In this document: positions 1 through 64,000 of the stretch, in pieces
How the letters are laid out: every line of letters begins with the position of its first letter
Numbering within the stretch: position 1 is the first letter of the stretch
Source: an uncultured Gemmatimonadales bacterium
Lineage (GTDB): Bacteria > Gemmatimonadota > Gemmatimonadetes > Gemmatimonadales > GWC2-71-9
Length of the DNA: 64,000 nucleotides
Direction of reading: 5' to 3'
NCBI GenBank assembly: GCA_963771275.1
Contig: CAVYSW010000009.1
Coordinates: 160,001-224,000, forward strand
The notes under the pieces: model-generated
What the model saw: the letters and a program-made list of their open reading frames with translations, nothing else
Databases searched by the model: none
What the model was told of the DNA's origin: nothing
Made by a program: the position numbers and the translations under genes

Positions 1-2
1 GC

Positions 3-950
3 CTGGCGTGCGTCGTCTACGAGATGCTGGTCGGCGAGACGCCCGGCATGTGGCCGAGTGACGAGGCCCTCCGGGTGGGACGGTTCCTCGACGCGTCTCC
101 CGCGCACCGCGAGCGGCTGGACGCCCTGCCAGGCCGCGTCGAGCAGACGCTGGTCCGCGCCCTGGCCATCCGGCCGGCCGATCGCTTCGCGACCCCCACG
201 GCGTTCGCCGAGGCGCTGACCGCCGCGTTCGCCCGGGGTCCCGCGCTCCCCGATGCGGAGGTGAGCCGGTTGCTGCGGCGGGCCGCGGAGCTCGAAGTGG
301 AGCATCCCACCAGAGAGGGCGCGCTGTCGATCGGCGGCGTCGAGCAGGTGGCGGCCGAGGTGGGCATCCCGCCGCTGCTGGTGCGCCAGGCCGCGCGGGA
401 GCTGGTGCGACCGACCGCCCACGTCCCGGCGGAGCCGGCCACGCGTCGCCGCGGGTTCTTTCCGAGCAGGCTGGTCATCGAGCACATGGTCGCGGGGCGG
501 ATCCCGGAGTCCGCGTACGAGAGCGTCGTGGAGGAGATCCAGCGCACGTTCGGGGTCGTGGGGATGGGGTCCACGCTCGGCCGCTCGCTCACCTGGACGG
601 GCATGCCCGGGGGTGGCTCGGGCCGCGACGTGCGCATCGCCATCACGCCCGAGGGCGATGGGACGCGGATCCACATCGAGGAGCATCTCGAGCTGCGCGG
701 CATCACCAAGGCGGCGCCCGGGCTTGGGGCGGCACTGGCCGGCGCGCTGGGCGCCGTGATCGCCGGTCTCCTGGGCGGGGGCGACGCTGCGGGGATCGGC
801 ATGCTCGTCGGCATGGCGCTCGGCATTCCCGGAGCGATCCGGTTCATCCTGGTGACGCAGGAGATGCAGCGCCAACCGCAGCTCGAGGAGCTGGCCGAGC
901 GGCTGGCGGCGCGGGCGGAGCGGGCGTTGCCGCCGGGGCGACAGGAGTAA
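3..950 (+). CDS. Ser/Thr protein kinase, C-terminal part (5' end outside window), with C-terminal membrane hairpin
   Basis: Frame is open from the window start: LACVVYEMLVGETP (kinase subdomain IX), RALAIRPADRF (subdomain XI), then two Gly/Ala-rich hydrophobic segments. Confidence 0.8.
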   Translation: MACVVYEMLVGETPGMWPSDEALRVGRFLDASPAHRERLDALPGRVEQTLVRALAIRPADRFATPTAFAEALTAAFARGPALPDAEVSRLLRRAAELEVEHPTREGALSIGGVEQVAAEVGIPPLLVRQAARELVRPTAHVPAEPATRRRGFFPSRLVIEHMVAGRIPESAYESVVEEIQRTFGVVGMGSTLGRSLTWTGMPGGGSGRDVRIAITPEGDGTRIHIEEHLELRGITKAAPGLGAALAGALGAVIAGLLGGGDAAGIGMLVGMALGIPGAIRFILVTQEMQRQPQLEELAERLAARAERALPPGRQE

Positions 951-979
951 CCGGTCGACCGCGCTGGGGGGTCGTCCAC

Positions 980-1143
980 GTGGCTGACGTCCCGGAGCGC
1001 CTGAGCGGAACCCTCGCTGGCCGCCACACGATCGAGCGCGAGCTCGGCCAAGGCGGGATGGCGACGGTCTAGCTCGCCCAGGACGCGAAGCACCACCGCC
1101 AGGTGGCGCTCAAGGTGAGGCGGCCTGGGCTTGCCCCCGTAGG
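980..1143 (+). pseudogene. Truncated N-terminal fragment of a Ser/Thr kinase with in-frame stop
   Basis: GTG at 980 reads MADVPERLSGTLAGRHTIERELGQGGMATV*LAQDAKHHRQVALKVRRPGLA; TAG at 1070-1072 replaces the Tyr/Phe of MATVYLA; kinase similarity ends near 1143. Confidence 0.85.
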
Positions 1144-1150
1144 AAGCAGG

Positions 1151-1186
1151 AGACAGAAAGGCCGGGCGACGACATGTCACCCGGCT
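1151..1186 (-). terminator. Intrinsic terminator downstream of the tRNA-like RNA
   Basis: Minus strand GCCGGGUGAC-AUGUC-GUCGCCCGGC followed by CUUUCUGUCU; the stem contains a G-U pair that forms only on the minus strand. Confidence 0.6.
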
Positions 1187-1275
1187 TTCTCTCAGCGTAG
1201 CGAAGCTGGCTACGCAGCGGCACTCCGTGGTGTCAACGTACGCTGTGCCTTCGACACCGTCAACGACGCGGCGGG

Positions 1276-1359
1276 TGCTGGCGGTGGGATTCGAACCCAC
1301 ACGGGCTCGCGCCCGACGGAGTGCCGCTCCGCTGCGTCTGCCAGTTGCGCCACGCCAGC
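1276..1359 (-). tRNA. tRNA-Leu-type cloverleaf with non-canonical anticodon loop (GCGGCAC, nominal anticodon GGC); pseudo-tRNA or tRNA-mimic domain
   Basis: GCTGGCG/CGCCAGC acceptor stem, A73, D-arm GCG-CAACTGGCAGA-CGC, anticodon stem GCGGA/TCCGT, variable arm CGGGC-GCGA-GCCCG, T-arm GTGGG-TTCGAAT-CCCAC; C33 instead of U33; CCC rather than CCA. Confidence 0.8.
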
Positions 1360-1593
1360 ACCCATACGACAGCGCACCATGGCAACCCGAGGGCAGAAGA
1401 CGTGGGAGATTGGACCCGTTGCCGACCGCACGGACACGGTAGCACGTGCGGTCTGGGGCGCCGGCACCGTTTCCTCGCCCGTGGGATCAGAAGGCCGCGG
1501 GAGGATCGTCAATGCCGCGCGGGCGCGGGAGCAGGAACGGGCGTGCGACGAGTAACCCCGTCCGGCTGTACCGGACTCACAAGGAGGTTCAGC

Positions 1594-1805
1594 ATGTCTG
1601 CGTTTCGCGCTGGCGTGCGCTCGGTCGTCCTCGCGACGATCGTCCCTGCGGCCTGCAGGCCGCAGGGGCCGGCGCCGCTGTCCGAGGCCGACAAGGCGGC
1701 ATGCAGCAGGTGGCCGATCAGGCCGTGGCGACGATGAAATCCCCCGCGCCGGATTGGCCGGCATTCGCGGCGGCTACGGCCGAGGGCCAGCGGCATCCGT
1801 GTTGA
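1594..1805 (+). pseudogene. Frameshifted, truncated lipoprotein remnant (possibly nuclear-transport-factor-2/DUF4440-like N-terminus)
   Basis: AAGGAGG RBS, then MSAFRAGVRSVVLATIVPAAC (lipobox-like) RPQGPAPLSEADKAA; continues in another frame as MQQVADQAVATMKSPAPDWPAFAA. Confidence 0.5.
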
Positions 1806-1830
1806 CTAGTCTGACTAGATCACCTATCAT
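1802..1830 (+). promoter_or_regulatory. Sigma70-type promoter with palindromic operator for the TA operon (leaderless transcript likely)
   Basis: TTGACT-17 nt-TATCAT, ATG 7 nt after the -10 box; overlapping palindromes GACTAGTC and CTAGTC-T-GACTAG. Confidence 0.75.
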
Positions 1831-1836
1831 GGCCGC

Positions 1837-2121
1837 ATGCGTGAGACCCGGGACACCTACTCGCTGTACGAGGCCAAGGCCAAGCTCTCGGCCATCATTC
1901 GCCGCGTCCGGGAGGGGCGACGGGTCCTCGTGACCGTCCACGGCGAGCCGGTCGCCGAGATCCGGCCGGTCGAGCAGCACGCGGGCGACCTCACGGCCCG
2001 GCTGGAACGGCTCCTCGAGAGCCGCATCGTCATCCCCGCCGAGCGCGGGGCCGCGGCGCTCCGGCCGGTGGCGCGGAAGCCCGGTGCGCTCGCGCGGTTC
2101 CTCGCCGACCGCGACGCGTGA
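1837..2121 (+). CDS. Type II antitoxin, Phd/YefM family
   Basis: YSLYEAKAKLSAIIRRVREGRRVLVTVHGEPVAEIRP motif; 4-nt overlap with a PIN gene. Confidence 0.9.
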   Translation: MRETRDTYSLYEAKAKLSAIIRRVREGRRVLVTVHGEPVAEIRPVEQHAGDLTARLERLLESRIVIPAERGAAALRPVARKPGALARFLADRDA

Positions 2122-2498
2122 ACATCGCCTACGTGGATACGTCGTGTCTCGTCGCCGTCGCGTTCGGCGAGCGGGGCGCCACGGCCATGGCCCGCCGGCT
2201 CGAGAGGTTCGACGTGCTGGTGGCGTCCGACCTGCTCGAGGCCGAGCTGCGGGGCGCGTTCCTGCGGGAGGGGGTGGAGCAGGAACCCGAGATGCTGGGC
2301 GCGATCTCCTGGATCGTGCCCGACCGGCCGCTGCACGCGGAGATCACGCGGGTGCTGGACACCGGATACATGCGGGGCGCCGACTGCTGGCACCTGGCCG
2401 CCGCGCTGTACCTCGCGGAAGACCCCGCGGCGATCAGTTTCCTGACACTCGACGAGCGTCAGGCTGCCGTGGCGAAGACCCTCGGCTTCCACCCATAG
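2118..2498 (+). CDS. Type II toxin, PIN domain (VapC-like)
   Basis: AYVDTS...EAE...RGADCWHLAAA...FLTLDERQ acidic PIN residues. Confidence 0.9.
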   Translation: MNIAYVDTSCLVAVAFGERGATAMARRLERFDVLVASDLLEAELRGAFLREGVEQEPEMLGAISWIVPDRPLHAEITRVLDTGYMRGADCWHLAAALYLAEDPAAISFLTLDERQAAVAKTLGFHP

Positions 2499-2537
2499 GC
2501 GGGAACCGGGCCGGCATCACCTCAGTCCCTTCCCTTC

Positions 2538-3704
2538 TCACTTTTCACGTCTGCTCCACGCCTCCAGCATCTCCCGCTCCTGCGCCGCCGTCAACACGTA
2601 GCGCGGTTGATCCCGCAGCGCCTGCGGCACGGCGTCCGACCCCCGCCAGGCGAGCGTGTCCGCCGCCGTGGCGGCGAGCGGCCGGAACGTGAGCCCCGCG
2701 GCGATCGCGCGCCGGCCGTCGATCTGCATGTGGCCGAGCTCGGTCCCCTCCGCCATGATCCACGGCACCGCGTAGCTGAGGCCGCGCGGCGTGCCGTCGC
2801 TGCCGCGCCGCAGTGGATACGCCCTGAGCCAGGCGTAGTCCTCGATCCACGTCCAGGACAGGGGGACCGGCGTGATCGCCGCGACGCCGTAGACGAACTG
2901 CTCCATCGTCTGCCGCCGTGCGGGGCCCACGGCGTTGAACGTCCCGCCGACGCCGCCCTCGAGCAATCGGATCATCCACTCGGTGAGGTCGCGCACGTCC
3001 ACCTGTTGCGTGGGATCGGTCTTCCGGCCGGGGACCAGGATCTCGCCCCCGCGGGCGATCCGCACCGGCCAGTAGGTCCACCGGTCGCTCGTGTCGCCGG
3101 GACCGACGATGTAGCCGGGCCGCACGATCAGCGCCCCGTCGCCGAACGCGCTGCGCACCTCATTCTCGCTCAGCCCCTTCATGACGCCGTAGCTCGGCGG
3201 GTCCTGCGGCGGCTCGTCCACGAGGCGCACGCGACCGTCCTCGGCGATGTCGGTCGTGTGATACGGCCAGTACACGCCGGTCGAGGACACGTACAGGTAC
3301 CGGCCGACCGACCCCTTGAGCATTCGCGCCGATTCCCGGGTCCACGGGTGCTGGTAGCCCGAGGTCTCGATCACGGCGTCCCAGGTGCGGCCTCGCAGGG
3401 CGGCGAGCCCGTCGGGCGCCGCGCGGTCGCCGATCAGGTGCTCGACGCCGGCGAAGTCCTCCTCGTACAGCGACGGCTCGCGCCGTCCGCGCGTGAAGAT
3501 CGCAAGACGATGCCCCCGCTGCACGGCGGCGTGCACGAGATGCGGCCCGAGGAACCCGGTCCCGCCGAGGATCAGGATGCGGAGCGGCGCTCCGGGCCGA
3601 GACGGCGGCCCGGCTGCGGCGCGGTCCGTGAGCAGCAGGCTGCCGAGCACCGCGCCGGCTCCCGCGCCGGCCAGGTCCTGGACGAAACGACGACGGCTGG
3701 GCAT
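2538..3704 (-). CDS. NAD-dependent epimerase/dehydratase (isoflavone-reductase-like SDR) with twin-arginine signal
   Basis: MPSRRRFV Tat motif; ILILGGTGFLG Rossmann motif; YGVMK catalytic YxxxK. Confidence 0.85.
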   Translation of the reverse strand: MPSRRRFVQDLAGAGAGAVLGSLLLTDRAAAGPPSRPGAPLRILILGGTGFLGPHLVHAAVQRGHRLAIFTRGRREPSLYEEDFAGVEHLIGDRAAPDGLAALRGRTWDAVIETSGYQHPWTRESARMLKGSVGRYLYVSSTGVYWPYHTTDIAEDGRVRLVDEPPQDPPSYGVMKGLSENEVRSAFGDGALIVRPGYIVGPGDTSDRWTYWPVRIARGGEILVPGRKTDPTQQVDVRDLTEWMIRLLEGGVGGTFNAVGPARRQTMEQFVYGVAAITPVPLSWTWIEDYAWLRAYPLRRGSDGTPRGLSYAVPWIMAEGTELGHMQIDGRRAIAAGLTFRPLAATAADTLAWRGSDAVPQALRDQPRYVLTAAQEREMLEAWSRREK

Positions 3705-3882
3705 GTGATCTCCTCGTGATGGACAACCGCACGCGGGCCGGCGGTACCAGGCACCGCGCGCCGGATTCTGAGCGTTTCACGCTCGATCGGCAAGTCGGCG
3801 AGCCCGCTCTTGTCCCCGCGTGCACCGCGCCGTATTGATCCCCGACGCCGTGGCCCTGACCTCGCGACCGGAGACCGGCTCG

Positions 3883-5391
3883 ATGGCAAAGGTGGACATC
3901 TTCCGCGACTACTCCCCCACGTTCTGGACCGCCAACGGCATGGAGCTGTTCGAGCGGGCCGCCTACTACGGCATGAACTCGATCCTGGCGGGCTACCTCA
4001 CCCTCGCCGTGGCGGAGGGCGGGCTGGGATTCAGCACGCAGGCCGTGGGTTTCCTGCAGGGCATCGTCTACGCGTTCACCTACATCTTCCCGATCCTCGG
4101 CGGCGCCCTGGCGGACCGCTACGGCTACCGGCGGATGCTGCTGGTCGCCTTCAGCCTGCTCGCGACGGGCTACTTCGCGGCGGGCCACGCGTCCGTCTAT
4201 GCGCTCGTGTTCCTGGCCCTGCTGGTCATGGCGACCGGCTCCGGCCTGTTCAAGCCGATCATCACCGGTACGATCGCCCGCACCACCGACGAGCGCACCT
4301 CCGCGTTCGGCTTCGGCATCTACTACTGGATGATCAACCTCGGCGCCTTCTTGGCCCCGCTCATCGTGAGCGTGCTCAAGGGATTCGACTGGAAGTACGT
4401 GTTCATGGCGTCGTCGGCCTACTGCGCCGCCATGCTGCTCCCCGCGACCTTCGTGTTCCGCGAGCCCGCCCGCCCCCAGAGCACCAAGCAGCTGCGCGAG
4501 GTGCTGGCGGGCGCGGCGGAAGTGCTGGGCGACGCCCGGTTCATGCTGATGGTCGTGGTCTACTCGGTGTTCTGGATCCTCTATTTCCAGACGTTCGGCT
4601 CGGTCCTGTGGTACCTGCGGGACGTGATCGACAAGGAGCCGGTGAGCGCCGCGCTGACGTCGCTGCTCCACGGCATCGGCCTCCCCGTCACGTTCCGCTT
4701 CGACATCGAGCACGTGACGGTGATCAACGCGGGCACGATCGTGCTGCTGCAGGTCATCGTGAGCCGGCTGGTGGCCACCCGGCCGGCGCTGCCCACCATG
4801 GTCACCGGCATGCTGATCGGGGCCGGCGGGTTCGTGCTGCTCGCGCTGTCGCACAACCCGTGGGTGTTCGTGGCGGGCATTGCGGTCTTCTCGATCGGCG
4901 AGATGACGGCGCAACCCAAGTACTACAGCTTCATCGGCCTCGTGGCCCCGCAGGACCGCAAGGCCGTCTACATGGGCTACGCCTTCCTCTACGGCGTGTT
5001 CGGCTCCCTGCTCGGCTCCAACCTCGGTGCGTTCATGTACGCCCGGATGATCGAACCGGTGCTCGGCACCGCCGCCGTGGGTGGCCGGACGACGATCTTC
5101 TGGCTGATCTTCACCGCGCTCGACATCTGTGCGGCCGGTGGGCTCATCGTGTTTTCCCACAGGTTCGGCACGGACACGCCGGCCACCCGCCTGCGCGCGG
5201 CCCACACCATGCGTGTAGTCTACGCGCTCATCACGCTGCTGGGCGCCGGGTTCCTGGTGGTCGGCCTGAGCGACAGCCCGGTGCAGGTCCGGACGGTCGT
5301 GCAGTCGCTGATCTTCATCGCGCTCGGCCTGGGGGGGATCGTCATCAACCAGCGGGCGCTGGGGGCGGCGCGCGGCGCCACGATCGGCTGA
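3883..5391 (+). CDS. POT/PTR-family MFS peptide transporter
   Basis: ELFERAAYYG (ExxERxxYY), GGALADRYG, YWMINLGA; many TM helices; ATG at 3883 preferred. Confidence 0.85.
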   Translation: MAKVDIFRDYSPTFWTANGMELFERAAYYGMNSILAGYLTLAVAEGGLGFSTQAVGFLQGIVYAFTYIFPILGGALADRYGYRRMLLVAFSLLATGYFAAGHASVYALVFLALLVMATGSGLFKPIITGTIARTTDERTSAFGFGIYYWMINLGAFLAPLIVSVLKGFDWKYVFMASSAYCAAMLLPATFVFREPARPQSTKQLREVLAGAAEVLGDARFMLMVVVYSVFWILYFQTFGSVLWYLRDVIDKEPVSAALTSLLHGIGLPVTFRFDIEHVTVINAGTIVLLQVIVSRLVATRPALPTMVTGMLIGAGGFVLLALSHNPWVFVAGIAVFSIGEMTAQPKYYSFIGLVAPQDRKAVYMGYAFLYGVFGSLLGSNLGAFMYARMIEPVLGTAAVGGRTTIFWLIFTALDICAAGGLIVFSHRFGTDTPATRLRAAHTMRVVYALITLLGAGFLVVGLSDSPVQVRTVVQSLIFIALGLGGIVINQRALGAARGATIG

Positions 5392-5410
5392 TCCCCCGGC
5401 CGCTTTGCCG

Positions 5411-5965
5411 TTATTCCCACGACACCCGATAGCGACAGACCGTGCCGCCCGCCGCCCGGCACTCTTCCTCGATCACCTTGACCCCGCTACAACCGGTCAG
5501 CTCGAGCGCCTTGCGATACCAGCCGATCACGGTGAGGCAATCGGGCTTGCTGAAGGTCTCGGCATCGTGCGTGGTGAGCACGCCTTCCTTGTCGCCGATC
5601 CGCTGGTACTCACGCCGGCCCGTCCGGTAATACGTGGCGTAGATCGCCGGGGCCATGCTCAGAAAGCGCTGCGGGTCTCCCGGCACGAGGAAGCTCTTGT
5701 GCGGCCCGGTGAGGTTCTTCACCGCCGACGCCGCGCCCAGCTGCTCGAAGAAGTCCGGCCGGCCGGCGCCCAGGATCTTGACGATCGCTTCGTCGAGGTG
5801 CTTCCCCACCTCGAATGGGTACCAGCCGACGGGCGTCAACGCCTTGAGCGTCGATTGATCCTCGGGCGGCAGGGTGCCCAGGACCCGCGCCACCACCTCG
5901 GCACCGCCGTGATCCTCGACGAACGCGAGCCGCGCCTTGAGCACCCCACCTTTCACCTCTTGCAT
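5411..5965 (-). CDS. Conserved hypothetical protein, DUF2378/V4R-like fold
   Basis: VKGGVL...GWYPF...C-terminal ECRAAGGTVCRYRVSW; AGGAGG RBS before ATG 5965. Confidence 0.6.
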   Translation of the reverse strand: MQEVKGGVLKARLAFVEDHGGAEVVARVLGTLPPEDQSTLKALTPVGWYPFEVGKHLDEAIVKILGAGRPDFFEQLGAASAVKNLTGPHKSFLVPGDPQRFLSMAPAIYATYYRTGRREYQRIGDKEGVLTTHDAETFSKPDCLTVIGWYRKALELTGCSGVKVIEEECRAAGGTVCRYRVSWE

Positions 5966-5973
5966 CGCCCCTC

Positions 5974-6036
5974 CTCTGCCGCCTCTGCCGCTCCCGCCGC
6001 TCTGCACGCTGCACGCTGCACGCTACACGCTGCACG
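5974..6036. repeat. Intergenic tandem repeats: ~3x 9-mer (CTCTGCCGC-like) followed by 5x heptamer CTGCACG
   Basis: 6002-6036 = CTGCACG x3, CTACACG, CTGCACG, abutting the stop codon of the acyl-CoA dehydrogenase. Confidence 0.85.
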
Positions 6037-7215
6037 CTACTCCCCCGCCCCGGCCGCCTCCCTGAGCAGCGCCCGCGCGATCACGAGCCGCTGGATCTGG
6101 TTCGTCCCCTCGTAGATCTGCGTGATCTTGGCATCGCGCATGTACTTCTCGATCGGGAAGTCCTTGCAGTAGCCGTAGCCGCCGAACAGCTGCACGGCGT
6201 CGGTCGTCACCTTCATCGCCACGTCGGTGGCCATCAGCTTACACATGGCGGAGACCTTGGTGATGTTCTTGGCACCCGAGTCGATCACGCGCGCGGCGTG
6301 ATGCACCAGGGCCCGGGCCGCCTCGATCTGGGTCGCCATGTCGGACAGCATCCACTGGATCCCCTGGAACGAGCTCACCGACTGGCCGAACTGCTTGCGC
6401 TGGTGGGTGTACTGGATCGCCAGGTCGAGGGCGCCCTGCGCGAGCCCGACCGCCTGCGACGCGACCCCCGGGCGGGCCCGGTCGAGCGTCACCATCGCGT
6501 GCTTGAAGCCGTGGCCCTCGTCGCCGCCAAGCAGGTTCGCCTTGGGAACGCGGCAGTTCTCCAGGTGGATCTCGACCACCGGGACGCAGCGGATCCCCAT
6601 CTTGTCCTCGTGCTTGCCCACGCGGTAGCCCGGCGTGCCCGCTTCGACCACGAACGCCGAGATACCGCGGGCGCCCCGGCCCGGCTCCGTCACCGCGAAG
6701 ATCGTGTTGTATGACGCGACCGCGCCGCCCGTGTTCCACTTCTTCTCGCCGTTCAGCACGTACGCGTCGCCGTCCCGCTCGCCGCGCGTGGTCATGGAGC
6801 CGGCATCGGAGCCCGAGTCCTTCTCCGACAGCCCGAACGCGATGAGCTTCTCGCCGGCCGCGATCCCCGGCAGCCAGCGCCGCTTCTGCTCGTCGGTGCC
6901 GCCCACGATGATCGGAAACGAGCCGAGCGCGTTCACGGCGTAGCCCACGCCCATCCCGCCGCAGGCGCGGGAGAACTCCTCGACCACGATGCACAGGTCG
7001 AGCACGCCGCCACCCATGCCGCCGTACTCTCGCGGGACCCAGACGCCGGAGAGGCCGGCGTCCTTGATCGCCTGCTGGACTTCCCACGGATAGGTCTGCT
7101 CGACGTCGTATTTCGCCGCGACCGGCCGCATGACCGTGTCGGCCAGCTCGCGGGCGCGCTGTCGCAGTTCCATCTGCTGGGGCGTGTAGAGCTCTTTGAT
7201 CATCGTTCCGCTCAC
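6037..7215 (-). CDS. Acyl-CoA dehydrogenase
   Basis: AFGLSEKDSGSDA, LNGEKKW, RKQFG, GGYGY, RDAKITQIYEGTNQIQR; start may be ATG 7203. Confidence 0.95.
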   Translation of the reverse strand: MSGTMIKELYTPQQMELRQRARELADTVMRPVAAKYDVEQTYPWEVQQAIKDAGLSGVWVPREYGGMGGGVLDLCIVVEEFSRACGGMGVGYAVNALGSFPIIVGGTDEQKRRWLPGIAAGEKLIAFGLSEKDSGSDAGSMTTRGERDGDAYVLNGEKKWNTGGAVASYNTIFAVTEPGRGARGISAFVVEAGTPGYRVGKHEDKMGIRCVPVVEIHLENCRVPKANLLGGDEGHGFKHAMVTLDRARPGVASQAVGLAQGALDLAIQYTHQRKQFGQSVSSFQGIQWMLSDMATQIEAARALVHHAARVIDSGAKNITKVSAMCKLMATDVAMKVTTDAVQLFGGYGYCKDFPIEKYMRDAKITQIYEGTNQIQRLVIARALLREAAGAGE

Positions 7216-7305
7216 CTGTTCAGTTGTGCCGGGTCTGGGCGGCTGGCGATCCGCCGGGCAGAAAGGTATGCGGTCCCACCGCTCCGCGCGCCCTCCGCAG
7301 CCGCG

Positions 7306-9657
7306 TCAGGAACCCCACTTTTCGAGCTGCACTTCGCACAGCACCCCGTCAAGCTCGTTGAACCGTACGTCCTTCGGCTCAAACGGCATCAGCGGGAGGT
7401 CGATCTCGGAGACCGGTCCGCGCACGGTGACCCGCAGCCGGGCGAATCGGTTGTTCCCGAGATCCACGGAGACGGGCACCGGCATGGTGAAATCGTCCGG
7501 GACACCGGATTGACGAACCCGCAGCCGCACCCGCCACTTGCCGCCTTCGGCCGGCTGGCTGCGCCAGGCGACCGTGTACGTCGGGATCGCGGTGCCATCC
7601 ACCCACTCGTTGAAGAACCACTCCATCGGCTGGCCCATATGCTGCTCGACGACCCGCCGGAGATCCGTCGTCGAGGCGCGGCCGCCGGCGTGCGCCTGAT
7701 AGAAATCCCGCAGCACCCCCGAGAATTCGTCCTCGCTGACGGTCTGCAGATCGAGCAGGAGAATGCGCAGCATGTGCAGCACCCACGCGCCCTTGCGGTA
7801 CACCATCAGGTCGTAGCCGCCCGGGGAGCTGCTCGAGGCGGTCCGGTAGCCCAGCGAGATCGGGCCGACCTCCGCCTCCTCCCCACTCACCCCCCGCTTC
7901 GCCAGCAGCTCATCGCGCCAGCGCCGCAGCATCCCGAAGTAGAGCTCGTTGTCCCGTCGCGCAGTCTGGAGATACCACAACCCGGAGAACTCCGCGAACC
8001 CCTCGCTGAGCCACTGGTCGTGATACGTGGCGAAGTCCACGCCGATGCCCCACCACTGATGCGCGACTTCATGGGCGCGGAACTGCGCCTCGTACCCCTT
8101 CCTGTCGGGAACCGGCTCGAAGGTGGCCCACGAGAGATGCAGCAGGCCCGGGAACGCCTCGCCGTGGCCGTACGGGATCTCGGTCGCGTAGAACCGCCGC
8201 TCCGGCAGCGCGCCGAACACACGGCTGAAGAACTGGAGGCTCAAGCCAAGGTCCTGAGCGACGCCGCGCATGTTCACTTTGCTGGCGCCGAGCCGCCCCA
8301 GCAGTCGGCCGATCGCGCGGTGGCCCTCCTCCGACGCCAGCAGGGTCACCGGCGGCCCACTATCCGCGCCCGCCTCGAGGGCCTGGAACTGGCCGATGTT
8401 GAACGAGGCGTTGCGCATCGGGGTGCGGACGACCCAATGGCTGGTGACGACGTTCCCCTCGGTGTGCTCCTCGATCCGCTCACCGACGCTGGCCAGGCCG
8501 TAGCTCTGCGGGCTGTGGTACGTAAGGTCGAAGGTCGCGAGGCTGCGGCCCTCGAAGGAGCGCGGGTACCAGAAGGCCGACGACTTGATGAAAAAGAAGG
8601 ACGCGAGGCGATCGATGAGATCGCCGTGGTAGAAGACCTCGAGGCTGAGCGAGTCCCCGGCCTGGAGGGGCGCCGGAAGCCGGATCCACATGACCGGGTC
8701 TTTCTTGGGCTTGGCGACGATCGCCGGCTGATCGCCCTCCCATCGCGCCGAGTCCACGGTGAGCTCGGGATAGAGCATCAGCGGTACCCACGGGCCCACG
8801 GTCCGATCGGGGGTCAGCTCGAGCCGGGCTCGGGCCGCGAAGCCGAGGCTCCCAATGGTGCTCCGCGACAGCCAGGTCTCGATTGCGTAGTGCCGGACCA
8901 GCGCCTCCGCCGTGCGCTCCCGCGCGGGCAAAGGGTTGTCGCGATCGGCGGCCGGGGGGAACTGGGCAATCACTTCGGACACCCGCTGGCCCCGCACCTT
9001 GGCCCGTCGCAGCAAGCTCACGCCCTCGACCGCGTAGGGATTGACCGTGAACATCAGCGGCTCGCCGCGTCGCGCGATGTGCGCGTAGAAGAACGCGTTG
9101 ACCTCCCCGTTGAGGAGGGGGCGGAGCAGATCCGGATCGATGGCCTTCGACTCCTCGTCGGTCAGGTAGGCAAACGCATCCCGGACGGCGGACCCGGCCT
9201 CCGCGTGTTGCGCCTGCGGGCCGAACGTGAGCCGCGACTCGAGCTCGCGCAGGGTGGTGTCCGCGAACAGCAGCACGAGGGCCGTGAACGGCTCGGCGAC
9301 CTCGCGGTGCTTGAGGAACCGCTCGATCTGGTCCTGCTCCGCCCGCGACGGGGCGCTGAACGCGAACGTCCCGCGGCCGACGAACACGGCGCCCACCGTG
9401 CGACCACCCACCGGAGACAGGAGGTAGAGCGTGCCGGCTTCGAGCGTGAACCGGCCCGCTTCCCGCTCGATCACCAACTGCGCGACGTCGGCCACCCGAC
9501 CCGGTGCCGGGCGCAGATCGCGCAGGGCCGCGACGATCTCGTCAGTGCTCCCGGCCGGCTGGAGCGCCGGCGTCGCCTGGCCCGTTGCTGGGGATGTGAG
9601 GCCTACCGGAAGCGCCACAAGGGACAGGACTCGGCAGAGGAAGGCACGGCGGCGCAC
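7306..9657 (-). CDS. Secreted M1-family (gluzincin) aminopeptidase
   Basis: Signal peptide; AHEVAHQWWG ... WLSEGFAEF (HExxH-x18-E); YRKGAWVLHMLR. Confidence 0.85.
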   Translation of the reverse strand: MRRRAFLCRVLSLVALPVGLTSPATGQATPALQPAGSTDEIVAALRDLRPAPGRVADVAQLVIEREAGRFTLEAGTLYLLSPVGGRTVGAVFVGRGTFAFSAPSRAEQDQIERFLKHREVAEPFTALVLLFADTTLRELESRLTFGPQAQHAEAGSAVRDAFAYLTDEESKAIDPDLLRPLLNGEVNAFFYAHIARRGEPLMFTVNPYAVEGVSLLRRAKVRGQRVSEVIAQFPPAADRDNPLPARERTAEALVRHYAIETWLSRSTIGSLGFAARARLELTPDRTVGPWVPLMLYPELTVDSARWEGDQPAIVAKPKKDPVMWIRLPAPLQAGDSLSLEVFYHGDLIDRLASFFFIKSSAFWYPRSFEGRSLATFDLTYHSPQSYGLASVGERIEEHTEGNVVTSHWVVRTPMRNASFNIGQFQALEAGADSGPPVTLLASEEGHRAIGRLLGRLGASKVNMRGVAQDLGLSLQFFSRVFGALPERRFYATEIPYGHGEAFPGLLHLSWATFEPVPDRKGYEAQFRAHEVAHQWWGIGVDFATYHDQWLSEGFAEFSGLWYLQTARRDNELYFGMLRRWRDELLAKRGVSGEEAEVGPISLGYRTASSSSPGGYDLMVYRKGAWVLHMLRILLLDLQTVSEDEFSGVLRDFYQAHAGGRASTTDLRRVVEQHMGQPMEWFFNEWVDGTAIPTYTVAWRSQPAEGGKWRVRLRVRQSGVPDDFTMPVPVSVDLGNNRFARLRVTVRGPVSEIDLPLMPFEPKDVRFNELDGVLCEVQLEKWGS

Positions 9658-9767
9658 AGGAACCTCCCGGGACGTGGGAAGAGCGGCACCAGTGGGGTCT
9701 TCGAGTATGGCACCGGTTCCGTGCGCCGTCCATGGGCAGATGCGCGACGATGGGCCGCCCGCCCGCG

Positions 9768-10202
9768 CTACGAGGGTGGTGGCTCCCCGATGGTCACCGT
9801 GTCGGGCCCGGCGATCCGCACGACGTGACAGCGGCAGGGCTCAGGGGTCGCAAACACGAAATCGGCCGTGAACGACGCGCCACCCACCGTGCCGGTGACC
9901 CGGACGACGTCGCCGCCGCTCGAGAGCTCGTCGCGCAGGCCGTCGTCCGCCACGTCGTACACGCCCGGCGCCAGCAATCCCAGCCACCCGGGCTCGAGCA
10001 CGCGGCCGGTCCGGAGATTGGTGCGCGTGAGCGCCACGCCGTTCTGGGGCTGCGAGGCGTCGTCGAGCACGGTCACCGTGTACACGCGAAACTCCTCGGT
10101 GCAGGCGCAGGCGCGCAGCGGATCGTCGCAGCCCGGGCTGGGCGCGACGGCCACGGCGAGGGCAAGGAGCGGGACCAACCGAGCGAGCGTCATGCGGGCC
10201 AT
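9768..10202 (-). CDS. Hypothetical Cys-containing lipoprotein
   Basis: Hydrophobic N-terminus ending PGC, CACTEEFR and PCRCHV motifs. Confidence 0.65.
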   Translation of the reverse strand: MARMTLARLVPLLALAVAVAPSPGCDDPLRACACTEEFRVYTVTVLDDASQPQNGVALTRTNLRTGRVLEPGWLGLLAPGVYDVADDGLRDELSSGGDVVRVTGTVGGASFTADFVFATPEPCRCHVVRIAGPDTVTIGEPPPS

Positions 10203-10351
10203 TCGTGCCTCCCTGCCGAGGTTACCCGGCTCGCGGTCGCGAGGTCACACCCGACCGCCCGGGTCCGCGCCCAGCCGGGCGACCGCGAGCATCCTCCCGT
10301 GACCCAACGCCGGTCTGTACCTTTCGCGGTCCCCCGGAGTGAAAGGCCCCG

Positions 10352-12097
10352 ATGCGACGCCACCTCTCCCCAGCCTTGAGCGTCCTGCTCACTATACTCG
10401 CCACTCTCACGGTGCCGGCCGGTTCCTTGGCCGCGCAGCGTCCCGACTCGGCACGCGCCGACACGACTCCGTCCCGGCCGGTCATCACGAAGGCGACGCT
10501 CCAAGCGGCCCTGGACCTCATCGGTCTCACCTACTCGGATTCCGAGCTCGCGCTGCTGCTCCAGTCGCGCGGCCAGTTCGGCAACGACTTCACGGGCCGC
10601 GGCGACCGCCGCAACGCGTGGGACGCCCTCCGGGCGGTCCCGCTGCCCAACGCCGTGCCGCCGGCGCTGTTCTTCCAGCCGCTCCCGCCGGCTGTTCCGA
10701 TCGCGAACCGGGCGCCGCGTTTCGCGTCGGCCGCCAAGGGCCTCAAGCGACCCGAGCACCTGGAGGACGTGGCGTTCTGGTCGATCACGGACCTCGCGGC
10801 ACTGCTCAAGAGCCGGCAGGTGACGTCGGTCGAGCTCACCACGATGTACCTCGACCGGCTCAAGCGCTACGACTCGGTGCTGCACGCCGTCGTGACGCTC
10901 ACCGACAGCCTTGCGCTCGCGCAGGCGCGCCGCGCCGACCAGGAGATCGCGGCCGGGCACTACCGCGGGCCGCTGCACGGCATCCCGTACGGGGTGAAAG
11001 ACCTCTACGCCGTGCCCGGCTATCCCACCACCTGGGGTGCGGAGCCGTACCTGGACCAGGTGCTGGACGAAACGGCGACCCCGGTGCGGAAGCTCGAGGA
11101 AGCTGGCGCGGTGTTGCTGGCCAAGCTCAGCACCGGGGCGCTGGCGATGGGCGACGTATGGTTTCGCGACACGACCCGCAACCCGTGGAATCCCGCGCAG
11201 GGATCGAGCGGCTCGTCGGCCGGGCCGGCCGCGGCCGTCTCGGCGGGACTCGTGCCGTTCGCGCTCGGCACCGAGACGCTGGGCTCGATCGTCTCGCCGG
11301 CCACGCGTACCGGCGTCACGGGCCTCCGCCCCAGCTTCGGGCGGGTGAGCCGGGCGGGCGTGATGGCATTGTCCTGGTCGATGGACAAGGCGGGCCCGCT
11401 GTGCCGCAGCGCAGAGGACTGCGCGCTCGTGCTCGACGCAGTCCGGGGCAGCGATCCCGGTGATCCGTCCGCGGTGGACGTGCCGTTCCCGTACGACGCG
11501 GGGGCCAGGCTCTCGGGGCTCAAGATCGGCTATCTCAAGTCCGCGTTCGACGGCGAACGCCGCGGCGCCGATCTCGATCGGCAGGTGCTCGAGGTGCTCC
11601 GCGGGCTCGGCGTCGAGCTGATCCCGCTCGAGCTGCCGGACCGGCCGGCGCAGGCGGTGCGGATCGTGCTGAGCGCCGAGGCGGCGGCCGCGTTCGACGA
11701 GCTCACCCGCTCGGGCCGCGACAGCCTGATGGTCCGGCAGGACGCGGGCGCCTGGCCCAACTCGTTCCGCTCGGCCCGCTTCATTCCGGCGGTCGAGTAC
11801 ATCCAGGCGAATCGCGTGCGGCGGCTGCTGCAGGAGGACATGCGGGCGCTGCTCAAGGGCATCGACGTGTACGTGTCGCCCGCGACCGCCGGCGCCAACC
11901 TGCTCGTCACGAATCTCACGGGCCACCCGTGCGTCGCCGTGCCGGACGGCTTCCTCGACGAGAAGTCGCCGGCGAGCATCACGTTCTGCGGCCGGATGTA
12001 CGGGGAGGCCGAGATGCTCGAGGTGGCGCGCGCGTATCAGGCGGCGACGCCGTGGGACGAGCGGCACCCCGCGGCGTTCGGCGGACGCTCCCCGTAA
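10352..12097 (+). CDS. Secreted amidase-signature family enzyme
   Basis: GPLHGIPYGVKD, GSSGSSAG, GTETLGSIVSP; N-terminal signal peptide. Confidence 0.9.
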   Translation: MRRHLSPALSVLLTILATLTVPAGSLAAQRPDSARADTTPSRPVITKATLQAALDLIGLTYSDSELALLLQSRGQFGNDFTGRGDRRNAWDALRAVPLPNAVPPALFFQPLPPAVPIANRAPRFASAAKGLKRPEHLEDVAFWSITDLAALLKSRQVTSVELTTMYLDRLKRYDSVLHAVVTLTDSLALAQARRADQEIAAGHYRGPLHGIPYGVKDLYAVPGYPTTWGAEPYLDQVLDETATPVRKLEEAGAVLLAKLSTGALAMGDVWFRDTTRNPWNPAQGSSGSSAGPAAAVSAGLVPFALGTETLGSIVSPATRTGVTGLRPSFGRVSRAGVMALSWSMDKAGPLCRSAEDCALVLDAVRGSDPGDPSAVDVPFPYDAGARLSGLKIGYLKSAFDGERRGADLDRQVLEVLRGLGVELIPLELPDRPAQAVRIVLSAEAAAAFDELTRSGRDSLMVRQDAGAWPNSFRSARFIPAVEYIQANRVRRLLQEDMRALLKGIDVYVSPATAGANLLVTNLTGHPCVAVPDGFLDEKSPASITFCGRMYGEAEMLEVARAYQAATPWDERHPAAFGGRSP

Positions 12098-12183
12098 CTC
12101 ACCGGTCCGAGGAACGGCGGAGGGGGTGCGCTGCTGGCCGGCGTCCGGTGGAGCTCTTAGCTTAGGGCGGAAGGCGGTCCGAC

Positions 12184-12654
12184 ATGGGCACGGCCCCACC
12201 GGGGAAGCAGGAGGCGGGCATCATCGGGCGGACCTTGCGCCTGATGCTCGCTCTGCTGCTGGGCTTCATGACCTACACGGTCACGCGCACCGAAGACAAG
12301 AGCTTTAGCCTTCGGCTGCTGACGGCGTTCGGATGCGTGACCGTGTTCTACGCGGTCGTGCATCTCGTGCTCCGCCGGTACGGCACCGGCCTCCACCGCT
12401 GGTACGGTGCCCTTGGGGCGCTGGCCCCCCTCGTCCTGGCATTCGCGCTCGGTGGGCTGCTCGGCCGGTCGGTGGCGTCCGCCTATCTCGGCCTCTCGCT
12501 CCTGCTGCAGACGTTCCGCGGCGACGGCGGCTCGGAGGTCCTGGCAATCCCCGCAGCCCTGTTCCACCGGCCCACCCATCTCGCGGGCATTCTGTTCGCG
12601 CCCATCGATCTGGTGGAGAAGCACCTCACCGGCCCCGGTGGGCTGCCGGGGTAG
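12184..12654 (+). CDS. Hypothetical membrane protein
   Basis: Four hydrophobic segments, host-like codon usage, conserved-looking GGSEVLAIP...FAPID tail. Confidence 0.65.
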   Translation: MGTAPPGKQEAGIIGRTLRLMLALLLGFMTYTVTRTEDKSFSLRLLTAFGCVTVFYAVVHLVLRRYGTGLHRWYGALGALAPLVLAFALGGLLGRSVASAYLGLSLLLQTFRGDGGSEVLAIPAALFHRPTHLAGILFAPIDLVEKHLTGPGGLPG

Positions 12655-12697
12655 GCAGTCCCGCTCGTGCGAGCGGGACTGACCCGGAGGTCTCGCT

Positions 12698-13135
12698 TCA
12701 GCCCTTCACGAAGGTCGCGTGGAGCTGCGCGGGGATCTCTCCGTTTCCGAAGTCGAACATCAGGTCGGTACTGTGGACGGTGAGCGTCGTCCCCGACAGA
12801 CCCACGGTCATCTCCGTCCCGTCCGTCTCCCCGGTGCCCGTGAGGATCAAGAGGTCGCCCCCCTGCAACACCCACGTCCCGGTGGCCACGTCGGGCCCGA
12901 CCCCGGGGATCGTGGTCGTGACCGTATAGTCCCCGTTGGCGGCGATCACGATCTGGACCGAGCCACCCATCCCGATCACGTCGAAATCCATGACGGGATC
13001 GCCGAAGTCGGAGAACTTGAAGGCCGTGGCGTTCCACGTGCCGACCAGATCGGCCTCGGTCACGCCGGTGCTGTCCCCGCATCCCCAGGCGAGACCCGCC
13101 AGAAGCGGAATCGCCAACCACGATAGACGTCGCAC
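12698..13135 (-). CDS. Lipocalin-like lipoprotein
   Basis: GGAGG RBS, GTG start, LLAGLAWGC lipobox, DLVGTW motif, beta-rich. Confidence 0.7.
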   Translation of the reverse strand: MRRLSWLAIPLLAGLAWGCGDSTGVTEADLVGTWNATAFKFSDFGDPVMDFDVIGMGGSVQIVIAANGDYTVTTTIPGVGPDVATGTWVLQGGDLLILTGTGETDGTEMTVGLSGTTLTVHSTDLMFDFGNGEIPAQLHATFVKG

Positions 13136-13368
13136 GCAATCCTCCCAGGTAAGGGAAATCGACCACGCCAACTTGCGATGGGTCCAGATCAAGGAATGCT
13201 GAAAGGGCGCTGAATGCTGTGTGAAGGACGCTGGGTGGATCATGAAGCGGGTCCTGATCCGTCCCTGACTCGCTTGCTGTCCGCATGATGTCGGACTCGC
13301 GTCGGGATCACGAGCAGCGCCGCGCCGAGGAGCAGCGCGGCCCGCTGGTGGTCGCCTTCGTCCTCTGC

Positions 13369-13821
13369 TTACTTCACTACGAGTATCGTCACGATCACGG
13401 CTATCAGCACCAGCGCCAGCGTCGAAATCACGATGGTGTTGGGGGGCGGAGGCGCCGGCGACGCTGCGGCACTGCCATCGAGGATGCTTGGCACCTCAGG
13501 GACGAGGCGCGGTCCGGCCAGCGGTGCGCTCGGGGAGCCGGCTTGCGCCGCGCTCGACTCCGGCCGCGGTGGGCGTCGCAGCCGCGGCGCTCAGCCCGGC
13601 GACCAGGATGAGGGCAGCGCGATCCGCAGGGCTCGACCACTGGATCAGTCGGAGTCCCAAAGGAACACTGGGTGTGGGCGCGAGTGCCCTGCTCACCGGC
13701 GCGCTGCCACGGGGGTGGCGGCCTGCTGGGCCGCGGTTGGTGTGGCTGCGGCGATCAGGAGCGCAGCGACCGACGCGACGACGGCAAGTCGTGCCAGTCG
13801 GTGCTTCATTGCAGGTTTCAT
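13369..13821 (-). pseudogene. Disrupted small exported/membrane-anchored protein with internal duplication
   Basis: MKPAMKHRLARLAVVASVAALLIAAATPTAAQQ then stop; second AAATPTAA segment; separate-frame C-terminal anchor NTIVISTLALVLIAVIVTILVVK*. Confidence 0.45.
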
Positions 13822-13915
13822 CGGACTCTCCTAACGGGGTTCCATGTGAGAGACGACATACAGCTCCTGACGTACGGCTTCGTTGCTCGAGGACTTCGGG
13901 GTCGAGGACTCCGGT

Positions 13916-14254
13916 TCAAGATGGCTGCTCCGCCTCCGGCGACGGCGCCTCGTCGTCGGCGAGCACCATCGGCGCGGTAACCGAGAAACCCGCCCTCAAC
14001 TGCGTTAGCCGGCCCTCGAGTCGGCGGTTGACCTCACGACTCTGGTCGGCGCTGTCGCTCACGACCAGGAGGTGCGTGACCCGCTGCTCAGAAACCAGCT
14101 TGCCAGTCCACGTGCGCGCCGCCCGCCGTGCGTCCGAGTGCTCCGTCTCGAGAAGAACTCGGATCGCGTTCAGCTGGTCCTCCGCTTGTGGTGGCACGAT
14201 CTCATAGGCGTACGCCCACAGGGTCTTTGCGGCGCTTCTTCGCGCTTTCGCCAT
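13916..14254 (-). CDS. Hypothetical protein
   Basis: GAGGAG RBS, 112 aa with globular composition, co-oriented with neighbours. Confidence 0.65.
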   Translation of the reverse strand: MAKARRSAAKTLWAYAYEIVPPQAEDQLNAIRVLLETEHSDARRAARTWTGKLVSEQRVTHLLVVSDSADQSREVNRRLEGRLTQLRAGFSVTAPMVLADDEAPSPEAEQPS

Positions 14255-14275
14255 CGTACGCTCCTCACGTGTCCA

Positions 14276-14359
14276 TCATGCATTGCTCTTCTTGCGAGCA
14301 AGCAGCAGGGCGGTACCGGCCACGATCAGCAGGATCGCTCCGATCTTGAGTCCGCTCAT
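14276..14359 (-). pseudogene. 27-aa membrane peptide, probably an internally deleted small membrane protein
   Basis: GGAGG RBS; MSGLKIGAILLIVAGTALLLARKKSNA*; below the ORF-track cutoff. Confidence 0.45.
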
Positions 14360-14419
14360 CTCGCTTCCTCCGGCAAGAACCCTGGCTGGGGATGGCCGGG
14401 CCGCCGTGTAGTGATCCTC

Positions 14420-15067
14420 TCACTTGGCCGCGACGGTCAACCGCTGCTTCAAGGTCAGGATCAGGTGCGTCCCCGCGGGCAGCACGATATCCACGTCCTT
14501 GATGGCCGCGGAGACGGCGACCCCGGCGGCGGCGCCGACCACGCCGCCGACAATTGTCCCCGTCGCGTTCCCGCCGATCACCCGGCCCAGGATCGCGCCG
14601 GCCGCTGCGCCCCCGGCTACCCGGGCGGCGTCCATGGTGCTGATCCCCTGTCCCTGTCTGGTCGTCGCGAGGGAGTCGATCGAAGCCTTGATGTCGTACG
14701 TCTTTCCGCGCACCGTCACGCTCGAGACGGCCAGCGTGAGCGTGCCCGTGGCGCCGGCGTTGGGAGCGGAGCTCACCTCTGTGATGGTCCCATGCACTGT
14801 CGAGCCGGCGGGGATCACCGCCAGGCCGTCGGCGTTCTTGACGTCCTCCACCACGCTCGCCGTGAACGCGTCGCCCGCCTTCGCCTGGCGCGAGCTGATT
14901 TCGTTGGTGATCGCCGCGTCAACCAGCGTGCCTGCGGCGAGGTTGTAGCTCGCCGACGCGGTGGACATCGAACCGCCAGAACGGTCGGTCGATTCGCCCT
15001 TGGCGCAGGCGGCAAGAAGAACCAGGGAAATGGCCAGAACCGGGCCGTACGGTGTCGTGGAAGTCAT
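14420..15067 (-). CDS. Lipoprotein with glycine-zipper hairpin (TrbI/VirB10-like beta domain possible)
   Basis: LVLLAAC lipobox; IPAGSTVHG; GGAAAGAILGRVIGG...GGVVGAAAG; LPAGT. Confidence 0.75.
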   Translation of the reverse strand: MTSTTPYGPVLAISLVLLAACAKGESTDRSGGSMSTASASYNLAAGTLVDAAITNEISSRQAKAGDAFTASVVEDVKNADGLAVIPAGSTVHGTITEVSSAPNAGATGTLTLAVSSVTVRGKTYDIKASIDSLATTRQGQGISTMDAARVAGGAAAGAILGRVIGGNATGTIVGGVVGAAAGVAVSAAIKDVDIVLPAGTHLILTLKQRLTVAAK

Positions 15068-15136
15068 GGGTGCTGCCCTCCGTCTCGTGTAAAGGACGCA
15101 GTCGGGTTTCTGATGTCTGTGCACGCCCAAGTCGGT

Positions 15137-16591
15137 CTAGGGGAGCGGCTGTCCCACGACCCACTTGATGAGCCGGCCCGGTTCGAGTGGTGCCTGGGGC
15201 TCGACCTGGTTGATCAGCGCCAGCATCGCGGCGGAAGCCGGCGAGGGCCGCAGCCGCGCGAGCGCCTCGATCGTCGTGCGCCGGTCGAGCGTCACGATGT
15301 CCAGGCGCTGCGGCTGCACGTTCAGCGCCGCGGGATCGGTCAGGGGCTGGAAGCTCCGCAGCGCGCGCTCGGCAGTCGCCTGGTAGGTGGGCCAACTCGC
15401 CTCGGGCGCGTAGCCGATGAGCCCGAATACCACTCCGCGGTGCTCGACGAACAGCACCGTCCCCCTGAGGGTGCCGTCCGCGGTCGCCGCACTGAAGGGC
15501 GCGCTCACCGCCGGGAGCCCGCTCAGGCTCGCGCGGGACGGGGCGCCGCCCGTGATTCCCTGCTGCGCGAGGAACGCGCGGGACGCCGCATCGGCACTCG
15601 TCCCCAGCGCGAGCGATAGCTCGACCACCGCATCTTTCCCGGGGCTCACCGCGACGACTGCCTGCTTCCCGTTCTGGGTGGCCCACCCCACAGGGAGGGT
15701 GAGCTGAAACCGCATGTCGGGATGGAAGTACTGACTACCCTTGAAGTACCCCTCGCGCGGGTTGTTGCCGAACACCTGGCCGTCGAGCCGGCGCAGGTAC
15801 GAGTCGCGATTGACGACGGTGCCGGAGAAATTCTGCGGCAGCGCGGCGATCTGTCCGTTGATGGCGGCGAAACGGTTCGCTGGACTGGGGTGCGTCGCGA
15901 GCCACGTGGGGAGGCGGCTGCCGCCCTCCGCCGCGCTGAGCTGGTCGAGCATCTGGAACACCGCGGGCATCTGACGGGGATCGTAGTTGGCGCGGCGCAT
16001 GTAGCGCAGGCCGAGCTCGTCCGCCTGGCTCTCGTCGTCGCGGGAGAACTTGAGGTACAGGATCCCGAGCGCCTGATTCGCAACCCCCGCGTATTTCGCG
16101 ACCTGGGAGCTCGCCATGCTGCCGACTGCGAGACCCAGCCCCATGAGCTGCTGCTTGCTCATCTCGGCGGCCGTGTGCCGGGCCGTGACGTGGCCGATCT
16201 CGTGGCCCACGACGGAGGCCAGCTCCGCCTCGGAGGTGAGATGGGCGAGGAGTCCCCGCGTCACGTAGACAAAGCCGCCGGGGACGGCGAAGGCATTCAC
16301 CGCCGGGTCGTCCACCAGCCGGAACGTCCAGGGAAGATTGGGGCGCTCCGAGGTGGCGGCGAGCCGCGCGCCGAACTGTTGCAGGTAGCCTTGCCACGCG
16401 GCGTCCGGATAGAGCCCGATGGTCGCGATGACCGCCGTGTCCGCCTGCCGCCCCATCGCGATTTCCTGGGACTCGCTGACGAGCATGAGCTGATTCCGGC
16501 CCGTGGCCGGGTTCATGGCACAGCCGCTCGCGGCAAGGCCGGCGAGCAGCGCGAGCGCGCCGCGTGTCCGGACAGCTCTGATGAAGAACAT
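15137..16591 (-). CDS. M48-family zinc metalloprotease lipoprotein (BepA/YfgC-like)
   Basis: LAASGC lipobox; NAFAVPGG, GHEIGH, SRDDESQAD, THP. Confidence 0.9.
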   Translation of the reverse strand: MFFIRAVRTRGALALLAGLAASGCAMNPATGRNQLMLVSESQEIAMGRQADTAVIATIGLYPDAAWQGYLQQFGARLAATSERPNLPWTFRLVDDPAVNAFAVPGGFVYVTRGLLAHLTSEAELASVVGHEIGHVTARHTAAEMSKQQLMGLGLAVGSMASSQVAKYAGVANQALGILYLKFSRDDESQADELGLRYMRRANYDPRQMPAVFQMLDQLSAAEGGSRLPTWLATHPSPANRFAAINGQIAALPQNFSGTVVNRDSYLRRLDGQVFGNNPREGYFKGSQYFHPDMRFQLTLPVGWATQNGKQAVVAVSPGKDAVVELSLALGTSADAASRAFLAQQGITGGAPSRASLSGLPAVSAPFSAATADGTLRGTVLFVEHRGVVFGLIGYAPEASWPTYQATAERALRSFQPLTDPAALNVQPQRLDIVTLDRRTTIEALARLRPSPASAAMLALINQVEPQAPLEPGRLIKWVVGQPLP

Positions 16592-16599
16592 GTCGCGTC

Positions 16600-16758
16600 T
16601 CACCGCCTCGTGCGGCGCCACGGCAAGCGCGCGACGGAGAAAATCCCTGCCACGAGCAGGAGCGCGTACACGACACCGGTTCCGACGTGGAACACCCACC
16701 CGAGCAGCCATGCCGCCAAGAAGGCGCCTAATAGGACCAGCACGGTGGGTGTCTCCAT
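16600..16758 (-). CDS. Small membrane protein (lmo0937/DUF5670-like)
   Basis: METPTVLVLLGAFLAAWLLGWVFHVGTGVVYALLLVAGIFSVARLPWRRTRR, 52 aa; GAGG RBS; not in ORF track. Confidence 0.6.
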   Translation of the reverse strand: METPTVLVLLGAFLAAWLLGWVFHVGTGVVYALLLVAGIFSVARLPWRRTRR

Positions 16759-16997
16759 TCTGCGAACCTCTGGTGGTCACCCATGGATGGTCGCACCTTG
16801 TACTGCCGGAGAACATCGCTCGGCGGGATGAAAGACGACTTAGGCTCCGTGAACGAGCGCACGGATCCCCTGCCGTTCGAAAGAACTAGGCCGTTTGGCG
16901 GAGGGGCTCCCGACCAGCGGGAGGGGTTATGGAGGTGCTTCCATCGACCGAGCGGCCTTGGGCGCGTACGCGGCCAGCCGGCTCCTCCACCAACTCG

Positions 16998-17675
16998 CTA
17001 CGAGGCCTTCTCTCTGTGGGAATAGGCGGCGATCTGCAACCGCGTGTGCAGCGTCAACTTCTCCATGATGTTGCGGACGTGGCTCTTGACGGTATGGGTT
17101 GCGATGTGGAGCCGCGTGGCAATCTCCTTGTTGCTCAGCCCTTCCGCGATGAGGATGATCACTTCGCGTTCGCGCTGCGTCATGCGCACGGAATCGAGCA
17201 CTTCCGGCCGACCCTTGGCAACCGCGTCCCGCGCGATCTGGGAGAAGAGCGTTCCGGTCATCTGGGGCGGCAATACGTGCCCCCCATCCGCCACCGATCG
17301 GATGGCATGCACGAGATCTTCGAGGGTGGCATCCTTCATGATGAAGCCGGAAACGCCCGCGTGGACGAATTCCACGATGTCCTCGTGCACCGGGAGGAGA
17401 TCCATCACGATGACCTTGGCCTCCGGGAACTCTCTCTTGACCTTCTCCGCCACGCGCAGGCTGTCGCCGTTCCGCAGGCCGAGATCGAGGAGCACCACCT
17501 GAGGGTTCACGCGCTGCAGGAGCGACGTGTCGGCGCTGGACCCTCCGGCGACGACCCGGAAGTCTGGCAGTTGATTCAGTAGCGTGGCGATCCCCTCGCG
17601 CACCAGACGATTGTCTTCGATGAGCGCTACTGAAATCACGCCACGCGCTGGGGCAATCGGGGATGTCTCGCCCAT
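16998..17675 (-). CDS. NarL/LuxR-family response regulator
   Basis: LIEDN, VLLDL, FIMKD receiver residues; MTQREREV...GLSNKEIA...TVKSHV HTH. Confidence 0.92.
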   Translation of the reverse strand: MGETSPIAPARGVISVALIEDNRLVREGIATLLNQLPDFRVVAGGSSADTSLLQRVNPQVVLLDLGLRNGDSLRVAEKVKREFPEAKVIVMDLLPVHEDIVEFVHAGVSGFIMKDATLEDLVHAIRSVADGGHVLPPQMTGTLFSQIARDAVAKGRPEVLDSVRMTQREREVIILIAEGLSNKEIATRLHIATHTVKSHVRNIMEKLTLHTRLQIAAYSHREKAS

Positions 17676-17905
17676 GACCTTTACTCTCCCGGTCGCGATG
17701 CCACGAATATGGACGCCACCCGCCACTCGTCAACCCGGCAATGCCCGTCGAGCACTTGGGCTCGGGACGGACCAGGCGCCGAGAGGCGCTGCCACTCGCC
17801 AGCAGCCCCGCGAGCCTGGCGGCTCAGGTTCTACGACGTGAGAATCCGGCCAAGCACGGCGTGTGTCACGCTGATGTCCTGGCCCGGTAACGGGGATTCC
17901 GCCAG

Positions 17906-19295
17906 CTACGGGAGGGCGGAGCCCGAATAGAAGAGGTCGCACCGATCTGCTCTTCCCAGGTTCAATGCCCCCCCAATCGCCGATCCGATCGCTCCGAAGA
18001 TCGACTTGGATGCGAGCCCCGGGGCCTGCGGGTGGGCAAAGGAGCCGGTGATCTGCTGTTTCACCTGGGCGCATCCGTGTTGATCGACCGTCGCCACGAA
18101 GAAGTGCTCAAGGCTGTCGTTGACCAAGTTCACAGCGCCCCGAAACGCGACCGTGTTCTTCAGGGTGGAGAAGGCCACGTCTTTGGCCGTGGCGATGCCG
18201 TCCACGATTTCCCATTCGGAAACGAGCGTCCGGATTTCGCTCTCTCCCTGCCCCATTCCGCCGTACAGCCGGGCAAAGTCGGAACCCTTGGTCAGCAGCG
18301 GCCCGAAGGGGCCGGCCACCAGCACGGCGCCCAGGTCGATGAGATTGAACTTCTGGCTCCTGTTGTAGTCCTCGATGAGCTGATCGACGTCCCACCCATG
18401 GATGGATAGGTGCTCGCCCCGAATCGAGATCTGCCCCCGGGTGGTCTTCGTGATTGCGCTCAGATCCTCTCCCACTCCTTGGGCCTCGAGGGAGGCCTGC
18501 ACCGTTCCGGAGAAGTACTGCACCTCCCCGGGAAACACCTGACCGAGATCGATCTGCGGTGCCGCCTGCACGACTTGTATCCGTGGGGACGCTCCTCGCA
18601 TGTCGAGTATCAGGCTGACCGAGCGAACGCGCACCGAACAGCGTTACTGCGGTGGGATCAAGCTGCGCAGGCCGTCCTCGGCCTTGATTCCGCATCTGCA
18701 GATCGGACGCGCGCAGCGTTCCGACTTGCACGGTTGTCGCCTGCAGCGTTCCATGAAGGGAAAGAGACTTGAGCAGAGCTGGGAGCCGCGTTCCCTTACT
18801 CTCTCCCCAGGAGATACCGGACAGACTGATCGCCAGGCCCCCGACTTCGACACGCCTGCCCGAGATCTGATCCAGATAGCTGACTTCCCCGTCTTGAACG
18901 GAGATGGCGCCAATGGCCCGAGGCCGAGGGAGCGCGATGCGCCGCTCGATCCGGATCCGTGGCTTCTTGAGAGTGAGGCGGGCAATGGCAACTTGCCGGC
19001 GGAAGACGAGCGGGATCCATCGCGCTGAAACCTGCAGCTCCTCGGCTGAGAGGATCTCGCTCGTGTCTTTGGTCAGGTGGATGTCCGGCAACGTGAGTCG
19101 GGGGCGCGGAAAGAGCTGCAGAGCGGCCTTGCCCCGGATCTCGAACCTCATGGCCAGCGACTGGGACACCGCTCGTTCGATCGAGGGCTTGTAGCGATCG
19201 ACATCAAGAAACACCTGAACACATACAGCCACGACAAGGACTGCCGCCGCGAGAATCCCCGTTCCGATCAGTGTTCTGCGACCGAGCTTCGTCAT
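17906..19295 (-). pseudogene. AsmA-family protein, multiply frameshifted
   Basis: N-terminal TM plus DVDRYKPSIERAVS (AsmA-like) in one frame; AsmA-like C-terminus (WEIVDGIATAKDVAFSTLKNTVAFRGAVNL) in another; shifts near 18630-18700. Confidence 0.75.
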
Positions 19296-19380
19296 ATGCC
19301 CTACGGCCCGCGGCCCCCTCGCCCAGCACGGAACTTGGCGCCGATTCCGACACCATGCAACCTGGTGCCCGAGAACGACA

Positions 19381-19654
19381 GCCTCGTAGCGGCATGAGTC
19401 ACTACGTGGCTCAGCCTTACGAGAGCGAGCCCGCAGGACTTGATCCGACTGGTCCGAGCGCCAGCCGGACCGAGGAAACGGCCGCCTCGTAGCGGCATAA
19501 GTCACCCGAGGCTAGTGTTATGAGAGCAGGCCCGGCAGGACTTGACGAAGAGGCCCGAGCACCGCGAGGGCCGTCGCAAGTCTGCCGGGACGCTCAAGCA
19601 AAAGGCCGCGCGGTGCGCGGCCTTTTCTGCTTGAGCAGGCCCGGCAGGACTTGA
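19381..19654. repeat. tRNA-Trp-linked repeats / att-like scars
   Basis: 22-bp GAGCAGGCCCGGCAGGACTTGA identical at 19524-19545 and 19633-19654 (tRNA 3' end), degenerate at 19423-19443; GCCTCGTAGCGGCATRAGTCAC at 19381-19402 and 19484-19505. Confidence 0.85.
19600..19626. terminator. Bidirectional intrinsic terminator after tRNA-Trp
   Basis: AAAAGGCCGCGC-GGT-GCGCGGCCTTTT. Confidence 0.8.
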
Positions 19655-19708
19655 ACCTGCAACCCCCGGTTTTGGAGACCGGTGCTCTACCAATTGAGCT
19701 ACGGACCT
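19636..19708 (-). tRNA. tRNA-Trp(CCA)
   Basis: AGGTCCG/CGGGCCT acceptor stem, anticodon loop CTCCAAA, TTCAAGT T-loop, G73; CCA end not encoded. Confidence 0.97.
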
Positions 19709-19717
19709 ATAGAAGGC

Positions 19718-19812
19718 TCAACGTCCAATGTTCAATGATCAATGTTCAAGTGGGTTCGGCTTCGGGCCGCTACTTCGACATTGAACATCAGACACTGAAT
19801 ATTGGACATTCA
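19718..19812. repeat. Palindromic heptamer element (AATGTYC arms), copy 1
   Basis: Left arm CAATGTT/CAATGAT units 19718-19750, right arm reverse-complement units 19777-19812, between the two tRNA genes. Confidence 0.8.
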
Positions 19813-19815
19813 CAG

Positions 19816-19890
19816 GGTGGCTGACGGGGATTGAACCCGCAACCTTCGGAGCCACAGTCCGACGCTCTAACCGATTGAGCTACAGCCACC
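19816..19890 (-). tRNA. tRNA-His(GTG)
   Basis: G-1 GTGGCTG/CAGCCAC C73, anticodon loop CTGTGGC, TTCAATC T-loop. Confidence 0.97.
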
Positions 19891-19927
19891 ATGAAGCACC
19901 GCAACCTAGACCCCCAGTTTGACAGGG

Positions 19928-20608
19928 TCAAGTCGCCGGCCAGAAATCCCGATCGAGGCGCGCAAGTGCTTCCGCATCAGGCACCTGCACCCCATCCAGC
20001 AGGGCGAGCGCCAGCGGGCCCCGCACGGCGTTGACGAGCACCACCGTCTTGCCGTCCAGGGCCGCGCGCGGACTCCGCACCGCCTGCACGGCGAGCCCCG
20101 CTCCCGCCGCCACCTCCGCCAGCCGTGCCCGCCCGACGCTCGGCAGGATCCCGAGCGCGAGGTCCGGCACCTGCAGTCGATCACCATCGAGCCAGGCAAC
20201 CGCGAACCGCGCGGTTTCGGCGACGCAGCCGTCCGCCGCGAGCAGCAGCGGCTCATCGGCCCCGGCCGCCTCGGCCTGAGCCAGCACCCGATCGAACACG
20301 TCCCGGCCGACGCTCTTCACCCGGTAGCCCGGATGGGGCTCGGCCACCGTCACGACCCGAACCGGGGCCGCTTCCGGCACGGGACGATCACTCCACGCCA
20401 CCTCCTGCCCATCCCACTCGAGACGCAGCACGTGATCGCCCGGGCGCTCACGCGCCCACGTCAGCACCACCATGCCGAGCGACTCGGGCGGCGGTGCCAG
20501 GCCGACGCTGCGCGACGCCTCATGCAGCCGCCGCATGTGCCCTGCCAGCAGCGGCACCGCTCCGTCCCGCACGCGCAGCGTCTCGAACAACGCGGGTGGC
20601 CTGGTCAC
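19928..20608 (-). CDS. Class IV aminotransferase / 4-amino-4-deoxychorismate lyase-like
   Basis: LFETLRV, HMRRL, RVKS (PLP Lys), GILPSVGR, NAVRG; GTG overlaps the stop of the upstream gene. Confidence 0.8.
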   Translation of the reverse strand: MTRPPALFETLRVRDGAVPLLAGHMRRLHEASRSVGLAPPPESLGMVVLTWARERPGDHVLRLEWDGQEVAWSDRPVPEAAPVRVVTVAEPHPGYRVKSVGRDVFDRVLAQAEAAGADEPLLLAADGCVAETARFAVAWLDGDRLQVPDLALGILPSVGRARLAEVAAGAGLAVQAVRSPRAALDGKTVVLVNAVRGPLALALLDGVQVPDAEALARLDRDFWPAT

Positions 20609-21846
20609 CCGGGCACTCCCAGCGCCAGCCGCATCGCCGTCCCCTTTCGTAGACTCTCGCGCCATTCGCGTGCCGGGTCCGAGTCCCACACGATGCCCGC
20701 CCCTGCCTGCACACACGCGACGCCGTCGCTGAACAGCGCGGAGCGGATCAGGATGTTGAGTTGGCCCTCGCCATTCCCGAGCCAGCCCAGTCCGCCGGTG
20801 TAGGCGCCGCGTGCGACGGGCTCCAGGTCGGCGATGACCTCCATCGCCCGGATCTTCGGCGTCCCGGTGATGGTGCCACCGGGAAACAGCGCGGCGACCG
20901 CATGGCCGGGGGTGAGGTCCGGCCGGAGGCGGCCCACAACCTCACTCACCAGATGATACACGTGCGAATACTCCTCGATCACTTCCCGCTCCGCCACCCG
21001 CACGCTGCCGAACCGCGCCACGCGACCCACGTCGTTCCGCGCGAGGTCGACCAGCATCCGGTGCTCGGCCTGCTCCTTGGCGTCAAGCGCCAGCTCCGCA
21101 CGCATCGCGGCGTCGCGACCGGGCTCGCCGGTCTTCTTCCGGGTCCCCGCGATCGGCCGTGTCCGGATCGCGCCGTCGCGGCGGAGCTCGACGAGCAGCT
21201 CCGGCGAGCCGCTCACGATCTGCCAGTCGCCGAAGTCCGCGAACCCCATCCAGGGCGACGGGTTGATACGTCTCAGGCGACGATACACGGTCCACGCCGG
21301 CTCGACCGGCGCAAACCGCTCCGCCACCGTAAGGTTCACCTGATACACGTCGCCCGCCACGATATGGCGCTTGATGCGGGCCACGGCCCCCCCGAACTCG
21401 AGCTCGTCGAAGCTGCGGCCGACCAGCGGCGGAACGAGCGGCCCATCCCTCTCCTCCCCTGCCGCCTCTGCCGCCCCTGCCGCTCCTGCCGCTCCTGGCG
21501 CTCCTGCCGCCTCCAGGACCGCGAGGCTCCCCGACTCGACCGTTCCCGTTCCGAGATCAGCGATCAGCTCGTGTTCCGGCTCGAACAGATCGGCGAGCGG
21601 CTGGCGCAGTGCGGGATCGGCGCGGCGCGCGTGTGGCGGGAGGCCGAGGTCGTAGGCAATCACGCCGTACAGGCGCCGGTCCGACGGCAGGTCGGTGAGC
21701 CAGTCCAGGCGCCCAACGGCGCCGGCCGTCCATTCCAGGCGGTAGCGCCGGCGTGCGCCCCACGCGATCCGCGCCCGGCCGGCGCGCCCGAGACCGTCCT
21801 CGAGCAGCACCACCGGGCGCGGCAGCGCCGGCACGGCGGCCAGCAC
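20605..21846 (-). CDS. Chorismate-binding enzyme, aminodeoxychorismate/anthranilate synthase component I (PabB/TrpE family)
   Basis: GDVYQVNL, SGSPE, RPIAGT, EHRMLVDLARND, FPGGTITGTPKIRAM, GAGIV; start uncertain. Confidence 0.9.
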   Translation of the reverse strand: MLAAVPALPRPVVLLEDGLGRAGRARIAWGARRRYRLEWTAGAVGRLDWLTDLPSDRRLYGVIAYDLGLPPHARRADPALRQPLADLFEPEHELIADLGTGTVESGSLAVLEAAGAPGAAGAAGAAEAAGEERDGPLVPPLVGRSFDELEFGGAVARIKRHIVAGDVYQVNLTVAERFAPVEPAWTVYRRLRRINPSPWMGFADFGDWQIVSGSPELLVELRRDGAIRTRPIAGTRKKTGEPGRDAAMRAELALDAKEQAEHRMLVDLARNDVGRVARFGSVRVAEREVIEEYSHVYHLVSEVVGRLRPDLTPGHAVAALFPGGTITGTPKIRAMEVIADLEPVARGAYTGGLGWLGNGEGQLNILIRSALFSDGVACVQAGAGIVWDSDPAREWRESLRKGTAMRLALGVPG

Positions 21847-21869
21847 GAGGTTGAGCAGCGCGGTGCCGG

Positions 21870-22616
21870 TCAGCGCTGCGTCGCCTGCTCCGCCACCGCC
21901 TTCTGCGCGGCGGCCACGGCGGCGGGGTCACCGAGGTAGCAGTGCCGGATGGGGCGCAGGTCCCCGTTCAGCTCGTAGACGAGCGGGACACCCGTCGGAA
22001 TGTTGAGCCCGACGATCTCGTCTTCGGAGATGTCGTCGAGGTGTTTCACCAACGCGCGGAGGCTGTTGCCGTGCGCGGCGATCAGCACGCGCCTCCCTGC
22101 TTGCACCGCGGGCCCGATCGTCCCGTTCCAGTACGGCAGGAACCGCCCAACCGTGTCCTTCAGCGCTTCCGTGAGCGGGACCTCGGCTCGGGGCACGTCG
22201 CCGTATCGCGGATCCCGTCCGGGGTAGCGCTCGTCGTCCGGCGTCAGCGCCGGCGGCCGGATGGCGTAGCTCCGCCGCCAGAGCTTCACCTGCTGCTCGC
22301 CGTGCCGCTCGGCCATCTCCGCCTTGTTCAAGCCCTGCAGCGCTCCATAGTGGCGCTCGTTCAGCCGCCAGCTCCGGATCACGGGGATCCACATCAGGTC
22401 CATGTCGTCCAGCACGATCCACAGCGTCCGGATCGCCCGCTTGAGGACCGACGTGTACGCCAGGTCGAACGCGTAGCCCCCTTCCTTCAGGAGCCGCGCG
22501 GCTTCGTGGGCCTCCGCCACGCCTTTGTCGGACAGATCGACGTCGGTCCATCCCGTGAACCGGTTTTCCTTGTTCCAGGTGCTTTCGCCGTGACGCAGCA
22601 GCACGACCGTGTACAT
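21870..22616 (-). CDS. gpmA: 2,3-bisphosphoglycerate-dependent phosphoglycerate mutase
   Basis: [50 protein letters not shown]. Confidence 0.98.
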
Positions 22617-22831
22617 GAGGATTCCCGTCGTGTATTGGGGAGTCGTTCCTCAGGAACGTAGGGCTTCCAGCCGCGGGTGCAAGGCGGGACGTGTCGCCCC
22701 CCCATCCATCCCCCCCATCGCGCTTACAACCATTCGCCCGGTCATAGTGTCTACTCCTCCGAACCCCGACGCCGCCCGGCATCGTAGGATCACCAACGGC
22801 AGGCTGGGCACCGTATCTCAGGGGAGCCTCG

Positions 22832-25504
22832 ATGCACCGGTCCATTCCGATTCCCGCGCTCCTGGCCTCTGCCCTTGTGGCGGGTGCGGCCCCGCGCGGC
22901 ATCGCCCAGCAGCAACACAGCGCGACCGTTCACGCGGAGCCGCCCAAGCCCGCCGTCGCCTTCCGCATTCCGGCCGGCGGGATCGTGCTGGACGGCCGTT
23001 TGGACGAGCCGGCGTGGCTCACGGCGACGCCGATCACGGACTTCGTGCAGCACGATCCTCACGAGGGACAGCCGGTGACGGAACGCACCGAGGCCCGGGT
23101 GCTCTACACCGATGCCGCGATCTACGTCGGAGTCCGCGCGTTCGACTCGCACGCCGATGCGATCAGGGGTCAACTGACGCGGCGCGACGAGGACTCGCCC
23201 AGCGACTGGATCCTGGTCGCGATCGATTCCTACCACGATCGCCGGACCGCGTTCACCTTCTGGGTGAATCCGGCGGGCGTGAAGCGCGACGTCTACCTGT
23301 ATGACGACACGAACGAGGATGACTCGTGGAACGCGGTCTGGGACGCCGCGACGTCGCGCGACTCGCTCGGCTGGACCGCCGAGTTCGAAATTCCGCTGAG
23401 TCAGCTCCGATTCTCCAAAGGCGACGGGCACGCGTTCGGGTTCAATGTCGTGCGGACCATCAGCCGGCTCAACGAGGAGCAGCACTGGCGGCTCATCCCG
23501 AAGAACCAGTCAGGCGTCGTCTCGAAGTTCGGCGACCTCGTGGGAATCACCGGGATCCGGCCGCCCCGGCGGCTGGAGGTGCAGCCCTACGCCGTGGCGC
23601 AAGCCTCCCGCTTCCCCGCGGAGGCGGGCAACCCGTTCGCCACCGGCCGGGCCAGCACCGCCCGAGTCGGGGGCGATCTCCTGTACGGCCTCACGTCCAA
23701 CCTCACCCTGACCGCGACCATCAACCCGGACTTCGGCCAGGTCGAGGCCGATCCGGCGGTCGTGAACCTCTCCGCCTTCGAGACTTTCTACCAGGAGAAG
23801 CGGCCGTTCTTCACCGAGGGACTCGACGTGTTCCGCTTCAACATCGGGCTGGGCGACGGTGACGGCGGCCAGGAGGAGCTGTTCTACACCCGGCGCATCG
23901 GCCGGGCGCCGCAGGGCGAGGCGGACCCGCGCGGCGGCTACGCCGAAACCGTGGGCCAGACCACGATTCTGGGCGCGGGCAAGCTGTCGGGGAAGACGGC
24001 CGGTGGCTGGACCCTCGGCTTCCTCGGCGCGCTCACCGGCGCGCAGACGGCGCAGGCGGTGGATTCCGCCGGCGCGCGGCACGCCGATGTCATCGAGCCG
24101 AGCACGACGTACCTCGTGAGCCGGGTGGCCCGCGACTTCCGGAACGGCCAGACCGTGCTCGGCCTGTTCGGCACCGGCACGATCCGCAATCTGCCGGCCG
24201 ACGGCAGCCTCGCCTTTCTGCGCAGCAGCGCCTTCGCCCTCGGCACCAACTGGGAGCACCGCTTCCGCCACGACACCTACCGCTTCCGTGGCTGGGTCGC
24301 CGGGAGCAGCGTCTACGGCTCCGCGGGGGCCATCGACGAGACGCAGCGGTCGTCGGCGCGCTACTACCAGCGGCCGGACAACGACTACGTGACGTACGAC
24401 CCGACGCGCACGTCGCTCCAGGGGTTCGCCGGCCAGATCGAGTTCGGCAAGATCGGCGGCGGCAGCTACAGCTTCCTGGCGGCGCTCGACACCCGCTCCC
24501 CGGGATTCGAGGTGAACGACATCGGCTTCGAGCGCCAGGCGGACCGGACGGTTCAGGTGCTCTGGGGCCAGCGGCGCTGGACCACGCCCGGCACGGTGTT
24601 CCGGGATGTGCGCATCAACCTCAACCAGTGGGCCGGCTGGACCTACGGGTGGGACGACACCGGGGTGGGCGGCAACGTGAACGCCCACTTCACCTTCCTC
24701 AACTATTGGAGCACCGGCTTTGGCGTGAACCGCAACTTCGCCGGGCTTTCCACCGGCTCGCTGCGCGGCGGCCCGGCGATCATCGAGCCAAGCAACTGGA
24801 ACGGCTGGGGCTACCTCGAGACCGACTCGCGCAAGACGATCCGCCTCAGCATCAACGGATGGGGCTGGACGCAGCCGGCTTCCGGGAGCAGCTCGCTCGG
24901 CGCCTCCGTGAATCTCCGGTGGCGGCCGCTCACCAACCTCGACCTCACGGCTTCGCCGACCGTGGACAAGACGCATGACAACTGGCAGTACGTCGATGCC
25001 CCGAGCGCCCTGGGCACCACGCACTACGTGTTCGCCGACCTCCGCCAGACCACGGTGGGGATGCAGTTCCGCGGCAACCTGACGTTCCTGCCGACCCTCT
25101 CGCTCCAGCTCTACGTCGAGCCGTTCATCGCCACCGGGGGGTACGGCGGCTACAAGGAGGTCGCGCATCCGCGCGCCGCCGAGTACGCCGACCGGTTCGC
25201 GCTATACGCCGCCAATCAGCTCGGCACCGACGCCGACGGCAACGTGCTGGTGGACCTGAACCGCGACGGCGGCACGGACTTCGTCCTGGACAATCCGAAT
25301 TTCCGCTACCTGTCGCTCCGCGGGAACGCGGTGCTGCGCTGGGAGTACCGCCGCGGCTCGACGCTGTTCCTCGTCTGGCAGCACGGCCGGGAGGACTCCA
25401 ACCACCAGGGCACCTTCAGCCTGCGGCAGGGACTCGACCAGCTGTTCGCCGCCCCGGCCACGAACACGCTGCTCGTGAAGCTCAACTACTGGCTGAGTCT
25501 CTAG
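22832..25504 (+). CDS. CBM9-like plus DUF5916 outer-membrane protein
   Basis: Signal peptide; LDGRLDEPAW, NPDFGQVEADPAVVNLSAFETFYQEKRPFF, LFYTRRIGR; C-terminal VKLNYWL. Confidence 0.85.
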   Translation: MHRSIPIPALLASALVAGAAPRGIAQQQHSATVHAEPPKPAVAFRIPAGGIVLDGRLDEPAWLTATPITDFVQHDPHEGQPVTERTEARVLYTDAAIYVGVRAFDSHADAIRGQLTRRDEDSPSDWILVAIDSYHDRRTAFTFWVNPAGVKRDVYLYDDTNEDDSWNAVWDAATSRDSLGWTAEFEIPLSQLRFSKGDGHAFGFNVVRTISRLNEEQHWRLIPKNQSGVVSKFGDLVGITGIRPPRRLEVQPYAVAQASRFPAEAGNPFATGRASTARVGGDLLYGLTSNLTLTATINPDFGQVEADPAVVNLSAFETFYQEKRPFFTEGLDVFRFNIGLGDGDGGQEELFYTRRIGRAPQGEADPRGGYAETVGQTTILGAGKLSGKTAGGWTLGFLGALTGAQTAQAVDSAGARHADVIEPSTTYLVSRVARDFRNGQTVLGLFGTGTIRNLPADGSLAFLRSSAFALGTNWEHRFRHDTYRFRGWVAGSSVYGSAGAIDETQRSSARYYQRPDNDYVTYDPTRTSLQGFAGQIEFGKIGGGSYSFLAALDTRSPGFEVNDIGFERQADRTVQVLWGQRRWTTPGTVFRDVRINLNQWAGWTYGWDDTGVGGNVNAHFTFLNYWSTGFGVNRNFAGLSTGSLRGGPAIIEPSNWNGWGYLETDSRKTIRLSINGWGWTQPASGSSSLGASVNLRWRPLTNLDLTASPTVDKTHDNWQYVDAPSALGTTHYVFADLRQTTVGMQFRGNLTFLPTLSLQLYVEPFIATGGYGGYKEVAHPRAAEYADRFALYAANQLGTDADGNVLVDLNRDGGTDFVLDNPNFRYLSLRGNAVLRWEYRRGSTLFLVWQHGREDSNHQGTFSLRQGLDQLFAAPATNTLLVKLNYWLSL
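25189..25502 (+). repeat. 314-bp direct repeat, copy 1 (3' end of the DUF5916 gene)
   Basis: No mismatch found against 30485-30798 by manual comparison. Confidence 0.95.
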
Positions 25505-25535
25505 CTCGCGTCTCGGGCCCTGGTTCCTCCTCGCG

Positions 25536-26300
25536 TCACGGGCGATAGAGCCATGCCGCTCCACTGACGTTCTCGCCGACACCGTAGCCGCCGGTGATCA
25601 GCACGCTCCCGTCCCACAGACGCGTCGCGGTCGCGAACAGCCGGGACAGCATCCCCGACCCGAGGTCACCCGGCACGGTGCTGAAGCGGCCGCGCCGCGG
25701 CCCGTACAGCACCGCGTTGCGCGCCCCGCCCGCGATCAGCACGCCGCCGTTCAGCAGGAGCACCGACGTGCCGACGTGCTTGTAGCGCACCGTCGGCATG
25801 TCGCCGGTGGCCGTGAAGGTCCCGGTCGACGGCTGGTAGATCTCCGCGCTGGCGTAGGCCGCGGCGTCATCGCGCTCGTCCGAGCCGCCGGTCACGAGCA
25901 CGCGCCCATCAGCCAGCAGCACGGCGTCATGCTTGTGGCGCCGCACGGTCATCGAGCCGGTGGCGGCGAACGTTCCGGTCCGGGGATTGTACAGCTCGGC
26001 GCTGGCGAGGAACGTCCAGCCGGTGCCGAGCCGCCCGCCAGCAGGACCCTTCCGTCGTCGAGCAGGACCGCGACGTGGTCCATGCGCGGCGTCGTGAGCG
26101 ACCCCGTGGGGGTGAACCTGCCCGTGGACGGGTCGTACAGCTCGGCCGTGGCGGTGTACGTGTTCTCTCCCCGCCCGAATCCCCCCACCACGAGCACGCG
26201 CCCCTCCGGCAACGCGGCGGCGGCATGCGCCGCACGCTCCGCGTGCTTGACGTGAACCGGGCGGATCGCGCCGACTCCGCCCGCGGCCGCACCGATCAGC
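25536..26300 (-). pseudogene. Kelch/galactose-oxidase beta-propeller protein, frameshifted
   Basis: Repeats of H-x-A-x-LL-x-DGRVL-x-x-GG...AELYDP split across two frames near 26030; 5' end degraded. Confidence 0.8.
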
Positions 26301-26508
26301 GACTCACCGCAGACGATCACGCGAACACGCCCGTGCCACGTGCTCGCACAGGTTGCGCCTCTCACGGCACCGACCCGTGCCGTCGACGGCCGCTCGTCCA
26401 TGGCCCGCCCTCCGCATCGGTCTTCGCCATCCGTCGCTCATTAGTGACGAGCGAGCCGCGCGTTTCCTTCCCCAGGCCGGAGACCGCGCGCAGGTTGCCG
26501 CGGGCCGG

Positions 26509-27792
26509 CTACCGTCGGATCGTGGCGCCGGCGAGCTGGGCGACCGCCGCGAGCGTGGTCTGCGCCGCATTCAGCCCGAGCAGGAAGTCCTTGTCGGAGT
26601 ACGTGGCGTAGACGTCGGTCGGCTGATGCCACTGGGGATCCCAGCCCGTGCCGATCTGCGCCAGGCGCTCGTTCTCGCGGAGACTGATGGCCGGCACGAG
26701 GTCCTGGAACGGCTGCGAGTCGGTGTTGCTCATCCGGTTCCCCACGGCGGCGGGGTAGTCCGTGGCGTAACGGTCGTTGGCGGCGCGGAACAGCCAGGCC
26801 AGCCGCTCGGACTCGGCCGCGAGCGTGGAGCCGCCCGCGAATTCGACGTTGACGTCGGCCTCCCGCCGCTGCTCCGGGCTCACGACCCCGTCGGGGCCGG
26901 GCATCCCGTGATCGAACAGCATCATGTCGTGCTGGATCATGCCCAGCCACCTGGGCTCGGGATACCGCCCCGAGCCGGGAGGATCCTCCTTGCCCTGGAG
27001 GTCCTTGCGCTGCTCGACGTACGCCCGGCTGCCGTTGAGCCCGGTCTCCTCGTTGTTCCACAGGACGAACCGGATGGAGCGCTCGGTCTGCACGCCGGGC
27101 GCGCTGAGCACGCGGGCCAGCTCCATCACCAGCGCCGTGCCCGACCCATCGTCGTTGGCCGCCGCCCCGTAGCCGTGGCCGTCCATGTGGGCGCCGACGA
27201 TGTACATCTCGTCCGGGCGGGTCGCGCCGACCTTGGTGCAGTACACCTCTTCGCGGGCACCGGGCGTATCGGGCTGGGCGTCGATCTCCCGGAGCTGCGG
27301 GTCGGGCTGTCGCGTGGGATCCATGTTGACGCCCGTAGGGCCGCGGTTGCCCTTCGCGGGCCGGCGGGCCCGGCCTGCGGAGGCGGGGCGCGGGCGTGGA
27401 CCGGCCGCCGAATCGCCGCCCGCCCTCCACACCTGCCGCCCGGTGTACTCGTAGCGAATCCGCCCGGTCTCGGTACAGCCGTAGCCCCTCAGCTGCGCCT
27501 CGATCCAGTCGCTCGCCGCCCGGTTCCGGTCGGTCCCCTGGCGCCGGTCGCCGAACCGCGTCAGGCCCTCGATGGTGGTCTTGTACCGCTCGAGGTCGAG
27601 CCGGGCGACGAGCGCCTGCACGGGATCGTCGGCCTGGGTGGCGGACGAATCCCGGCCCGTCGCCCGAGGCGGAGACGCGCCGGCTGCCTGGCCGGGCAGC
27701 ATGGAGGGGAATCCGACCGCGACGGTGCAGGCCGCGGCGAAGAGCACCGGCGAGCGCACGTTGGTCCTCCGGATCGATGGGATGGCGCGCAT
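26509..27792 (-). CDS. Secreted M28-family metallopeptidase
   Basis: GAHMD, ANDDGSG, NNEETGL, QHDM, TDS, WHQPTD. Confidence 0.85.
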   Translation of the reverse strand: MRAIPSIRRTNVRSPVLFAAACTVAVGFPSMLPGQAAGASPPRATGRDSSATQADDPVQALVARLDLERYKTTIEGLTRFGDRRQGTDRNRAASDWIEAQLRGYGCTETGRIRYEYTGRQVWRAGGDSAAGPRPRPASAGRARRPAKGNRGPTGVNMDPTRQPDPQLREIDAQPDTPGAREEVYCTKVGATRPDEMYIVGAHMDGHGYGAAANDDGSGTALVMELARVLSAPGVQTERSIRFVLWNNEETGLNGSRAYVEQRKDLQGKEDPPGSGRYPEPRWLGMIQHDMMLFDHGMPGPDGVVSPEQRREADVNVEFAGGSTLAAESERLAWLFRAANDRYATDYPAAVGNRMSNTDSQPFQDLVPAISLRENERLAQIGTGWDPQWHQPTDVYATYSDKDFLLGLNAAQTTLAAVAQLAGATIRR

Positions 27793-27900
27793 GCTGGAGA
27801 GCGCCGCCCGTAAAGTGCATGCTGGCCGCGACCTGCGGTAGGTCTTAGGCCGCAGGAGGTAGTGAAGCGCGGTAGTCGGCTGGTCGACTCAACCCGCTCC

Positions 27901-29802
27901 CTACATCTCCACCTGCACGCCCACCTCGAACACCTGACCCGGCGGGATCTGGAAGAACGCCGTGGCCGAGAGGGCGTTGCGCGACAGGAGCGCGAACAGG
28001 CGCTCCCGCCAGCGGGCCATGGCGGGGCGCTTGGCCGCGACGAGCGTCTCGCGGCCGAGGAAGAAGGTGGTGGCCTCGAGCCGGACCTCGACCCCGTGAG
28101 GGCCAAGGCGGCTCAGGATGTCGGGCATGCTCGGCTCCTCCATGAACCCGTACCGCGCCGTGATCGAGTGGAAGCCGTTCCCCAGGAACCGCACCGCAAC
28201 CCGCTCGTTCGGCGGCACGCTGGGGACCTCCTCCGAGAGCACGGAGACGAACAGCACCTGTTGGTGCAGCACCTTGTTGTGCGCCAGGTTGTGCACCAGC
28301 GCCGCCGGCGTCTCGCCGACGTTGGGGGTCAGGAACACCGCGGTGCCGGGCACCCGCGTCGGCGGCTCGGCCGCGATATCGCCGAGGAGGATCTCGAGCG
28401 GGACGGCGCTCTCGCGGAGGCGCGAGCGGAGCAGCGCGCGCCCGCGCTGCCACGTCGTCAGGATGGTGTACACCACGGCGGCGACGACGAGCGGGAACCA
28501 GCCGCCGTGCTCGACCTTGATCACGTTCGCGGTGAAGAAGGCGAGGTCCACGAGCAGGAAGGTCGCGGTGACGGCCAGCGAGGCCGCCAGGGGCCACCCC
28601 CAGAGCTTGCGCGTGACCACGAACGCCAGGGCGGTGGTGACGATCATGGTGGTCGTCACCGCCACCCCGTAGGCGTGGGCGAGGCCGCTCGACGTGCGGA
28701 ACGCCAGCACGACCCCGATGGTCGCCACCGCCAGCGCCCAATTGACCCCCGGGACGTAGATCTGCCCGATCGTGCGTGCCGACGTGTGGACGATGCTCAT
28801 CCGCGGCAGGTAGCCGAGCTGCACGGCCTGACGGGTGAGCGAGAACGCCCCGGAGATGATCGCCTGCGACGCAATGATCGCCGCCATCGTGGCCAGCGCG
28901 ACGAGCGGGTAGAGCCCCCAGTCCGGTGCCAATTGGTAGAACGGGTTGCGCACCGTCCCCGGGGCCGCGAGCAGCAGGGCTCCCTGCCCGAAGTAGTTGA
29001 GCACCAGGGAGGGCCCCACCAGGGTGAACCAGTCGAGCTGGATCGGCCGCTCGCCGAAGTGGCCGAGGTCGGCATAGAGCGCCTCGCCGCCGGTCGCCAC
29101 CAGGAAGACGGCTCCGAGCACGACGAAGGCGGTGAATCGGTTGGCGGCGAAGAAGCGTACGGCGTGCACGGGGCTCACCGCTTCGAGCACGCCGGGCTCC
29201 ATCAGGATGCCCCGGACCCCGAGTGCCGCGATGGTGATGAACCACACGAGGAGCACCGGCCCGAACACGCTCCCTACCCCGGCCGTGCCGCGGCGCTGGA
29301 CCAGGAACAGCGCGGTGAGAATCGCGATCGAGATCGGGACGACGTAGGGACTCAGGACCGGGGTGGCCACCTCCAGCCCCTCGACGGCCCCGAGCACCGA
29401 GATCGCCGGGGTGATGACGCCGTCGCCATAGAGCAGCGCGCCGCCGAACAGCCCGAGGGCCACCACGACCCATTGTCGCCGTCGCCCCGTCACCGCGCCG
29501 CGCACCAGCGCCATGAGCGCGAGGATTCCCCCTTCGCCGCGGTTGTCGGCGCGGATCACGTACACGTGATACTTGGCGGTGACGACGATGATGAGGGACC
29601 AGAAGATCAGCGACAGGATGCCAAGGACGTTCTCCCGCGTCACCGGCACGGCGCGGAGCCCGAAGAAGCACTCGCGCACCGCGTACAGGGGACTCGTCCC
29701 GATGTCTCCGTAGACGACGCCGAGGGCGGTCAGCGAGAGCGCCAGCAGGTACCGCCCGTGCGGCCGCTCGTGCCCGCCGGACTGCGCCAGCGGTGCCGTC
29801 AT
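27901..29802 (-). CDS. kup: KUP/HAK/KT potassium uptake protein
   Basis: LGVVYGDIGTSPLYA, DNRGEGG, YGDGVITPAISVL, GGEALYADLGHFG; ATG overlaps the upstream stop. Confidence 0.95.
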   Translation of the reverse strand: MTAPLAQSGGHERPHGRYLLALSLTALGVVYGDIGTSPLYAVRECFFGLRAVPVTRENVLGILSLIFWSLIIVVTAKYHVYVIRADNRGEGGILALMALVRGAVTGRRRQWVVVALGLFGGALLYGDGVITPAISVLGAVEGLEVATPVLSPYVVPISIAILTALFLVQRRGTAGVGSVFGPVLLVWFITIAALGVRGILMEPGVLEAVSPVHAVRFFAANRFTAFVVLGAVFLVATGGEALYADLGHFGERPIQLDWFTLVGPSLVLNYFGQGALLLAAPGTVRNPFYQLAPDWGLYPLVALATMAAIIASQAIISGAFSLTRQAVQLGYLPRMSIVHTSARTIGQIYVPGVNWALAVATIGVVLAFRTSSGLAHAYGVAVTTTMIVTTALAFVVTRKLWGWPLAASLAVTATFLLVDLAFFTANVIKVEHGGWFPLVVAAVVYTILTTWQRGRALLRSRLRESAVPLEILLGDIAAEPPTRVPGTAVFLTPNVGETPAALVHNLAHNKVLHQQVLFVSVLSEEVPSVPPNERVAVRFLGNGFHSITARYGFMEEPSMPDILSRLGPHGVEVRLEATTFFLGRETLVAAKRPAMARWRERLFALLSRNALSATAFFQIPPGQVFEVGVQVEM

Positions 29803-30224
29803 TCCGCGACGACCCGCACCGCCCCGATCTCGAGCAGCGCCTCCAGCATGTTCGCTGCGCCGCCGTGCTCGACGATGCGGCCCGCGACGACCCGATCGAC
29901 GTTGACGCCCGTGATCACGACGGGACGCCCGGTGGGCTTGATGCCGAGCCACGTGCCCCGGTGCGTGCCGCGCGCCGTCAGCTGCGTCACCACCCACTCG
30001 CCTTCGGCGATCTGGCGCTCGACGGTGAGGCACAAGTCCGCGTACACCTCACGCACCCCACGGACGTGCTGGGCCATGCCCTCGACCCCGCTGGTCACGC
30101 GGACCTTGCCGTCGGTCTCGACGCAATCCGTCGAGACGAAGTCAGCCAGGCCATCGACGTTGCCGGTGTTGACGACTTCCTCGATGAAGCGTCGCACGAG
30201 GCGCTTGTTCGCTTCCAGAGTCAT
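29799..30224 (-). CDS. SnoaL-like ester cyclase
   Basis: ANKRLVRRFIEEV, IAEGEWV, GTHRGTWLGIKPTGRPV, GRIVEH. Confidence 0.85.
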   Translation of the reverse strand: MTLEANKRLVRRFIEEVVNTGNVDGLADFVSTDCVETDGKVRVTSGVEGMAQHVRGVREVYADLCLTVERQIAEGEWVVTQLTARGTHRGTWLGIKPTGRPVVITGVNVDRVVAGRIVEHGGAANMLEALLEIGAVRVVAE

Positions 30225-30348
30225 CGGGCGACCTCGGTCCCGTCCCAGGGTGGCGATCAATGTAGACCGGCGGCGCGCGACGGGCGAGGGACCGGCGGAA
30301 AGCATCAGGGAACGGCGATGTCGCGAAACGCGCGCGGCGTGAGCCCGA

Positions 30349-30487
30349 GTACCTGGCCTCGGCGCTGCCGGGATCGGCGACACCCTGGAGCCGCGGCGCG
30401 GGCTCGGGATAGAAGGTCCAGCCCTCTGGGCAACGCTGGCCGGTTGCGGTGGACCCTTGAGCGGACCCTTGCACGTGCGCCGGTCGA
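30349..30487 (-). pseudogene. Internal fragment of an unrelated secreted protein, cut at the repeat junction
   Basis: DRRTCKGPLKG/TATGQRCPEGWTFYPEPAPRLQGVADPGSAEARY with one frameshift; no start or stop of its own. Confidence 0.5.
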
Positions 30488-30798
30488 CCGGTTCGCGCTA
30501 TACGCCGCCAATCAGCTCGGCACCGACGCCGACGGCAACGTGCTGGTGGACCTGAACCGCGACGGCGGCACGGACTTCGTCCTGGACAATCCGAATTTCC
30601 GCTACCTGTCGCTCCGCGGGAACGCGGTGCTGCGCTGGGAGTACCGCCGCGGCTCGACGCTGTTCCTCGTCTGGCAGCACGGCCGGGAGGACTCCAACCA
30701 CCAGGGCACCTTCAGCCTGCGGCAGGGACTCGACCAGCTGTTCGCCGCCCCGGCCACGAACACGCTGCTCGTGAAGCTCAACTACTGGCTGAGTCTCT
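30485..30798 (+). repeat. 314-bp direct repeat, copy 2 (orphan 3' end of the DUF5916 gene)
   Basis: Identical to 25189-25502; ends in TGA rather than TAG. Confidence 0.95.
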
Positions 30799-30982
30799 GA
30801 CAGACATGAAAAGTGAGAAGTGAAAAGTCGGTCCCCGGCGCCGACTGGCGTTCACGCTTCCCTCTTCCCTTGGTCGACGGGCGGGCCGGGTTCAGGTAGC
30901 TACACCTGACCGTCACCTTTCTGTAATCCGGCCGTCCCGTCACCTACCGTTCCCATCTTGAGGTCAGTCGTCGGCAAGGAGT

Positions 30983-31471
30983 TCACCCGCCGGCCTTTCC
31001 GATGCGCACGCGCTTCAAGTGGCGGTACTCGCGCCAAATGAGCAGCAGCACGGCGAGATCGCCGGCCGTCAACAGCGCCAGGACGATGGAGTGTGCGAGG
31101 ATGCCGCGGTAGCTCTGGTAGAGCACGAACACCCCGAGGAAGCCGAGTGCCGCCGGAAAGACCCGGAGCCTCTCCCGCAGCAGGCCCACCATCAGCAGCA
31201 GCTTGATCAGGCCGTGCCCCAGCAGATATATCGCGGCGGCCAGCGTCGTGGTGGAAGAGATGTGGTTGACGACGTGGCGCAGCAGATTGGCGACCTCGTC
31301 GGCCGGGTCCTCGGACAGCTCGTGGGCCGTCAGGAACCGCACGATCGTGTTGAGCGTCCCGGGATCGACGACGAGAAACACGAGGCCGCCGATCACTTCC
31401 AGCGCGCCGTCGACACCCTTTACGATCACGCCCAGTCGAAACAGCCGGTGCGCCGTGCCACCCTGCTTCAT
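30983..31471 (-). CDS. DUF2127-like membrane protein
   Basis: KGVDGALEVIGG, HELSEDP, YLLGHGLIK, LIWREY. Confidence 0.75.
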   Translation of the reverse strand: MKQGGTAHRLFRLGVIVKGVDGALEVIGGLVFLVVDPGTLNTIVRFLTAHELSEDPADEVANLLRHVVNHISSTTTLAAAIYLLGHGLIKLLLMVGLLRERLRVFPAALGFLGVFVLYQSYRGILAHSIVLALLTAGDLAVLLLIWREYRHLKRVRIGKAGG

Positions 31472-31615
31472 GCCGCACCTCGGCTCCCACAGGAGAATCG
31501 CATCCGGGTCAGGCGGGGCCGGTGAGCTTCTACCCCCCGTTGGGGTACCCTACACGGGGACAACACGGTTGTCCAACTCGATTCCTAGCATGAGACGCGC
31601 ATCCTGCCCGAGCAC

Positions 31616-32905
31616 GTGACGAACGGCGTGCACGCGCCGCGGCTCCTCGCCGAGACCTTCCGCGGCGACCTCCGCTACCTCATGGCGGGCCGCGCGCTAC
31701 GCAGCCTGACCCAGGGGTATCTCGCCGTCGTCGTCCCGCTGTTCCTGGTGGAGCTCGGCTACAACAGCATCCATGTGGGCGCTCTGCTCACGGCCGCGGC
31801 CGGAACCGGCGCCCTGCTCACGGGGCTCGTCGGCTTCGCCGGGGACCGCTACGGCCGCAAGCCGCTGCTGGTGTTGCTCGGGCTCTTCACGGCAGCCGGC
31901 GCGGTCGCCTTCGCCCTGTCGACCTGGTATCCGGTGCTGGTCGTCGCCGGCTCCCTCGGCACCATTGGCCGGGGCGGGGGCGCGGCCAGCGGCGGCGCGT
32001 TCGGCCCGTACTACCCCGCCGAGCAGGCGCTCATCGCGGAGCAATCGGGCGACGCCGCCCGGACGACCGTGTTCGCCGGGCTCTCGCTCGTCGGGGTCGT
32101 GGCCGCCGCCATTGGTTCGGCGCTCGCCGCCCTGCCCCGGCTGCTCACGGCGACCGGGCTCGGCACCCGAATGGACGGCTACCACGCGATCTTCTGGCTC
32201 ACCGCCGTCCTCGGGCTCGCCATGGCCGTCGTCGTCCTCCCGATTCGCGAGCGCCGGCCAGCCGGCCGGCCCGAGGCCCCGCGCAAGGCGGCGCCGCTCT
32301 CGCCGGAGACCCGGCGTCTGCTCGCCCGATTCGCCGTCACCAACGCCGTCAACGGACTCGCCGTCGGGTTTCTGGGCCCCATTCTGTCCCTCTGGTTTCA
32401 CCTTCGTTACGGCGTGGGCACCGCCGAGATCGGCGCGCTCTACTTCGCGGTCAACCTCGCGGCGATCGTCCCGTATCTCGGCGTCCCGTGGGCCACGCGA
32501 CGGATGGGTGGGGCCGTGCGGACCGTCGTGGCGGCGCGGCTCGTCTCGGGGAGCCTGCTCGCGCTCATCCCCCTCATGCCCACGTTCGTCCTGGCGGGAA
32601 CCGTCTACCTGGTCCGGATGGTGGTCAACGCCGTCTCCGTGCCGGTTCGCCAGTCGTACGTCATGGGCATCGTCCAGGCATCCGAGCGCGCGCGCATGGC
32701 GGCGCTGTCCAACCTCCCCGCCCGCGCCTTCGCGATGCTCGGCCCGTTGGCCGCCGGCGTCATGCTGCGGACCATGTGGCTCGGCGTGCCACTGGAGCTG
32801 TCGTCGGCCCTGCAGCTCGGGTACTCATGGCTGTACTGGCGCCTCTTCCGGAACGTCCGGCCCCCCGAGGAAGCCCGGGCCCCCGACGCGTACGACAGCG
32901 GGTAG
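31616..32905 (+). CDS. MFS transporter
   Basis: GDRYGRK motif A, about 12 TM segments, RQSYVM. Confidence 0.88.
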   Translation: MTNGVHAPRLLAETFRGDLRYLMAGRALRSLTQGYLAVVVPLFLVELGYNSIHVGALLTAAAGTGALLTGLVGFAGDRYGRKPLLVLLGLFTAAGAVAFALSTWYPVLVVAGSLGTIGRGGGAASGGAFGPYYPAEQALIAEQSGDAARTTVFAGLSLVGVVAAAIGSALAALPRLLTATGLGTRMDGYHAIFWLTAVLGLAMAVVVLPIRERRPAGRPEAPRKAAPLSPETRRLLARFAVTNAVNGLAVGFLGPILSLWFHLRYGVGTAEIGALYFAVNLAAIVPYLGVPWATRRMGGAVRTVVAARLVSGSLLALIPLMPTFVLAGTVYLVRMVVNAVSVPVRQSYVMGIVQASERARMAALSNLPARAFAMLGPLAAGVMLRTMWLGVPLELSSALQLGYSWLYWRLFRNVRPPEEARAPDAYDSG

Positions 32906-32997
32906 CGGCGGGGCCAACGACGCACGCGGCGGAGCCCGACCGGCGCGAGCCAGGGCTCGTCCCGTCGGGCTCCCCAAGCGACACGTGGTGGACTGTG

Positions 32998-33393
32998 CTA
33001 CTTCGTGCTCGCCGTGCTCGCCGCGGCCGCCGCGGCCTCCTTGCGCAGCAACACCATCAGGGTATCGCTGATCTGCCCCGTCACGGGCAGGTTGTGGGCC
33101 CGCTCGAACTTCCGCAGCGCCTCGTGCGTGTCCGGGCTCATCAGGCCCGTCTTGAACCCATCGTACAATTTGAGCTGCGTGAGCCAGAACTGGACTTCTC
33201 TGATGTCGGCCCGTGAACGCCGCGTCGGTGAAGGCACCCACGTGGTGTCGACGGCGCTGGGGGCGTTGCCGACCGGCGTGGACAGGAGCATCGGCGTGGC
33301 AGCGGGGTGCCGTGGGGTCGTCACATGCGCGAGCGCGGGTGTCGAGACGGCGACCAGCAACCCCAAGGCAAGCAGGCTGGTTGTGCGGGTCAT
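32998..33393 (-). CDS. Secreted peptidoglycan-binding-domain protein
   Basis: Signal peptide; IREVQFWL...Y...G...THEALRKFERAHNLPVTG (PG_binding_1 pattern). Confidence 0.75.
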   Translation of the reverse strand: MTRTTSLLALGLLVAVSTPALAHVTTPRHPAATPMLLSTPVGNAPSAVDTTWVPSPTRRSRADIREVQFWLTQLKLYDGFKTGLMSPDTHEALRKFERAHNLPVTGQISDTLMVLLRKEAAAAAASTASTK

Positions 33394-33601
33394 GGTCGGT
33401 TCCTCCGAGTAAGCGGTTCAGAGCGGTGATGCGGTGCGCCGCTCTGCCCCGTGGGAAGGCAACCGTCGTGCCGTTTGTCGCCGGTTCCGCAAGTCTTTGT
33501 TGGGAACACGGTTCCGACCCGAGCGCGCGATCGTCCCCTGGCAAGGAAGCCGGGATTGCACAGACAGGGTGTCCCTGCCGGTCAATCTGTCCCGGGACCC
33601 C

Positions 33602-34420
33602 TCACCCTTCCCCCTCCCCGAGGGCCCGCCACATCGCCTCGGCAGACGCCCACCGCTCCCCGGGCAGCTTGCGGAGCGCACGCATGATACCGGCCGCGAT
33701 CGGCGCGGGCGCGTCCGGACGATAGTCCCGCACGTCCCGTGGCTGCTCGCTCTGCTGGAGCCGGAGCACCATCTCCTCGCGGGGATGCACGAACGGCGGC
33801 CGGCCGGCGAGGCACTCGAACAGAACGCACCCGGTCGAGTAGATGTCGCTGCGATGGTCGATCGTCTCCGCGCCGGACACCTGCTCCGGACTCATGTAGG
33901 TGGACGTGCCCACGGTGAAGCCCGAGCGCGTGAGCCGCACCATGTCGGCCGCGGCGACGATGGCTTTGGCGATCCCGAAGTCGAGCAGCACCACGCCGTC
34001 CGGGCTCAGCACGACGTTGTCCGGCTTCACGTCCCGGTGCACGATGCCGTGCCCGTGCGCGTACGCCAATGCGCTGAGCAGGTCGCGCGCGATGCGTCGG
34101 GTATCGCTGAGGGACGCCCGCCGGACGCGATCGAGGTGCTGCCGCAGGGTCGGGCCTTCAACCCAGTTCATCACGTAGTAGAGGAAGTAGTGCGCCTCGC
34201 CCGAGTCGACCACCCGCGCGATGCTGGGGTGCTCGAGCTGCCGCAGGAAGGCGACCTCCCGGAGAAAGCGATCGGCCGTGACCGTCACCGCCAGCTCGGG
34301 GTGCAGGATCTTGATCGCGACCGCCCGGCCATCCGGCGCCTGCCCCGAGAACACCCGCGCGGCGCCACCCCGCGCGATCTCCCGCTCGACCGCGTAGCGC
34401 CCGTGCAGGGCCTCACGCAC
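33602..34420 (-). CDS. Ser/Thr protein kinase (stand-alone catalytic domain)
   Basis: VAIK, HRDVKPDN, DFG, YMSPE, DIYSTG; start uncertain. Confidence 0.92.
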   Translation of the reverse strand: MREALHGRYAVEREIARGGAARVFSGQAPDGRAVAIKILHPELAVTVTADRFLREVAFLRQLEHPSIARVVDSGEAHYFLYYVMNWVEGPTLRQHLDRVRRASLSDTRRIARDLLSALAYAHGHGIVHRDVKPDNVVLSPDGVVLLDFGIAKAIVAAADMVRLTRSGFTVGTSTYMSPEQVSGAETIDHRSDIYSTGCVLFECLAGRPPFVHPREEMVLRLQQSEQPRDVRDYRPDAPAPIAAGIMRALRKLPGERWASAEAMWRALGEGEG

Positions 34421-34474
34421 CAGGGGGAACAGCTCGCGCGACGTGATCGGCTCCGAGGAAATCGGGTTCCATTA

Positions 34475-34571
34475 AATGTTCAATGTTCAATGTTCAATGT
34501 TCAATGTCCAATGTCCAAGGAGTCGAGCAGGCGGTCCATCACTGCCCGACAGCCTTGGTCATGGGACATTC
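34475..34571. repeat. Palindromic heptamer element, copy 2
   Basis: AATGTTC x4, AATGTCC x2, AAGG, GC-rich inner hairpin, then CCTTGGTCATGGGACATTC. Confidence 0.85.
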
Positions 34572-34593
34572 ATCCCCGGAGACTGGACCTGGA

Positions 34594-35496
34594 TCAGTCG
34601 TGCTTCACCGCCGCTCCCCTGGTTCCCAGATAGATCGCTCCCAGCGCGAGCAGCGCCCCCGCCAGATCGCTCGCACGGGTCGGCCGGTGAAACAGCAGCA
34701 CATCCCACACGAACGCGAGCGATGGCTGCAGCAGCAGCACGAGACCCGCCCGGCCGGCCTCGACGTGCGGCAGGCCGTGGGAGATCAGCAGCCACGCCAC
34801 CACCTGCGCGGTCACCCCGTAGCCCAGGAGCAGCGCGCCGGTGCGTGCGTCGGGGATCGCGAAGGTCGCCCCTTCCAACCCCACGCTCGCGGCGAGCAGC
34901 GCCGTCGTGACGAAGCAGATCGTCATGAGGTTGGGAATCGGCTCGAGCCGGCCCGCGCGCGCCTGGCTGGCGCGGAGCGCCAGGAGGTACGACCCGTACG
35001 ACACCGCGGTGAGCAGCCCCAGCACCACACCCCACCGATAGCCCGCCGGCAGCGCCCTCCAGTCCACGCCCACCAGCAGAAACAGCCCCACCAACGCGAG
35101 CGGGATCCCGACCACGAGCCGCCAACTCGGGCGCTCCTTGAGAATCAGGATGCCGAAGGCCGCCAGCATGAACACCTGGAAGTTGGCGAGGATCGTGGCG
35201 AGCCCCGGACCGACGAGGTGGATGCTGCGGTGCCAGAAGATGAGATCGAACGTGAAGGCCAGTCCCGCCGCCGCCGCGAACCCGAACGCCCGGCCCCCGA
35301 CCCAGAGGCGCTCGCGCCGCGCCGTGGCCAGCGCGAGCAGCACGATCCCGCCCACCAGCATGCGGTAGAACCCCGCCGCCGTGGGCCCGATGGTGGCCAG
35401 CTTCACGAACACGGGCGCGACGCTCAGGAGCACCGCACCCGCCGCGACCTGCCACAGGGCCAAAGTCGGGCGGCGCCGGTCGGGGGATGCAATCAC
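34594..35496 (-). CDS. DMT/EamA-family transporter
   Basis: About 10 TM segments, GPGLATILANFQV, LKER, LLLQP; start estimated at GTG 35496. Confidence 0.85.
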   Translation of the reverse strand: MIASPDRRRPTLALWQVAAGAVLLSVAPVFVKLATIGPTAAGFYRMLVGGIVLLALATARRERLWVGGRAFGFAAAAGLAFTFDLIFWHRSIHLVGPGLATILANFQVFMLAAFGILILKERPSWRLVVGIPLALVGLFLLVGVDWRALPAGYRWGVVLGLLTAVSYGSYLLALRASQARAGRLEPIPNLMTICFVTTALLAASVGLEGATFAIPDARTGALLLGYGVTAQVVAWLLISHGLPHVEAGRAGLVLLLQPSLAFVWDVLLFHRPTRASDLAGALLALGAIYLGTRGAAVKHD

Positions 35497-35553
35497 GGGC
35501 GGTGAGACCTCGCACCAGGACGGAGGGTATTGTACACGGGAGGTGCTTCCGCG

Positions 35554-36024
35554 ATGAAATCCGGGTGGCTCGTCGTTCCCCTCATGATGGCTGCGGGTGC
35601 GGCGTGCAGCGAGCCGCCGGCCGGTCCCGAGACACCGGCGTGCCTGCCGGGCGTGTTCCCACCGGCGGCGATCGCCGGCACGCTGGATTACGTGGCCTGG
35701 GCGGACAGCGGCACGCAGCTGCTCGAGGGGGTGCTGGCCATCGCGGCGCAGTCCAACCAGCACATCGCCGGCACGTGGACCATTCACTGGGCGGCCGGCG
35801 CGGACACCGCCAACGCCAACGACATCGGCCCGCAGCTCGGGACCGGCGACCTGATCGGCGTGGTGCAGGATACCACCGTGCTCGTCAACCTCACTCCCGA
35901 CTTCGCCGACAACAACGTCGGGCTGCTGGGCTGCGTCACGGCCGCGGGTTTTGCCGGCACGTGGAGCCACGTGGGGATCGCCGGTGAGATCGCCCACGGG
36001 CCGTTCACCGCCACCAGGCGGTAG
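35554..36024 (+). CDS. Hypothetical lipoprotein
   Basis: GGAGGT RBS; MKSGWLVVPLMMAAGAAC lipobox; beta-rich. Confidence 0.7.
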   Translation: MKSGWLVVPLMMAAGAACSEPPAGPETPACLPGVFPPAAIAGTLDYVAWADSGTQLLEGVLAIAAQSNQHIAGTWTIHWAAGADTANANDIGPQLGTGDLIGVVQDTTVLVNLTPDFADNNVGLLGCVTAAGFAGTWSHVGIAGEIAHGPFTATRR

Positions 36025-36119
36025 ACCAGCTCGGCACCACCGCGCGACACGGCGCCCCAAGTCGGTGGCGCCCCCTCCCGTCGTTTCATAGATTTCGCCG
36101 GCATTCTCCCCATGCTCTC

Positions 36120-39350
<3,231 letters not shown>

Positions 39351-39427
39351 CGCGCCGGGGTCCCACCGCAACATCTTTCCCGGCCCGCGCGTAGCGTGGC
39401 TGACGCCTTTTTCCCTCGGAGCTCCTC

Positions 39428-41965
39428 ATGCGACGTATCAATCGTCTGCTCGCGCTGCTCGCGGCCGGCTTGGTTGCCGGCGCCTGCGCGACGGCCCACA
39501 CCCAGGCCCCGTCCCCGACGCCGCAGCGGGCCCCGACCCCCACGCCACAGCAGGGGCAGGCCGGTCCGCAGGGCGGTCCGGCCAACGGCCGCGCGGCGCC
39601 CCAGCGCCCGCAGGACCGGAAGCCCAAGCCCTACAAGGAAGTGATCACCGCGGAGGCCAAGACCGACTCCGGACTGTTCATCGTCCATCGGGTGGCCGAG
39701 AAGCTCTACTACGAGATCCCGACGGCGGAGCTCGGCAAGGAGATGCTGCTGGTCACGCGGGTCGCCAAGACGCTCACGGGCATCGGCTACGGTGGCGAGG
39801 AGGCCAACGAAGCCGTGCTGCGGTGGCAGCGGCAGGATCAGAAGATCCTGCTGCGCGTCGCGTCCTATGTGAACGTGGCCAGCGACTCGCTGCCGATCGC
39901 GACGGCCGTCCGCACGTCGAATTTCGAGCCGATCCTCCAGGCGTTCGACATCGAGGCGTTCAACGCCGACAGCTCGGCGGTCGTGATCGAGGTGACGCCG
40001 CTGTTCAGCAAGGACGTGCCCATGCTCGGGCTCCAGTCGTCGCGCCGCGAGCAATACAAGGTGCGCCGGCTCGACGAGAGCCGCAGCTATCTCGTGTCGG
40101 CCCACAGCTACCCTCGGAACATCGAGGTGCGGCACGTCCTCACGTACGACGCGAGCGCGGCACCCTCCGACCCGTCGACCGGCGCGATCTCGCTGGAGAT
40201 GAACCAGTCGATGATCCTGCTGCCCGAGCGGCCGCTCCGCCCGCGGCTGTACGACGAGCGCGTGGGGTACTTCGGGATCCGGCAGACCGACTACGGGCTC
40301 GACGTGCAGCGCGCCGAGCAGCGGCGCTACATCGCCCGCTGGCGGCTCGAGCCCACGGATACCGCCGCGTTCCGGCGGGGCGAGCTGGTCGAGCCGGTGA
40401 AGCCGATCGTCTACTACATCGATCCGGCGACCCCCGTCAAGTGGCGGCCGTACCTCAAGCAGGGCATCGAGGACTGGAACGTCGCCTTCGAGGCGGCGGG
40501 CTTCAAGCACGCAATCCGCGCGATGGATCCGCCGACGCCCGAGCAGGACCCAGAGTTCAGCCTCGAGGACGTGCGCTACTCGTCGATCCGCTACTTCGCG
40601 TCCGACATCCAGAACGCCTACGGGCCGCATGTGTCGGATCCGCGGACCGGCGAGATCCTCGAGAGCGACATCGGCTGGTATCACAACGTGATGAACCTCG
40701 TGCGGGACTGGTTCCTGATCCAGACCGCGGCGGCCAACCCGGCGGCGCGGCATATCAGCTTCGATGACAAGCTCATGGGCGAGCTGATTCGCTTCGTGTC
40801 CTCGCACGAGGTGGGCCACACGCTCGGCCTGCCGCACAACATGAAGGCGAGCGCCGCCTATCCGGTGGACTCGCTGCGGTCGGCGGCCTTCACGTGCAAG
40901 ATGAACACCGCGGCGAGCATCATGGACTATGCGCGGTTCAACTACGTCGCGCAGCCCGACGACAAGGGCGTCTGCTTCATGCCCGGGATCGGCGTCTACG
41001 ATCTCTATTCGATCCGGTGGGGCTACCGGCCGATTCTCGACGCCGACTCACCCGACGCCGAGCGGCCGACGCTCGATCGCTGGATCCGCGAGCACGAGGG
41101 CGACCCGATGTACATGTTCGGCGATGCCACCGGCATGGACCCGGCGTCGCAGACCGAGGCGCTCGGTGACGACGGCGTGAAGGCGAGCGAGTACGGCATC
41201 GCCAATCTCAAGCGGATCGTGCCCAACCTGATCGCATGGACCCACGAGCCGCTGACGGACTACAGCCAGCTCGAGGAGCTCTACGGCCAGGCGGTCGGCC
41301 AGTGGGCCCGCTACATGGGCCACGTGACGACCATCGTTGGCGGCATCAACGAGACCCGGAAGAGCGCCGACCAGGCGGGTCCGGTGTACCTGCCGGTGCC
41401 CGAGGCGCAGCAGCGGGCCGCCATGCGGTTCCTCCGCGCCCAGGCGTTCGCGACGCCTACGTGGATGCTGGACCGTGACATCCTCGATCGGATCGAGAAT
41501 CCGGCGGCCGTCGAGCGCATCCGGACGCGGCAGGTGAGCGTCCTGAACGGTCTGCTGTCGTTCGACCGGTTGCAGCGCTTGATCGAGTCCGAGGCGGCAA
41601 TCGGCGGCCGGGCGTACTCGCTGGGCGAGTTCATGGGGGATCTCCACGGAGCCATCTGGAGCGAGCTCACCGCCGGGAGCCCGATCGATGTCTTCCGGCG
41701 TAACCTCCAACGCGGTTACATCGACCGGATGCAGTACCTCATGACGCAGGAGCCACCGCCCATCCCGGCCCAGTTCCGGCAGTTCGTGCGGCGCACGGAG
41801 GTCAACGTCGCGCAGAGCGACATCCGGCCGTTCGCGCGCGGCGAGCTCGAGGGACTGAAGCGCGAGATCAGCGCGGCGCTGCCCAAGGTGTCGGACCGGG
41901 CGACGCAGCTGCACCTGCGCGACGCGCTGGTGCGGATTCAGGACATTCTCGAGCCCAAGAAGTAG
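39428..41965 (+). CDS. Zinc-dependent metalloprotease lipoprotein (DUF5117/DUF4953, EcxA-like)
   Basis: LVAGAC lipobox; DERVGYF, KPIVYYID, DPRTGEI, HEVGHTLGLPH, SIMDY Met-turn. Confidence 0.9.
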   Translation: MRRINRLLALLAAGLVAGACATAHTQAPSPTPQRAPTPTPQQGQAGPQGGPANGRAAPQRPQDRKPKPYKEVITAEAKTDSGLFIVHRVAEKLYYEIPTAELGKEMLLVTRVAKTLTGIGYGGEEANEAVLRWQRQDQKILLRVASYVNVASDSLPIATAVRTSNFEPILQAFDIEAFNADSSAVVIEVTPLFSKDVPMLGLQSSRREQYKVRRLDESRSYLVSAHSYPRNIEVRHVLTYDASAAPSDPSTGAISLEMNQSMILLPERPLRPRLYDERVGYFGIRQTDYGLDVQRAEQRRYIARWRLEPTDTAAFRRGELVEPVKPIVYYIDPATPVKWRPYLKQGIEDWNVAFEAAGFKHAIRAMDPPTPEQDPEFSLEDVRYSSIRYFASDIQNAYGPHVSDPRTGEILESDIGWYHNVMNLVRDWFLIQTAAANPAARHISFDDKLMGELIRFVSSHEVGHTLGLPHNMKASAAYPVDSLRSAAFTCKMNTAASIMDYARFNYVAQPDDKGVCFMPGIGVYDLYSIRWGYRPILDADSPDAERPTLDRWIREHEGDPMYMFGDATGMDPASQTEALGDDGVKASEYGIANLKRIVPNLIAWTHEPLTDYSQLEELYGQAVGQWARYMGHVTTIVGGINETRKSADQAGPVYLPVPEAQQRAAMRFLRAQAFATPTWMLDRDILDRIENPAAVERIRTRQVSVLNGLLSFDRLQRLIESEAAIGGRAYSLGEFMGDLHGAIWSELTAGSPIDVFRRNLQRGYIDRMQYLMTQEPPPIPAQFRQFVRRTEVNVAQSDIRPFARGELEGLKREISAALPKVSDRATQLHLRDALVRIQDILEPKK

Positions 41966-42005
41966 GCCGACGCGCGCGCCGGCGCGCGGGTGAACGGACG
42001 GAGGG

Positions 42006-44393
42006 TCAGCGCGTGCCCTCCGTCCGTTCGCCGTTCACGCGCCCGGCCGATGCCAGCATGATCCCGCCCGCCACGCCGTAGGCTGCCGCGGCGCCGGCGA
42101 ACAGCGCCCCCGAGCCGACCTCGAGTCCCACGATCGCGGCCAGCGGGGCCGCCACCACCGACGCGAAGCCGTTCACCGCCCAGGCCCACGCGGTCCGTCC
42201 CCCATCGGGGCCGACAAGCGCGCGAAGACCGAGGGGAAACGGCGTCCCCATCAGCACACCGAGTGGCGCGAGGACCAGCGCCGCGGCGAGCGCGCGCGCC
42301 GGGAGCGGCCAGGGTTCCGCGAGATGCACCACCGCGAGCAGGAACACGGCGCAGGCCGTGAGCAGGAGGGCGAGCCCGCCGAGCGCGCCGATCGCGCGGA
42401 CCGGCCGCCAGCGATCCGACCACCAGCTGCCGATCCCCGAGCACACCAGCAGGACGGCCAGCACCGACGCCACTGCGTACACCGGGTGGCCGAGGAGGAG
42501 GGTCAGCTGCTGGATCGCCGCCAGCTCCGCCGCGAGATAGGCGAGTCCGATCGCCCCGAAGTACCCGAGCACGGGTGGCAGCGCCACGCCGACTGCGCGA
42601 TGCGCACCGACCAGGACGGGCACCAGCAGCAGCAGCGCAGCCAGGACGAGACTCTGCGCCAGGGTCGCGACCAGGGCCAGGTACCCCAGCTCGGCGAACG
42701 GCAGCCACTCGCCGGCCCCGTGGGTGGCGAACGCGCGCAGCGCCCCGAGCTGCAGGAAGTGATGGGGATACGGGCGCGCGTCGGTCGCCGGCGCCACGCG
42801 GAGTGGATAGGCCTCGGCGAACCGGCGGGCGCCGTCCGCCGACGCCGTGGCCGCGCGTGCCGCCTCGAACAGGACGGGGAACTCGAGGAAGTTGAACCGG
42901 CTTTCGGGCGTCTCGAGCCCGGGCCGCCAGTCGACATCGAACCAACGCGCATCGGCCCAGCGCGTGAGCGCAGCGATCGCGGCGTCGGTGAACCCCGACG
43001 GCCGCACCAGCGTCGTCACCGTCCCCCAGCTCCGCACCACCATGAGTCCGCGCGCGAGCGCCGCCGGATCGCGTCGGCGCAGCGCCTCCGCGGCCGTGAG
43101 GATCACGCGGACCTCCCCCCGGGGCGGCAGGGCGAGCCAGCTCGTGATGGCGAGCACGCCGCCGGGTGCAAGCCGGTCGAGCAGACGCTCGTAGGCCTCG
43201 ACCGTGTGCAGGAAATCCTCGTTGAGCGAATGGACGCCGGCGGCAACCCCGCCGATGCCTCCCGTAGGCCCGAGCGTGATGAGATCGTACCGTTCGCGCG
43301 TCTGCGCGGTGAACGCGCGCGCGCCACCGATCACCCATCGGACGCCCCGTCCGTCGCGGGGACCCGGGAGCCGGGCACGCACCAGGCGTGCGAGCCCGGG
43401 GTTGAGCTCGACGACGGTCACCTCCGCCCCATGATCCAGCGCGGCGGGGACATCCACGCCGGCCGCGCCGCTCAGCGCGAGCACGCGTTCCCGACCCCCG
43501 AGCGCATACGGCAGGCCCGCCGGCAGCCAATCGAGCAGCGGCGTCGTGGCGGGGTCCCAATCCGTCACCGCACCCACCAGCTCGGCATCGAGGAAGATCC
43601 CGGTTTGCGCCGGGAACGCATCCCCGTACGCCAGCGACAGCCCGGGCGCGAAGCGCAGGGCCGGCGCGCGGACACCCACCACCCAGCCGAGCGGGCTGGT
43701 CATCTCGACCGTGCGCTCGGCGCCGGGGTACGCCACCGCCTGCGCAAGCGCCTTGTACGGCAGGACATGAAGCCGCCACGGCGGGTGAGCCCACGCGAGC
43801 GCGCCCAGCAGCACGGCGAGCATGGCGGCGCTCAGGCGCGGGCGCGAACGGACCGCCGCACTCGCCAACACGGCGCCGGCGCCCGCGACCACGGCCGGCA
43901 TGGCGAGCGCCCGGACCGGCGTCATGATCGCCAGCGCGCCGACCGCCGCCACGGCACCCGCCCCGGCCCCGAGGAAGCTCGCGCCGTACAGCGCGCCCGC
44001 GCGCGCCGGTGCCGCTGTGAGCGCCAGCAGCACCGTGAGGGCCCCCAGACCGAAGGGCAGCCCGAGCAGCAGGTACTCGAGCGCCAGCCTCGGCCACTGT
44101 CCGAGCTGCCAGGCCAGTTGGGTCGGATCCACCGGCACGAGACCCACCAGCGCCGGCACGGCCACGAGCGCGAGCGCCGCGAGGATGGCCGACCATGAGA
44201 GCCAGCGCCGCGCTGCGTCTCGCCCGGGTCGGGCCAGGGCCACGATCGTCCCGCTCGCGCCCCCACCCAGCATTGCCACGCCGATCGCCATCGACGCGAA
44301 ATGGTGGAACTGCTCGATGGCGAACACCCGGACGAGGAGGATCTGGTACGCCAGGGTGGCCGCGGCGACGCAGCCCACCGCCAGCGCCGTCAC
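42006..44393 (-). CDS. Membrane protein with central spermidine-synthase-like SAM-binding domain
   Basis: N- and C-terminal TM bundles; VTVVELNP, YDLITL, LAPGGVL, PATDARPY, WAWAVNG; GTG overlaps the pcm stop. Confidence 0.8.
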   Translation of the reverse strand: MTALAVGCVAAATLAYQILLVRVFAIEQFHHFASMAIGVAMLGGGASGTIVALARPGRDAARRWLSWSAILAALALVAVPALVGLVPVDPTQLAWQLGQWPRLALEYLLLGLPFGLGALTVLLALTAAPARAGALYGASFLGAGAGAVAAVGALAIMTPVRALAMPAVVAGAGAVLASAAVRSRPRLSAAMLAVLLGALAWAHPPWRLHVLPYKALAQAVAYPGAERTVEMTSPLGWVVGVRAPALRFAPGLSLAYGDAFPAQTGIFLDAELVGAVTDWDPATTPLLDWLPAGLPYALGGRERVLALSGAAGVDVPAALDHGAEVTVVELNPGLARLVRARLPGPRDGRGVRWVIGGARAFTAQTRERYDLITLGPTGGIGGVAAGVHSLNEDFLHTVEAYERLLDRLAPGGVLAITSWLALPPRGEVRVILTAAEALRRRDPAALARGLMVVRSWGTVTTLVRPSGFTDAAIAALTRWADARWFDVDWRPGLETPESRFNFLEFPVLFEAARAATASADGARRFAEAYPLRVAPATDARPYPHHFLQLGALRAFATHGAGEWLPFAELGYLALVATLAQSLVLAALLLLVPVLVGAHRAVGVALPPVLGYFGAIGLAYLAAELAAIQQLTLLLGHPVYAVASVLAVLLVCSGIGSWWSDRWRPVRAIGALGGLALLLTACAVFLLAVVHLAEPWPLPARALAAALVLAPLGVLMGTPFPLGLRALVGPDGGRTAWAWAVNGFASVVAAPLAAIVGLEVGSGALFAGAAAAYGVAGGIMLASAGRVNGERTEGTR

Positions 44394-45094
44394 CGCAGTC
44401 CTTCGAGCATCGGGACGAAGCGGACCGGAAGCAGCGCCCGCGTCGTCACCCGGCCCCGCTGGTCCTTCTCCACGAGAATCAGGTTCTGCACGCCGTACGC
44501 GCTCCCCACGGGAATCACCAAGCGACCGCCGGTCTTGAGCTGCGTCACGAGAGCCGGCGGGATGTAGCCCGCGGCGGCCGTCACGATCACGGCGTCGAAC
44601 GGCGCCGCCTCCGCCCATCCGAAGTGCCCGTCCCCGTGACGTACGGTCACGCGCCGGTACCCCAGTCGCCGCAGGCGCTCGGCCGCGCTGCCGGCAAGTG
44701 CCTCGAAGATCTCGATGGTGTACACCTCGCATCCGGTCGCCGCGAGCACCGCGGCCTGGTACCCGGAGCCGGTGCCGACCTCGAGCACCTTCATCCCAGG
44801 TACCGGTCGCAGCACCTCGGTCATGTAGGCCACGATGTACGGCTGGGAGATCGTCTGCCCGAGACCGATCGGCAGCGGGTGATCGCCGTAGGCCATGTCA
44901 CGCGCGTCGGCGGGGACGAACTCGTGACGCGGGACCGCGCGCAGGGCGGCGAGCGTCGCGGAGTCGCGCACACCCTCGCGGGCGATGAGGTCCACCATGG
45001 CCTGGCGGCGGGCGCGTTGGGTGGCCTGATCCTGCCCCGGGAGACGGGACGTGACCGCGACGACCTCAAGCAGCGCCAGTAATGCGAGACGCAT
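44390..45094 (-). CDS. pcm: Protein-L-isoaspartate O-methyltransferase with signal-peptide-like N-terminus
   Basis: VPRHEFVP, GQTISQPYIVA, VLEVGTGSGYQAA, APFDAVIVTAA, VRFVPM. Confidence 0.93.
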   Translation of the reverse strand: MRLALLALLEVVAVTSRLPGQDQATQRARRQAMVDLIAREGVRDSATLAALRAVPRHEFVPADARDMAYGDHPLPIGLGQTISQPYIVAYMTEVLRPVPGMKVLEVGTGSGYQAAVLAATGCEVYTIEIFEALAGSAAERLRRLGYRRVTVRHGDGHFGWAEAAPFDAVIVTAAAGYIPPALVTQLKTGGRLVIPVGSAYGVQNLILVEKDQRGRVTTRALLPVRFVPMLEGLR

Positions 45095-45250
45095 CCTCGC
45101 TCCGGAAGCATTGTCACGTAACGATAGGCGCCCGCCGGTTGGGCGGTAATAGGAGGCCGCTCAAGCGGCTACTCGGCGCCATCTGTCGCGCGAGGGCGAC
45201 GCAGAACGCCGCCCGTCTCAGCGGGCAGCGCGCGGCCACCGCGCCAGTCA

Positions 45251-47122
45251 TCACAGCGAGCCCTCCAATGCCGCGTTCACCATCGCCGCTCTCGATCCGT
45301 AGCGCGCCAGCAGCTCAGCCGCCACGCCGTGGGGGACGTTGGTGAGCGCGTAGAGCAGATGGACCCCTTGCACCGCCTCCCGCCGCCGCTCGATAGCGAT
45401 CGCGGTCGCCGACTCGATCGCCGCGGCGGCCTCGGGATGGAGGGGTAGCCGCGGCCGGTCGACGTGCTCCCCGATGGAACGCACCCGGTCCATGACGTCG
45501 GCGCGGAACCGGTCGAGGTCCATCCTGCTCACCCTGGTGAAGAACGTGAGCGGCGACCCGCCAGCTGCCAAGAGACCGAAGAGCAGATTCTCGGGCCGAA
45601 CATCGGCTTGCCCGAGGCGAGCCGCGTCGTCGAGCGCCCGCTCCAGGGCTTCCTGGAGCTTCGGGTCGGGCCGGGGCGGATCCGGCGGGCGCGCGTCGCG
45701 CTCGGCGAGGATTGCGTCGGGGTCCATGCCGCACAGCTCCACGATACGCCGGCGTCCGGGATGGTCCGGCGCGCTCTCGAACAGCTCGCGGGCGATCTCA
45801 CGCGCGGACGATCGGGGGTGCCACCCCCGCAGGTCGAGATCGGCGCCGCAGCGTACCAGGCACTCGACCACCGGCGCCCAGGCGTTCCCGACCGCCACCT
45901 GGATCACCGGATTGCCATACACCAGGCTGTCCAGCGGGAAGCCGCGCGACGCCATGTACTCGAGCACGGCCGTGCGGCCGTTGACCATGGCGATGACGAA
46001 GGCCTCCATGAGGACCTCTTCGTCGTCGGCATCCCCATGCTGCGGCCCGAAGCCCGGCGGCCCAACGGCGTCGAAGTCCGGACGGAGCCGGCACGCCACG
46101 GGCTTGGGCTTGCCCTTGGCATCGAGTGAGCGGCGCACCCCCTCGACGTCGCCGAGCCCGGCGGAGATCCACAACGCCCCGCGCGGCGTGGCGCGCGCGG
46201 CCACGAGGTCCACCGCCTCGCCGTTCCAGTACAAGATCAGTGCATGCTCCAGGACTGGAATGCCGTTGGGCGCCACCCAGTTGGGATCCGCGCCGCGGTC
46301 GAGCAGCCAGCGTACCTTCTCGGCTTTCATGTGGATGCGACCGCAGAGTTGCCGGTTGAGCTCGAGATGGAGATCGAGTCCCTGCGCGGCGAGCCAATCC
46401 ATGATCGGACGCGTCGCCGCCCGGCCGAGGATCCGCTCGTGATGGATGGCGGTTCTGAGCAGGCTGCCCCCTTTGGCAACCTCATAGTCCGTTGGGTGCA
46501 GCAGCTCGGGATGCGCCTGGACCACGCGCTCGAGCGCCTCCAGGTCGCCCGCTTCCATGGCCTGGCTGGCGAGTGCGAGGGGATGCACCTCCCAATCGTC
46601 CACCTGCCTGGGACCTTCCGCCTCACAGCGCTCGAGCAGCACCTCCCAGCTGGGATAGCCGTAGCCTCGCGCCACCGCGAGACGCGCGTCGTCCTCGGTG
46701 ACCACGGACACGAACACGTCGTCCAGGCGCATCCCATAGAACTGCGGCACGTACGCGGCGAGCTGGCGCGCCGCGACGATCCGCCAGTTGCGATGCCGGG
46801 CCAGCAGTCCGCGGACGCTCTCGTCGAGAAAGTCACGGGGGAGATACTGGACCGATCCGTGGTTCAAGCGCTGGCGATGGACGTCGCCGAAGTAACGGAC
46901 CAGCCTGGGCCAGCTCGTGAATCCATACTCGCGCGCGATGACGAGCTGCGCGTCGGCGAGGCGGATCCGCGCCGGCGCGGACGCGTCGATCGCCGGATGT
47001 CGCGCGCGGGCGCGGGCGCGCGCCTCGGAGTCGCCGGCACGCAGTCGGCGGAGCAGCGCCTTGGCCTCTTTCTTCTCGAACTCGAGGTTGGGCTGGGGCG
47101 GGAGCGGGCGCAATGCGGACAT
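45251..47122 (-). CDS. AREYGFxSW helical domain (x2) plus ankyrin-like repeats plus C-terminal double Clp-N domain
   Basis: LPPQPNLEFEKKEAKALL...AQLVIAREYGFTSW; second ARGYGYPSW; LLDRGADPN, LVRCGADLD; ENLLFGLL and HLLYAL Clp-N motifs; GAAAGGGG RBS. Confidence 0.8.
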   Translation of the reverse strand: MSALRPLPPQPNLEFEKKEAKALLRRLRAGDSEARARARARHPAIDASAPARIRLADAQLVIAREYGFTSWPRLVRYFGDVHRQRLNHGSVQYLPRDFLDESVRGLLARHRNWRIVAARQLAAYVPQFYGMRLDDVFVSVVTEDDARLAVARGYGYPSWEVLLERCEAEGPRQVDDWEVHPLALASQAMEAGDLEALERVVQAHPELLHPTDYEVAKGGSLLRTAIHHERILGRAATRPIMDWLAAQGLDLHLELNRQLCGRIHMKAEKVRWLLDRGADPNWVAPNGIPVLEHALILYWNGEAVDLVAARATPRGALWISAGLGDVEGVRRSLDAKGKPKPVACRLRPDFDAVGPPGFGPQHGDADDEEVLMEAFVIAMVNGRTAVLEYMASRGFPLDSLVYGNPVIQVAVGNAWAPVVECLVRCGADLDLRGWHPRSSAREIARELFESAPDHPGRRRIVELCGMDPDAILAERDARPPDPPRPDPKLQEALERALDDAARLGQADVRPENLLFGLLAAGGSPLTFFTRVSRMDLDRFRADVMDRVRSIGEHVDRPRLPLHPEAAAAIESATAIAIERRREAVQGVHLLYALTNVPHGVAAELLARYGSRAAMVNAALEGSL

Positions 47123-47138
47123 GAGACCCCTTTCGCAG

Positions 47139-47310
47139 CGGCCCGTGTCCGCCTGGTGGGCCCGAAAAGAGGGTGACGCGATCGAGCAGGTGGAGCGACG
47201 ACGTCGGATGGGACCATCCCTTTCCGCGGACCGGTAGCGCTCCGACGGCGCTTCCCCAAGACTCGCGGGCGCCGGGGATGCCGTCAAGTGGGCACCCAGT
47301 GGCACGGCGC
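47139..47310 (-). ncRNA. Candidate structured leader RNA
   Basis: Nested complementary segments CCGTG/CACGG, CTGG/CCAG, GCCC/GGGC, GACGGC/GCCGTC, CCCC/GGGG, GAAAGGG/CCCTCTTTTC directly upstream of the RBS. Confidence 0.55.
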
Positions 47311-47393
47311 TTCGTGAGAGCGCCTTTCGCTTCACCGGCGGCTCTTCCCGCGCGCGGCTAGCTCGGGGCCCCTCCCTCTTTGTACCTTGCGCC

Positions 47394-48149
47394 ATGCGCG
47401 CGTTTCCCCCGGCCGTCCTCGGCCTCGCACTCACCGTCCCCTCCGTCGTCCTCGCCCAGGGCAGTCCGCGCGACATCGTGGACCAAGTGGACCGCCTGAT
47501 GCGCGGCCATTCGAGCCGCGCGACGGTCACGATGGAGATCGTCACCGCGCACTGGCAGCGCACCATGGAGCTCCGCGTCTGGTCGCTCGGCACCCGCTAC
47601 GCGCTGATCCGCATCCTGTCCCCCGCCAAGGACGCGGGGACCGCCACCCTCAAGGCCGGCAACGAGATCTGGAACTACCTGCCGCGCGTCGATCGGACGA
47701 TCAAGGTGCCGTCCTCGCTCATGGGCGCGGCGTGGATGGGCTCCCACTTCACCAACGACGACCTCGTGAAGGAGAGCCGCATCATCGACGACTACGATAT
47801 CGCGATCGGCTACGAGGGACCGCGTGACGGCGTGAATGTGTGGGAGTTCGTGCTCACCCCCAAGCCCGACGCGGCGGTGGTGTGGGGCCGGATCGAGGAG
47901 CAGGTGCGGCAGGCGGACCTCATGCCCACCTGGGCCAAGTACTATGACGAGCGCGGCCGGCTGGCCCGCTCGATCACGTTCGGCGCCTACCGGCGGATGG
48001 GTGGCCGCCTGGTACCGGCGGTGATGACCGTGGTGCCGACCGACAAACCGGAAGAGCGCACCGTGCTGCGCTACACCGATCTGGCCTTCGACGTGGGCCT
48101 CGATCCGGCCTTCTTCTCGCTCCGGCAGCTGCGGAGCGACGGGCGCTGA
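47394..48149 (+). CDS. LolA-like outer-membrane lipoprotein-sorting protein
   Basis: Signal peptide; SPAKDAGTATLK, WNYLP, WMGSHFTNDDL, FFSLRQL. Confidence 0.85.
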   Translation: MRAFPPAVLGLALTVPSVVLAQGSPRDIVDQVDRLMRGHSSRATVTMEIVTAHWQRTMELRVWSLGTRYALIRILSPAKDAGTATLKAGNEIWNYLPRVDRTIKVPSSLMGAAWMGSHFTNDDLVKESRIIDDYDIAIGYEGPRDGVNVWEFVLTPKPDAAVVWGRIEEQVRQADLMPTWAKYYDERGRLARSITFGAYRRMGGRLVPAVMTVVPTDKPEERTVLRYTDLAFDVGLDPAFFSLRQLRSDGR

Positions 48150-48154
48150 CGCCG

Positions 48155-49417
48155 ATGGCCACCCGTCCCTGGTGGCGCATCGGCTGGCGCAACCTCGGCC
48201 GCAACCGCCGCCGCACCGTGCTCACCGCCGTCGGGCTGGCGGTGGGCTACACGTCGGTCGTGGTCATTGCGGGCCTGACGGACGGCCTCACCAACGAGAT
48301 GGTGGATACGGCGACGGGGATCATCACCGGCCAGGTGCAGATCCACACCCCCGCGTACCTGCCGGATCGCAGCGTGTACGAGACGATCGGCGGCGACGCC
48401 GGGACCGACGTCGGGGCCCTGCTCGGCGCGGCCAGTGCAGACCCGGCGGTGACCGGCGCCGCGCCGCGCGTCTATGCCGGCGGACTGATCAGCTCCGGCG
48501 CCGCGACGGTCGGGGCCATGCTGGTCGGCGTGGATCCGGCCCGCGAGCCCACCGTCACCCGGCTCCCGGCCGCCGTGCGCGCGGGCGGCTTCCCGACAGC
48601 CGGGAAAAAGGAGCTGCTCATCGGCCGGGGCATGGCGACCCAGCTGGGCGTGGCGCCGGGCGCACAGCTCGTGCTGGTGGCCCCGGCCGCGGACGGCTCG
48701 CTCGGCAACGACCTGTTCACCGTGAGCGGGGTGTTCGAGAGCGGCATGCAGGATCTCGATCAGGGCTACGCGCTCCTCCCGCTCGACGTGCTGCAGGAGC
48801 TGCTGGCCCTGGCGCCCGGCCGCATCCACGAAGTCGCCCTCCGGGTGGAGGACCCCTGGCAGGCACCTGCCGTCGCCGAGCGGGTCGGCGCGCGCCTGCG
48901 GGACCTCGCCGCCACGCCGCTGCTGGTCCAGCCATGGACCGTGCTCCGCCCCGAGCTGGTGGACTACGCCCGGCTCGCCAGGGCATCGCTTTGGATCGTG
49001 CTGGTCGTGATCTTCGCCATGGCGATCTTCGGCGTCGCCAACACGCTGCTGATGGCGACGTTCGAACGACGCTACGAGTTCGCGCTGTTGCTCGCGCTCG
49101 GCGCCGCGCCGCGCGGCATCGTCCGCGCCATCCTGATCGAGGGGATGGCGCTGGGCGTCGTCAGCATCGCTCTCGGCGCGCTCACCAGCGTCCCGCTCAT
49201 TCTCTGGCTCCATCATGCGCCGCTCGACCTGAGCCGCTTCGTCGGCGGATTCACCATGGCCGGCGCCCTGGTGCGGCCGCTGCTCCGTGCCGACTACCCG
49301 ACGGCGATGTTCTTCGCCGCCGGGGCGACGCTGCTCATCACCACGCTGCTGGCCTCGCTCTACCCGGCGTTCCGCGCGACCCGCATTCCGCCGGCCGACA
49401 CGCTGCAGGGACGCTGA
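48155..49417 (+). CDS. ABC transporter permease (MacB/FtsX, LolC/E-like)
   Basis: WRNLGRNRRRT, periplasmic loop, MATFERRYEFALLLALG, SLYPAFRA. Confidence 0.9.
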   Translation: MATRPWWRIGWRNLGRNRRRTVLTAVGLAVGYTSVVVIAGLTDGLTNEMVDTATGIITGQVQIHTPAYLPDRSVYETIGGDAGTDVGALLGAASADPAVTGAAPRVYAGGLISSGAATVGAMLVGVDPAREPTVTRLPAAVRAGGFPTAGKKELLIGRGMATQLGVAPGAQLVLVAPAADGSLGNDLFTVSGVFESGMQDLDQGYALLPLDVLQELLALAPGRIHEVALRVEDPWQAPAVAERVGARLRDLAATPLLVQPWTVLRPELVDYARLARASLWIVLVVIFAMAIFGVANTLLMATFERRYEFALLLALGAAPRGIVRAILIEGMALGVVSIALGALTSVPLILWLHHAPLDLSRFVGGFTMAGALVRPLLRADYPTAMFFAAGATLLITTLLASLYPAFRATRIPPADTLQGR

Positions 49418-49418
49418 G

Positions 49419-50687
49419 ATGCAGCGCGCCCGGCTGCTCGTGCGTCTCGCGCTCCGCAACCTGCGACGCCAGGTCCGCCGCAGCTTCCTCACCGCCTCGG
49501 CCATGGTGGTGAGCCTCATCCTGCTGGTGTTCTCGCGCTCGATCGCCGACGGCGGCCACGACAAGTGGATCGACGGCGGCGTCCGGCTCGGCTCGGGCCA
49601 CCTCGCGTTTCAGGCACCGGCCTACGCCGCACGCCACGCGATCGAGAACAGCCTGCGCGCGTCCGACGTGGCGGCGATCGACCAGGCGCTCGACGCGCCC
49701 GGGATCCGCGGGCACGTCGCGGCCGTCGCGCACCGAGTCGAAGTGGCGGGGCTCGCCGCCTCCGCCGCCGCCGCCGTGCCGGTCGCCGTCCAGGGCGTGA
49801 ACCCGGACGAGGAACCGGCCTTCTCCGAGATGGACCGCCGGCTGGTGGACGGCCGGTACCTCCAGGCGGACGACCGGCTGGCCGGCTACGTCGGCGAAGG
49901 GCTCGCGCGCCGGCTCCGCCTGCGGCTGGGCGACCGCCTCGTCCTCACCGCCCAGGCCCTCGACAGCTCCATCACGGAGCAGCTGGTCCGGGTCGTCGGG
50001 ACGTTCCGCACCGGCATCCCCGAGGTGGATCAGGGACTCCTCCAGATTCCGCTGCCCACGGCGCAGAACTGGCTCGGCCTGGACCACGCAGTCACGACGG
50101 TCGGCGTGCTGCTGGACGACAGCTGGGTCACGGACCGGCTCGTGGGCCGGGCCCGGACCCTGCTGGCCACGCAGGCGGACCGGATCGCCGTGCTCTCGTG
50201 GCGTCGCGCCATGCCGGAGCTCGACGCCGCCGTCCGCGTCGACGACGCCGGCGACTACATCTTCCACGCCGTGCTGTTCCTCATCGTGGCGCTCGCCATC
50301 GTGAACACAGTCCTCATGTCGGTGCTGCAGCGCACGCGCGAGTTCGGCGTGATCAGAGCCCTGGGCCTTCGCCGGCGCGACTCGGCAACCCTGGTGACGC
50401 TCGAGACCATGCTGCTGGCGCTGCTGAGCGGCGTCGTGGGCATTGCCCTCGGCCTCGCGCTCACGTGGGGGCTGTTCCGGCACGGCATCGACTTGACGCG
50501 CTTCATGGGCGACCAGTTCACGGCGGCGGGCACCGTCATCGACCCGGTGTTCGTGCCGCAGTTCCGCCTTACCCAGCTCGTCCAGAGTCTCGTGTTCACC
50601 GTCGTGATCGGGCTGCTGGCCTCGCTGTATCCGGCCTGGCGCGCGACCCGGATCGACATCACCGAGGCCATGAAATTCGAAGGATGA
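49419..50687 (+). CDS. ABC transporter permease (MacB/FtsX, LolC/E-like)
   Basis: LRNLRRQVRRS, MSVLQRTREFGVIRALG, SLYPAWRA. Confidence 0.9.
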   Translation: MQRARLLVRLALRNLRRQVRRSFLTASAMVVSLILLVFSRSIADGGHDKWIDGGVRLGSGHLAFQAPAYAARHAIENSLRASDVAAIDQALDAPGIRGHVAAVAHRVEVAGLAASAAAAVPVAVQGVNPDEEPAFSEMDRRLVDGRYLQADDRLAGYVGEGLARRLRLRLGDRLVLTAQALDSSITEQLVRVVGTFRTGIPEVDQGLLQIPLPTAQNWLGLDHAVTTVGVLLDDSWVTDRLVGRARTLLATQADRIAVLSWRRAMPELDAAVRVDDAGDYIFHAVLFLIVALAIVNTVLMSVLQRTREFGVIRALGLRRRDSATLVTLETMLLALLSGVVGIALGLALTWGLFRHGIDLTRFMGDQFTAAGTVIDPVFVPQFRLTQLVQSLVFTVVIGLLASLYPAWRATRIDITEAMKFEG

Positions 50688-51382
50688 CTCCCGATCGCCG
50701 ACCCGCCGTCCGCACCGACGCGGTGTGGAAGATCTACGAGCACGACGGCATCGCCGTCGAGGCCGTGCGCGCCGTCACCTTGCGGATCGAGCCGGGTGAG
50801 TTCGTCGTGCTCGCCGGGCCGTCCGGCTCGGGCAAGACCACCCTGCTCAACCTGCTCGGCGGCCTCACGCGCCCGAGCCGCGGGCGGGTGTGGATCGACG
50901 AGCGCGACATCACCGACATGACCGAGCCCCAGCTCGCCCAGCTCCGCCTCGAGCGGCTCGGCTTCGTGTTTCAGGCCTACAACCTGCTCCCCGTGCTCAC
51001 CGCCCTGGAGAACGCCGAGTTCACCCTGCTGCTCCGCGGTCGCCCGGAGGGCGAGCGCCACCGGCAGGTCCGCGCGCTGTTCGAGAAGATCGGCATCGGC
51101 GGGCTCGAGGATCGCCGCCCGGGGAAGCTGTCCGGCGGCCAGCAACAGCGGGTGGCCGTGGCACGCGCGGTGGTCGGCGAGCCCGCCCTGGTGCTGGCTG
51201 ACGAGCCGACCGCCAATCTCGACCGTGCCGCGAGCAACGCGCTGCTGGACGTGATGACCACGCTCAACCAGGAGCTGGGCACCACCTTCGTCTTCGCCAC
51301 GCACGATACCGACCTCATGGCGCGCGCCCGGCGGCTGATCCGGCTCGTCGACGGTGCGATCACGTCCGACGTCCGCCCGTAG
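50684..51382 (+). CDS. ABC transporter ATP-binding protein (LolD-like)
   Basis: GPSGSGKT, LSGGQQQR, LADEPTANLD, THD; ATGA overlap. Confidence 0.95.
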   Translation: MTPDRRPAVRTDAVWKIYEHDGIAVEAVRAVTLRIEPGEFVVLAGPSGSGKTTLLNLLGGLTRPSRGRVWIDERDITDMTEPQLAQLRLERLGFVFQAYNLLPVLTALENAEFTLLLRGRPEGERHRQVRALFEKIGIGGLEDRRPGKLSGGQQQRVAVARAVVGEPALVLADEPTANLDRAASNALLDVMTTLNQELGTTFVFATHDTDLMARARRLIRLVDGAITSDVRP

Positions 51383-52562
51383 GCGCTCGGCGGCGCGCGC
51401 GATCGCGCCCTTCCTGCTGGCGCTCGGCGGCGCGGCGCCGCTCACCGCCCAACAGGGGGTCGGTGGCTACGCGCTCAACGTGTTCCTCGGTGCCGGCGAC
51501 GGCCCGTTCAGTGCGGCCGGCGTGCAGGATTTCCAGCGGCTGCGCCTGATGCTCAAGCCGGCGCGCGGCGCCGTATCGCTCGATCTCGCCTACGAACAGC
51601 TCCTCACCGTCGCCACGACGACCGGCCTGCGGGCGTTCGCCACGTCGCTCGGCCAACCCGCCGGCAGCGGCGACTGGCTGCCGCTCCAAGGAACGATCGC
51701 CGCGGGGGCGCATGCGACGTGGCGCCACCGCGTGGACCGGCTCGCCGTCACCGTCGCGCGACCGCTCGGCGAACTGGCCCTCGGGCGGCAACCCATGTCC
51801 TGGGCCACGACCCTGTTCCTCACCCCCGCCGATCCGTTCGCGCCGTTCGACCCGGCCGACCCGTTCCGCGAGTACCGCGCCGGCGTCGACGCGGCGCGCG
51901 TGCGCGTGTTCCCCAGTGCCATGAGCGAGCTGGAAGCGGTCGTCCGGCCGGCCACGTTCGACTCGGTCACCACGGTAACCGCCCTGGCGCGCGGCAAGAT
52001 CGCCGTGGGCCGGATCGAGCTGGCCGGATGGGGCGGCGTGCTGCACGACCGGGCCGCGGGCGCGCTGGGCGTCACGATCAGGGTGGCGGGGGCGGTGCTC
52101 CGCTCCGAAGCCGCCCTGCGCCGTGCGGGTGATACGACGGTGGTCCGGCTGGCCGTCGGCGCCGATCGGACGTTCGAGATCGCGGGCCGCACGCTGTACG
52201 TGCTGGCCGAATACCAGCGGGACGGCTTCGGCGCGGCCGGCGCCGGTGGGCTCCCAACGGTGCTCGGCTCGGCGCCCTACCGGCGCGGCGAGCTGCAGGT
52301 ACTGGGCCGCCACGAAATCATGGCGCAGGCGACCTATCAACTGCATCCGCTCGTCCGCCTCGAGACGCTGAGCGTGTGGAACGCGGGGGACGGCAGCGCG
52401 CTGCTGGCGCCGGCCGTCGGGTATGACGCCCTGGCGAATCTCGGGTTCCGCCTGGGGGCCTTCGTGGGGATCGGCGCCCGACGGACGGCGGCCGGGTTCC
52501 CGGGCTCGGAGTACGGGGCGGTGCCGGTCGCGGGGTACCTCTCGGGGAGCTTCTTCTTCTAG
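51354..52562 (+). CDS. Putative outer-membrane beta-barrel protein
   Basis: Signal peptide, LGRQPMSW, GVDAAR, alternating beta strands, C-terminal aromatic YLSGSFFF. Confidence 0.7.
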   Translation: MRSRPTSARRRSAARAIAPFLLALGGAAPLTAQQGVGGYALNVFLGAGDGPFSAAGVQDFQRLRLMLKPARGAVSLDLAYEQLLTVATTTGLRAFATSLGQPAGSGDWLPLQGTIAAGAHATWRHRVDRLAVTVARPLGELALGRQPMSWATTLFLTPADPFAPFDPADPFREYRAGVDAARVRVFPSAMSELEAVVRPATFDSVTTVTALARGKIAVGRIELAGWGGVLHDRAAGALGVTIRVAGAVLRSEAALRRAGDTTVVRLAVGADRTFEIAGRTLYVLAEYQRDGFGAAGAGGLPTVLGSAPYRRGELQVLGRHEIMAQATYQLHPLVRLETLSVWNAGDGSALLAPAVGYDALANLGFRLGAFVGIGARRTAAGFPGSEYGAVPVAGYLSGSFFF

Positions 52563-52654
52563 AATGTCCGACAGAATGTCCAATGTCCAATGTCCAATAT
52601 CCAATGCTCAAGTCCTTGGACATTGGATATTGAGCATTGGACATCGGACATTCT
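52561..52654. repeat. Palindromic heptamer element, copy 3
   Basis: Terminal inverted repeat AGAATGTCCGA/TCGGACATTCT enclosing AATGTCC-type units and their reverse complements; fills the gap between two convergent stop codons. Confidence 0.9.
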
Positions 52655-54114
52655 CACAGGTAGGGTGAGGCGAGCCGGGCGATCCCGTTCCGGAGACGCC
52701 GCGGCAGCGACATGCCGTCCAGCTCCGCCGCCGTGACGAGGCGACCGCTCGCGCGCTTCTCGTCCATGAAGTGCCCCAGCTGCTCGCCCAGCGCCGGGTC
52801 GTAGCACTCCACGTTGAACTCGAAGTTGAGCCGCAGGCTGCGCGGGTCCCAGTTGGCGGACCCGATCAGGATCCACGCGCCGTCCACGAGCATCAGCTTG
52901 GTGTGGTCGAACGGCGGAGGCGTGTAGTACACGGTGCAGGCGTTCTTCACGAACTGCCAGAGCAGCGCCTGCGACGCCCAGTCGGCGAGCGGGTGGTTGT
53001 TCTGCGCGGGCAGCAGGATCTCGACCCGCACGCCGCGGAGCGCCGCGACGTTGAGCATGGCGGTGAGGGTCGCGTCCGGCAGGAAGTAGGGGGTCATGAT
53101 GCGGATCGACTCCGCCGCCACGCCGAGCGCGCCCTGGATCACCCAGCGCAGCTTCTCGAAGTCCTCGTCGGGACCGTCGGCGATGCCGCGCGCGGCGACC
53201 GTTCCCGCCCGGGCCGGCTCGGGCAACCAGTCAGGGCCGGCGAGCAGTTCCCCCGTGGTGAATACCCAGTCCTCGGCAAACGCCTCCATCAGGTGCTGCA
53301 CGACCGGGCCATCCACCTGAAAGTGGAGATCCTGCACGGGGTGCCTGGCGTGCGCTGTCACGAGATGATCCTGCCGCAGGTTCATGCCGCCCGTGAACCC
53401 CACCGCCCCGTCGACGACCAGGAGCTTGCGGTGATTGCGCAGGTTCCAGAACGGCGCGCGCCACGGCGCGATCGTCGGCATGAAGCGCGCGACCCGGATG
53501 CCGCGTTGCTGGAGCAGGGGCACGACGGGGGGCCATGAGAAGCGGGAACCCAGGCCGTCGATCAGCACGCGGGTCTGCACGCCGCGGCGCGTTGCCCGCT
53601 CCAGCGCGTCCACGAACGCCCTGCCCGCGGGATCATTGTCGAAGATGAAGGTCGAGAGCGCGATCGAGCGCCGCGCATCGTCGATGGCGGCGATCATGGC
53701 CGGGTAGGCGGCATCGCCGTTCACCAGCGGGGTCACCGCGTTGCCCGCCGTGAGCGGCCGGCGACACACGCGATCCACCAGGCGGGCAAGCGTGCCCAGG
53801 TGCCGGTGCTCGTCACCGAGCACGTCCCCGAGGGCCGCGGCAGCGCCACCGAGCGCGGCGTAGGCGCCCGACAGCCGCCGGGTCTCGCCCCGCAGCATCG
53901 CCGCCCGCCGCCGTATTCGATTCACGCCGAGCAGCGCGTACAGCACCGCGCCAACGACCGGGACGAGCCAGATGAGCCCGACCCACGAGACCGCGGCTCG
54001 AGTGTCCCGCTTGTAGAGAATCGCGTGCCCCGACGCGACGATCGCGAGGAGCAGGGTGAGGGCGGCGGCGACCCAGTAGCCCAGCTCGGAGAGGAATGCG
54101 ACGAGCCGATCCAT
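52654..54114 (-). CDS. cls: Cardiolipin synthase (phospholipase D family)
   Basis: Two N-terminal TM helices; NHRKLLVVD and DHTKLMLVD HKD motifs. Confidence 0.9.
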   Translation of the reverse strand: MDRLVAFLSELGYWVAAALTLLLAIVASGHAILYKRDTRAAVSWVGLIWLVPVVGAVLYALLGVNRIRRRAAMLRGETRRLSGAYAALGGAAAALGDVLGDEHRHLGTLARLVDRVCRRPLTAGNAVTPLVNGDAAYPAMIAAIDDARRSIALSTFIFDNDPAGRAFVDALERATRRGVQTRVLIDGLGSRFSWPPVVPLLQQRGIRVARFMPTIAPWRAPFWNLRNHRKLLVVDGAVGFTGGMNLRQDHLVTAHARHPVQDLHFQVDGPVVQHLMEAFAEDWVFTTGELLAGPDWLPEPARAGTVAARGIADGPDEDFEKLRWVIQGALGVAAESIRIMTPYFLPDATLTAMLNVAALRGVRVEILLPAQNNHPLADWASQALLWQFVKNACTVYYTPPPFDHTKLMLVDGAWILIGSANWDPRSLRLNFEFNVECYDPALGEQLGHFMDEKRASGRLVTAAELDGMSLPRRLRNGIARLASPYL

Positions 54115-54142
54115 GCTCACGAAACTACCTGCCGCCCGCCTA

Positions 54143-54338
54143 TTGACAAATCCCGGACCGACTTACACGTTAGCCCCGCATCTTCGCAGTCGGACGCAGG
54201 ACGCACGTCTTGTCGCTCTTCCTGGACCGGATACGCACCGCCGCGGACCACCCGCGGGCGGTGCGTTTGTGTTTGATGCCGACCAGGGTGGCCGGCGCGT
54301 AACGGGCGGAAGCCCACAGTCGCAGGAGCGGAACGCGT
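54143..54338 (+). promoter_or_regulatory. csp promoter and long 5' UTR with terminator-like hairpin
   Basis: TTGACA at 54143-54148; hairpin ACGCACCGCC...GGCGGTGCGT (54233-54266) followed by TTGTGTTTG; AGGAG RBS. Confidence 0.55.
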
Positions 54339-54545
54339 ATGGCGCAGGGAACGGTGAAGTGGTTCAACGACGCGAAGGGGTTTGGGTTCGTGCAGCAGGA
54401 CAACGGCCCGGACGTCTTCGTCCACCACACGGCAATCACCATGGACGGCTTCCGCTCGCTGCAGGAGGGCGACCGCGTGGAGTTCGAGATCAAGGAGGGG
54501 CCCAAGGGGCTCCAGGCGGCAAACGTGCGCAAGGTCCAGAAGTGA
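54339..54545 (+). CDS. Cold-shock protein (CspA family)
   Basis: [29 protein letters not shown]. Confidence 0.97.
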
Positions 54546-54632
54546 GGGCGCGGGAGCGCCCCACCAGGTCGTAACCACGCCGGCGCCGGGCCGCGGGGCG
54601 GCCCGGCGTCTTTGCGTCTCGTTCCCGATTCG

Positions 54633-55175
54633 CTATCTGCCCTGCCCCACGGGGTGCACGTTCTCGCTCCACCCCGCCACCGGCTCCACCGTATAGATCG
54701 CCTCCGGGTCCGCGGCGCGCGCGGCCGCCACCACCAGCGGGACGCGCCGTCCAATCGCCGAAACGAAAACCAGGGTCGCCGGCCCCGCGGGCGTCGAGCC
54801 GCGGAACGTGGCAAGCACCCGGCCGTCCGGCGCGATCGCCCGTGCAATCTCGTTCGCCCTGCCGCGCGAGATGATGCGCACCAGGTAGCGCCCGAGCGAT
54901 ACCCGCCGCTCGACAATCATCCCCACGCCCGTCCCCGCCGAGAACCCCGCCGCGTAGAACACCGCGAGCCAGAACGAGTGCTGGATGCGGATGACGACCT
55001 GGGAGATGGCCGTCACCCAGACGAGCACCTCGAAGAACGCGAGCGTCACGGCGAGCCGGGCGCGGCCCTGGATCATCGAGATGGTCCGCACCGTGCTGAT
55101 CGGGACGTCGATGATCCGGAGACAGAAGATGCCGAGGCCGAGGAGCCAGATCGGAAGCGAGTCGAGAGTAGACAT
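54633..55175 (-). CDS. DUF2179/DUF5698 (UPF0316-like) membrane protein
   Basis: IFCLRIIDV...TVRTI, AFFEVLVW, YAAGFSAG, DPEA. Confidence 0.8.
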   Translation of the reverse strand: MSTLDSLPIWLLGLGIFCLRIIDVPISTVRTISMIQGRARLAVTLAFFEVLVWVTAISQVVIRIQHSFWLAVFYAAGFSAGTGVGMIVERRVSLGRYLVRIISRGRANEIARAIAPDGRVLATFRGSTPAGPATLVFVSAIGRRVPLVVAAARAADPEAIYTVEPVAGWSENVHPVGQGR

Positions 55176-55257
55176 GGACTGAAGTCTAGACGCCTGGACG
55201 GCATGCCGCCCGACCGCCTAAACTGTCTCCGTCTCCAACCCCCGGCCCCGGCCGCCC

Positions 55258-56937
55258 ATGCCCGGACCCCAGTACGTCTTCACCATGTACAACCTCCGGA
55301 AGGTCGTCCCGCCCCAGCGGGAGGTCCTGAAGGGGATCAATCTCGCGTTCTTTCCGGGGGCCAAGATCGGGGTGATCGGCGCGAACGGCGCCGGCAAGAG
55401 CTCGCTGCTCCGCATCATGGCGGGCGTGGATCACGACTTTCAGGGCGAGGCGCGTCCCGCCAACGGGTTGCGCATCGGCTACCTGGCGCAGGAGCCGACG
55501 CTCAACCCCTCCAAAGACGTGCGTGGCAACGTCGAGGAAGCCGTGGCGCCGATCCGGGCGCTCGTCGCCGAGTTCGAGCAGGTGAGCGCGCGGTTCGCCG
55601 AGCCGATGACCGACGACGCGATGACCACCCTGCTGGAGCGCCAGGGCGACCTGCAGAACCGGATCGAGGCGCTCGGCGCCTGGGAGCTGGACCGCCGGCT
55701 GGACGTCGCGATGGACGCGCTGCGCTGCCCACCGGGCGACCAGGACGTGGCGACGCTCTCGGGCGGCGAGAAACGCCGCGTGGCGCTCTGCCGCCTGTTG
55801 CTCGAGCAGCCCGACATGCTGCTGCTGGACGAGCCGACCAACCACCTCGACGCCGAGTCGGTGGCGTGGCTCGAGCACTACCTGGCCGAGTTTCCCGGCA
55901 CGGTCGTCGCGGTGACGCACGACCGCTACTTCCTCGACAACGTGGCGCAGTGGATCCTCGAGCTCGAGCGGGGCGAGGGCATTCCGTGGAAGGGGAACTA
56001 CTCCTCCTGGCTCGACCAGAAGCGCCAGCGCCTCACCGTAGAAGAGAAGCAGGCCTCCGCGCGGCGGCGCACGCTCGAGCGCGAGCTCGAGTGGATCCGC
56101 ATGAGCCCGCGCGCGCGGCACGCCAAGTCGAAGGCGCGCATCTCGGCGTTCGAGGACCTCGCCGCCCAGAAGGGACCGGACCGTGATGCCGGGGCCGAGA
56201 TCCTGATCCCGCGGCCGCCGCGACTGGGCGACGACGTGGTCATTGCGGAGGGCGTGGCCAAGGGGTTCGGCGACCGGCTGCTGTTCGAGAACCTGAGCTT
56301 CCGGCTGCCGCGCGGCGGCATCGTCGGCGTGATCGGCCCGAACGGGGCCGGCAAGACGACGCTGTTCCGGATGATCGTGGGCCAGGACCAGCCAACGGCG
56401 GGCGCGCTGCGCGTCGGACCGACCGTCGTCACGCGCTACGTGGACCAGACGCGCGAGGCGCTGGATCCGGCGAAGACGGTGTTTCAGGAAATCACGGGGG
56501 GCGCGGACCAGCTCGATTTCGGCGACCGTGAGGTGAATGCCCGCGCCTACTGCGCGAGCTTCGGGTTCCGCGGCGCCGACCAGCAGAAGAAGGTAGCGGG
56601 CCTGTCGGGCGGCGAGCGCAACCGGCTCCACCTCGCCAAGCTGCTCAAGGGCGGGGGCAACCTGCTGCTGCTGGACGAGCCGTCGAACGATCTCGACGTG
56701 GACACGCTGCGCGCGCTCGAGGACGCGGTGCTCGCCTTCCCGGGCTGCGTCGTCGTCGTGAGCCACGACCGCTGGTTCCTCGACCGGATCGCGACGCACA
56801 TTCTGGCGTTCGAGGGCGACAGCCAGGTGTTCTGGTACGAGGGCAACTACCAGGAGTACGCGGCGGACTACCGGAGGCGGAAGGGCGCCGAGGCGGACCG
56901 CCCGCACCGGATCAAGTACCGGCGGCTGCACGGGTAG
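55258..56937 (+). CDS. ettA: Energy-dependent translational throttle ABC-F protein
   Basis: QYVFTM, FFPGAKIGVIGANGAGKS, two ABC domains, GIPWKGNYSSWL, HRIKYRRL. Confidence 0.95.
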   Translation: MPGPQYVFTMYNLRKVVPPQREVLKGINLAFFPGAKIGVIGANGAGKSSLLRIMAGVDHDFQGEARPANGLRIGYLAQEPTLNPSKDVRGNVEEAVAPIRALVAEFEQVSARFAEPMTDDAMTTLLERQGDLQNRIEALGAWELDRRLDVAMDALRCPPGDQDVATLSGGEKRRVALCRLLLEQPDMLLLDEPTNHLDAESVAWLEHYLAEFPGTVVAVTHDRYFLDNVAQWILELERGEGIPWKGNYSSWLDQKRQRLTVEEKQASARRRTLERELEWIRMSPRARHAKSKARISAFEDLAAQKGPDRDAGAEILIPRPPRLGDDVVIAEGVAKGFGDRLLFENLSFRLPRGGIVGVIGPNGAGKTTLFRMIVGQDQPTAGALRVGPTVVTRYVDQTREALDPAKTVFQEITGGADQLDFGDREVNARAYCASFGFRGADQQKKVAGLSGGERNRLHLAKLLKGGGNLLLLDEPSNDLDVDTLRALEDAVLAFPGCVVVVSHDRWFLDRIATHILAFEGDSQVFWYEGNYQEYAADYRRRKGAEADRPHRIKYRRLHG

Positions 56938-56959
56938 ACCGACGGGACCGACGCACCCG

Positions 56960-58108
56960 TCAGAGCCACCCCCACATCACCTGCTTCTCGAAGACGACCT
57001 TCCCCAGGTGCCACAGCGGGCTGGGGCGCCGCATGCGCACCGCCGGCCGCGGCTCGGCGTAGAAGTTCCCGCTGCCGAATCCGGCGCCGCCGGCGCCGGT
57101 CTCGATGAAACACGCACCGTACCCGTCGAACCGCGCCGTCGTCTCCCGGCCGGCGATGGTTGCGGCGATGTTGTGCGCCACCGCCTTGGCCTGCGCGTGC
57201 GCGAACACGCCCGCCCGCGGCAGCGGCCTGCCCATGGCGAGCGGAATGAGCGTCACGTCCCCCACGGCGTACACGTTGGGGAAGCTGGTTTCCATGGTGT
57301 GCCGATCCACCCGTACCCAGCCGCTCTCGTCCACCAGGCCGGAGCCGCGCAGGGCCTCGGGCGGTGCGATGGGCGGGACGTACACGAGGAGGTCATAGCC
57401 CACCGAGGCGCCGTCGGTGAACGCCACGCGCCCCTGCTCGGCGCGGGCGATCTGGTGTTCCGGGTGATAGGCGATTCCCTTGGCCGCGAGCATGCCCCGC
57501 ACCGCGGCGGACGCATCCGGCCCCGCGACGCCCATGGGCGCGGGCTCGGCCGAGTGGACCTCGATCGTAGAGCCATCGCGCTCGCCCCGTTTCCGCAGCA
57601 GGGCGTCAATCAGCATGGCCGCCTCGTACGGCGCGGCCGGGCACTTGTAGGCCGGCGCCGCCGTGAGCACCACGACGCGTCCCCCCTGGAACCGCGCGAG
57701 CGTGTCGCGCAGGGCGACCGCGCCGTCGAGCGTGCAGAACGTATGACCCCACTCCACCAGACCCGGGACGGCTTCCGGCGCGAACTGCGCGCCGAGCGCC
57801 ACCACCACGTGATCGGCTTCGAGGAGTCGGCCGGCGACGACGGCCCGCTGCTCCGCCGGCTCGATGCGCTCGACCTCGCCATGGACTACCGCGATGCCTT
57901 TCCGGGCGAGGCGGGCCAGCGGGCGCGTGATCTGCGCGGGCCGGCGATCTCCCGTCATGACCCAGAGGAACGACGCGGCCAGCGCGAAGTTGGGCTCCCG
58001 GTCCACCACCACGACCCGGTGGCGTCGGGGCAGCCGCCGCCGCAGCGCGTTGGCGGCGACCACCCCGCCGACGCCGCCGCCGAGCATGAGAATCGTCTGT
58101 TCACGCAT
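56960..58108 (-). CDS. Sulfide:quinone oxidoreductase / FCSD-like flavoprotein
   Basis: LGGGVGG, YKCPAAPYE, VYAVGD, LPRAGVFA, GYGACFIETG. Confidence 0.82.
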   Translation of the reverse strand: MREQTILMLGGGVGGVVAANALRRRLPRRHRVVVVDREPNFALAASFLWVMTGDRRPAQITRPLARLARKGIAVVHGEVERIEPAEQRAVVAGRLLEADHVVVALGAQFAPEAVPGLVEWGHTFCTLDGAVALRDTLARFQGGRVVVLTAAPAYKCPAAPYEAAMLIDALLRKRGERDGSTIEVHSAEPAPMGVAGPDASAAVRGMLAAKGIAYHPEHQIARAEQGRVAFTDGASVGYDLLVYVPPIAPPEALRGSGLVDESGWVRVDRHTMETSFPNVYAVGDVTLIPLAMGRPLPRAGVFAHAQAKAVAHNIAATIAGRETTARFDGYGACFIETGAGGAGFGSGNFYAEPRPAVRMRRPSPLWHLGKVVFEKQVMWGWL

Positions 58109-58452
58109 CAGAACACCAGGACTTTCTCGGCCGTGGCCGTGAGCTGCGTCAGCTCGTCCAGCGTGCTGCGCCGGCTGCCCGCGACGATGTCCTCACTGCG
58201 CAGTCCGCGTGCGTCCATGCAGCTGCCGCACAGGAGCACGTCTCCCCCGCGCGACACGATGCCCTTCAGCATGCGCTCGAGGTTGTAGTAGCCGTTCGGC
58301 GTCTGCTGCCCCGTCCGGGCGGCCGCCGCCGCGTCGCCCATGAGGAACACCGTGACCTTCGCCGCCTCGCGCTTCTGCAGCAGGTTGTGCGCGAGTCGCA
58401 GTCCGTTGTATGTGCGCTCGGTGCCGTAGGGCGGATCGTTCAGGATCAGCAA
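58108..58452 (-). CDS. DsrE/YchN-family sulfur-relay protein
   Basis: NDPPYGTERTYNGLRLA, FLMGDA, CGSCMDARG, KVLVF; TTG start. Confidence 0.88.
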   Translation of the reverse strand: MLILNDPPYGTERTYNGLRLAHNLLQKREAAKVTVFLMGDAAAAARTGQQTPNGYYNLERMLKGIVSRGGDVLLCGSCMDARGLRSEDIVAGSRRSTLDELTQLTATAEKVLVF

Positions 58453-58464
58453 GGTGTGCCTTGG

Positions 58465-59157
58465 CTACCGTGGGTTCGCGCGACGGCCGGGTTCGGGACC
58501 GGTGCCGACGGGGAGCCCGGCGTCGCGCCACTCGGGGTACCCGTCCTTGAGGCGCACCGCCGAGCGCCCGTGCCGGCGGATCGCCCGCACCGCCTCGGCC
58601 GCGAGCACGCAGTGGGGCCCCCGGCAGTACGCCACGACGCCCTTCCCCCGCGGCAGCGCGCGGAGACGCCGCTCCAACTCCGCCAGGGGGACCGACAACG
58701 CGCCCGCGATGTGTCCGGCGGTGTACTCCTCAGGGGGCCGCACGTCGATCACCACCACGTCCCGGCTCCGCACCCGGCGCAGCAGTTCGGCCGACTCCAC
58801 CGGCTCCAGTCCATCCGTGCTCGAGAAGAAGTCATCCACCAGGTGCCCGACCTCGGCGAGCCGAGCCTGAGCGAGGCCCCGCAGGGAGCGGTACCCCTCG
58901 AGCACCAGCGGGTGCGCCAGCCGATAGAACACCTGCAGTCCCTGCTTCCGCGCAACGACGAGCTGCGCGGCTTTGAGGATCTGGAGGTGGCGGGACGTGT
59001 TCGCGACGCTGAGCCCGGACTCCCGCGCCAGCGCCTCGACGTGGCGCTCGCCCTGCGCCAGGAGATCAATGATCTCGATGCGCTTGGGGCTGCCGAACGC
59101 CGCACCAATCCGGGCGAACTCGGCGAACAGGGCGTCCTTGAAGTCGCGGCCGCGCAT
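58465..59157 (-). CDS. ArsR-family regulator fused to a rhodanese domain
   Basis: PKRIEIIDLLAQGER...TSRHLQIL HTH; DVRP, GHIAGA, YCRGPHC, GYPEW. Confidence 0.92.
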   Translation of the reverse strand: MRGRDFKDALFAEFARIGAAFGSPKRIEIIDLLAQGERHVEALARESGLSVANTSRHLQILKAAQLVVARKQGLQVFYRLAHPLVLEGYRSLRGLAQARLAEVGHLVDDFFSSTDGLEPVESAELLRRVRSRDVVVIDVRPPEEYTAGHIAGALSVPLAELERRLRALPRGKGVVAYCRGPHCVLAAEAVRAIRRHGRSAVRLKDGYPEWRDAGLPVGTGPEPGRRANPR

Positions 59158-59175
59158 CGGGTAGCCTCGCAGTAG

Positions 59176-59212
59176 TCAATTAATTGATAGAACAATTGAG
59201 TATTGGCGTCAA
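59176..59212 (-). promoter_or_regulatory. Promoter and palindromic operator between the divergent arsR-rhodanese and doxX units
   Basis: Minus strand TTGACG-17 nt-TATCAA; perfect palindrome TCAATTAATTGA at 59176-59187 overlapping the -10 box. Confidence 0.65.
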
Positions 59213-59254
59213 GCCGGTGACAGTTCATATCCTCCTCCACCCCGGAGAGTCGCC

Positions 59255-59695
59255 ATGACCCTACGCTCGCTCGTCCAGTCCCGTGCTCCTGCCGCCACCG
59301 TGCTGGTCCGGCTCATCGTGGGCGCGGTCTTCCTGTCCGAGGGCATCCAGAAGTTCCTCTTCCCGGACGCCCTGGGCGTCGGCCGCTTCACGCAGATCGG
59401 CATCCCGGCGCCGGAAGTGATGGCGCCGTTCGTCGGCACGGTGGAGACCGTGTGCGGCGCGCTGCTGCTCCTGGGCCTCGCTACGCGTCTCGCCGCCATC
59501 CCGCTGGTGATCGACATGCTGGTGGCGATCGGCTCGACCAAGGTCCCGATCCTGCTGTCCAAAGGCGTCTGGGCCATGGCGCACGAGGCGCGCGTGGACT
59601 GGTCGATGCTGCTGGGCGCGCTGTTTCTGCTCGTCGTCGGCGCCGGCCCGTGGTCGCTCGACGCATACCTCACGAGCCGTCACCCCAAGCCCTGA
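59255..59695 (+). CDS. DoxX-family membrane protein
   Basis: RLIVGAVFLSEGIQKF, ETVCG, GAGPWSLD. Confidence 0.9.
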   Translation: MTLRSLVQSRAPAATVLVRLIVGAVFLSEGIQKFLFPDALGVGRFTQIGIPAPEVMAPFVGTVETVCGALLLLGLATRLAAIPLVIDMLVAIGSTKVPILLSKGVWAMAHEARVDWSMLLGALFLLVVGAGPWSLDAYLTSRHPKP

Positions 59696-59739
59696 CGAGG
59701 CCCGGTTCCATAGCCAACCACGATGAGGAGGCCTCTCCC

Positions 59740-60231
59740 ATGCAACCCCTCAGACCGAGCCGCGCCACCACCGCGGTGATGGTCGCCCTTGGAGCCGCGG
59801 CCGCCGCGTGCGACCGCGCGCCGTCGCCCCCACCGGATGCCGGCTACACGCCGCAGACCCGCGACGTCACCATCACGACGGTGCCGCTGCTCGTGAAGGA
59901 GGCGAGGTCGCTGTACCCCTTCCTCGACGAGGATTTCGCTCCCGGCGGCGTCCTCGAAGGAAAGGAGGTCTATGCCTTCTCGCCCAGCACGATCACAGTC
60001 GTGGAAGGTGACACCATCCACTTCACGTTCGTGAACCCCGAGGACGACGAGCACTCGTTCGTGCTTCCCGACCTCGCGGTCTCGCTCCCCGGCCAACAGA
60101 TGATGCACGCGACGTACGTCGCACGGCGGGCCGGCATCTATCCCTTCCTGTGCGCCATCCCGTCGCACTTGCCGATGATGGCGGGACAGCTCGTGGTTCT
60201 GTCTCCCGCAGCCGTCGCTGGCGGGAAATAG
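59740..60231 (+). CDS. Cupredoxin-domain lipoprotein
   Basis: AAAAC lipobox; FSPSTITV-x-x-GD, EHSF, YPFLCAIPSHLPMMAG type-1 Cu ligand pattern. Confidence 0.85.
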   Translation: MQPLRPSRATTAVMVALGAAAAACDRAPSPPPDAGYTPQTRDVTITTVPLLVKEARSLYPFLDEDFAPGGVLEGKEVYAFSPSTITVVEGDTIHFTFVNPEDDEHSFVLPDLAVSLPGQQMMHATYVARRAGIYPFLCAIPSHLPMMAGQLVVLSPAAVAGGK

Positions 60232-60242
60232 GACGCAGGACC

Positions 60243-61469
60243 ATGCCGGACACCGGGCCCGGGCCGGCCCCGGGGCGAACCTCGCTCGCCGAGCTCGCGA
60301 AGCTGTTCCTCAAGCTCGGGACGATCAGCTTCGGCGGGCCCGCGGCGCACAACGCCCTCATGGAGGACGAGGTGGTGCGGCGCCGGCGCTGGCTCACGCG
60401 CGAGCAGTTCCTCGACTACCTCGGCGCCACCAACCTCATCCCGGGCCCCAACTCCACGGAGCTGGCGATCCACATCGGCCACGCCCGCGCCGGCTGGCCG
60501 GGGTTCTTCGTCGCGGGTGCCTGCTTCATCTTGCCGGCCACGCTGCTCGTCGCGGCCATCGCGTGGGCGTACGTGCGGTTCGGCAGCCTTCCCGCCGCGA
60601 CCGGACTGCTGTACGGCGTCAAGCCGGTGGTGATCGCCGTGGTGCTCCAGGCCCTGTGGAGGCTCGGCCGTACCGCGCTCAAGACGCGAGGGCTTGTGGT
60701 CCTCGCTCTCGCGGCCGTCGCCGCGGCGGCCTTGAGCGTTCACGAGCTCCTCGTCCTCGCCGTCGCCGGCCTGCTCGCGGCCCTCGGCCGAGCGCTCTCG
60801 CGGGCGCGCCCCGCCCATCCGGGCCCGCCGGGCGACGCTTCCCTTGGGTGCCTGCTCCCCACGCCCGCCGCACCCCTTGTGTTACAGGCGAAAAGCGGGC
60901 TCGCGGTCGCGACCGCCACGACGGCCGCCGCGGCGTCGTTCGGGCTGTGGCCGCTGTTCGCCGTCTTCGTCAAGATCGGTGCGGTGCTGTTCGGGAGCGG
61001 CTACGTGCTGCTCGCCTTCCTGCGCGCCGACCTGGTCGAGCGCCTCGGCTGGATCACGGAGCGCCAGCTCCTCGACGCCGTGGCGGTCGGTCAGATGACG
61101 CCGGGTCCGCTGTTCACGAGCGCTACGTTTCTGGGTTACGTGCTGGGCGGTGGCGCCGGCGCCGTCGTCGCGACGGTCGGCATCTTCCTCCCCGCGTTCG
61201 TCTTCGTCGCGCTCAGCGGCCCGATCATCCCGCGACTCCGGCGATCGCCCGTCGCGGGCGCGGTGCTGGACGGCGTCAACGTCGCGTCGCTTGCGCTCAT
61301 GGCGGTGGTCACCTGGCAACTGGGCCGCGCCGCGCTGATCGATCCTCTCACGCTCGGCCTGGCCGGCGTCAGCGCGGTGCTGCTGCTTCGGTTCCGCGTG
61401 AACTCCGCGTGGCTCGTGTTGGGCGGGGCGGTGATCGGCTCGGCCGCCCTGTGGCTGCGGGCTGGCTGA
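60243..61469 (+). CDS. chrA: Chromate-ion transporter (CHR family)
   Basis: FLKLGTISFGGPAAH, IPGPNSTE, FGSGY, QMTPGP. Confidence 0.92.
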   Translation: MPDTGPGPAPGRTSLAELAKLFLKLGTISFGGPAAHNALMEDEVVRRRRWLTREQFLDYLGATNLIPGPNSTELAIHIGHARAGWPGFFVAGACFILPATLLVAAIAWAYVRFGSLPAATGLLYGVKPVVIAVVLQALWRLGRTALKTRGLVVLALAAVAAAALSVHELLVLAVAGLLAALGRALSRARPAHPGPPGDASLGCLLPTPAAPLVLQAKSGLAVATATTAAAASFGLWPLFAVFVKIGAVLFGSGYVLLAFLRADLVERLGWITERQLLDAVAVGQMTPGPLFTSATFLGYVLGGGAGAVVATVGIFLPAFVFVALSGPIIPRLRRSPVAGAVLDGVNVASLALMAVVTWQLGRAALIDPLTLGLAGVSAVLLLRFRVNSAWLVLGGAVIGSAALWLRAG

Positions 61470-61532
61470 TCCGCGGCGAGTTCCGGGCTCGCGTCGACTG
61501 CAGCCGCCGGCCGTCACAGACCCCGGATCCGG

Positions 61533-62954
61533 TCACGGCCGTGCCGCCTGGAGGATGACCGACGCCAGGCGCGCATAGTCCCCACCGAAGTGGTGCCCGC
61601 CGGGGAGCTTCACCACCTTGAAGGCCCTGGGATCGAGCGACGGACAGATCGTGTCCGTCTCATCGGCGCCGTAGAGACACAGGACTTTCCTTCCGACGAG
61701 CTTCCGCACTTCCGGCAGCACCGCGTACGGTGCGTTGCGCGTGCCGCCCGGGAGCCACTCCGTCACGCGGAACTCGAAGTCGGTGCTATGTCCCGGCCCG
61801 AGGAGCACGATCGCGACCGTTCGCGCCGTGAGCGCGGGCGGGAGACGGCTGGCGAGAAACGGCAGCACGTCGGCGCCGAGCGAGTAGCCGATCAGCAGCA
61901 CGCGTTGCTTCTGCCACGCGGTCCGATAGTGCTCCACGATGCGCGCCAGGTCGCGCGCGGCGCCGTCCGGCGTGCGCCGCGTCCAGAAGTACCGCAGCGC
62001 GTCGAGCCCGACCACGGGGACGCCGCGTGGCGCCAGGGCCTCGGCGAGGGAGCGGTCGATGCCCGCCCAGCCACCGTCTCCCGAGATGATCACCGCGAAC
62101 GTCTCGCCCGCGCCCGCCGCCGGCACCTCGACGAGCGGGAGGTCCGCCACGTCTCCCACGACGGGCGGCGTGGGGGGCACGGCTTTCGCGAGGCGCGCGA
62201 ACGCGGCCTGGAGCTGCGGCATCCAGTTGCGCACCACCCCGAAACCGTGCCCCACGTGCGGCAGGCGGACCAGCTCCGCGTCGCCCGTTTGCGCGACGAA
62301 CCGGAGGACCGTGTCGGGGCTGCACACCTGGTCGATATCGCCGTGCAGCACGATCCACGGCGCAGCGAGCGCGGCGGCCGGTCCGAGCAGGTAGCCGGCG
62401 CCCTCGGCGCCGACGGCCGGCTGCGGCGTGCTCTCCAGGCCGCGACCGCGGCACAGCGGCTTGCGGATCACGAGATCGGGACAGAACCCCAGGGACAGGG
62501 CGCCGCGGAACGTGTTCGCCGGAGCCTGCGCGAGCGCGGCGTACACCAGCGTCGCGCCGGAGGAGTACCCCACCAGAACGGGGGCCTGGTACCTGGCGAA
62601 CCCGTAGCGTTGCTCCATGTAGTGGCTCAGCACCTCGAGGTCGCCGGCCGGATAGGCGCACCGCTCGGGGTCGGCGTCGAGCGATCTGAGGTAGGTGGTG
62701 ATGTCGATGCCCGTGACGAGCGCGCCCCACCCGGCGAGGGTGCGGGCCATCCCGACCACACCCAGGTTCCAGCCGCCGTCGCCCGAGACGAACAGCACGG
62801 CCTGCGCGGGTGGGTCCGCGGGGTGGTACACGTGGACCAGCCCGAACCGGCCGACGCGGACCGTGTCTTCGTGGACGTTCGCCGTCTGGGCACTCGCCGG
62901 GGTCGCCTGGGCGAGCAGCAGCGTCACGAGCAGCGAGGCGCGGAGCAACGTCAT
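61533..62954 (-). CDS. AcvB/VirJ-family aminoacyl-phosphatidylglycerol hydrolase-like protein
   Basis: Signal peptide; two SGDGGW motifs; GYSSG and GYSLGADV; LPGGHHFGGDY. Confidence 0.88.
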   Translation of the reverse strand: MTLLRASLLVTLLLAQATPASAQTANVHEDTVRVGRFGLVHVYHPADPPAQAVLFVSGDGGWNLGVVGMARTLAGWGALVTGIDITTYLRSLDADPERCAYPAGDLEVLSHYMEQRYGFARYQAPVLVGYSSGATLVYAALAQAPANTFRGALSLGFCPDLVIRKPLCRGRGLESTPQPAVGAEGAGYLLGPAAALAAPWIVLHGDIDQVCSPDTVLRFVAQTGDAELVRLPHVGHGFGVVRNWMPQLQAAFARLAKAVPPTPPVVGDVADLPLVEVPAAGAGETFAVIISGDGGWAGIDRSLAEALAPRGVPVVGLDALRYFWTRRTPDGAARDLARIVEHYRTAWQKQRVLLIGYSLGADVLPFLASRLPPALTARTVAIVLLGPGHSTDFEFRVTEWLPGGTRNAPYAVLPEVRKLVGRKVLCLYGADETDTICPSLDPRAFKVVKLPGGHHFGGDYARLASVILQAARP

Positions 62955-63080
62955 CGCGGACAAACCTCTGTTCGACAAGTGGAGGCCGCCCGTAATTGGA
63001 CGCGCCCGGGGAACGCAGGTCAAGGACCGCGTTCGCATCACGCTTGCGCGGGTATGCGACTCCGACTATTTACCTAGGGT

Positions 63081-63413
63081 ATGCGATCTCGCGCGCTGGG
63101 TGCCGCCGTTCTTCTCGCGTTTGCGCTTGCGAACACCGGGAGCTCGCTCTGTGCCGCCGTGCATCACTCCGGTAGGGCGGATGCCCACGCGTCACATCAC
63201 GGCCAGCGAGGCGCCGTTCCGGCACTCGTCCTGACCGCGCCGGCGCACGGCTGCACCAGCCCGATGCACTGCGGCATCTCCGTGATCGCCGTGCGTGCGG
63301 ATGCCATGCGGCCTGCGGGCGTCGTCCCGGCAGGCTTCACGGCGACGCCGGCCCCGACGGCCTTCGTGCCCACGCCACCGTCGTCGCTCTCCACCCCGCC
63401 CCCCAGAGCCTGA
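63081..63413 (+). CDS. His/Cys-rich exported leader protein (DUF2946-like)
   Basis: Hydrophobic N-terminus, HHSGRADAHASHHG, HGCTSPMHC, C-terminal TPPPRA; directly upstream of a TolC gene. Confidence 0.6.
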   Translation: MRSRALGAAVLLAFALANTGSSLCAAVHHSGRADAHASHHGQRGAVPALVLTAPAHGCTSPMHCGISVIAVRADAMRPAGVVPAGFTATPAPTAFVPTPPSSLSTPPPRA

Positions 63414-63501
63414 CCCCTTTCCAGGTGTAGTGTGCCCACCGCCTCGATTCCCGAGGCGGCGCGCAGTGCTCGCAGCTTCTGGCAAGGAAGGTCGGAGGAT
63501 C

Positions 63502-64000
63502 ATGTGGCAACCACTCTGGTGCGCGCTCGCGGCCGGTGCCGTGACGCTCACGCCGGTTCGCGCACTCGTCGCGCAGGCCGATGACACGCTGCGCGTGGCG
63601 ACCGCCGTGGCGCTGGCTCGCGAGGGGAACCCGGCCCTGGCCGCCGCGCGGCTCCGCGCCGACGCGGCCGCCGATCGCGTCCCCCCGGCGGGCGCGTGGC
63701 CGGACCCGCAGCTGGCCCTCGGGCTGATGAACCGGCCGCTGTGGGGCTTCGGCACCGCCGAGCCGATGACGATGAACACGGTTCAGGTGACGCAGACCCT
63801 GCCATGGCCGGGCAAGCTGGGCTTCGGCAAGGCGCGCTCGCGCTCGCTCGCGTCGGCCGAGCGGCTCGACGCCGACGAGGCCGAATGGCAGGTCGTCGGC
63901 GAGACGCGGGCGGCGTACGCCGAGCTGGCGGCGATGGACCGCGCGCTCGCGATCATGCGGCGCACCCGGGACCTGCTGCGCGGTTTCCTGCGCGTGTCGC
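63502..64000 (+). CDS. TolC-family outer-membrane efflux protein (metal-efflux type), 3' end outside window
   Basis: GGAGG RBS; signal peptide; AREGNPAL, AGAWPDPQL, QTLPWPGKL. Confidence 0.88.
   Translation, partial: MWQPLWCALAAGAVTLTPVRALVAQADDTLRVATAVALAREGNPALAAARLRADAAADRVPPAGAWPDPQLALGLMNRPLWGFGTAEPMTMNTVQVTQTLPWPGKLGFGKARSRSLASAERLDADEAEWQVVGETRAAYAELAAMDRALAIMRRTRDLLRGFLRVS

Follow-up and report, generated by a model that had tools for sequence, protein, structure and literature searches.

The locus is best explained as a two-gene, RNA-only module and not as a single large RNA, an explanation that as a whole has about an even chance of being right. It draws on the anatomy of the locus, its conservation, pair-specific covariation and leucine-type identity elements, together with the lack of a conserved protein neighbour. 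Each unit consists of a class II leucine-type tRNA, a promoter-like site (TTG, 17 nt, nAnnnT) and a small RNA of ~78 nt that begins 6-8 nt after the site. We detected 73 distinct units with a strong complement of their own from 135 distinct Leu-like non-Leu tRNA loci, the majority in Gemmatimonadota and some in Planctomycetota. Five tRNA/antisense units lie within the source genome, including the copy in the window (the whole stretch of 64,000 nucleotides that was analysed). Whatever their function, the 73 units, with their strong covariation, make up a well-supported new RNA family that is absent from Rfam. The first-pass annotation recognised no described family here, and indeed no Rfam family covers a whole unit: only RF00005 passes in the window and in seven other loci, where the covariance models of the T-box riboswitch, tmRNA and other Rfam tRNA-like families were not matched and the mascRNA model gave 18.3 and 28.4 bits, under its gathering score of 42.5. 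In full-text literature searches, covering main texts, no account came up of a leucine-type tRNA that bears a non-Leu anticodon and has an antisense partner.

The class II leucine-type tRNA of the window lies at 1276-1359 of the minus strand (Rfam tRNA and ARAGORN), the strand that carries all features of the unit. ARAGORN calls it at 1273-1360 as Ala with anticodon GGC. Its acceptor/T stems are 7/5, CCC (1275-1273) comes after A73, and the variable arm is long; the anticodon arm spans 1332-1316, with the loop GCGGCAC at 1327-1321 and the anticodon GGC (Ala) at 1325-1323. That this tRNA is odd, as had been remarked from the letters, is borne out by its score of 42.6 bits against RF00005 (gathering score 29) versus 72 and 71 for the two normal tRNAs of the window, and by its loop. 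U33 is near-universal in the 7-nt anticodon loops of canonical elongator tRNAs, and the window tRNA has C33 in its place; G32 could moreover pair with C38, which would close the loop to 5 nt. Seven further family members score 47-56 bits, and at position 33 at least 18 of 64 units carry C and one carries A. The non-U33 loops and the low score of the window copy argue that efficient decoding may not be strictly selected, or that some copies may have been disarmed. RNAalifold recovered the cloverleaf, and both sides have changed in 16 of its 24 pairs.

The D-arm, V-arm and A73 resemble those of the genome's own tRNA-Leu (50-67% identity versus 48-49% to three canonical Ser tRNAs). A73 is present in 64/64 units and C2-G71 in 62/64, A14, A15, G18 and G19 are invariant in the family, U48 is at least 90% conserved, and pair 3:70 is U-A, C-G or G-C and never G-U. 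The family thus carries the set of E. coli tRNA-Leu determinants listed in the accessible text of PMC9976931, namely A73, A14, A15:U48 and G18G19, plus the anti-Ser element C2-G71; by the same text the anticodon is no determinant in tRNA-Leu of E. coli. Anticodons of the family (GGC, CGC, CAC, GAC, GCC, GGU, GUC, CUC, UUC, UGC and AGC) encode Ala, Gly, Val, Asp, Glu or Thr, and none is a Leu anticodon (NAG or YAA). Among the 25 units found by BLAST without an anticodon filter, A37 is present in 25 and C36 in 24, with positions 34 and 35 variable; for loci L058-L177, C36-A37 had been fixed beforehand by the search pattern. The anticodons read the top codons of the genome, in which GCG (6.95%), GCC and GGC occupy ranks one to three, in that order, and GUG, GAG and GAC ranks five to seven. 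Normal tRNA-Ala genes with GGC, CGC and UGC are retained by the source genome.

Downstream of the tRNA, the 13 nt at 1216-1228 are, as the first-pass annotation noted of this trailer, the perfect complement of the anticodon loop and 3' stem (1316-1328). A repeat search returned the arms 1213-1228 and 1316-1331 (16 nt, 94%), which contain the perfect 13-mer, and a second register of 9 perfect nt between 1212-1220 and 1329-1337. The 13-nt complement is reached by 0/2000 mononucleotide shuffles of the 133-nt trailer. Over all 62 ARAGORN tRNA calls of the genome, the longest tRNA/trailer complements are found in four of the five paralogous odd units (14, 14, 13 and 11 nt), and the best after these is 10 nt.

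The complementarity is selected, being kept across 64 aligned units with changes on both sides. A MAFFT alignment that was unfitted to the structure has 85.8% of cells paired, versus 69.6% when shuffled (0/500 reach the observed value, in a control that ignores phylogeny) and 31-48% with slid partner columns, a control that, like the own-versus-foreign comparison, is free of that flaw, yet made on members that are related. The covariation score is 0.446 versus 0.177, and in the main helix 12 of 15 pairs change on both sides, anticodon positions 34 and 35 among them. The tRNA arm paired with its own downstream region at a mean of -34.9 kcal/mol and with foreign regions at -20.0 (sd 4.8); the own partner ranked first in 49/68 units and in the top three in 66/68 (20/25 in an earlier set). 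A test of homologues and covariation had been set beforehand, and the result, that relatives keep the complement and co-vary, favours the core idea of the first-pass annotation. Complementarity to the neighbour extends over 16-21 nt and reaches the D-arm, and the seed of some Planctomycetota units is aimed at a feature private to the neighbour tRNA, its variable arm. Cofolding favours a tRNA/small-RNA duplex of ~40 bp.

The antisense segment, or guide, forms the 5' part of the small RNA (1212-1228) and is identical in L178, an ortholog from another genus. The portion ACGGAGUGCCGCU (1228-1216) complements tRNA positions 31-43, and in the second register 1220-1212 complements positions 22-30; relative to a perfect antisense copy of the whole anticodon arm, 5 nt (UCCGC) are missing. 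It is followed by a hairpin (GCGUAGC-CAGCUUC-GCUACGC, 1195-1215), which mirrors the tRNA D-arm as a diverged antisense copy and in which 89.5% of cells are paired over the 64 units versus 12-51% with slid partner columns. Two of its pairs have changes on both sides, and the ortholog keeps it with loop changes. The small RNA ends in an intrinsic terminator (1151-1190; stem-loop 1185-1161, U-rich tail CUUUCUGUCU), one being found in the scan versus 0.1 expected, with compensatory changes in the ortholog. Both this hairpin and the terminator had been drawn before, and both are present and conserved. The seed is single-stranded in the predicted fold of the small RNA.

Column conservation in MAFFT alignment A2 identified a promoter-like site, P2, at 1235-1263, with the -35 box TTGACG (1263-1258), a 17-nt spacer and the -10 box TACGTT (1240-1235). 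The -35 columns T, T and G are kept in 59, 59 and 57 of 64 units, position 2 of the -10 box is A in 60/64 and its position 6 is T in 63/64, and the spacer is 17 nt long in 44/64. This position puts the transcription start at the complementary segment or 6-8 nt before it. The ortholog L178 keeps the P2 boxes and the small RNA, with a diverged spacer. P2 passes a strict sigma-70 rule in just 18/64 units, the window copy not being one of them, and a strict sigma-70 scan of 1100-1520 called no promoter, neither P2 nor the upstream P1; P2 of the window is retained as a promoter on comparative grounds only. The promoters of Planctomycetota units are canonical (TTGACT-17-TATAGT or TTGCCA-16-TATAAT, for instance), and in four such units for which the junction was read a T-run lies right after the tRNA, between it and the small-RNA promoter. 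Gemmatimonadota units have no terminator between tRNA and small RNA. Because the conserved -35/-10 pair and the Planctomycetota T-runs precede the complement, we read the latter as the 5' terminus of a small RNA of its own.

The first-pass annotation had proposed a single pseudoknotted RNA of ~230 nt. More generally, one transcript of ~230-290 nt comprising leader, tRNA domain and trailer would be the functional form, its trailer pairing in cis, as a switchable or pseudoknotted ncRNA built on a tRNA mimic; we regard this as improbable. Since no terminator intervenes in Gemmatimonadota, a read-through precursor from P1, with everything that had been drawn, could arise there, and the pairing might then operate in cis as well. 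The MFE fold of the contiguous RNA (1140-1385) contains the pairing (-125.7 kcal/mol, z = -3.86, 0/200 shuffles as good), the leader is conserved and lengthens the acceptor stem, and P2 is weak under the strict consensus rule. Against a single functional transcript stand the conserved -35 and -10 columns that place a start at the complementary segment, the divergence of the P2 spacer between boxes that stay, and the T-run after the tRNA in the Planctomycetota units read. The pseudoknot also requires two elements that fare poorly. Hairpin 1 (GGUGUCGA/UUGACACC) is there in the sequence but is not above chance, coincides with the P2 spacer and is lost in the ortholog from the other genus, and spacers of the family fold no better than shuffles (mean z = -0.38). 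The pairing between the leader and the loop of hairpin 1 can likewise be drawn, but at chance level (own -18.5 versus foreign -18.4 kcal/mol, median rank 38/68).

Upstream of the tRNA, the 64-unit alignment A3 shows a hexamer of the TAnnnT/CATCnT type ~7 nt ahead of the conserved leader start GCGG..CGG.A. In the window this -10-like hexamer of a putative upstream promoter, P1, is TACCGT (1436-1441), in the ortholog L178 it is TATCAT, and the P1 transcript would start near C1428. The 5' leader (~69 nt, 1360-1428, defined by conserved blocks in A3) includes, besides the conserved start CGGUCGGCAACGG and a degenerate antisense-segment copy, the elements CGUC, a small hairpin with a CUCG loop (~1394-1385), UGCCAUGG and GGU (1362-1360). 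This GGU, at positions -3 to -1, faces A73-C74-C75 and is conserved in 59, 56 and 55 of the 64 units, and the repeat search returned perfect 11-nt arms at 1273-1283 and 1353-1363, in agreement with the earlier claim that the leader extends the acceptor stem over A73-CCC. Pairing of the leader with the tRNA 5' half is generic (-37.2 own versus -34.4 kcal/mol foreign), and RNAalifold gave no consensus structure in the leader. The leader was also considered as a second co-evolving antisense and rejected (-21.6 own versus -18.8 kcal/mol foreign, median rank 14/68 for the anticodon arm).

We found the tRNA pattern in 25 of 401 sampled Gemmatimonadota genomes, with 0 for a reversed-pattern control. 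By family, matches were obtained in 17/165 (f1), 4/5 (f3), 2/94 (f2) and 1/2 (f5) genomes, and in none from the eight remaining sampled families (for example, f6 0/30 and f7 0/70). Pfam matches of 41 flanking ORFs from 18 loci (PEPCK, trigger factor, Ser/Thr kinases, permeases and others) include no protein neighbour shared between loci and no aminoacyl-tRNA synthetase domain. Housekeeping genes surround the units, and one unit is syntenic between genera (L005 and L024). Duplexes with the candidate partners in L091 (Noviluteimonas), L100 (Vicinamibacterales), L086 (Chloroflexi) and L151 were scattered and unconvincing, and these loci were excluded from the count. Nine long ARAGORN 'tRNAs' elsewhere in the genome (C1:6508, C3:818716, C3:951562, C6:102494, C8:5074, C9:345501, C10:157418, C10:536400 and C10:841877) were rejected as well; they miss the unit features and look like calls inside coding sequence.

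As to function, we propose, as a reading evenly poised between right and wrong, that neutralisation by the antisense RNA stops a Leu-accepting tRNA from misreading the commonest codons of the genome, the whole acting as a conditional mistranslation or toxin-antitoxin-like switch. Judging from sequence, the first gene would comprise its own promoter, a structured leader of ~69 nt and a leucine-type class II tRNA whose anticodon has been changed to suit an abundant non-leucine codon; GGC of the window would read Ala GCC/GCU. The second gene, directly downstream on the same strand and with its own putative promoter, would produce the ~78-nt small RNA and probably originated when the tRNA 5' half was partially copied in inverted orientation. 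The small RNA would seed on the exposed anticodon loop and zip through the stem and D-arm, so that the tRNA would be opened into a long duplex, with a predicted gain of -17 to -37 kcal/mol versus the separately folded RNAs. Such a duplex would block decoding and probably turn the tRNA into a substrate for a double-strand RNase, and the leader GGU paired to A73-C74-C75 may act as a second lock, on 5' maturation. LeuRS takes no account of the anticodon, so leucylation would be expected despite the non-Leu anticodon; left without the small RNA, the charged tRNA would place Leu wherever it reads an Ala, Gly, Val, Asp or Glu codon. With Leu going in at non-Leu codons unless the tRNA is paired, this couple, its tRNA stable and its antisense RNA labile, would serve as a switch for conditional mistranslation or as an RNA-RNA toxin-antitoxin-like pair.

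A bolder version, which we offer tentatively and consider rather doubtful, is an RNA-only toxin-antitoxin or abortive-infection device, in which the stable Leu-charged tRNA would be the toxin and the short-lived mirror-image RNA its antitoxin. When transcription halts under phage attack or stress, the antisense RNA would decay and unleash the tRNA, and proteome-wide the commonest codons for Ala, Gly, Val, Asp and Glu would be rewritten as leucine. A GGU of RNase P docks on the RCC end of tRNAs; the leader GGU may mimic it and act as a third lock. Several mutually orthogonal pairs would then coexist per genome, and the design would have spread or re-arisen in at least two phyla.

The tRNA might instead work off the ribosome, either in a non-ribosomal process that it serves as scaffold or Leu carrier, or as a structural mimic, with the anticodon loop a mere docking site for the small RNA that tunes its level. 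Non-U33 loops are frequent, the window loop can close to 5 nt, and the strongly conserved body fits recognition by tRNA-binding proteins. We nevertheless find this account unlikely, since pairing alone needs neither fixed C36 and A37 beside varying positions 34 and 35 nor anticodons that match the most used codons, and no conserved transferase or synthase gene lies nearby. Still less probable is that the small RNA is the effector, acting on mRNAs via its 5' seed with the tRNA-like RNA as its sponge or decoy, or titrating genuine tRNAs with similar loops. Small RNAs with 5' seeds and sponges derived from tRNA precursors exist and provide a precedent, to which the single-stranded seed in the predicted fold conforms. 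The seeds of paralogs, however, differ and follow the stem as well as the loop of the neighbour, so no common mRNA target is apparent; a complement of 16-21 nt running into the neighbour's D-arm, and Planctomycetota seeds that target its private variable arm, argue in the same direction. The least credible account is a non-functional by-product of an inverted template-switch duplication beside a tRNA pseudogene: the small RNA and the leader do resemble inverted partial copies of the tRNA 5' half and the own-genome copy L003 is degenerate, but five units in one genome and 73 overall do not fit a one-off event, the unit is kept across genera and phyla with compensatory changes and with a conserved promoter and terminator, and the covariation, which extends to the cloverleaf, already contradicts this reading.

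On the preferred reading of a Leu-accepting tRNA held in check by an antisense RNA, the closest relatives in kind are the few natural mistranslating tRNAs, which the leucine-type family would join. According to the accessible text of PMC11415595, tRNAProX of Streptomyces and Kitasatospora is a natural mistranslating class I tRNA with proline identity and A34, encoded beside ProRSx. Like the unit tRNA it combines the identity elements of one amino acid with other anticodons (Ala, Asn and Thr) and is non-U33 (A33), and it is described in that text as needing tight control, with its natural role unknown (PMC11415595). The unit tRNA differs in being leucine-type and class II, in having no synthetase in its flanks and in the antisense RNA gene of each unit, a partner that the same text does not mention for tRNAProX (PMC11415595). 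Allo-tRNAs are, in the parts of PMC5389517 available, class II with long variable arms and many non-cognate anticodons, occur in soil bacteria, often in several copies, and have a suggested link to toxin-antitoxin systems or transposons. They have a 12-bp acceptor branch (8/4 or 9/3) and serine (G73) or G3:U70 (alanine) identity in the accessible text of PMC7609411, unlike the unit tRNA with its 7/5 stems, A73 in 64/64 units, Leu D-arm and 3:70 pair that is never G-U. The words 'antisense', 'tRNALeu', 'Gemmatimonadetes' and 'Planctomycetes' have zero occurrences in the text of Mukai et al. 2017 (PMC5389517). If the proposal is true, a built-in off-switch is evident in the units and missing from tRNAProX and allo-tRNA.

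In type VIII toxin-antitoxin systems an RNA toxin is countered by an RNA antitoxin, and the RNA toxins SdsR and CreT are small RNAs (PMC11869752, as far as its text was available). As in such systems and in type I, the antidote of the unit would be an RNA that pairs with or represses a harmful RNA: it is complementary to the partner RNA, the two genes are adjacent and several mutually specific copies can coexist in one genome. The toxins of type VIII are small RNAs and the targets of type I, in the sources available, are mRNAs of toxic peptides, whereas the partner in the unit is a putative decoding tRNA whose toxicity is inferred. The units also lie among housekeeping genes, one of them syntenic between genera, a setting not typical of mobile toxin-antitoxin loci. 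If the inference holds, this would be the first bacterial tRNA found to have an antisense RNA gene devoted to it, and also the first decoding tRNA that serves as a controlled, potentially toxic effector, and when and why bacteria mistranslate on purpose would become testable with a two-gene cassette of ~300 bp.

The antisense RNAs of plasmid copy control (RNA I/RNA II of ColE1, CopA/CopT of R1) are made from the opposite DNA strand of their target. They share with the unit mirror-image hairpins and a pairing that starts at loops or a single-stranded tail and spreads into a long duplex. The antisense of the unit differs in being encoded on the target's own strand, by an inverted copy that stands apart from it, and it is therefore free to diverge from the target, which it does through wobble pairs and deletions. 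Inverted partial duplication of a target gene followed by co-evolution would be a route to a trans-acting antisense regulator, and orthogonal tRNA/anti-tRNA pairs may be usable in synthetic biology. T-box leaders, an Rfam family located upstream of the genes they regulate, also read an anticodon by base-pairing, using 3 nt of the anticodon and the NCCA end. The small RNA of the unit, in contrast, pairs over 13-21 nt including stem strands, and this pairing would unfold the tRNA; no regulated ORF lies downstream, and no match to the T-box family was found.

Three raw RNA runs, picked by their shared label alone, had 0 reads on the window stretch. A contig of 290 nt from a marine-sediment metatranscriptome, which may be DNA carry-over and was not counted as evidence, carries the 3' part of the tRNA with one mismatch and then the TTGACTCGGC promoter of a relative, which places a related unit in an RNA library.

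The odd tRNA of the window (88 nt, anticodon GGC, 1273-1360, minus strand, ARAGORN) is covered by the Rfam tRNA model from 1276 to 1359 at 42.6 bits (gathering score 29), with the tRNA-Trp and tRNA-His of the same window far above it at 72 and 71 bits, respectively. Its variable arm is long, base 73 is A, and the anticodon loop (GCGGCAC) carries C33. A repeat search confirmed the complementarity between trailer and anticodon arm that had been reported in the first-pass annotation (1213-1228 with 1316-1331, minus strand; 16 nt, 94%), which includes a perfect 13-mer reached by none of 2000 trailer shuffles. The same search detected a second pairing register (1212-1220 with 1329-1337, minus strand; 9 nt, perfect) and an extended acceptor stem of 11 bp (1273-1283 with 1353-1363, minus strand). 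When all 62 tRNA calls of the genome are compared, the four with the longest complements between tRNA and trailer all belong to paralogs of the window unit. A terminator scan placed an intrinsic terminator with a U-rich tail at 1185-1161 (minus strand).

Five such units are present in the window's genome (3.86 Mb, 11 contigs; the window is C9:160001-224000), at C9:161273, C3:117492, C3:143434, C3:1869917 and C10:82432. BLAST in 61 relatives and extra regions, without anticodon filter, yielded 25 units, and scanning one genome per species for a pattern of Leu-type D-arm, C36-A37 and T-arm gave at least 120 loci. Once duplicates were removed, at least 135 distinct tRNAs that are Leu-like but carry a non-Leu anticodon remained; in at least 73 of them, a sequence strongly complementary to the tRNA's own anticodon arm lies 38-90 nt downstream. 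The alignment used below (A2, MAFFT, 64 units) leaves out nine of the 73 units (four lie outside Gemmatimonadota, four have long spacers and one belongs to an unpublished genome); L019, whose genome is flagged unpublished, was left out of all alignments and of the 68-unit test, and no conclusion depends on it.

The units share the order upstream -10, leader, tRNA, a promoter-like site (P2), antisense segment, 7-bp hairpin and intrinsic terminator. A new module of two RNAs with a putative function is well supported, and the single-RNA architecture proposed in the first-pass annotation (pseudoknotted or switchable, about 230 nt) is probably wrong. The contiguous window RNA folds with z = -3.86, and the predicted fold employs the tRNA/trailer pairing; the hairpin 1 of that proposal sits in the P2 spacer and has diverged in L178, the ortholog of the window unit in another genus. 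In A2, the -35 columns of P2 are T (59/64), T (59/64), G (57/64), A (41/64) and C (46/64), and the -10 has A at position 2 in 60/64 and T at position 6 in 63/64. The spacer is 17 nt in 44/64, and in 35/64 the -10 ends 8 nt before column 172, which corresponds to base 2 of a typical antisense segment. A strict consensus promoter rule is satisfied by only 18 of the 64 P2 sites, and the window P2 (TTGACG-17-TACGTT) fails it. In L178, the anticodon arm and antisense segment are identical to those of the window unit, the hairpin is conserved with changes in its loop, the -35 and -10 are kept, the spacer has diverged and the terminator shows compensatory changes; conserved boxes and RNA around a diverged spacer are as expected of a promoter with a functional RNA downstream. 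In about 60% of the units, the -35 is extended to TTGACTCGGC (A2 columns 129-132; e.g., L016, L010 and L043), and the same units have GCCGAG immediately 5' of the -10 or CTCGGC immediately 3' of it, a small inverted repeat that might serve as an operator or form a hairpin transiently.

In most units, the 5' end of the small RNA pairs with the D-stem 3' strand, position 26, the anticodon-stem 5' strand and the loop (16-21 bp). In a subtype that includes L001, L002, L081, L088, L107, L117, L123, L142, L158 and L178, it begins five bases earlier and also reaches the anticodon-stem 3' strand. The window small RNA reads as a full antisense copy of the anticodon arm minus one UCCGC, and this missing UCCGC explains the two pairing registers. 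The 7-bp hairpin is a mirror image of the D-arm, and its pairs are formed in 89.5% of cells vs 12-51% with slid columns.

The helix between tRNA positions 22-38 (A2 columns 24-40) and the antisense segment is paired in 85.8% of 1222 cells vs 69.6% when shuffled (reached by 0/500 shuffles), with 31-48% paired in a slid-partner control. The covariation score is 0.446 vs 0.177, and 12 of the 15 main-helix pairs show both-sided changes. Position 33 pairs as U-A (32), C-G (18) and U-G (9), position 34 as C-G (33), G-C (16) and U-A (2), and position 35 as G-C (26), A-U (19) and U-A (6). For an alignment-free test, each tRNA arm was duplexed with the downstream region of every unit (68 units). Own duplexes averaged -34.9 kcal/mol vs -20.0 (sd 4.8) for foreign ones, and the own partner ranked first in 49/68 and in the top three in 66/68, the non-first ranks being due to near-identical orthologs. 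The A2 covariation and these ranks bear out the earlier suggestion that the pairing is under selection. The anticodon stem covaries as well (14-34 sequences with both-sided change per pair), thus both the cloverleaf and the alternative duplex are maintained.

The odd tRNA is of the leucine type, with a D-arm, a variable arm and an A73 like those of the tRNA-Leu encoded in the same genome. The window tRNA shares 50-67% identity with the Leu isoacceptors vs 48-49% with three canonical Ser tRNAs; with an atypical Ser(UGA) call, the value is 62%. That call (C10:79803-79886), 2.6 kb away from the unit at C10:82432, has an atypical D-arm and shares 53-62% identity with the genome's five odd tRNAs, above other Ser tRNAs. 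Across units, A73 is found in 64/64, and the other E. coli leucine determinants (A14, A15:U48, G18G19 and D/T-loop contacts) are, like C2-G71, an element against SerRS, invariant or nearly so. The anticodon and long arm do not count among the leucine determinants (PMC9976931).

Anticodons of the 25 unfiltered units are CGC (11), GGC (8), CAC (3), GAC (1), GCC (1) and GGU (1), with no Leu anticodon among them; A37 is found in 25/25 and C36 in 24/25. The cognate codons are the most used of the genome (GCG first with 6.95%, GCC second, GGC third and GUG fifth), G-starting codons make up 41.6% of its codon usage, and ordinary tRNA-Ala genes are retained. Since tRNAs with C36 are not known to need a special modification at position 37, an anticodon swap on a Leu body would work at once.

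By cofolding, the two RNAs are predicted to form a duplex of about 40 bp that is more favourable than their separate folds by -17 to -37 kcal/mol, and the seed is largely unpaired in the predicted free small-RNA fold. In this model, the small RNA would invade at the anticodon loop and proceed through the D-arm up to the acceptor 5' strand; the duplex would halt decoding and charging of the tRNA and would be a substrate of a double-strand-specific RNase. We infer that the module may be a Leu-accepting misreader under an antisense lock, acting either in conditional mistranslation or as a toxin-antitoxin-like pair of two RNAs. The frequent non-U33 among units, the poor anticodon loop of the window copy and the housekeeping, partly syntenic neighbourhoods of the units count against this reading.

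The leader is about 70 nt long, starts about 7 nt downstream of a -10-like hexamer common to the units, and resembles a degenerate inverted copy of the 5' half of the tRNA into which a small tetraloop hairpin has been inserted. Its 3' end is GGU facing A73-C74-C75 (59, 56 and 55 of 64 units per base), and no GGU was found at that position in the genuine tRNA-Leu genes compared. This GGU resembles the one in RNase P RNA, which docks on the same bases, and its pairing may slow 5' maturation of the tRNA.

Neither the leader nor the small RNA is represented by an Rfam family, and a full-text search of openly available articles returned no description of the module. The closest described objects are tRNAProX, which is Pro-type with A33 and a dedicated synthetase (PMC11415595), allo-tRNAs, which are Ser-type with 8/4 or 9/3 structure (PMC7609411, PMC5389517), and type VIII toxin-antitoxin systems, which are RNA-RNA pairs (PMC11869752); none of the three, as described there, has a canonical Leu-type body together with non-Leu anticodons and its own private antisense RNA gene.

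Among the matches listed, 46 of the units with such a complement come from named records, 42 titled Gemmatimonadota (or -etes, -ales, -aceae) and the rest three Planctomycetota lineages and one unclassified bacterium (titles matched by hand). The tRNA pattern was identified in at least 25 of 401 sampled Gemmatimonadota genomes (1-5 copies each), a minimum given how narrow the pattern is, and the reversed-pattern control gave 0. By family, it is present in f1 (17/165), f3 (4/5), f2 (2/94) and f5 (1/2), and was not found in the other eight families of the sample (e.g., f6 0/30 and f7 0/70).

The same design is found in Planctomycetota (L075, L080, L082, L116, L161 and L165) and in an AT-richer unclassified bacterium (L083 and L176), with canonical promoters such as TTGACT-17-TATAGT-6 and TTGCCA-16-TATAAT-7. 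Within Planctomycetota, most units have a 5' seed complementary to the variable arm and the anticodon-stem 3' strand, thus the conserved trait is a private antisense RNA against the own tRNA and not a fixed target site. Four Planctomycetota units (L116, L150, L161 and L165) have a T-run directly 3' of the tRNA.

Several further observations concern individual loci. The 3' part of a Ser/Thr protein kinase gene (window 3-950, plus strand) is convergent with the terminator of the window small RNA; kinase genes also lie beside two further units (L005 and L012), with other neighbours in most units. L003 (C3:143434-143522 of the window's genome) is degenerate (small RNA vs own tRNA -18.7 kcal/mol, rank 24/25), and it is preceded by a second leader and by the 3'-end remnant of another small RNA, which suggests an earlier tandem arrangement or a rearrangement. 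L145 and L149, both Gemmatimonadota records, contain two tandem units each, a few hundred bases apart, with anticodons CAC and CGC. Two identical 95-nt ARAGORN "tRNA-Cys" calls with near-identical flanks (C8:5074-5168 and C10:841877-841971 of the window's genome) look like false positives within coding sequence; the segment is repeated or doubly assembled.

Leu-type class II tRNAs with non-Leu NNC anticodons (UGC, ACC, AUC, UUC, GUC and GCC, a set bound by the search pattern, which imposed C36-A37) occur in many other phyla, as in an Azospirillum cavernae record (L063), Saccharibacteria (L058, L108, L109 and L118), Solirubrobacterales (L059, L073, L077 and L102), Mucilaginibacter (L106 and L120) and Microbacterium (L131). 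Among the matches listed, these have no convincing antisense partner within 300 nt. The CCA is encoded in many of them, and L063 has two tandem tRNA copies.

Follow-up and report, generated by a model that had tools for sequence, protein, structure and literature searches.

The window (the whole 64,000-nt stretch of DNA analysed here) contains an unusual tRNA gene preceded by a structured leader and followed on the same strand by a predicted small-RNA gene, which we call anti-X (Table 1). In a scan of the window, ARAGORN reported the tRNA as tRNA-Ala(ggc) at 1273-1360. Rfam model RF00005 matched 1276-1359 over its full length (1-71) with 42.6 bits (E 1.1e-05 for the window), which places it among tRNAs at a gathering cut-off of 29 bits, whereas the two ordinary tRNAs in the window score 72 and 71 bits. 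A model built for the family to which this tRNA belongs (R1; the "X" family) scored it at 97.9 bits.

Table 1. Features of the tRNA and anti-X locus, in window coordinates.
Feature	Position	Strand	Basis and remarks
Leu-type class II tRNA, anticodon GGC, X family member	1276..1359	minus	ARAGORN, Rfam RF00005, family model R1
Anticodon loop G32 C33 G34 G35 C36 A37 C38	1321..1327 (anticodon 1323-1325)	minus	Sequence reading; identical in contigs of two DNA runs
Conserved structured 5' leader, ~70 nt	1360..1429	minus	Alignment A3 of 39 loci, helix scan
3' trailer	1268..1275	minus	C74 C75 (1274-1275), one C, GCCGC (1268-1272) pairing with the 5' end of the leader
Promoter-like element of anti-X	1235..1263	minus	TTGACG (1258-1263), 17 nt, TACGTT (1235-1240); sequence reading
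Predicted anti-X small-RNA gene, ~80 nt	~1151..1230	minus	R2 model, terminator scan, covariation
Anti-X seed ACGGAGUGCCGCU	1216-1228	minus	Perfect 13-nt complement of tRNA nt 31-43
Anti-X hairpin 1	1195-1215	minus	Reverse complement of the D-arm; followed by an A/G-rich linker
Predicted anti-X terminator stem-loop	1161-1185	minus	Terminator scan; U-rich tail 1151-1160

The acceptor stem of the tRNA is fully paired (7/7, with U3:A70), the D stem has 3 bp with C13/A22 left unpaired, and the anticodon stem has 5 bp, G27-U43 among them. The variable arm forms 4 bp closed by a GCGA loop, the T arm is paired 5/5 with GGTTCGAAT, the discriminator base is A73, and the acceptor/T architecture of the mature tRNA is 7/5. 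An earlier sequence-only reading had taken this locus for an odd tRNA with a leucine body; the present analysis confirms a real tRNA that is class II, Leu-type and structurally intact. Elements of tRNA-Leu named in the accessible text of PMC2377443 are A73, U8-A14, G18-U55, G19-C56 and a long variable arm. The window tRNA is class II, has the long variable arm and contains U8, A14, G18, G19, U55, C56 and A73. With the anticodon arm left out, its body is 73–76% identical to the five tRNA-Leu of the genome, versus 60–69% for the Ser, Tyr and Sec tRNAs and 60–64% for tRNA-Ala. A Leu anticodon (NAG or YAA) and U33, both expected in the 7-nt loop of a canonical tRNA-Leu, are absent.

Alanyl-tRNA synthetase recognizes the G3:U70 wobble pair, and tRNA-Ala is a class I tRNA with a short variable loop. 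The window tRNA has U3:A70, as had been noted from the sequence alone, together with a long variable arm, and is not a tRNA-Ala by either feature. G3:U70 was found in 0 of 70 family members (U:A 28, C:G 26, G:C 13, C-A 2, A-A 1). The genome also encodes separate and complete sets of Leu tRNAs (cag, gag, tag, caa, taa) and class I Ala tRNAs (ggc, cgc, tgc), a check proposed with the original observation, so that a Leu-type body bearing the anticodon of another isotype occurs here beside a normal tRNA set. A single leucyl-tRNA synthetase (LeuRS) gene of 831 aa is present, and a search of the genome for a LeuRS paralogue or a dedicated synthetase found none. Per 1000 codons the genome uses GCG 69, GCC 52 and GUG 50 times; the family anticodons CGC, CAC and GGC read GCG, GUG and GCC, which are among its commonest codons. 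Reassignment of GCC or GCG was considered and ruled out: these are the main Ala codons, and standard translation yields strong Pfam matches.

The anticodon loop was confirmed as G32 C33 GGC A37 C38 at window positions 1327-1321. C33 and G32 stand against U33 in all ordinary tRNAs of the genome, and RNAfold closed G32-C38, giving a 6-bp anticodon stem and a 5-nt loop in the window copy. Two features speak against decoding, namely the occurrence of C33 in 20 of 70 family members and the possible shrinkage of the loop of the window copy to 5 nt by G32-C38. To address a possible assembly error, we compared contigs from two DNA runs belonging to two studies, the best-covering of which is possibly the source sample. 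The tRNA at 1276-1359 is identical in both, and the only differences within 900-1700 lie at 966, 1072, 1453, 1455 and 1589. No RNA run was listed as covering window 600-2600, and two RNA runs that share just a species label with this material gave 0 reads on the stretch, a result of no weight against expression.

The window tRNA is one of five X paralogues in the genome, with anticodons CGC (three copies), GGC and GGU and RF00005 scores of 41.4–57.8 bits, all above the cut-off. Other long tRNA-Ala, -Arg, -Cys, -Gln and -Ser calls made by ARAGORN in the genome fell below the RF00005 cut-off and were discarded as false positives. Across the five paralogues, 97.5% of 120 cloverleaf cells are paired, a level reached by 0 of 500 shuffles; 12 of 24 cloverleaf pairs show double changes, and all five pairs of the anticodon stem co-vary. 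Related Gemmatimonadales genomes hold dozens more copies, mostly with Ala or Val anticodons, and copy number and location differ between related genomes. When 41 genomes were searched with R1, 14 of the 30 best loci were Leu-like tRNAs with CGC, GGC or CAC anticodons. In a pattern scan of 185,579 species, 57 of 80 loci among the matches listed carry Gemmatimonadota titles, in a census partly forced by the pattern itself, which imposed R35 Y36 A37 M38 and A73. So far, the sequences point to a family found almost only in soil bacteria of the Gemmatimonadota, mainly Gemmatimonadales. The neighbors of the five paralogues all differ; we looked among them for a shared protein neighbor and for a recombinase and found neither.

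The ~70-nt leader of the X tRNA is conserved. In the window copy, leader GCGGU (1425-1429) pairs with the 3' trailer over 5 bp that are 92–100% paired across the family, with two columns co-varying. A second leader segment, UUGCCA (1380-1385), forms 6 bp with the D-loop (U17-G18-G19-C20-A), and one column of this helix contains A-U 14, G-C 13, G-U 12 and A-C 0 times among 39 loci. Additionally, GGU immediately 5' of +1 pairs with A73-C74-C75 to give a 10-bp acceptor helix, the extra three pairs being formed in 92–95%. An encoded ACC follows all five X genes and is absent after the 11 ordinary tRNA genes inspected. A seed-like 7-mer in the leader, which lies within one mismatch of the loop complement in about 27 of 71 loci, was dropped as a pairing candidate because so few loci fit and the window copy is not among them.

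Nearly every tRNA of the family has a second gene 45–60 nt downstream on the same strand. The model of this partner, R2, matches the window at 1140-1230 with 52.1 bits. A promoter-like motif, TTG[AC]NN-N16-19-[TC]ANNNT, is found with constant spacing to the seed at 49 of 64 loci, compared with 5 of 1280 shuffles; the window's own site is weak and was not flagged by a stricter consensus scan. In 63 anti-X sequences, 92.5% of helix cells are paired versus 77.6% after shuffling (0 of 500 shuffles reach the observed value), 15 of 20 pairs show double changes, and both helices co-vary. An Rfam search with the partner and the leader, at E values up to 10, matched no family. No terminator separates the tRNA from its partner, and one continuous transcript reading through both and folding back on itself in cis is therefore just as possible. 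Beyond the anti-X terminator lies a convergent kinase fragment. The adjoining "repeat" at 980-1140 was considered as a multi-copy non-coding element and rejected: its 24 BLAST matches in this genome, and the numerous ones in each relative, reflect the conserved 5' coding part of Ser/Thr kinase paralogues, and the window copy is a kinase fragment with an in-frame stop. Among relatives, an intact tRNA is missing beside 9 of 28 partner genes examined, which indicates frequent decay of the module.

To define how closely the partner follows its tRNA, we compared complementarity across loci. In 57 of 69 loci, the region at +30 to +90 contains 10 nt or more that are perfectly complementary to the tRNA's own anticodon arm, compared with 17 of 1380 when anticodon arms of other loci were used. 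Complements longer than 6 nt were found in 0 of 12 canonical tRNA-Leu loci, and in 17 of 18 matches from other phyla the complement did not exceed 8 nt. By tRNA position (n = 64), pairing is 98–100% at nt 32-38, 94–97% at nt 39-40, 80–95% at nt 27-31 and about 50% at nt 41-45; more broadly, the first ~40 nt of anti-X align to the reverse complement of tRNA nt 5-43. At cells that are not Watson-Crick, G-U outnumbers A-C by 27 to 9 in 64 loci, a count in which related loci are not independent. Gene conversion may homogenize close inverted repeats without selection on RNA, and the G-U versus A-C count speaks against it.

When the tRNAs and partners of this genome were combined with one another, four of the five cognate duplexes were the most stable in both row and column, at −32 to −39 kcal/mol versus −16 to −29.5 kcal/mol for non-cognate combinations. 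The exception is pair C3b, with a degenerate match of −18.8 kcal/mol. The complement follows the loop copy by copy, positions 32 and 33 included, and the same holds between genomes: in G003, of the same genus, the locus aligned with the window tRNA and leader differs in its loop (AUCGCAA), and its seed matches that loop. Because the partner changes together with the loop at positions 32 and 33, and because the window tRNA belongs to a family of paralogues and orthologues each coupled to an antisense RNA gene, G32 and C33 are explained by co-variation. The earlier suggestion that the loop had diverged without random decay is thus upheld, since the loop is matched base for base and the stems are intact with compensatory changes. 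Sequence comparison thereby establishes how the module is built, that its parts co-vary and that each pair is specific, and we are fairly confident both in the module and in pairing as the explanation of the loop.

Taken as a whole, the locus is probably best explained as a two-gene RNA module in which a tRNA is held by an antisense RNA lock. Gene 1 would produce a tRNA-Leu-derived RNA whose 70-nt leader pairs with its own D-loop and 3' trailer. Gene 2, which shares the strand of gene 1, begins some 50 nt beyond it and has its own promoter-like element and terminator, would produce an RNA of ~80 nt whose first 14–16 nt complement the anticodon loop, the 5' strand of its stem and nt 39-40, and whose first hairpin mirrors the D-arm. 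The small RNA would dock on the anticodon loop and invade the anticodon stem, leaving the tRNA masked or unfolded, and the leader would act likewise in cis until processing. In such a module G32 and C33 would persist because loop and partner change jointly, rather than through ribosomal constraints. We infer expression of both RNAs and charging of the tRNA by the one LeuRS of the genome; once unmasked, it would read abundant GCN or GUN codons. The module could then serve as a gated mistranslation device or as an RNA-only device resembling a toxin-antitoxin system. As possible roles the sequence-only reading had raised a Leu-charged reader of Ala codons, a Leu donor outside the ribosome and a nuclease decoy; the first of these fits the data and is included in the best reading, and Leu missense decoding is itself a tentative proposal. 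Somewhat more speculative is an RNA-only toxin-antitoxin-like system with the tRNA as toxin, in which Leu would flood the proteome at common Ala and Val codons, the leader would cover G18-G19 and the 3' end in cis, and the antisense RNA would cover the anticodon in trans. Each genome would hold 5–6 copies with private loop and seed codes, and such codes would keep the pairs from cross-reacting.

The same data were weighed against other explanations. In one, the roles are reversed, and the small RNA regulates tRNA-Ala or tRNA-Val loops, or mRNAs, while the adjacent tRNA mimic is its sponge or decoy. Anti-X is indeed built like a trans-acting sRNA (5' seed, A/G-rich linker, terminator with U tail), the C3a seed reaches −28.1 kcal/mol against canonical tRNA-Ala(CGC), sponges derived from a tRNA precursor (the leuZ spacer) have reportedly been described, and C5:15262-15350 is an orphan anti-X copy that lacks a tRNA. 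With a conserved external target the seed should stay the same, yet seeds vary among orthologues and paralogues and the adjacent tRNA alone varies with them. Duplexes with canonical tRNAs are 7–24 kcal/mol weaker than cognate ones in four of five sets, and even the orphan's seed fits the loop of paralogue C3a; we regard role reversal as unlikely. Also rather improbable is simple missense or ambiguous decoding by a tRNA that is charged with Leu and reads GCC, beside a complement that is a functionless evolutionary by-product. The Leu-type body, the intact cloverleaf, the lack of G3:U70 throughout the family and the restriction of anticodons mostly to Ala and Val codons fit such a tRNA, and the accessible texts on nev-tRNAs (PMC3333845) and tRNAProX (PMC11415595) provide precedents. 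A by-product, however, would lose the partner's promoter-like element, its two co-varying helices and the 98–100% loop pairing in 64 loci, and C33 in 20 of 70 members and the possible 5-nt loop would be poor for decoding.

The feature might instead operate at the level of DNA, with the inverted repeats serving a recombinase or inversion switch, or being relics of unit duplication, without any pairing between RNAs. The arms do form a true inverted repeat ~100 bp apart with the promoter-like element between them, copy number and location vary among relatives, and the window copy abuts a truncated kinase gene fragment. Against this very improbable reading, mismatched cells favor G-U over A-C (27 to 9, and 12 to 0 in the one leader/D-loop column), the terminator and hairpin co-vary as RNA, no recombinase lies near the five copies, and two DNA assemblies contain no joints, although contigs can hide rare variants. 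The idea of a decoy or substrate of an anticodon nuclease, such as the neighboring PIN (VapC-like) toxin, came from the sequence-only reading, which pointed to a PIN toxin gene about 0.75 kb away. A Phd/PIN pair does lie at 1837-2498; irregular tRNAs have also been reported together with toxin-antitoxin genes, according to the available part of PMC5389517. Comparison of the paralogues did not support this link, since the Phd/PIN pair stands beside the window copy only (a PIN gene beside one of five paralogues, with a Phd-like gene 2.8 kb from another) and the partner that co-varies is RNA rather than protein; we find a nuclease decoy hard to credit. Least credible are the ideas that a tRNA-Leu pseudogene is decaying here or that the assembly is wrong. 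The RF00005 score below those of ordinary tRNAs, the lack of U33 and the adjoining pseudogene fragment would suit decay; all stems, however, have stayed paired through compensatory changes between the paralogues, the partner complements every base of the loop, and two assemblies give the same sequence.

The lock proposed here has parallels among antisense-RNA systems. In hok/sok and ColE1 RNA I/RNA II, an antisense RNA acts on a target that is kept inactive through pairing of its own ends. The X module is similar in having a small RNA beside its target, with its own promoter (here promoter-like) and a short seed, and in a target whose own ends pair (here the leader with the trailer and D-loop). 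It differs in that the target is a tRNA-shaped RNA rather than a toxic-peptide mRNA or a replication primer, and in that the genes do not overlap, lie on the same strand and form an inverted partial copy, any toxicity being hypothetical. Judged as a type I toxin-antitoxin system, the locus has an adjacent antisense RNA with promoter and terminator, both predicted elements, while its tRNA-shaped target is not a toxic-peptide mRNA and involves no ORF. The 3' spacer of glyW-cysT-leuZ, cut from the tRNA precursor, is said to act as a sponge for an sRNA; there too the transcript of a tRNA-Leu gene pairs with a small-RNA seed. In that case pairing is left to the spacer and the tRNA body decodes in the ordinary way, whereas in the X module the tRNA itself would pair, through its D-arm and the stem and loop of its anticodon arm, with a small RNA that is its dedicated mirror copy. 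T-box leaders read a tRNA through its anticodon, bind the NCCA end with a UGGN bulge and control a downstream gene. Anti-X would likewise read a tRNA through its anticodon, but over 14–16 nt or more and with the stem opened. A UGGN element and a regulated downstream gene were sought at anti-X and neither was found, the RNA stopping at its own terminator; of the T-box features only anticodon pairing is present, and there is no Rfam match.

Hybrid tRNAs offer a second comparison. The nev-tRNAs of nematodes are class II, derived from tRNA-Leu and carry Gly or Ile anticodons, with Leu as the only charge (accessible text of PMC3333845). Similar to the X family, they have a body that descends from tRNA-Leu and keeps the long variable arm, joined to an anticodon for another amino acid; they are confined to their lineage and occur there alongside a complete set of normal tRNAs, as far as that text describes them. 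Unlike the X family, whose anticodons match the commonest codons, they are eukaryotic with anticodons for rare codons; their Leu charging has been demonstrated, while the X family is known from sequence alone; and the text available for them describes neither an antisense partner nor a structured leader (PMC3333845). Like the X family, tRNAProX and allo-tRNAs are bacterial and join a body of one identity to the anticodon of another, Ala and Thr being among these anticodons (PMC11415595 and PMC5389517, in the parts available). The tRNAProX of Streptomyces and Kitasatospora comes with a dedicated ProRSx (PMC11415595, same part), whereas the X genome has one LeuRS without a paralogue. Allo-tRNAs, noted close to toxin-antitoxin genes, have an 8/4 or 9/3 acceptor/T architecture (PMC5389517, same part). 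The X tRNA is 7/5, and its 10-bp acceptor helix forms only in the precursor, via the leader. An antisense RNA partner, as in the X family, is not described for either group in the available parts of PMC11415595 and PMC5389517.

Our literature search, with subscription journals outside its coverage, returned nothing on Gemmatimonadota tRNAs that combine a Leu-like body with an Ala or Val anticodon, and nothing on an antisense RNA directed at a tRNA anticodon. To our knowledge, there is no earlier case of a full tRNA gene kept with a dedicated RNA that binds its anticodon. If the proposed lock is correct, it would be the first, and the tRNA body would become a new class of target for bacterial antisense regulation. 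It would also show why near-universal tRNA rules such as U33 can break, the loop being selected for RNA pairing, and would open a testable path to regulated mistranslation, or to a brake on growth that works through a tRNA, in a soil phylum that has received little study. The private loop and seed codes would, in addition, provide a ready set of orthogonal RNA pairs. Even without decoding, the predicted 180-nt precursor with its tRNA domain, self-pairing leader and mirror-image partner is, on comparative grounds, a new structured RNA family, which has no Rfam entry and comprises at least 60 examples with strong covariation.

The gene near the start of the window encodes a class II, Leu-like tRNA that ARAGORN called as tRNA-Ala(ggc) at 1273-1360. 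Its Rfam score lies above the cut-off (Table), and the ordinary tRNA-Trp and tRNA-His of the window score 72 and 71 bits. In the model alignment, the acceptor stem has 7 bp, with U3:A70, and is accompanied by a 3-bp D stem, a 5-bp anticodon stem, a 4-bp variable arm closed by a GCGA loop, a regular T arm and A73. The anticodon loop reads G32 C33 G34 G35 C36 A37 C38; RNAfold also pairs G32 with C38, leaving a predicted 5-nt loop. Because contigs from two DNA runs, each belonging to a different study, carry the gene unchanged, we ruled out an assembly artefact. The sequence-only reading, which had described a Leu body with an odd, Ala-type loop, is thus borne out by the Rfam match, the model alignment and the unchanged contigs. 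Outside the anticodon arm, the tRNA shares 75-88% identity with its four X paralogues (X denotes the family of Leu-like genes with non-Leu anticodons), 73-76% with the genome's tRNA-Leu genes, 60-69% with Ser, Tyr and Sec tRNAs and 60-64% with tRNA-Ala.

Coordinates of the X genes, the partner RNA elements and neighbouring genes (window positions unless a contig, C3, C5 or C10, of the same genome is named)
Feature	Position	Strand	Remarks
Class II Leu-like tRNA, anticodon GGC	1276-1359	-	Rfam tRNA model, 42.6 bits (cut-off 29)
Promoter-like hexamers of partner	TTGACG 1258-1263, TACGTT 1235-1240	-	
Partner seed ACGGAGUGCCGCU	1228 to 1216	-	perfect 13-nt complement of tRNA nt 31-43
Partner hairpin 1	1195-1215	-	
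Partner terminator	1161-1185	-	also called by terminator scan
Phd/YefM-type antitoxin gene	1837-2121	+	overlaps PIN-domain gene
PIN-domain gene	2118-2498	+	
X paralogues, anticodon CGC	C3:117494, C3:143437, C3:1869917		
X paralogue, anticodon GGU	C10:82433		
Orphan antisense RNA, no tRNA upstream	C5:15262-15350	-	54 bits with partner model R2; promoter-like element and terminator

The genome (3.86 Mb, 70% G+C, 11 contigs) contains five ordinary tRNA-Leu genes (cag, gag, tag, caa, taa), three class I tRNA-Ala genes (ggc, cgc, tgc) and five X genes, including the window's copy. The X genes score 41.4-57.8 bits, all above the Rfam tRNA cut-off; further long ARAGORN calls fell below it and were dropped. 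Standard pairs fill 97.5% of the 120 pair cells of the five X genes (0 of 500 shuffles as high), and 12 of 24 pairs, including all five of the anticodon stem, have changed on both sides.

We searched 41 genomes with R1, a covariance model of the five paralogues; these genomes came from the genus, family and order of the window's organism. The best 30 loci comprised 16 ordinary tRNA-Leu(UAA/CAA) and 14 Leu-like tRNAs with CGC, GGC or CAC, the latter including the genome's own copy and one from an unpublished genome (G020) on which none of the conclusions depends. A degenerate pattern (Leu-type D-arm, R35 Y36 A37 M38, long variable region) was also scanned against 185,579 species, each represented by a single genome, and matched at least 119 stretches; 57 of 80 loci among the matches listed carry Gemmatimonadota titles, mostly Gemmatimonadales. 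Among the matches listed, 70 distinct members gave anticodons CGC (25), CAC (25), GGC (10), GAC (4), AGC (3), GGU (2) and UGC (1), a composition partly forced by the search pattern. Within these 70, G:U never occurs at pair 3:70, G32 is rare (3 members), and position 33 is U in 50 and C in 20; C33 is therefore a recurrent family trait. Most genomes compared are metagenome bins, and the loci are phylogenetically related.

In the flanking regions, the sequence 3' of each X copy holds the reverse complement of its own anticodon loop. An exact 10-16-nt complement to the locus's own anticodon arm lies at +30 to +90 in 57 of 69 Gemmatimonad-type loci, whereas arms from other loci with a different loop reached 10 nt in only 17 of 1380 control comparisons. 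Complements downstream of canonical tRNA-Leu loci did not exceed 6 nt (12 of 12), and those of pattern matches from other phyla did not exceed 8 nt in 17 of 18, none of these 17 having an antisense partner. An alignment of 66 loci, anchored at the complement, reveals a common layout. The encoded A73-CC is followed by a short conserved trailer and a TTGAC-type hexamer; after a 16-19-nt spacer comes a TAnnnT-type hexamer, and 5-8 nt further on the complement itself. Next are a 7-bp hairpin, a linker rich in A and G, and a G+C-rich hairpin of 13 bp with a U-rich tail after it. The complement and architecture counts include one G020 locus, which does not affect the counts of loci with at least 10 nt. 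In 49 of 64 loci the promoter-like hexamer pair keeps a constant distance from the seed, compared with 5 of 1280 shuffles. Across 63 sequences, the two helices are paired in 92.5% of cells (77.6% when shuffled, 0 of 500 as high; 39-47% when slid), with double changes in 15 of 20 pairs. An Rfam search with the partner RNA matched no family.

Pairing between seed and tRNA (n=64) is 98-100% at loop nt 32-38, 94-97% at nt 39-40, 80-95% at nt 27-31 (5' strand of the anticodon stem), 58-69% at nt 25-26 and about 50%, taken as background, at nt 41-45; the boundary at nt 40 coincides with the transcript start predicted from the promoter-like element. The partner bases opposite the window's G32 and C33 are C and G. 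Local alignment matches the first ~40 nt of the small RNA to the reverse complement of tRNA nt 5-43, making its first hairpin an 'anti-D-arm'. Predicted duplex energies are lowest by row and column for the cognate in four of the genome's five pairs (-37.0, -34.2, -32.3 and -39.0 kcal/mol; non-cognate pairs range from -16 to -29.5, ordinary tRNAs from -13 to -28); the remaining pair, C3b on contig C3, is degenerate (predicted -18.8 kcal/mol). Cofolding of the window's pair is predicted to gain 17.5 kcal/mol over two monomers. In the same-genus genome G003, the locus that aligns at 82% identity with the tRNA and leader of the window carries AUCGCAA as its loop, together with a seed to match, so loop and seed changed together. 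The C10 copy has the anticodon GGU, yet its partner and leader still correspond to GGC and the mismatch is kept as G-U; its Thr anticodon is thus a drifted Ala one. At the level of sequence, these comparisons demonstrate that an RNA gene shaped like tRNA-Leu is accompanied by a cognate antisense gene, and that loop and seed have co-evolved.

R2, a covariance model of the partner RNA, found five partners, one orphan and one weak match in the genome, and the seed of the orphan matches the loop of the paralogue at C3:117494-117577. In a sample of 151 genomes from the phylum, 19 had matches under strict filters (E no higher than 1e-6): 16 of the 71 that belong to the window's family, both genomes from a second family in that order, and the window's own; none of 77 genomes in ten other families matched under the strict filters. 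A tRNA lies directly upstream in 19 of 28 matches examined, and nine have none or only a remnant. This census, independent of the loop pattern, gave CGC (9), GAC (3), CAC (2) and GGC, AGC, GGU, CUC and GUC (1 each), adding Glu and Asp anticodons to the set; 18 of these 19 tRNAs retain C36. At one R2 match (L201, G064:C100), the upstream X tRNA is apparently split by a ~60-nt T-loop insertion while the partner is intact.

In the genome's ordinary tRNA genes, a TTGACN-17-TAnnnT promoter lies 10-15 nt upstream; in X genes its place is taken by a conserved ~70-nt leader. By column statistics over 39 loci, GGU before +1 pairs with A73-C74-C75, extending the acceptor helix to 10 bp (92-95% paired, invariant); leader UUGCCA forms a 6-bp helix with D-loop U17-G18-G19-C20-A, one column being A-U in 14, G-C in 13, G-U in 12 and A-C in none; and the leader's 5' GCGGY pairs with trailer RCCGC over 5 bp with two co-varying columns. 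From these three features, the precursor would be a closed, structured RNA of ~180 nt with the elbow-forming G18-G19 sequestered. A leader 7-mer resembling the partner seed is within one mismatch of the loop complement in ~27 of 71 loci, the window's copy not among them, and we do not claim it as a loop-pairing element. There is no terminator between tRNA and partner; a read-through transcript folding back in cis is therefore possible alongside a separate small RNA. Upstream of X leaders (window 1430-1480, minus strand, and the same place elsewhere), a GGAAC/GGTTAC-like motif lies ~20 nt before a TAnnnT-like hexamer, a spacing unlike that of ordinary tRNA genes that may point to a different sigma factor.

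Very probably, a two-gene module and its pairing account for the unusual loop. The small RNA would dock on the anticodon loop and invade the stem and D-arm, leaving the tRNA masked or unfolded, and the leader would do likewise in cis. A DNA inversion is a less likely reading: among non-Watson-Crick cells at nt 29-40, G-U (27) exceeds A-C (9), which favours RNA pairing over mere DNA repeat identity, although the loci are related and this is not a clean test. C33 (20 of 70 members among the matches listed) and the window copy's possible pentaloop count against real tRNA function. A pseudogene is improbable, as the pairing statistics of the five genes indicate RNAs under selection for the cloverleaf. 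A decoy for the PIN toxin had been proposed from its proximity; we found no link, and the genes at 1837-2498 form a type II pair of the usual kind.

In its pairing logic the module is similar to type I toxin-antitoxin systems and tRNA-spacer sponges, and a sponge for small RNAs is a further alternative; in X the target is the tRNA body itself. For real tRNA function count the LeuRS recognition elements named in PMC2377443 (A73, U8-A14, G18-U55, G19-C56, variable arm), all present in the window's tRNA, a single LeuRS gene in the genome, and encoded C74-C75. The T-G of the small RNA matching C36 is invariant or nearly so in the small-RNA alignment, while stems and nt 32-34 vary freely, and X anticodons match the genome's commonest codons (GCG 69, GCC 52, GUG 50 per 1000). 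A plain missense tRNA is a further, less likely reading. Weighing the LeuRS elements, C36 and common-codon anticodons against C33 and the pentaloop, we regard as tentative and rather doubtful the idea that the module controls a tRNA inserting Leu at Ala and Val codons; such a role could be regulated mistranslation or an RNA-only toxin-antitoxin-like device.

The window's tRNA alone resembles nev-tRNAs (PMC3333845) and tRNAProX and allo-tRNAs (PMC11415595, PMC5389517). It differs from tRNA-Ala in lacking the defining G3:U70, from allo-tRNAs in its 7/5 architecture, and from a normal tRNA-Leu isoacceptor in lacking a Leu anticodon, U33 and a short leader. Full-text searches of the literature outside subscription journals turned up neither a module of this kind nor any account of these tRNAs from Gemmatimonadota.

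Shortly after an intact kinase gene, which ends at 950, comes a Ser/Thr kinase N-terminus fragment (977-1129, plus strand; glycine-rich loop, VALKV lysine motif, in-frame stop) that adjoins the terminator of the small RNA. At the DNA level this fragment is similar to 24 sites across the genome, among them tandem kinase genes ~2.7 kb apart (C10:319943-330718). Apparently the X module took the place of the remaining part of a kinase gene. Kinase genes adjoin two of five X modules (window 1-950 and L004:5515-7710 on C10) and also a same-genus locus (G004:C146), a proximity that may be chance given at least 24 kinase paralogues.

Outside Gemmatimonadota, at least 18 class II Leu-like tRNAs with non-Leu anticodons occur in single genomes of many phyla (for example L072, L091, L124, L088, L141, L107, L095 and L121), mostly with UGC (Ala), the rest with UGU, UAU, GAU, UAC, AGC or CGC. 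An Azospirillum isolate has two copies; others are in MAGs labelled Bacteroidota, Verrucomicrobia, Planctomycetota and Dehalococcoidia. One locus on a contig titled Planctomycetales (L137) has an X-like tRNA (CGC) with a 13-nt complement at +47, which could reflect inter-phylum transfer or mis-binning of the contig. Hybrid tRNAs with a Leu body may have a wider distribution than has been recorded.

Follow-up and report, generated by a model that had tools for sequence, protein, structure and literature searches.

A covarying, double-pseudoknotted leader RNA of putative cis-regulatory function ahead of bacterial ankyrin-repeat genes

The ZTP riboswitch (pfl motif, RF01750) consists of a 5′ subdomain and a 3′ hairpin, which are separated by a linker of variable length and joined by a long-range pseudoknot with conserved G/C-rich strands. 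The SAM-II, preQ1-II, and NAD+-II/pnuC riboswitches are small H-type pseudoknots in which the Shine-Dalgarno (SD) sequence lies inside the ligand pocket. In the guanidine-II (mini-ykkC) and purine riboswitches, two hairpin loops kiss, and this kiss is the conserved core of the RNA. Autogenous operators such as the rpsO pseudoknot and that of T4 gene 32 are pseudoknotted leaders that precede the gene of one protein family and involve the SD sequence. Complex and widespread orphan leader RNAs are rare finds by now. Here, we describe the leader RNA of a bacterial ankyrin/Clp_N gene, its fold, its distribution, and the regulatory mechanisms that could account for it.

On comparative sequence evidence, the minus-strand segment 47252..47123 of the window, the whole 64-kb stretch of DNA that was analysed, is the 5′ leader of an ankyrin/Clp_N gene and a member of a putative cis-regulatory RNA family without an Rfam entry. 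Two divergent genes, 47394..48149 on the plus strand and 47122..45251 on the minus strand, flank the leader and are separated by 271 nt. The plus-strand neighbour is a LolA_like lipoprotein-sorting gene (Pfam 1.5e-44). The 623-aa product of the minus-strand gene begins with MSALRPLPPQPNLEFEKKEAKALL...AQLVIAREYGFTSWPRLV and is composed of an N-terminal AREYGFxSW domain, a second, degenerate copy of this domain (ARGYGYPSW), ankyrin repeats, and a C-terminal Clp_N segment. The Pfam matches to this product are weak (Ank_3, 6.7e-6; C-terminal Clp_N, 1.5e-4), and no Pfam family matches its first ~100 residues. Sequence, protein, and covariance-model searches found both the leader and the domain to be single-copy in the window's genome, with no repeats of either beyond the locus. 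The CGACGUCGUCGC stretch has many matches of 15-30 nt in the genome, all of them weak (E 0.003 to 6). In one soil metatranscriptome run, 6% of the sampled words were present, and two 151-nt contigs were obtained, both covering 46901-47008 only; they belong to the coding part, have an identity of <90%, derive from a relative, and are uninformative on the leader.

Rfam 15 contains 4227 models, including those for ZTP (RF01750), SAM-II (RF00521), and preQ1-II (RF01054). At gathering thresholds, the whole 64-kb window gave three tRNAs, all located elsewhere, and at E ≤ 10 the region 46900-47600 gave one chance match (E 0.6) on the other strand, in coding sequence. The same library searched at E ≤ 1 against 20 other copies of the RNA (37.6 kb) returned one tRNA only. 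Membership in a known family is excluded because of these results. A literature search found no description that joins ankyrin genes with a riboswitch or a structured RNA, and survey supplements could list the motif under another name. The searched passages of a 2024 survey of 50 genomes (PMC11109978) make no mention of ankyrin, Gemmatimon-, or Acidobacteri-.

Table 1. Features of the leader and of its gene in the window, in transcript order after the whole leader.
Feature	Position	Strand	Sequence or remark
Leader RNA (~130 nt)	47123..47252	-	putative start site through the last base ahead of AUG
-35 box	47282..47287	-	TTGACG; starts at -36 relative to P1
-10-like box	47259..47264	-	GAGTCT; 17-nt spacer after the -35 box; starts at -13
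P1 hairpin	47237..47251	-	GCGC 47251..47248, loop L1 CGUCGGA 47247..47241, GCGC 47240..47237
Mini-stem	47224..47234	-	CC 47234..47233 / GG 47225..47224 around G + GUCCGC (47231..47226, loop L1b)
P2 hairpin	47210..47220	-	GGGA-UGG-UCCC; 100% of cells pair; 4/4 pairs with double changes
Pseudoknot A, 3′ strand	47202..47208	-	UCCGACG; forms 7 bp in the window with CGUCGGA, the entire L1 loop
Variable linker (P3 region)	47175..47201	-	length and sequence differ among members
P4a, 5′ strand (anti-SD)	47163..47174	-	ACCCUCUUUUCG; pairs with 47126..47139
P4b hairpin	47140..47162	-	GGCCC 47162..47158 / GGGCC 47144..47140, loop L4 ACCAGGCGGACAC
Pseudoknot B (loop-loop kiss)	47152..47147	-	GCGGAC in L4; pairs with GUCCGC of L1b
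P4a, 3′ strand	47126..47139	-	GCUGCGAAAGGGGU; holds the SD sequence GAAAGGGG 47134..47127
Regulated gene	45251..47122	-	623 aa; ATG 47122..47120; ORF and translation
N-terminal AREYGFxSW domain of the 623-aa gene	47122..46883	-	about aa 1-80

The fold (Table 1) was evaluated in an alignment of protein-selected leaders, 74 rows of which 73 are distinct, whose loci were chosen by protein similarity only. Over the whole fold, 95.4% of 1896 cells pair as compared with 82.6% in column shuffles, and 0 of 500 shuffles reach the observed value. Slid controls pair in 30-43% of cells, and double changes are seen in 20 of the 26 pairs of the fold (73 distinct rows). In a pattern-selected set of 63 sequences, 92.8% of cells pair versus 82.6% in the shuffled set. 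These 63 sequences were used to build the covariance model R1, the structure of which contains P1, P2, and P4b only. Both pseudoknots and the mini-stem are absent from this aligning model, and therefore their counts are not fitted. R1 has a single match in the 64-kb window, 47117-47258 on the minus strand (86.2 bits, E 1.2e-17), which is also its only match in the whole genome. Folding of the single sequence by minimum free energy (MFE) was rejected as a source of structure: the segment 47123-47320 has an MFE of -84.6 kcal/mol versus -85.8 +/- 4.6 kcal/mol for shuffles (z = 0.26; 112 of 200 shuffles at least as stable), an ordinary stability, and the comparative fold is not recovered. Such folding is uninformative here because it is blind to pseudoknots.

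The family motif begins with GCGC-loop-GCGC and AUCC-N-GUCCGCGG-RAA-GGGN...NCCC-A-CCUG, is followed by a variable stretch, and continues with CCUUCUUUC, GCCYG...GCGGAC...CRGGC, and GAAAGGAG up to the AUG. Among the 73 distinct rows, P1 pairs in 95.5% of cells with changes on both sides in three of its four pairs, and P4b pairs in 94.5% of cells with double changes in all five pairs. The mini-stem pairs in 100% of cells; its pair 28-39 is C-G in 66 rows and A-U in 7, and its pair 29-38 is C-G in 70 rows and U-G in 3. In the family as a whole, pseudoknot A joins the 3′ portion of the P1 loop to the bases beyond the conserved A that follows P2. It pairs in 85.4% of cells, all five counted pairs carry double changes (73 rows; also in the pattern-selected set), and its middle pair 16-61 is AU in 40 rows, GC in 17, CG in 8, GU in 3, UA in 1, and other in 4. 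The kiss, pseudoknot B, pairs in 99.8% of cells, and the strands GUCCGC/GCGGAC are identical in 68 of the 73 distinct protein-selected rows. The five rows that differ comprise two compensatory ones (GUUCGC/GCGAAC in L179 and AUCCGC/GCGGAU in L189), two with a G-U pair, and one mismatch (L197). A longer kiss that uses the flanking bases was discarded, as its pairing is inconsistent by eye in the pattern-selected alignment. The kiss helix could covary freely and yet is nearly invariant; this and the unpaired purines, which are conserved as well, would point to a recognition surface. Overall, comparison of the aligned sequences establishes a covarying, double-pseudoknotted leader that holds the SD sequence within its 3′ helix and is tightly linked to one gene family.

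A preliminary description of this DNA had placed a structured leader on the minus strand ending at the ribosome-binding site of 47122..45251, and the sequence and the ORF bear this out. It had named no matching riboswitch, in line with the lack of an Rfam family for the leader both at gathering thresholds and at E ≤ 10, and it had looked to homologues for covarying structure upstream, which is present. Its drawing of the fold is another matter. It showed two arms on a junction of ~170 nt, with CCGUG..GCCC / GGGC..CACGG as the closing stem, and the complementary strings that it quoted are all present in the window sequence. The MFE fold of the single sequence looks different from this drawing. 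In the closing stem, CCGUGCCACUGGGUGCCC (47307..47290), drawn as the 5′ arm, precedes the conserved -35 box and shows no conservation in L025 and L149, the closest relatives, and the 3′ arm, GGGCCCACCAGGCGGACACGG (47163..47143), is actually the covarying hairpin P4b with the GCGGAC loop of the kiss. The arm GACGGC..CCCC/GGGG..GCCGUC spans the -35 box and promoter as well as P1. The arm GAAAGGG/CCCUCUUUUC pairs at the shuffled expectation (84.9% versus 84.8%) with one compensatory cell. The string CACURGGUGCCC, which the preliminary description gave as shared by such leaders, sits in non-conserved DNA upstream of the promoter. Given these comparative data and a folding energy that is ordinary (z = 0.26), the structure as first drawn is hardly tenable.

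The 5′ boundary of the RNA was defined by family comparison, which places promoter boxes at fixed distances ahead of P1. Of 72 family members, 28 have TTGA at -38..-34 relative to P1 and 47 have TANNNT at -17..-12. Conservation upstream of P1 is limited to these two boxes across the 72 members, so that the transcript most likely starts at about 47252. The GAGTCT of the window agrees with TANNNT only at A2 and T6, and a consensus promoter scan found nothing at the leader because the -10 box is weak. A terminator scan found no terminator 3′ of the leader, and control is therefore expected at translation.

The linkage between the RNA and one protein domain was examined from both sides. A protein search of 40 related genomes found eight further loci with the N-terminal domain, and a shared upstream motif is present at seven of the nine domain loci in these close genomes, the window included; this count includes L014 from the unpublished genome G020, which is excluded from all other counts. 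The two loci lacking the motif upstream, L017 and L019, encode a divergent ARSY..NW domain. When 185,579 species genomes were scanned for the exact pattern, at least 120 stretches matched, 80 of which were analysed. The domain directly follows the RNA pattern in 54 of these 80 (own HMM, E<0.01), and the remaining 26 are mostly chance matches in high-GC actinomycetes, within coding DNA. Genuine-looking copies number three among these 26: L084, which has a decayed gene, L036, which has no ORF, and L093, where the gene behind the RNA encodes an ankyrin protein of 283 aa whose N-terminus barely resembles the domain (E 0.035, residues 11-80). Among the stretches listed, true copies occur in Acidobacteriota, Actinomycetota, Gemmatimonadota, Verrucomicrobiota, and Myxococcota, and also in alpha-, beta-, and gamma-proteobacteria; cultured carriers include named strains of Burkholderia, Jiangella, and Streptomyces. 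Within the window's order, 54 of the 151 genomes contain the RNA, and a single genome can have up to 5 copies.

In an RNA-independent test, metagenomes were scanned for the peptide ARE[YS]GFxSW, a pattern taken from an alignment of 26 N-terminal domains. At least 600 stretches were obtained, 579 confirmed relatives were among them, and the best 80 of the 579 were kept. R1 matches just upstream and on the same strand at 79 of these best 80 (E ≤ 2.5e-4), with six of the R1-matched metagenomic loci cut by a contig end; the lone exception, L159, has a short, unstructured leader. Conversely, the domain gene starts at the 3′ end of the model in 30 of the 30 best loci (one per genome, the window's included), and all 17 complete downstream ORFs of those loci encode ankyrin-repeat proteins. 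The tight module of a leader RNA and an LPxxPxLE...AREYGFxSW gene that had been proposed for the window is supported, and the variable C-terminal effectors proposed along with it are not: the product variants, ankyrin with Clp_N (window), ankyrin with LRR (1167 aa), and LRR only, are protein-binding repeats and not enzymes. No neighbouring Pfam family occurs in more than 2 of 20 neighbourhoods (crude ORF calling), and none of these 20 has the PCMT gene that is found downstream in the window. The N-terminal domain family comprises 3727 representative clusters at E ≤ 1e-3, and copies of the RNA probably number in the thousands.

The N-terminal domain was modelled with AlphaFold2 from a 26-row alignment as four helices (pLDDT 83, pTM 0.67). 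The best matches of this model were at E 5.3 in a Foldseek search of the PDB and at Z 4.3 with the exhaustive aligner VIA-align, and an atlas search with the domain returned 'hypothetical protein' clusters only. The net charge of the domain averages +4.2 and is positive in 88% of 162 domains of at least 60 residues, out of 192 aligned rows. The mild basicity and the four-helix model are neither for nor against RNA binding.

The two strands that flank P4b are complementary to each other; the 3′ one contains the SD sequence, extends in some members to the start codon, and forms with the 5′ one an anti-SD/SD helix that runs on continuously from P4b. Cognate anti-SD/SD strands pair with -15.1 kcal/mol, non-cognate strands with -10.5 kcal/mol, and shuffled 5′ strands with -7.5 kcal/mol, which puts the cognate strands ahead of the non-cognate ones by 4.6 kcal/mol. 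In the folds of 62 of the 73 members, pairing involves at least four of the five bases of the SD core. The computed energy of the P4 segment averages -22.9 kcal/mol over 73 members; in the window, where ACCCUCUUUUCG (47174..47163) pairs with CGAAAGGGGU, it is -19.0 kcal/mol and the SD sequence is paired. Two features that characterize a riboswitch class, a conserved covarying domain in the 5′ leader and an expression platform, are present in this RNA, the platform being the anti-SD/SD helix joined to the domain.

A well-defined structure that competes with the SD helix was not found in either of the two candidates that were considered, the linker hairpin P3 and the GAAAGGG pairing. P3 was rejected as a defining anti-anti-SD element, as it blocks the anti-SD strand in 34 of 73 members only and is missing from the window; it is also weak (mean -4.3 kcal/mol, mean z -0.41). 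The pairing level of GAAAGGG with CUCUUUUC is reached by 266 of 500 column shuffles, and its slid controls give 61-74%. This pairing may serve as an alternative that releases the SD sequence and is not a supported helix. Control of the CsrA type through the GGA motifs in L4 and the SD sequence was likewise set aside, given that the L4 GGA pairs with GUCCGC, with compensatory changes, and is lost in L179.

A mechanism that would fit these observations is as follows. On the comparative evidence, the 5′ domain is formed by P1, the 2-bp mini-stem that presents GUCCGC, and P2, tied together by the pseudoknot between the P1 loop and the bases after P2. This domain docks on the tip of the long 3′ hairpin via the six-bp loop-loop kiss, and the outer helix of the same hairpin pairs the anti-SD strand with the SD sequence. 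The docked, fully folded state would keep the ribosome-binding site shut, and a signal, most likely a small molecule or ion at the near-invariant junction and kiss, would shift the balance between the closed and open states. Once the element is open, the anti-SD strand may instead pair with GG-RAA-GGG, a purine run of the 5′ domain. The length of the P4a helix, in this model, argues for the closed state as the ground state. We tentatively read the element as an OFF switch.

A riboswitch-type sensor that controls translation initiation, with a putative ligand, is the reading that we prefer, at a probability of about 0.5. It is favoured because of the tertiary complexity of the RNA, the near-invariant nucleotides of the junction and kiss, and the broad distribution. 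Several observations speak against it: its targets would be repeat scaffolds only, with no neighbouring family in more than 2 of 20 neighbourhoods to hint at a ligand; the SD helix is long and stable alone (mean -22.9 kcal/mol) and would form without a ligand; and the competing structures are weak (P3 in 34/73 members; GG-RAA-GGG/anti-SD without covariation). The strict tie to one domain suits autoregulation equally well. In an autoregulatory operator, an idea already put forward in the preliminary description, the AREYGFxSW domain or the whole protein would bind the leader, perhaps at the kiss, lock the SD helix, and repress translation of its own gene and of paralogues, in the manner of ribosomal-protein leaders and T4 gene 32. 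The leader indeed stands specifically before the gene of the presumed binder, in a near one-to-one coupling (79/80 of the best 80 of 579 relatives, 30/30, and 7/9), and the identical invariant loops kept by genomes with up to 5 copies would allow cross-regulation. The mild basicity of the domain (mean +4.2; 88% of 162 positive) and an SD helix that is closed by default without a ligand would also agree with autoregulation. However, ties to one gene family are also known for some riboswitch classes, namely the yjdF, nadA, and pnuC motifs, and the coupling is therefore not decisive. Furthermore, the RNA at L093 precedes a protein with a barely recognisable domain, and the divergent domain genes L017, L019, and L159 are without the RNA. 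We consider the autoregulatory operator rather unlikely.

Less probable still is a leader that acts independently of any signal, by keeping translation low and constitutive, by protecting the 5′ end from RNase, or by responding to a physical cue such as temperature. A hairpin right at the inferred 5′ end, a thermodynamically dominant SD helix, and the failure to find a consistent alternative structure are compatible with such a role, but two long-range contacts and near-invariant loops maintained over at least six phyla exceed what dampening or protection needs. RNA thermometers have a weak, imperfect SD helix, whereas the computed P4 of -19 to -23 kcal/mol is far too stable to melt near growth temperature, so that we regard the signal-independent leader, this variant included, as quite improbable. 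Very little weight is given to a self-cleaving ribozyme or a separate small RNA that happens to lie in front of these genes. Small ribozymes have a complexity similar to that of the nested long-range pairings and invariant nucleotides seen here, but no Rfam ribozyme family matches, and a small RNA would be at odds with the missing terminator after the leader. The SD sequence of the downstream gene itself makes up the 3′ strand of the fold, and in 30/30 loci the start codon marks the end of the model; therefore, the RNA is tied to the downstream mRNA.

Taken further, the preferred sensor reading would make the leader the representative of a new riboswitch class that is spread over at least six phyla of soil bacteria, with a double-pseudoknot aptamer for a small molecule or ion that switches ankyrin/LRR/Clp_N scaffolds, a proposal to which we assign slightly less than an even chance. 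In a bolder sub-variant, which is put forward as a candidate, the four-helix N-terminal domain would be a new RNA-binding domain that forms a ribonucleoprotein with the invariant kissing loops. A riboswitch class, if true, would give access to a signalling or stress pathway that has so far gone unrecognised. Its targets would be unusual, bacterial ankyrin/LRR repeat proteins instead of enzymes or transporters, and the trigger, once found, would supply both a new sensor RNA and the first functional clue to this ankyrin/LRR family. The fold also provides a reliable marker of the true start codon and promoter for these genes in high-GC genomes.

Compared with the systems described at the outset, the leader shares features with each and coincides with none. 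Like the rpsO and T4 gene 32 operators, it is a pseudoknotted leader that serves one protein family and involves the SD sequence; unlike them, it precedes the gene of an ankyrin product without a known RNA-binding role, and binding is putative here. The placement of the ribosome-binding site within the conserved fold, with control of translation, is common to the leader and the SAM-II, preQ1-II, and NAD+-II/pnuC riboswitches. In contrast to those riboswitches, the SD sequence of the leader belongs to a helix of 9-15 bp that carries a hairpin on top, and the loop of this hairpin is docked by a separate 5′ domain. With the ZTP riboswitch, the leader has in common a bipartite architecture, a variable linker, a G/C-rich long-range pseudoknot, and a position in cis in the 5′ leader. 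It differs in having no sequence or structure match to ZTP, in combining a loop-loop kiss with a second pseudoknot, in a platform that sequesters the SD sequence without a terminator, and in its genes, which encode ankyrin scaffolds and not purine/folate functions. Finally, kissing hairpin loops form the conserved core of the leader as they do in the guanidine-II (mini-ykkC) and purine riboswitches, but the kiss of the leader has six Watson-Crick pairs, joins loops of unrelated sequence that lie ~75-90 nt apart, and is accompanied by a further pseudoknot.

The N-terminal AREYGFxSW domain of the ankyrin/Clp_N protein has a second, degenerate copy of its signature in the same protein (listed in the table below), and in many relatives, too, the query domain finds two matching stretches. 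Taken together, these sequence features indicate that the domain may be a repeat unit. The closest orthologue (L013/L025, G004:C26:1940-3804) is 76-77% identical to the window protein; its match is split into two pieces in different frames that abut at query residue 253/254, a break caused either by a frameshift or by misassembly of the draft genome G004.

Features located around the leader and its gene
Feature	Window position	Strand	Sequence or protein residues	Evidence
Terminator-like hairpin	47306-47324	+	GGCGCTTCGTGAGAGCGCC, then TTTCGCTTCA	terminator scan
Protein-L-isoaspartate O-methyltransferase gene (PCMT)	44390-45094	-		Pfam 3.3e-60
Second, degenerate domain signature	about 46690-46640	-	LAVARGYGYPSWEVLL; residues about 145-160	translation

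The terminator-like hairpin, the only match in the scan versus 0.3 expected by chance, lies in the divergent intergenic region immediately upstream of the leader's -35 box and is outside the conserved RNA. On the other side, PCMT lies 3' of the ankyrin/Clp_N gene. As the two genes share a strand and are separated by 156 nt, their co-transcription is possible; PCMT was not seen among the 20 related neighbourhoods examined.

In a subgroup of seven copies (L160, L162, L165, L169, L171, L174, and L196) in the protein-selected RNA alignment A6, AUCC is replaced by CAAC or CCAC and GCGGAAA by GCGU(G/A)AA, substitutions that produce an A-U version of the mini-stem pair. All of these copies except L171 (6/7) have P1 stems, the 5' hairpin, of the G-U type. 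This variation probably represents one lineage event. Three odd copies occur among the loci from the exact-pattern genome scan: L084, where the RNA precedes a decayed gene with the start of the domain followed by two stop codons; L036, which has an additional hairpin inserted 5' of the Shine-Dalgarno sequence and lacks an ORF; and L093 (Phycisphaeraceae), where the RNA precedes a 283-aa ankyrin protein retaining the domain only as a faint trace.

Some genomes contain several copies close together. Two copies are found on opposite strands, 3.6 kb apart in G134:C96:132534-136437 and 5.6 kb apart in G164:C14:1331-7164, and three copies are located within 27 kb in G133:C6:237944-264631. This clustering suggests that the gene family has expanded locally, leader included.
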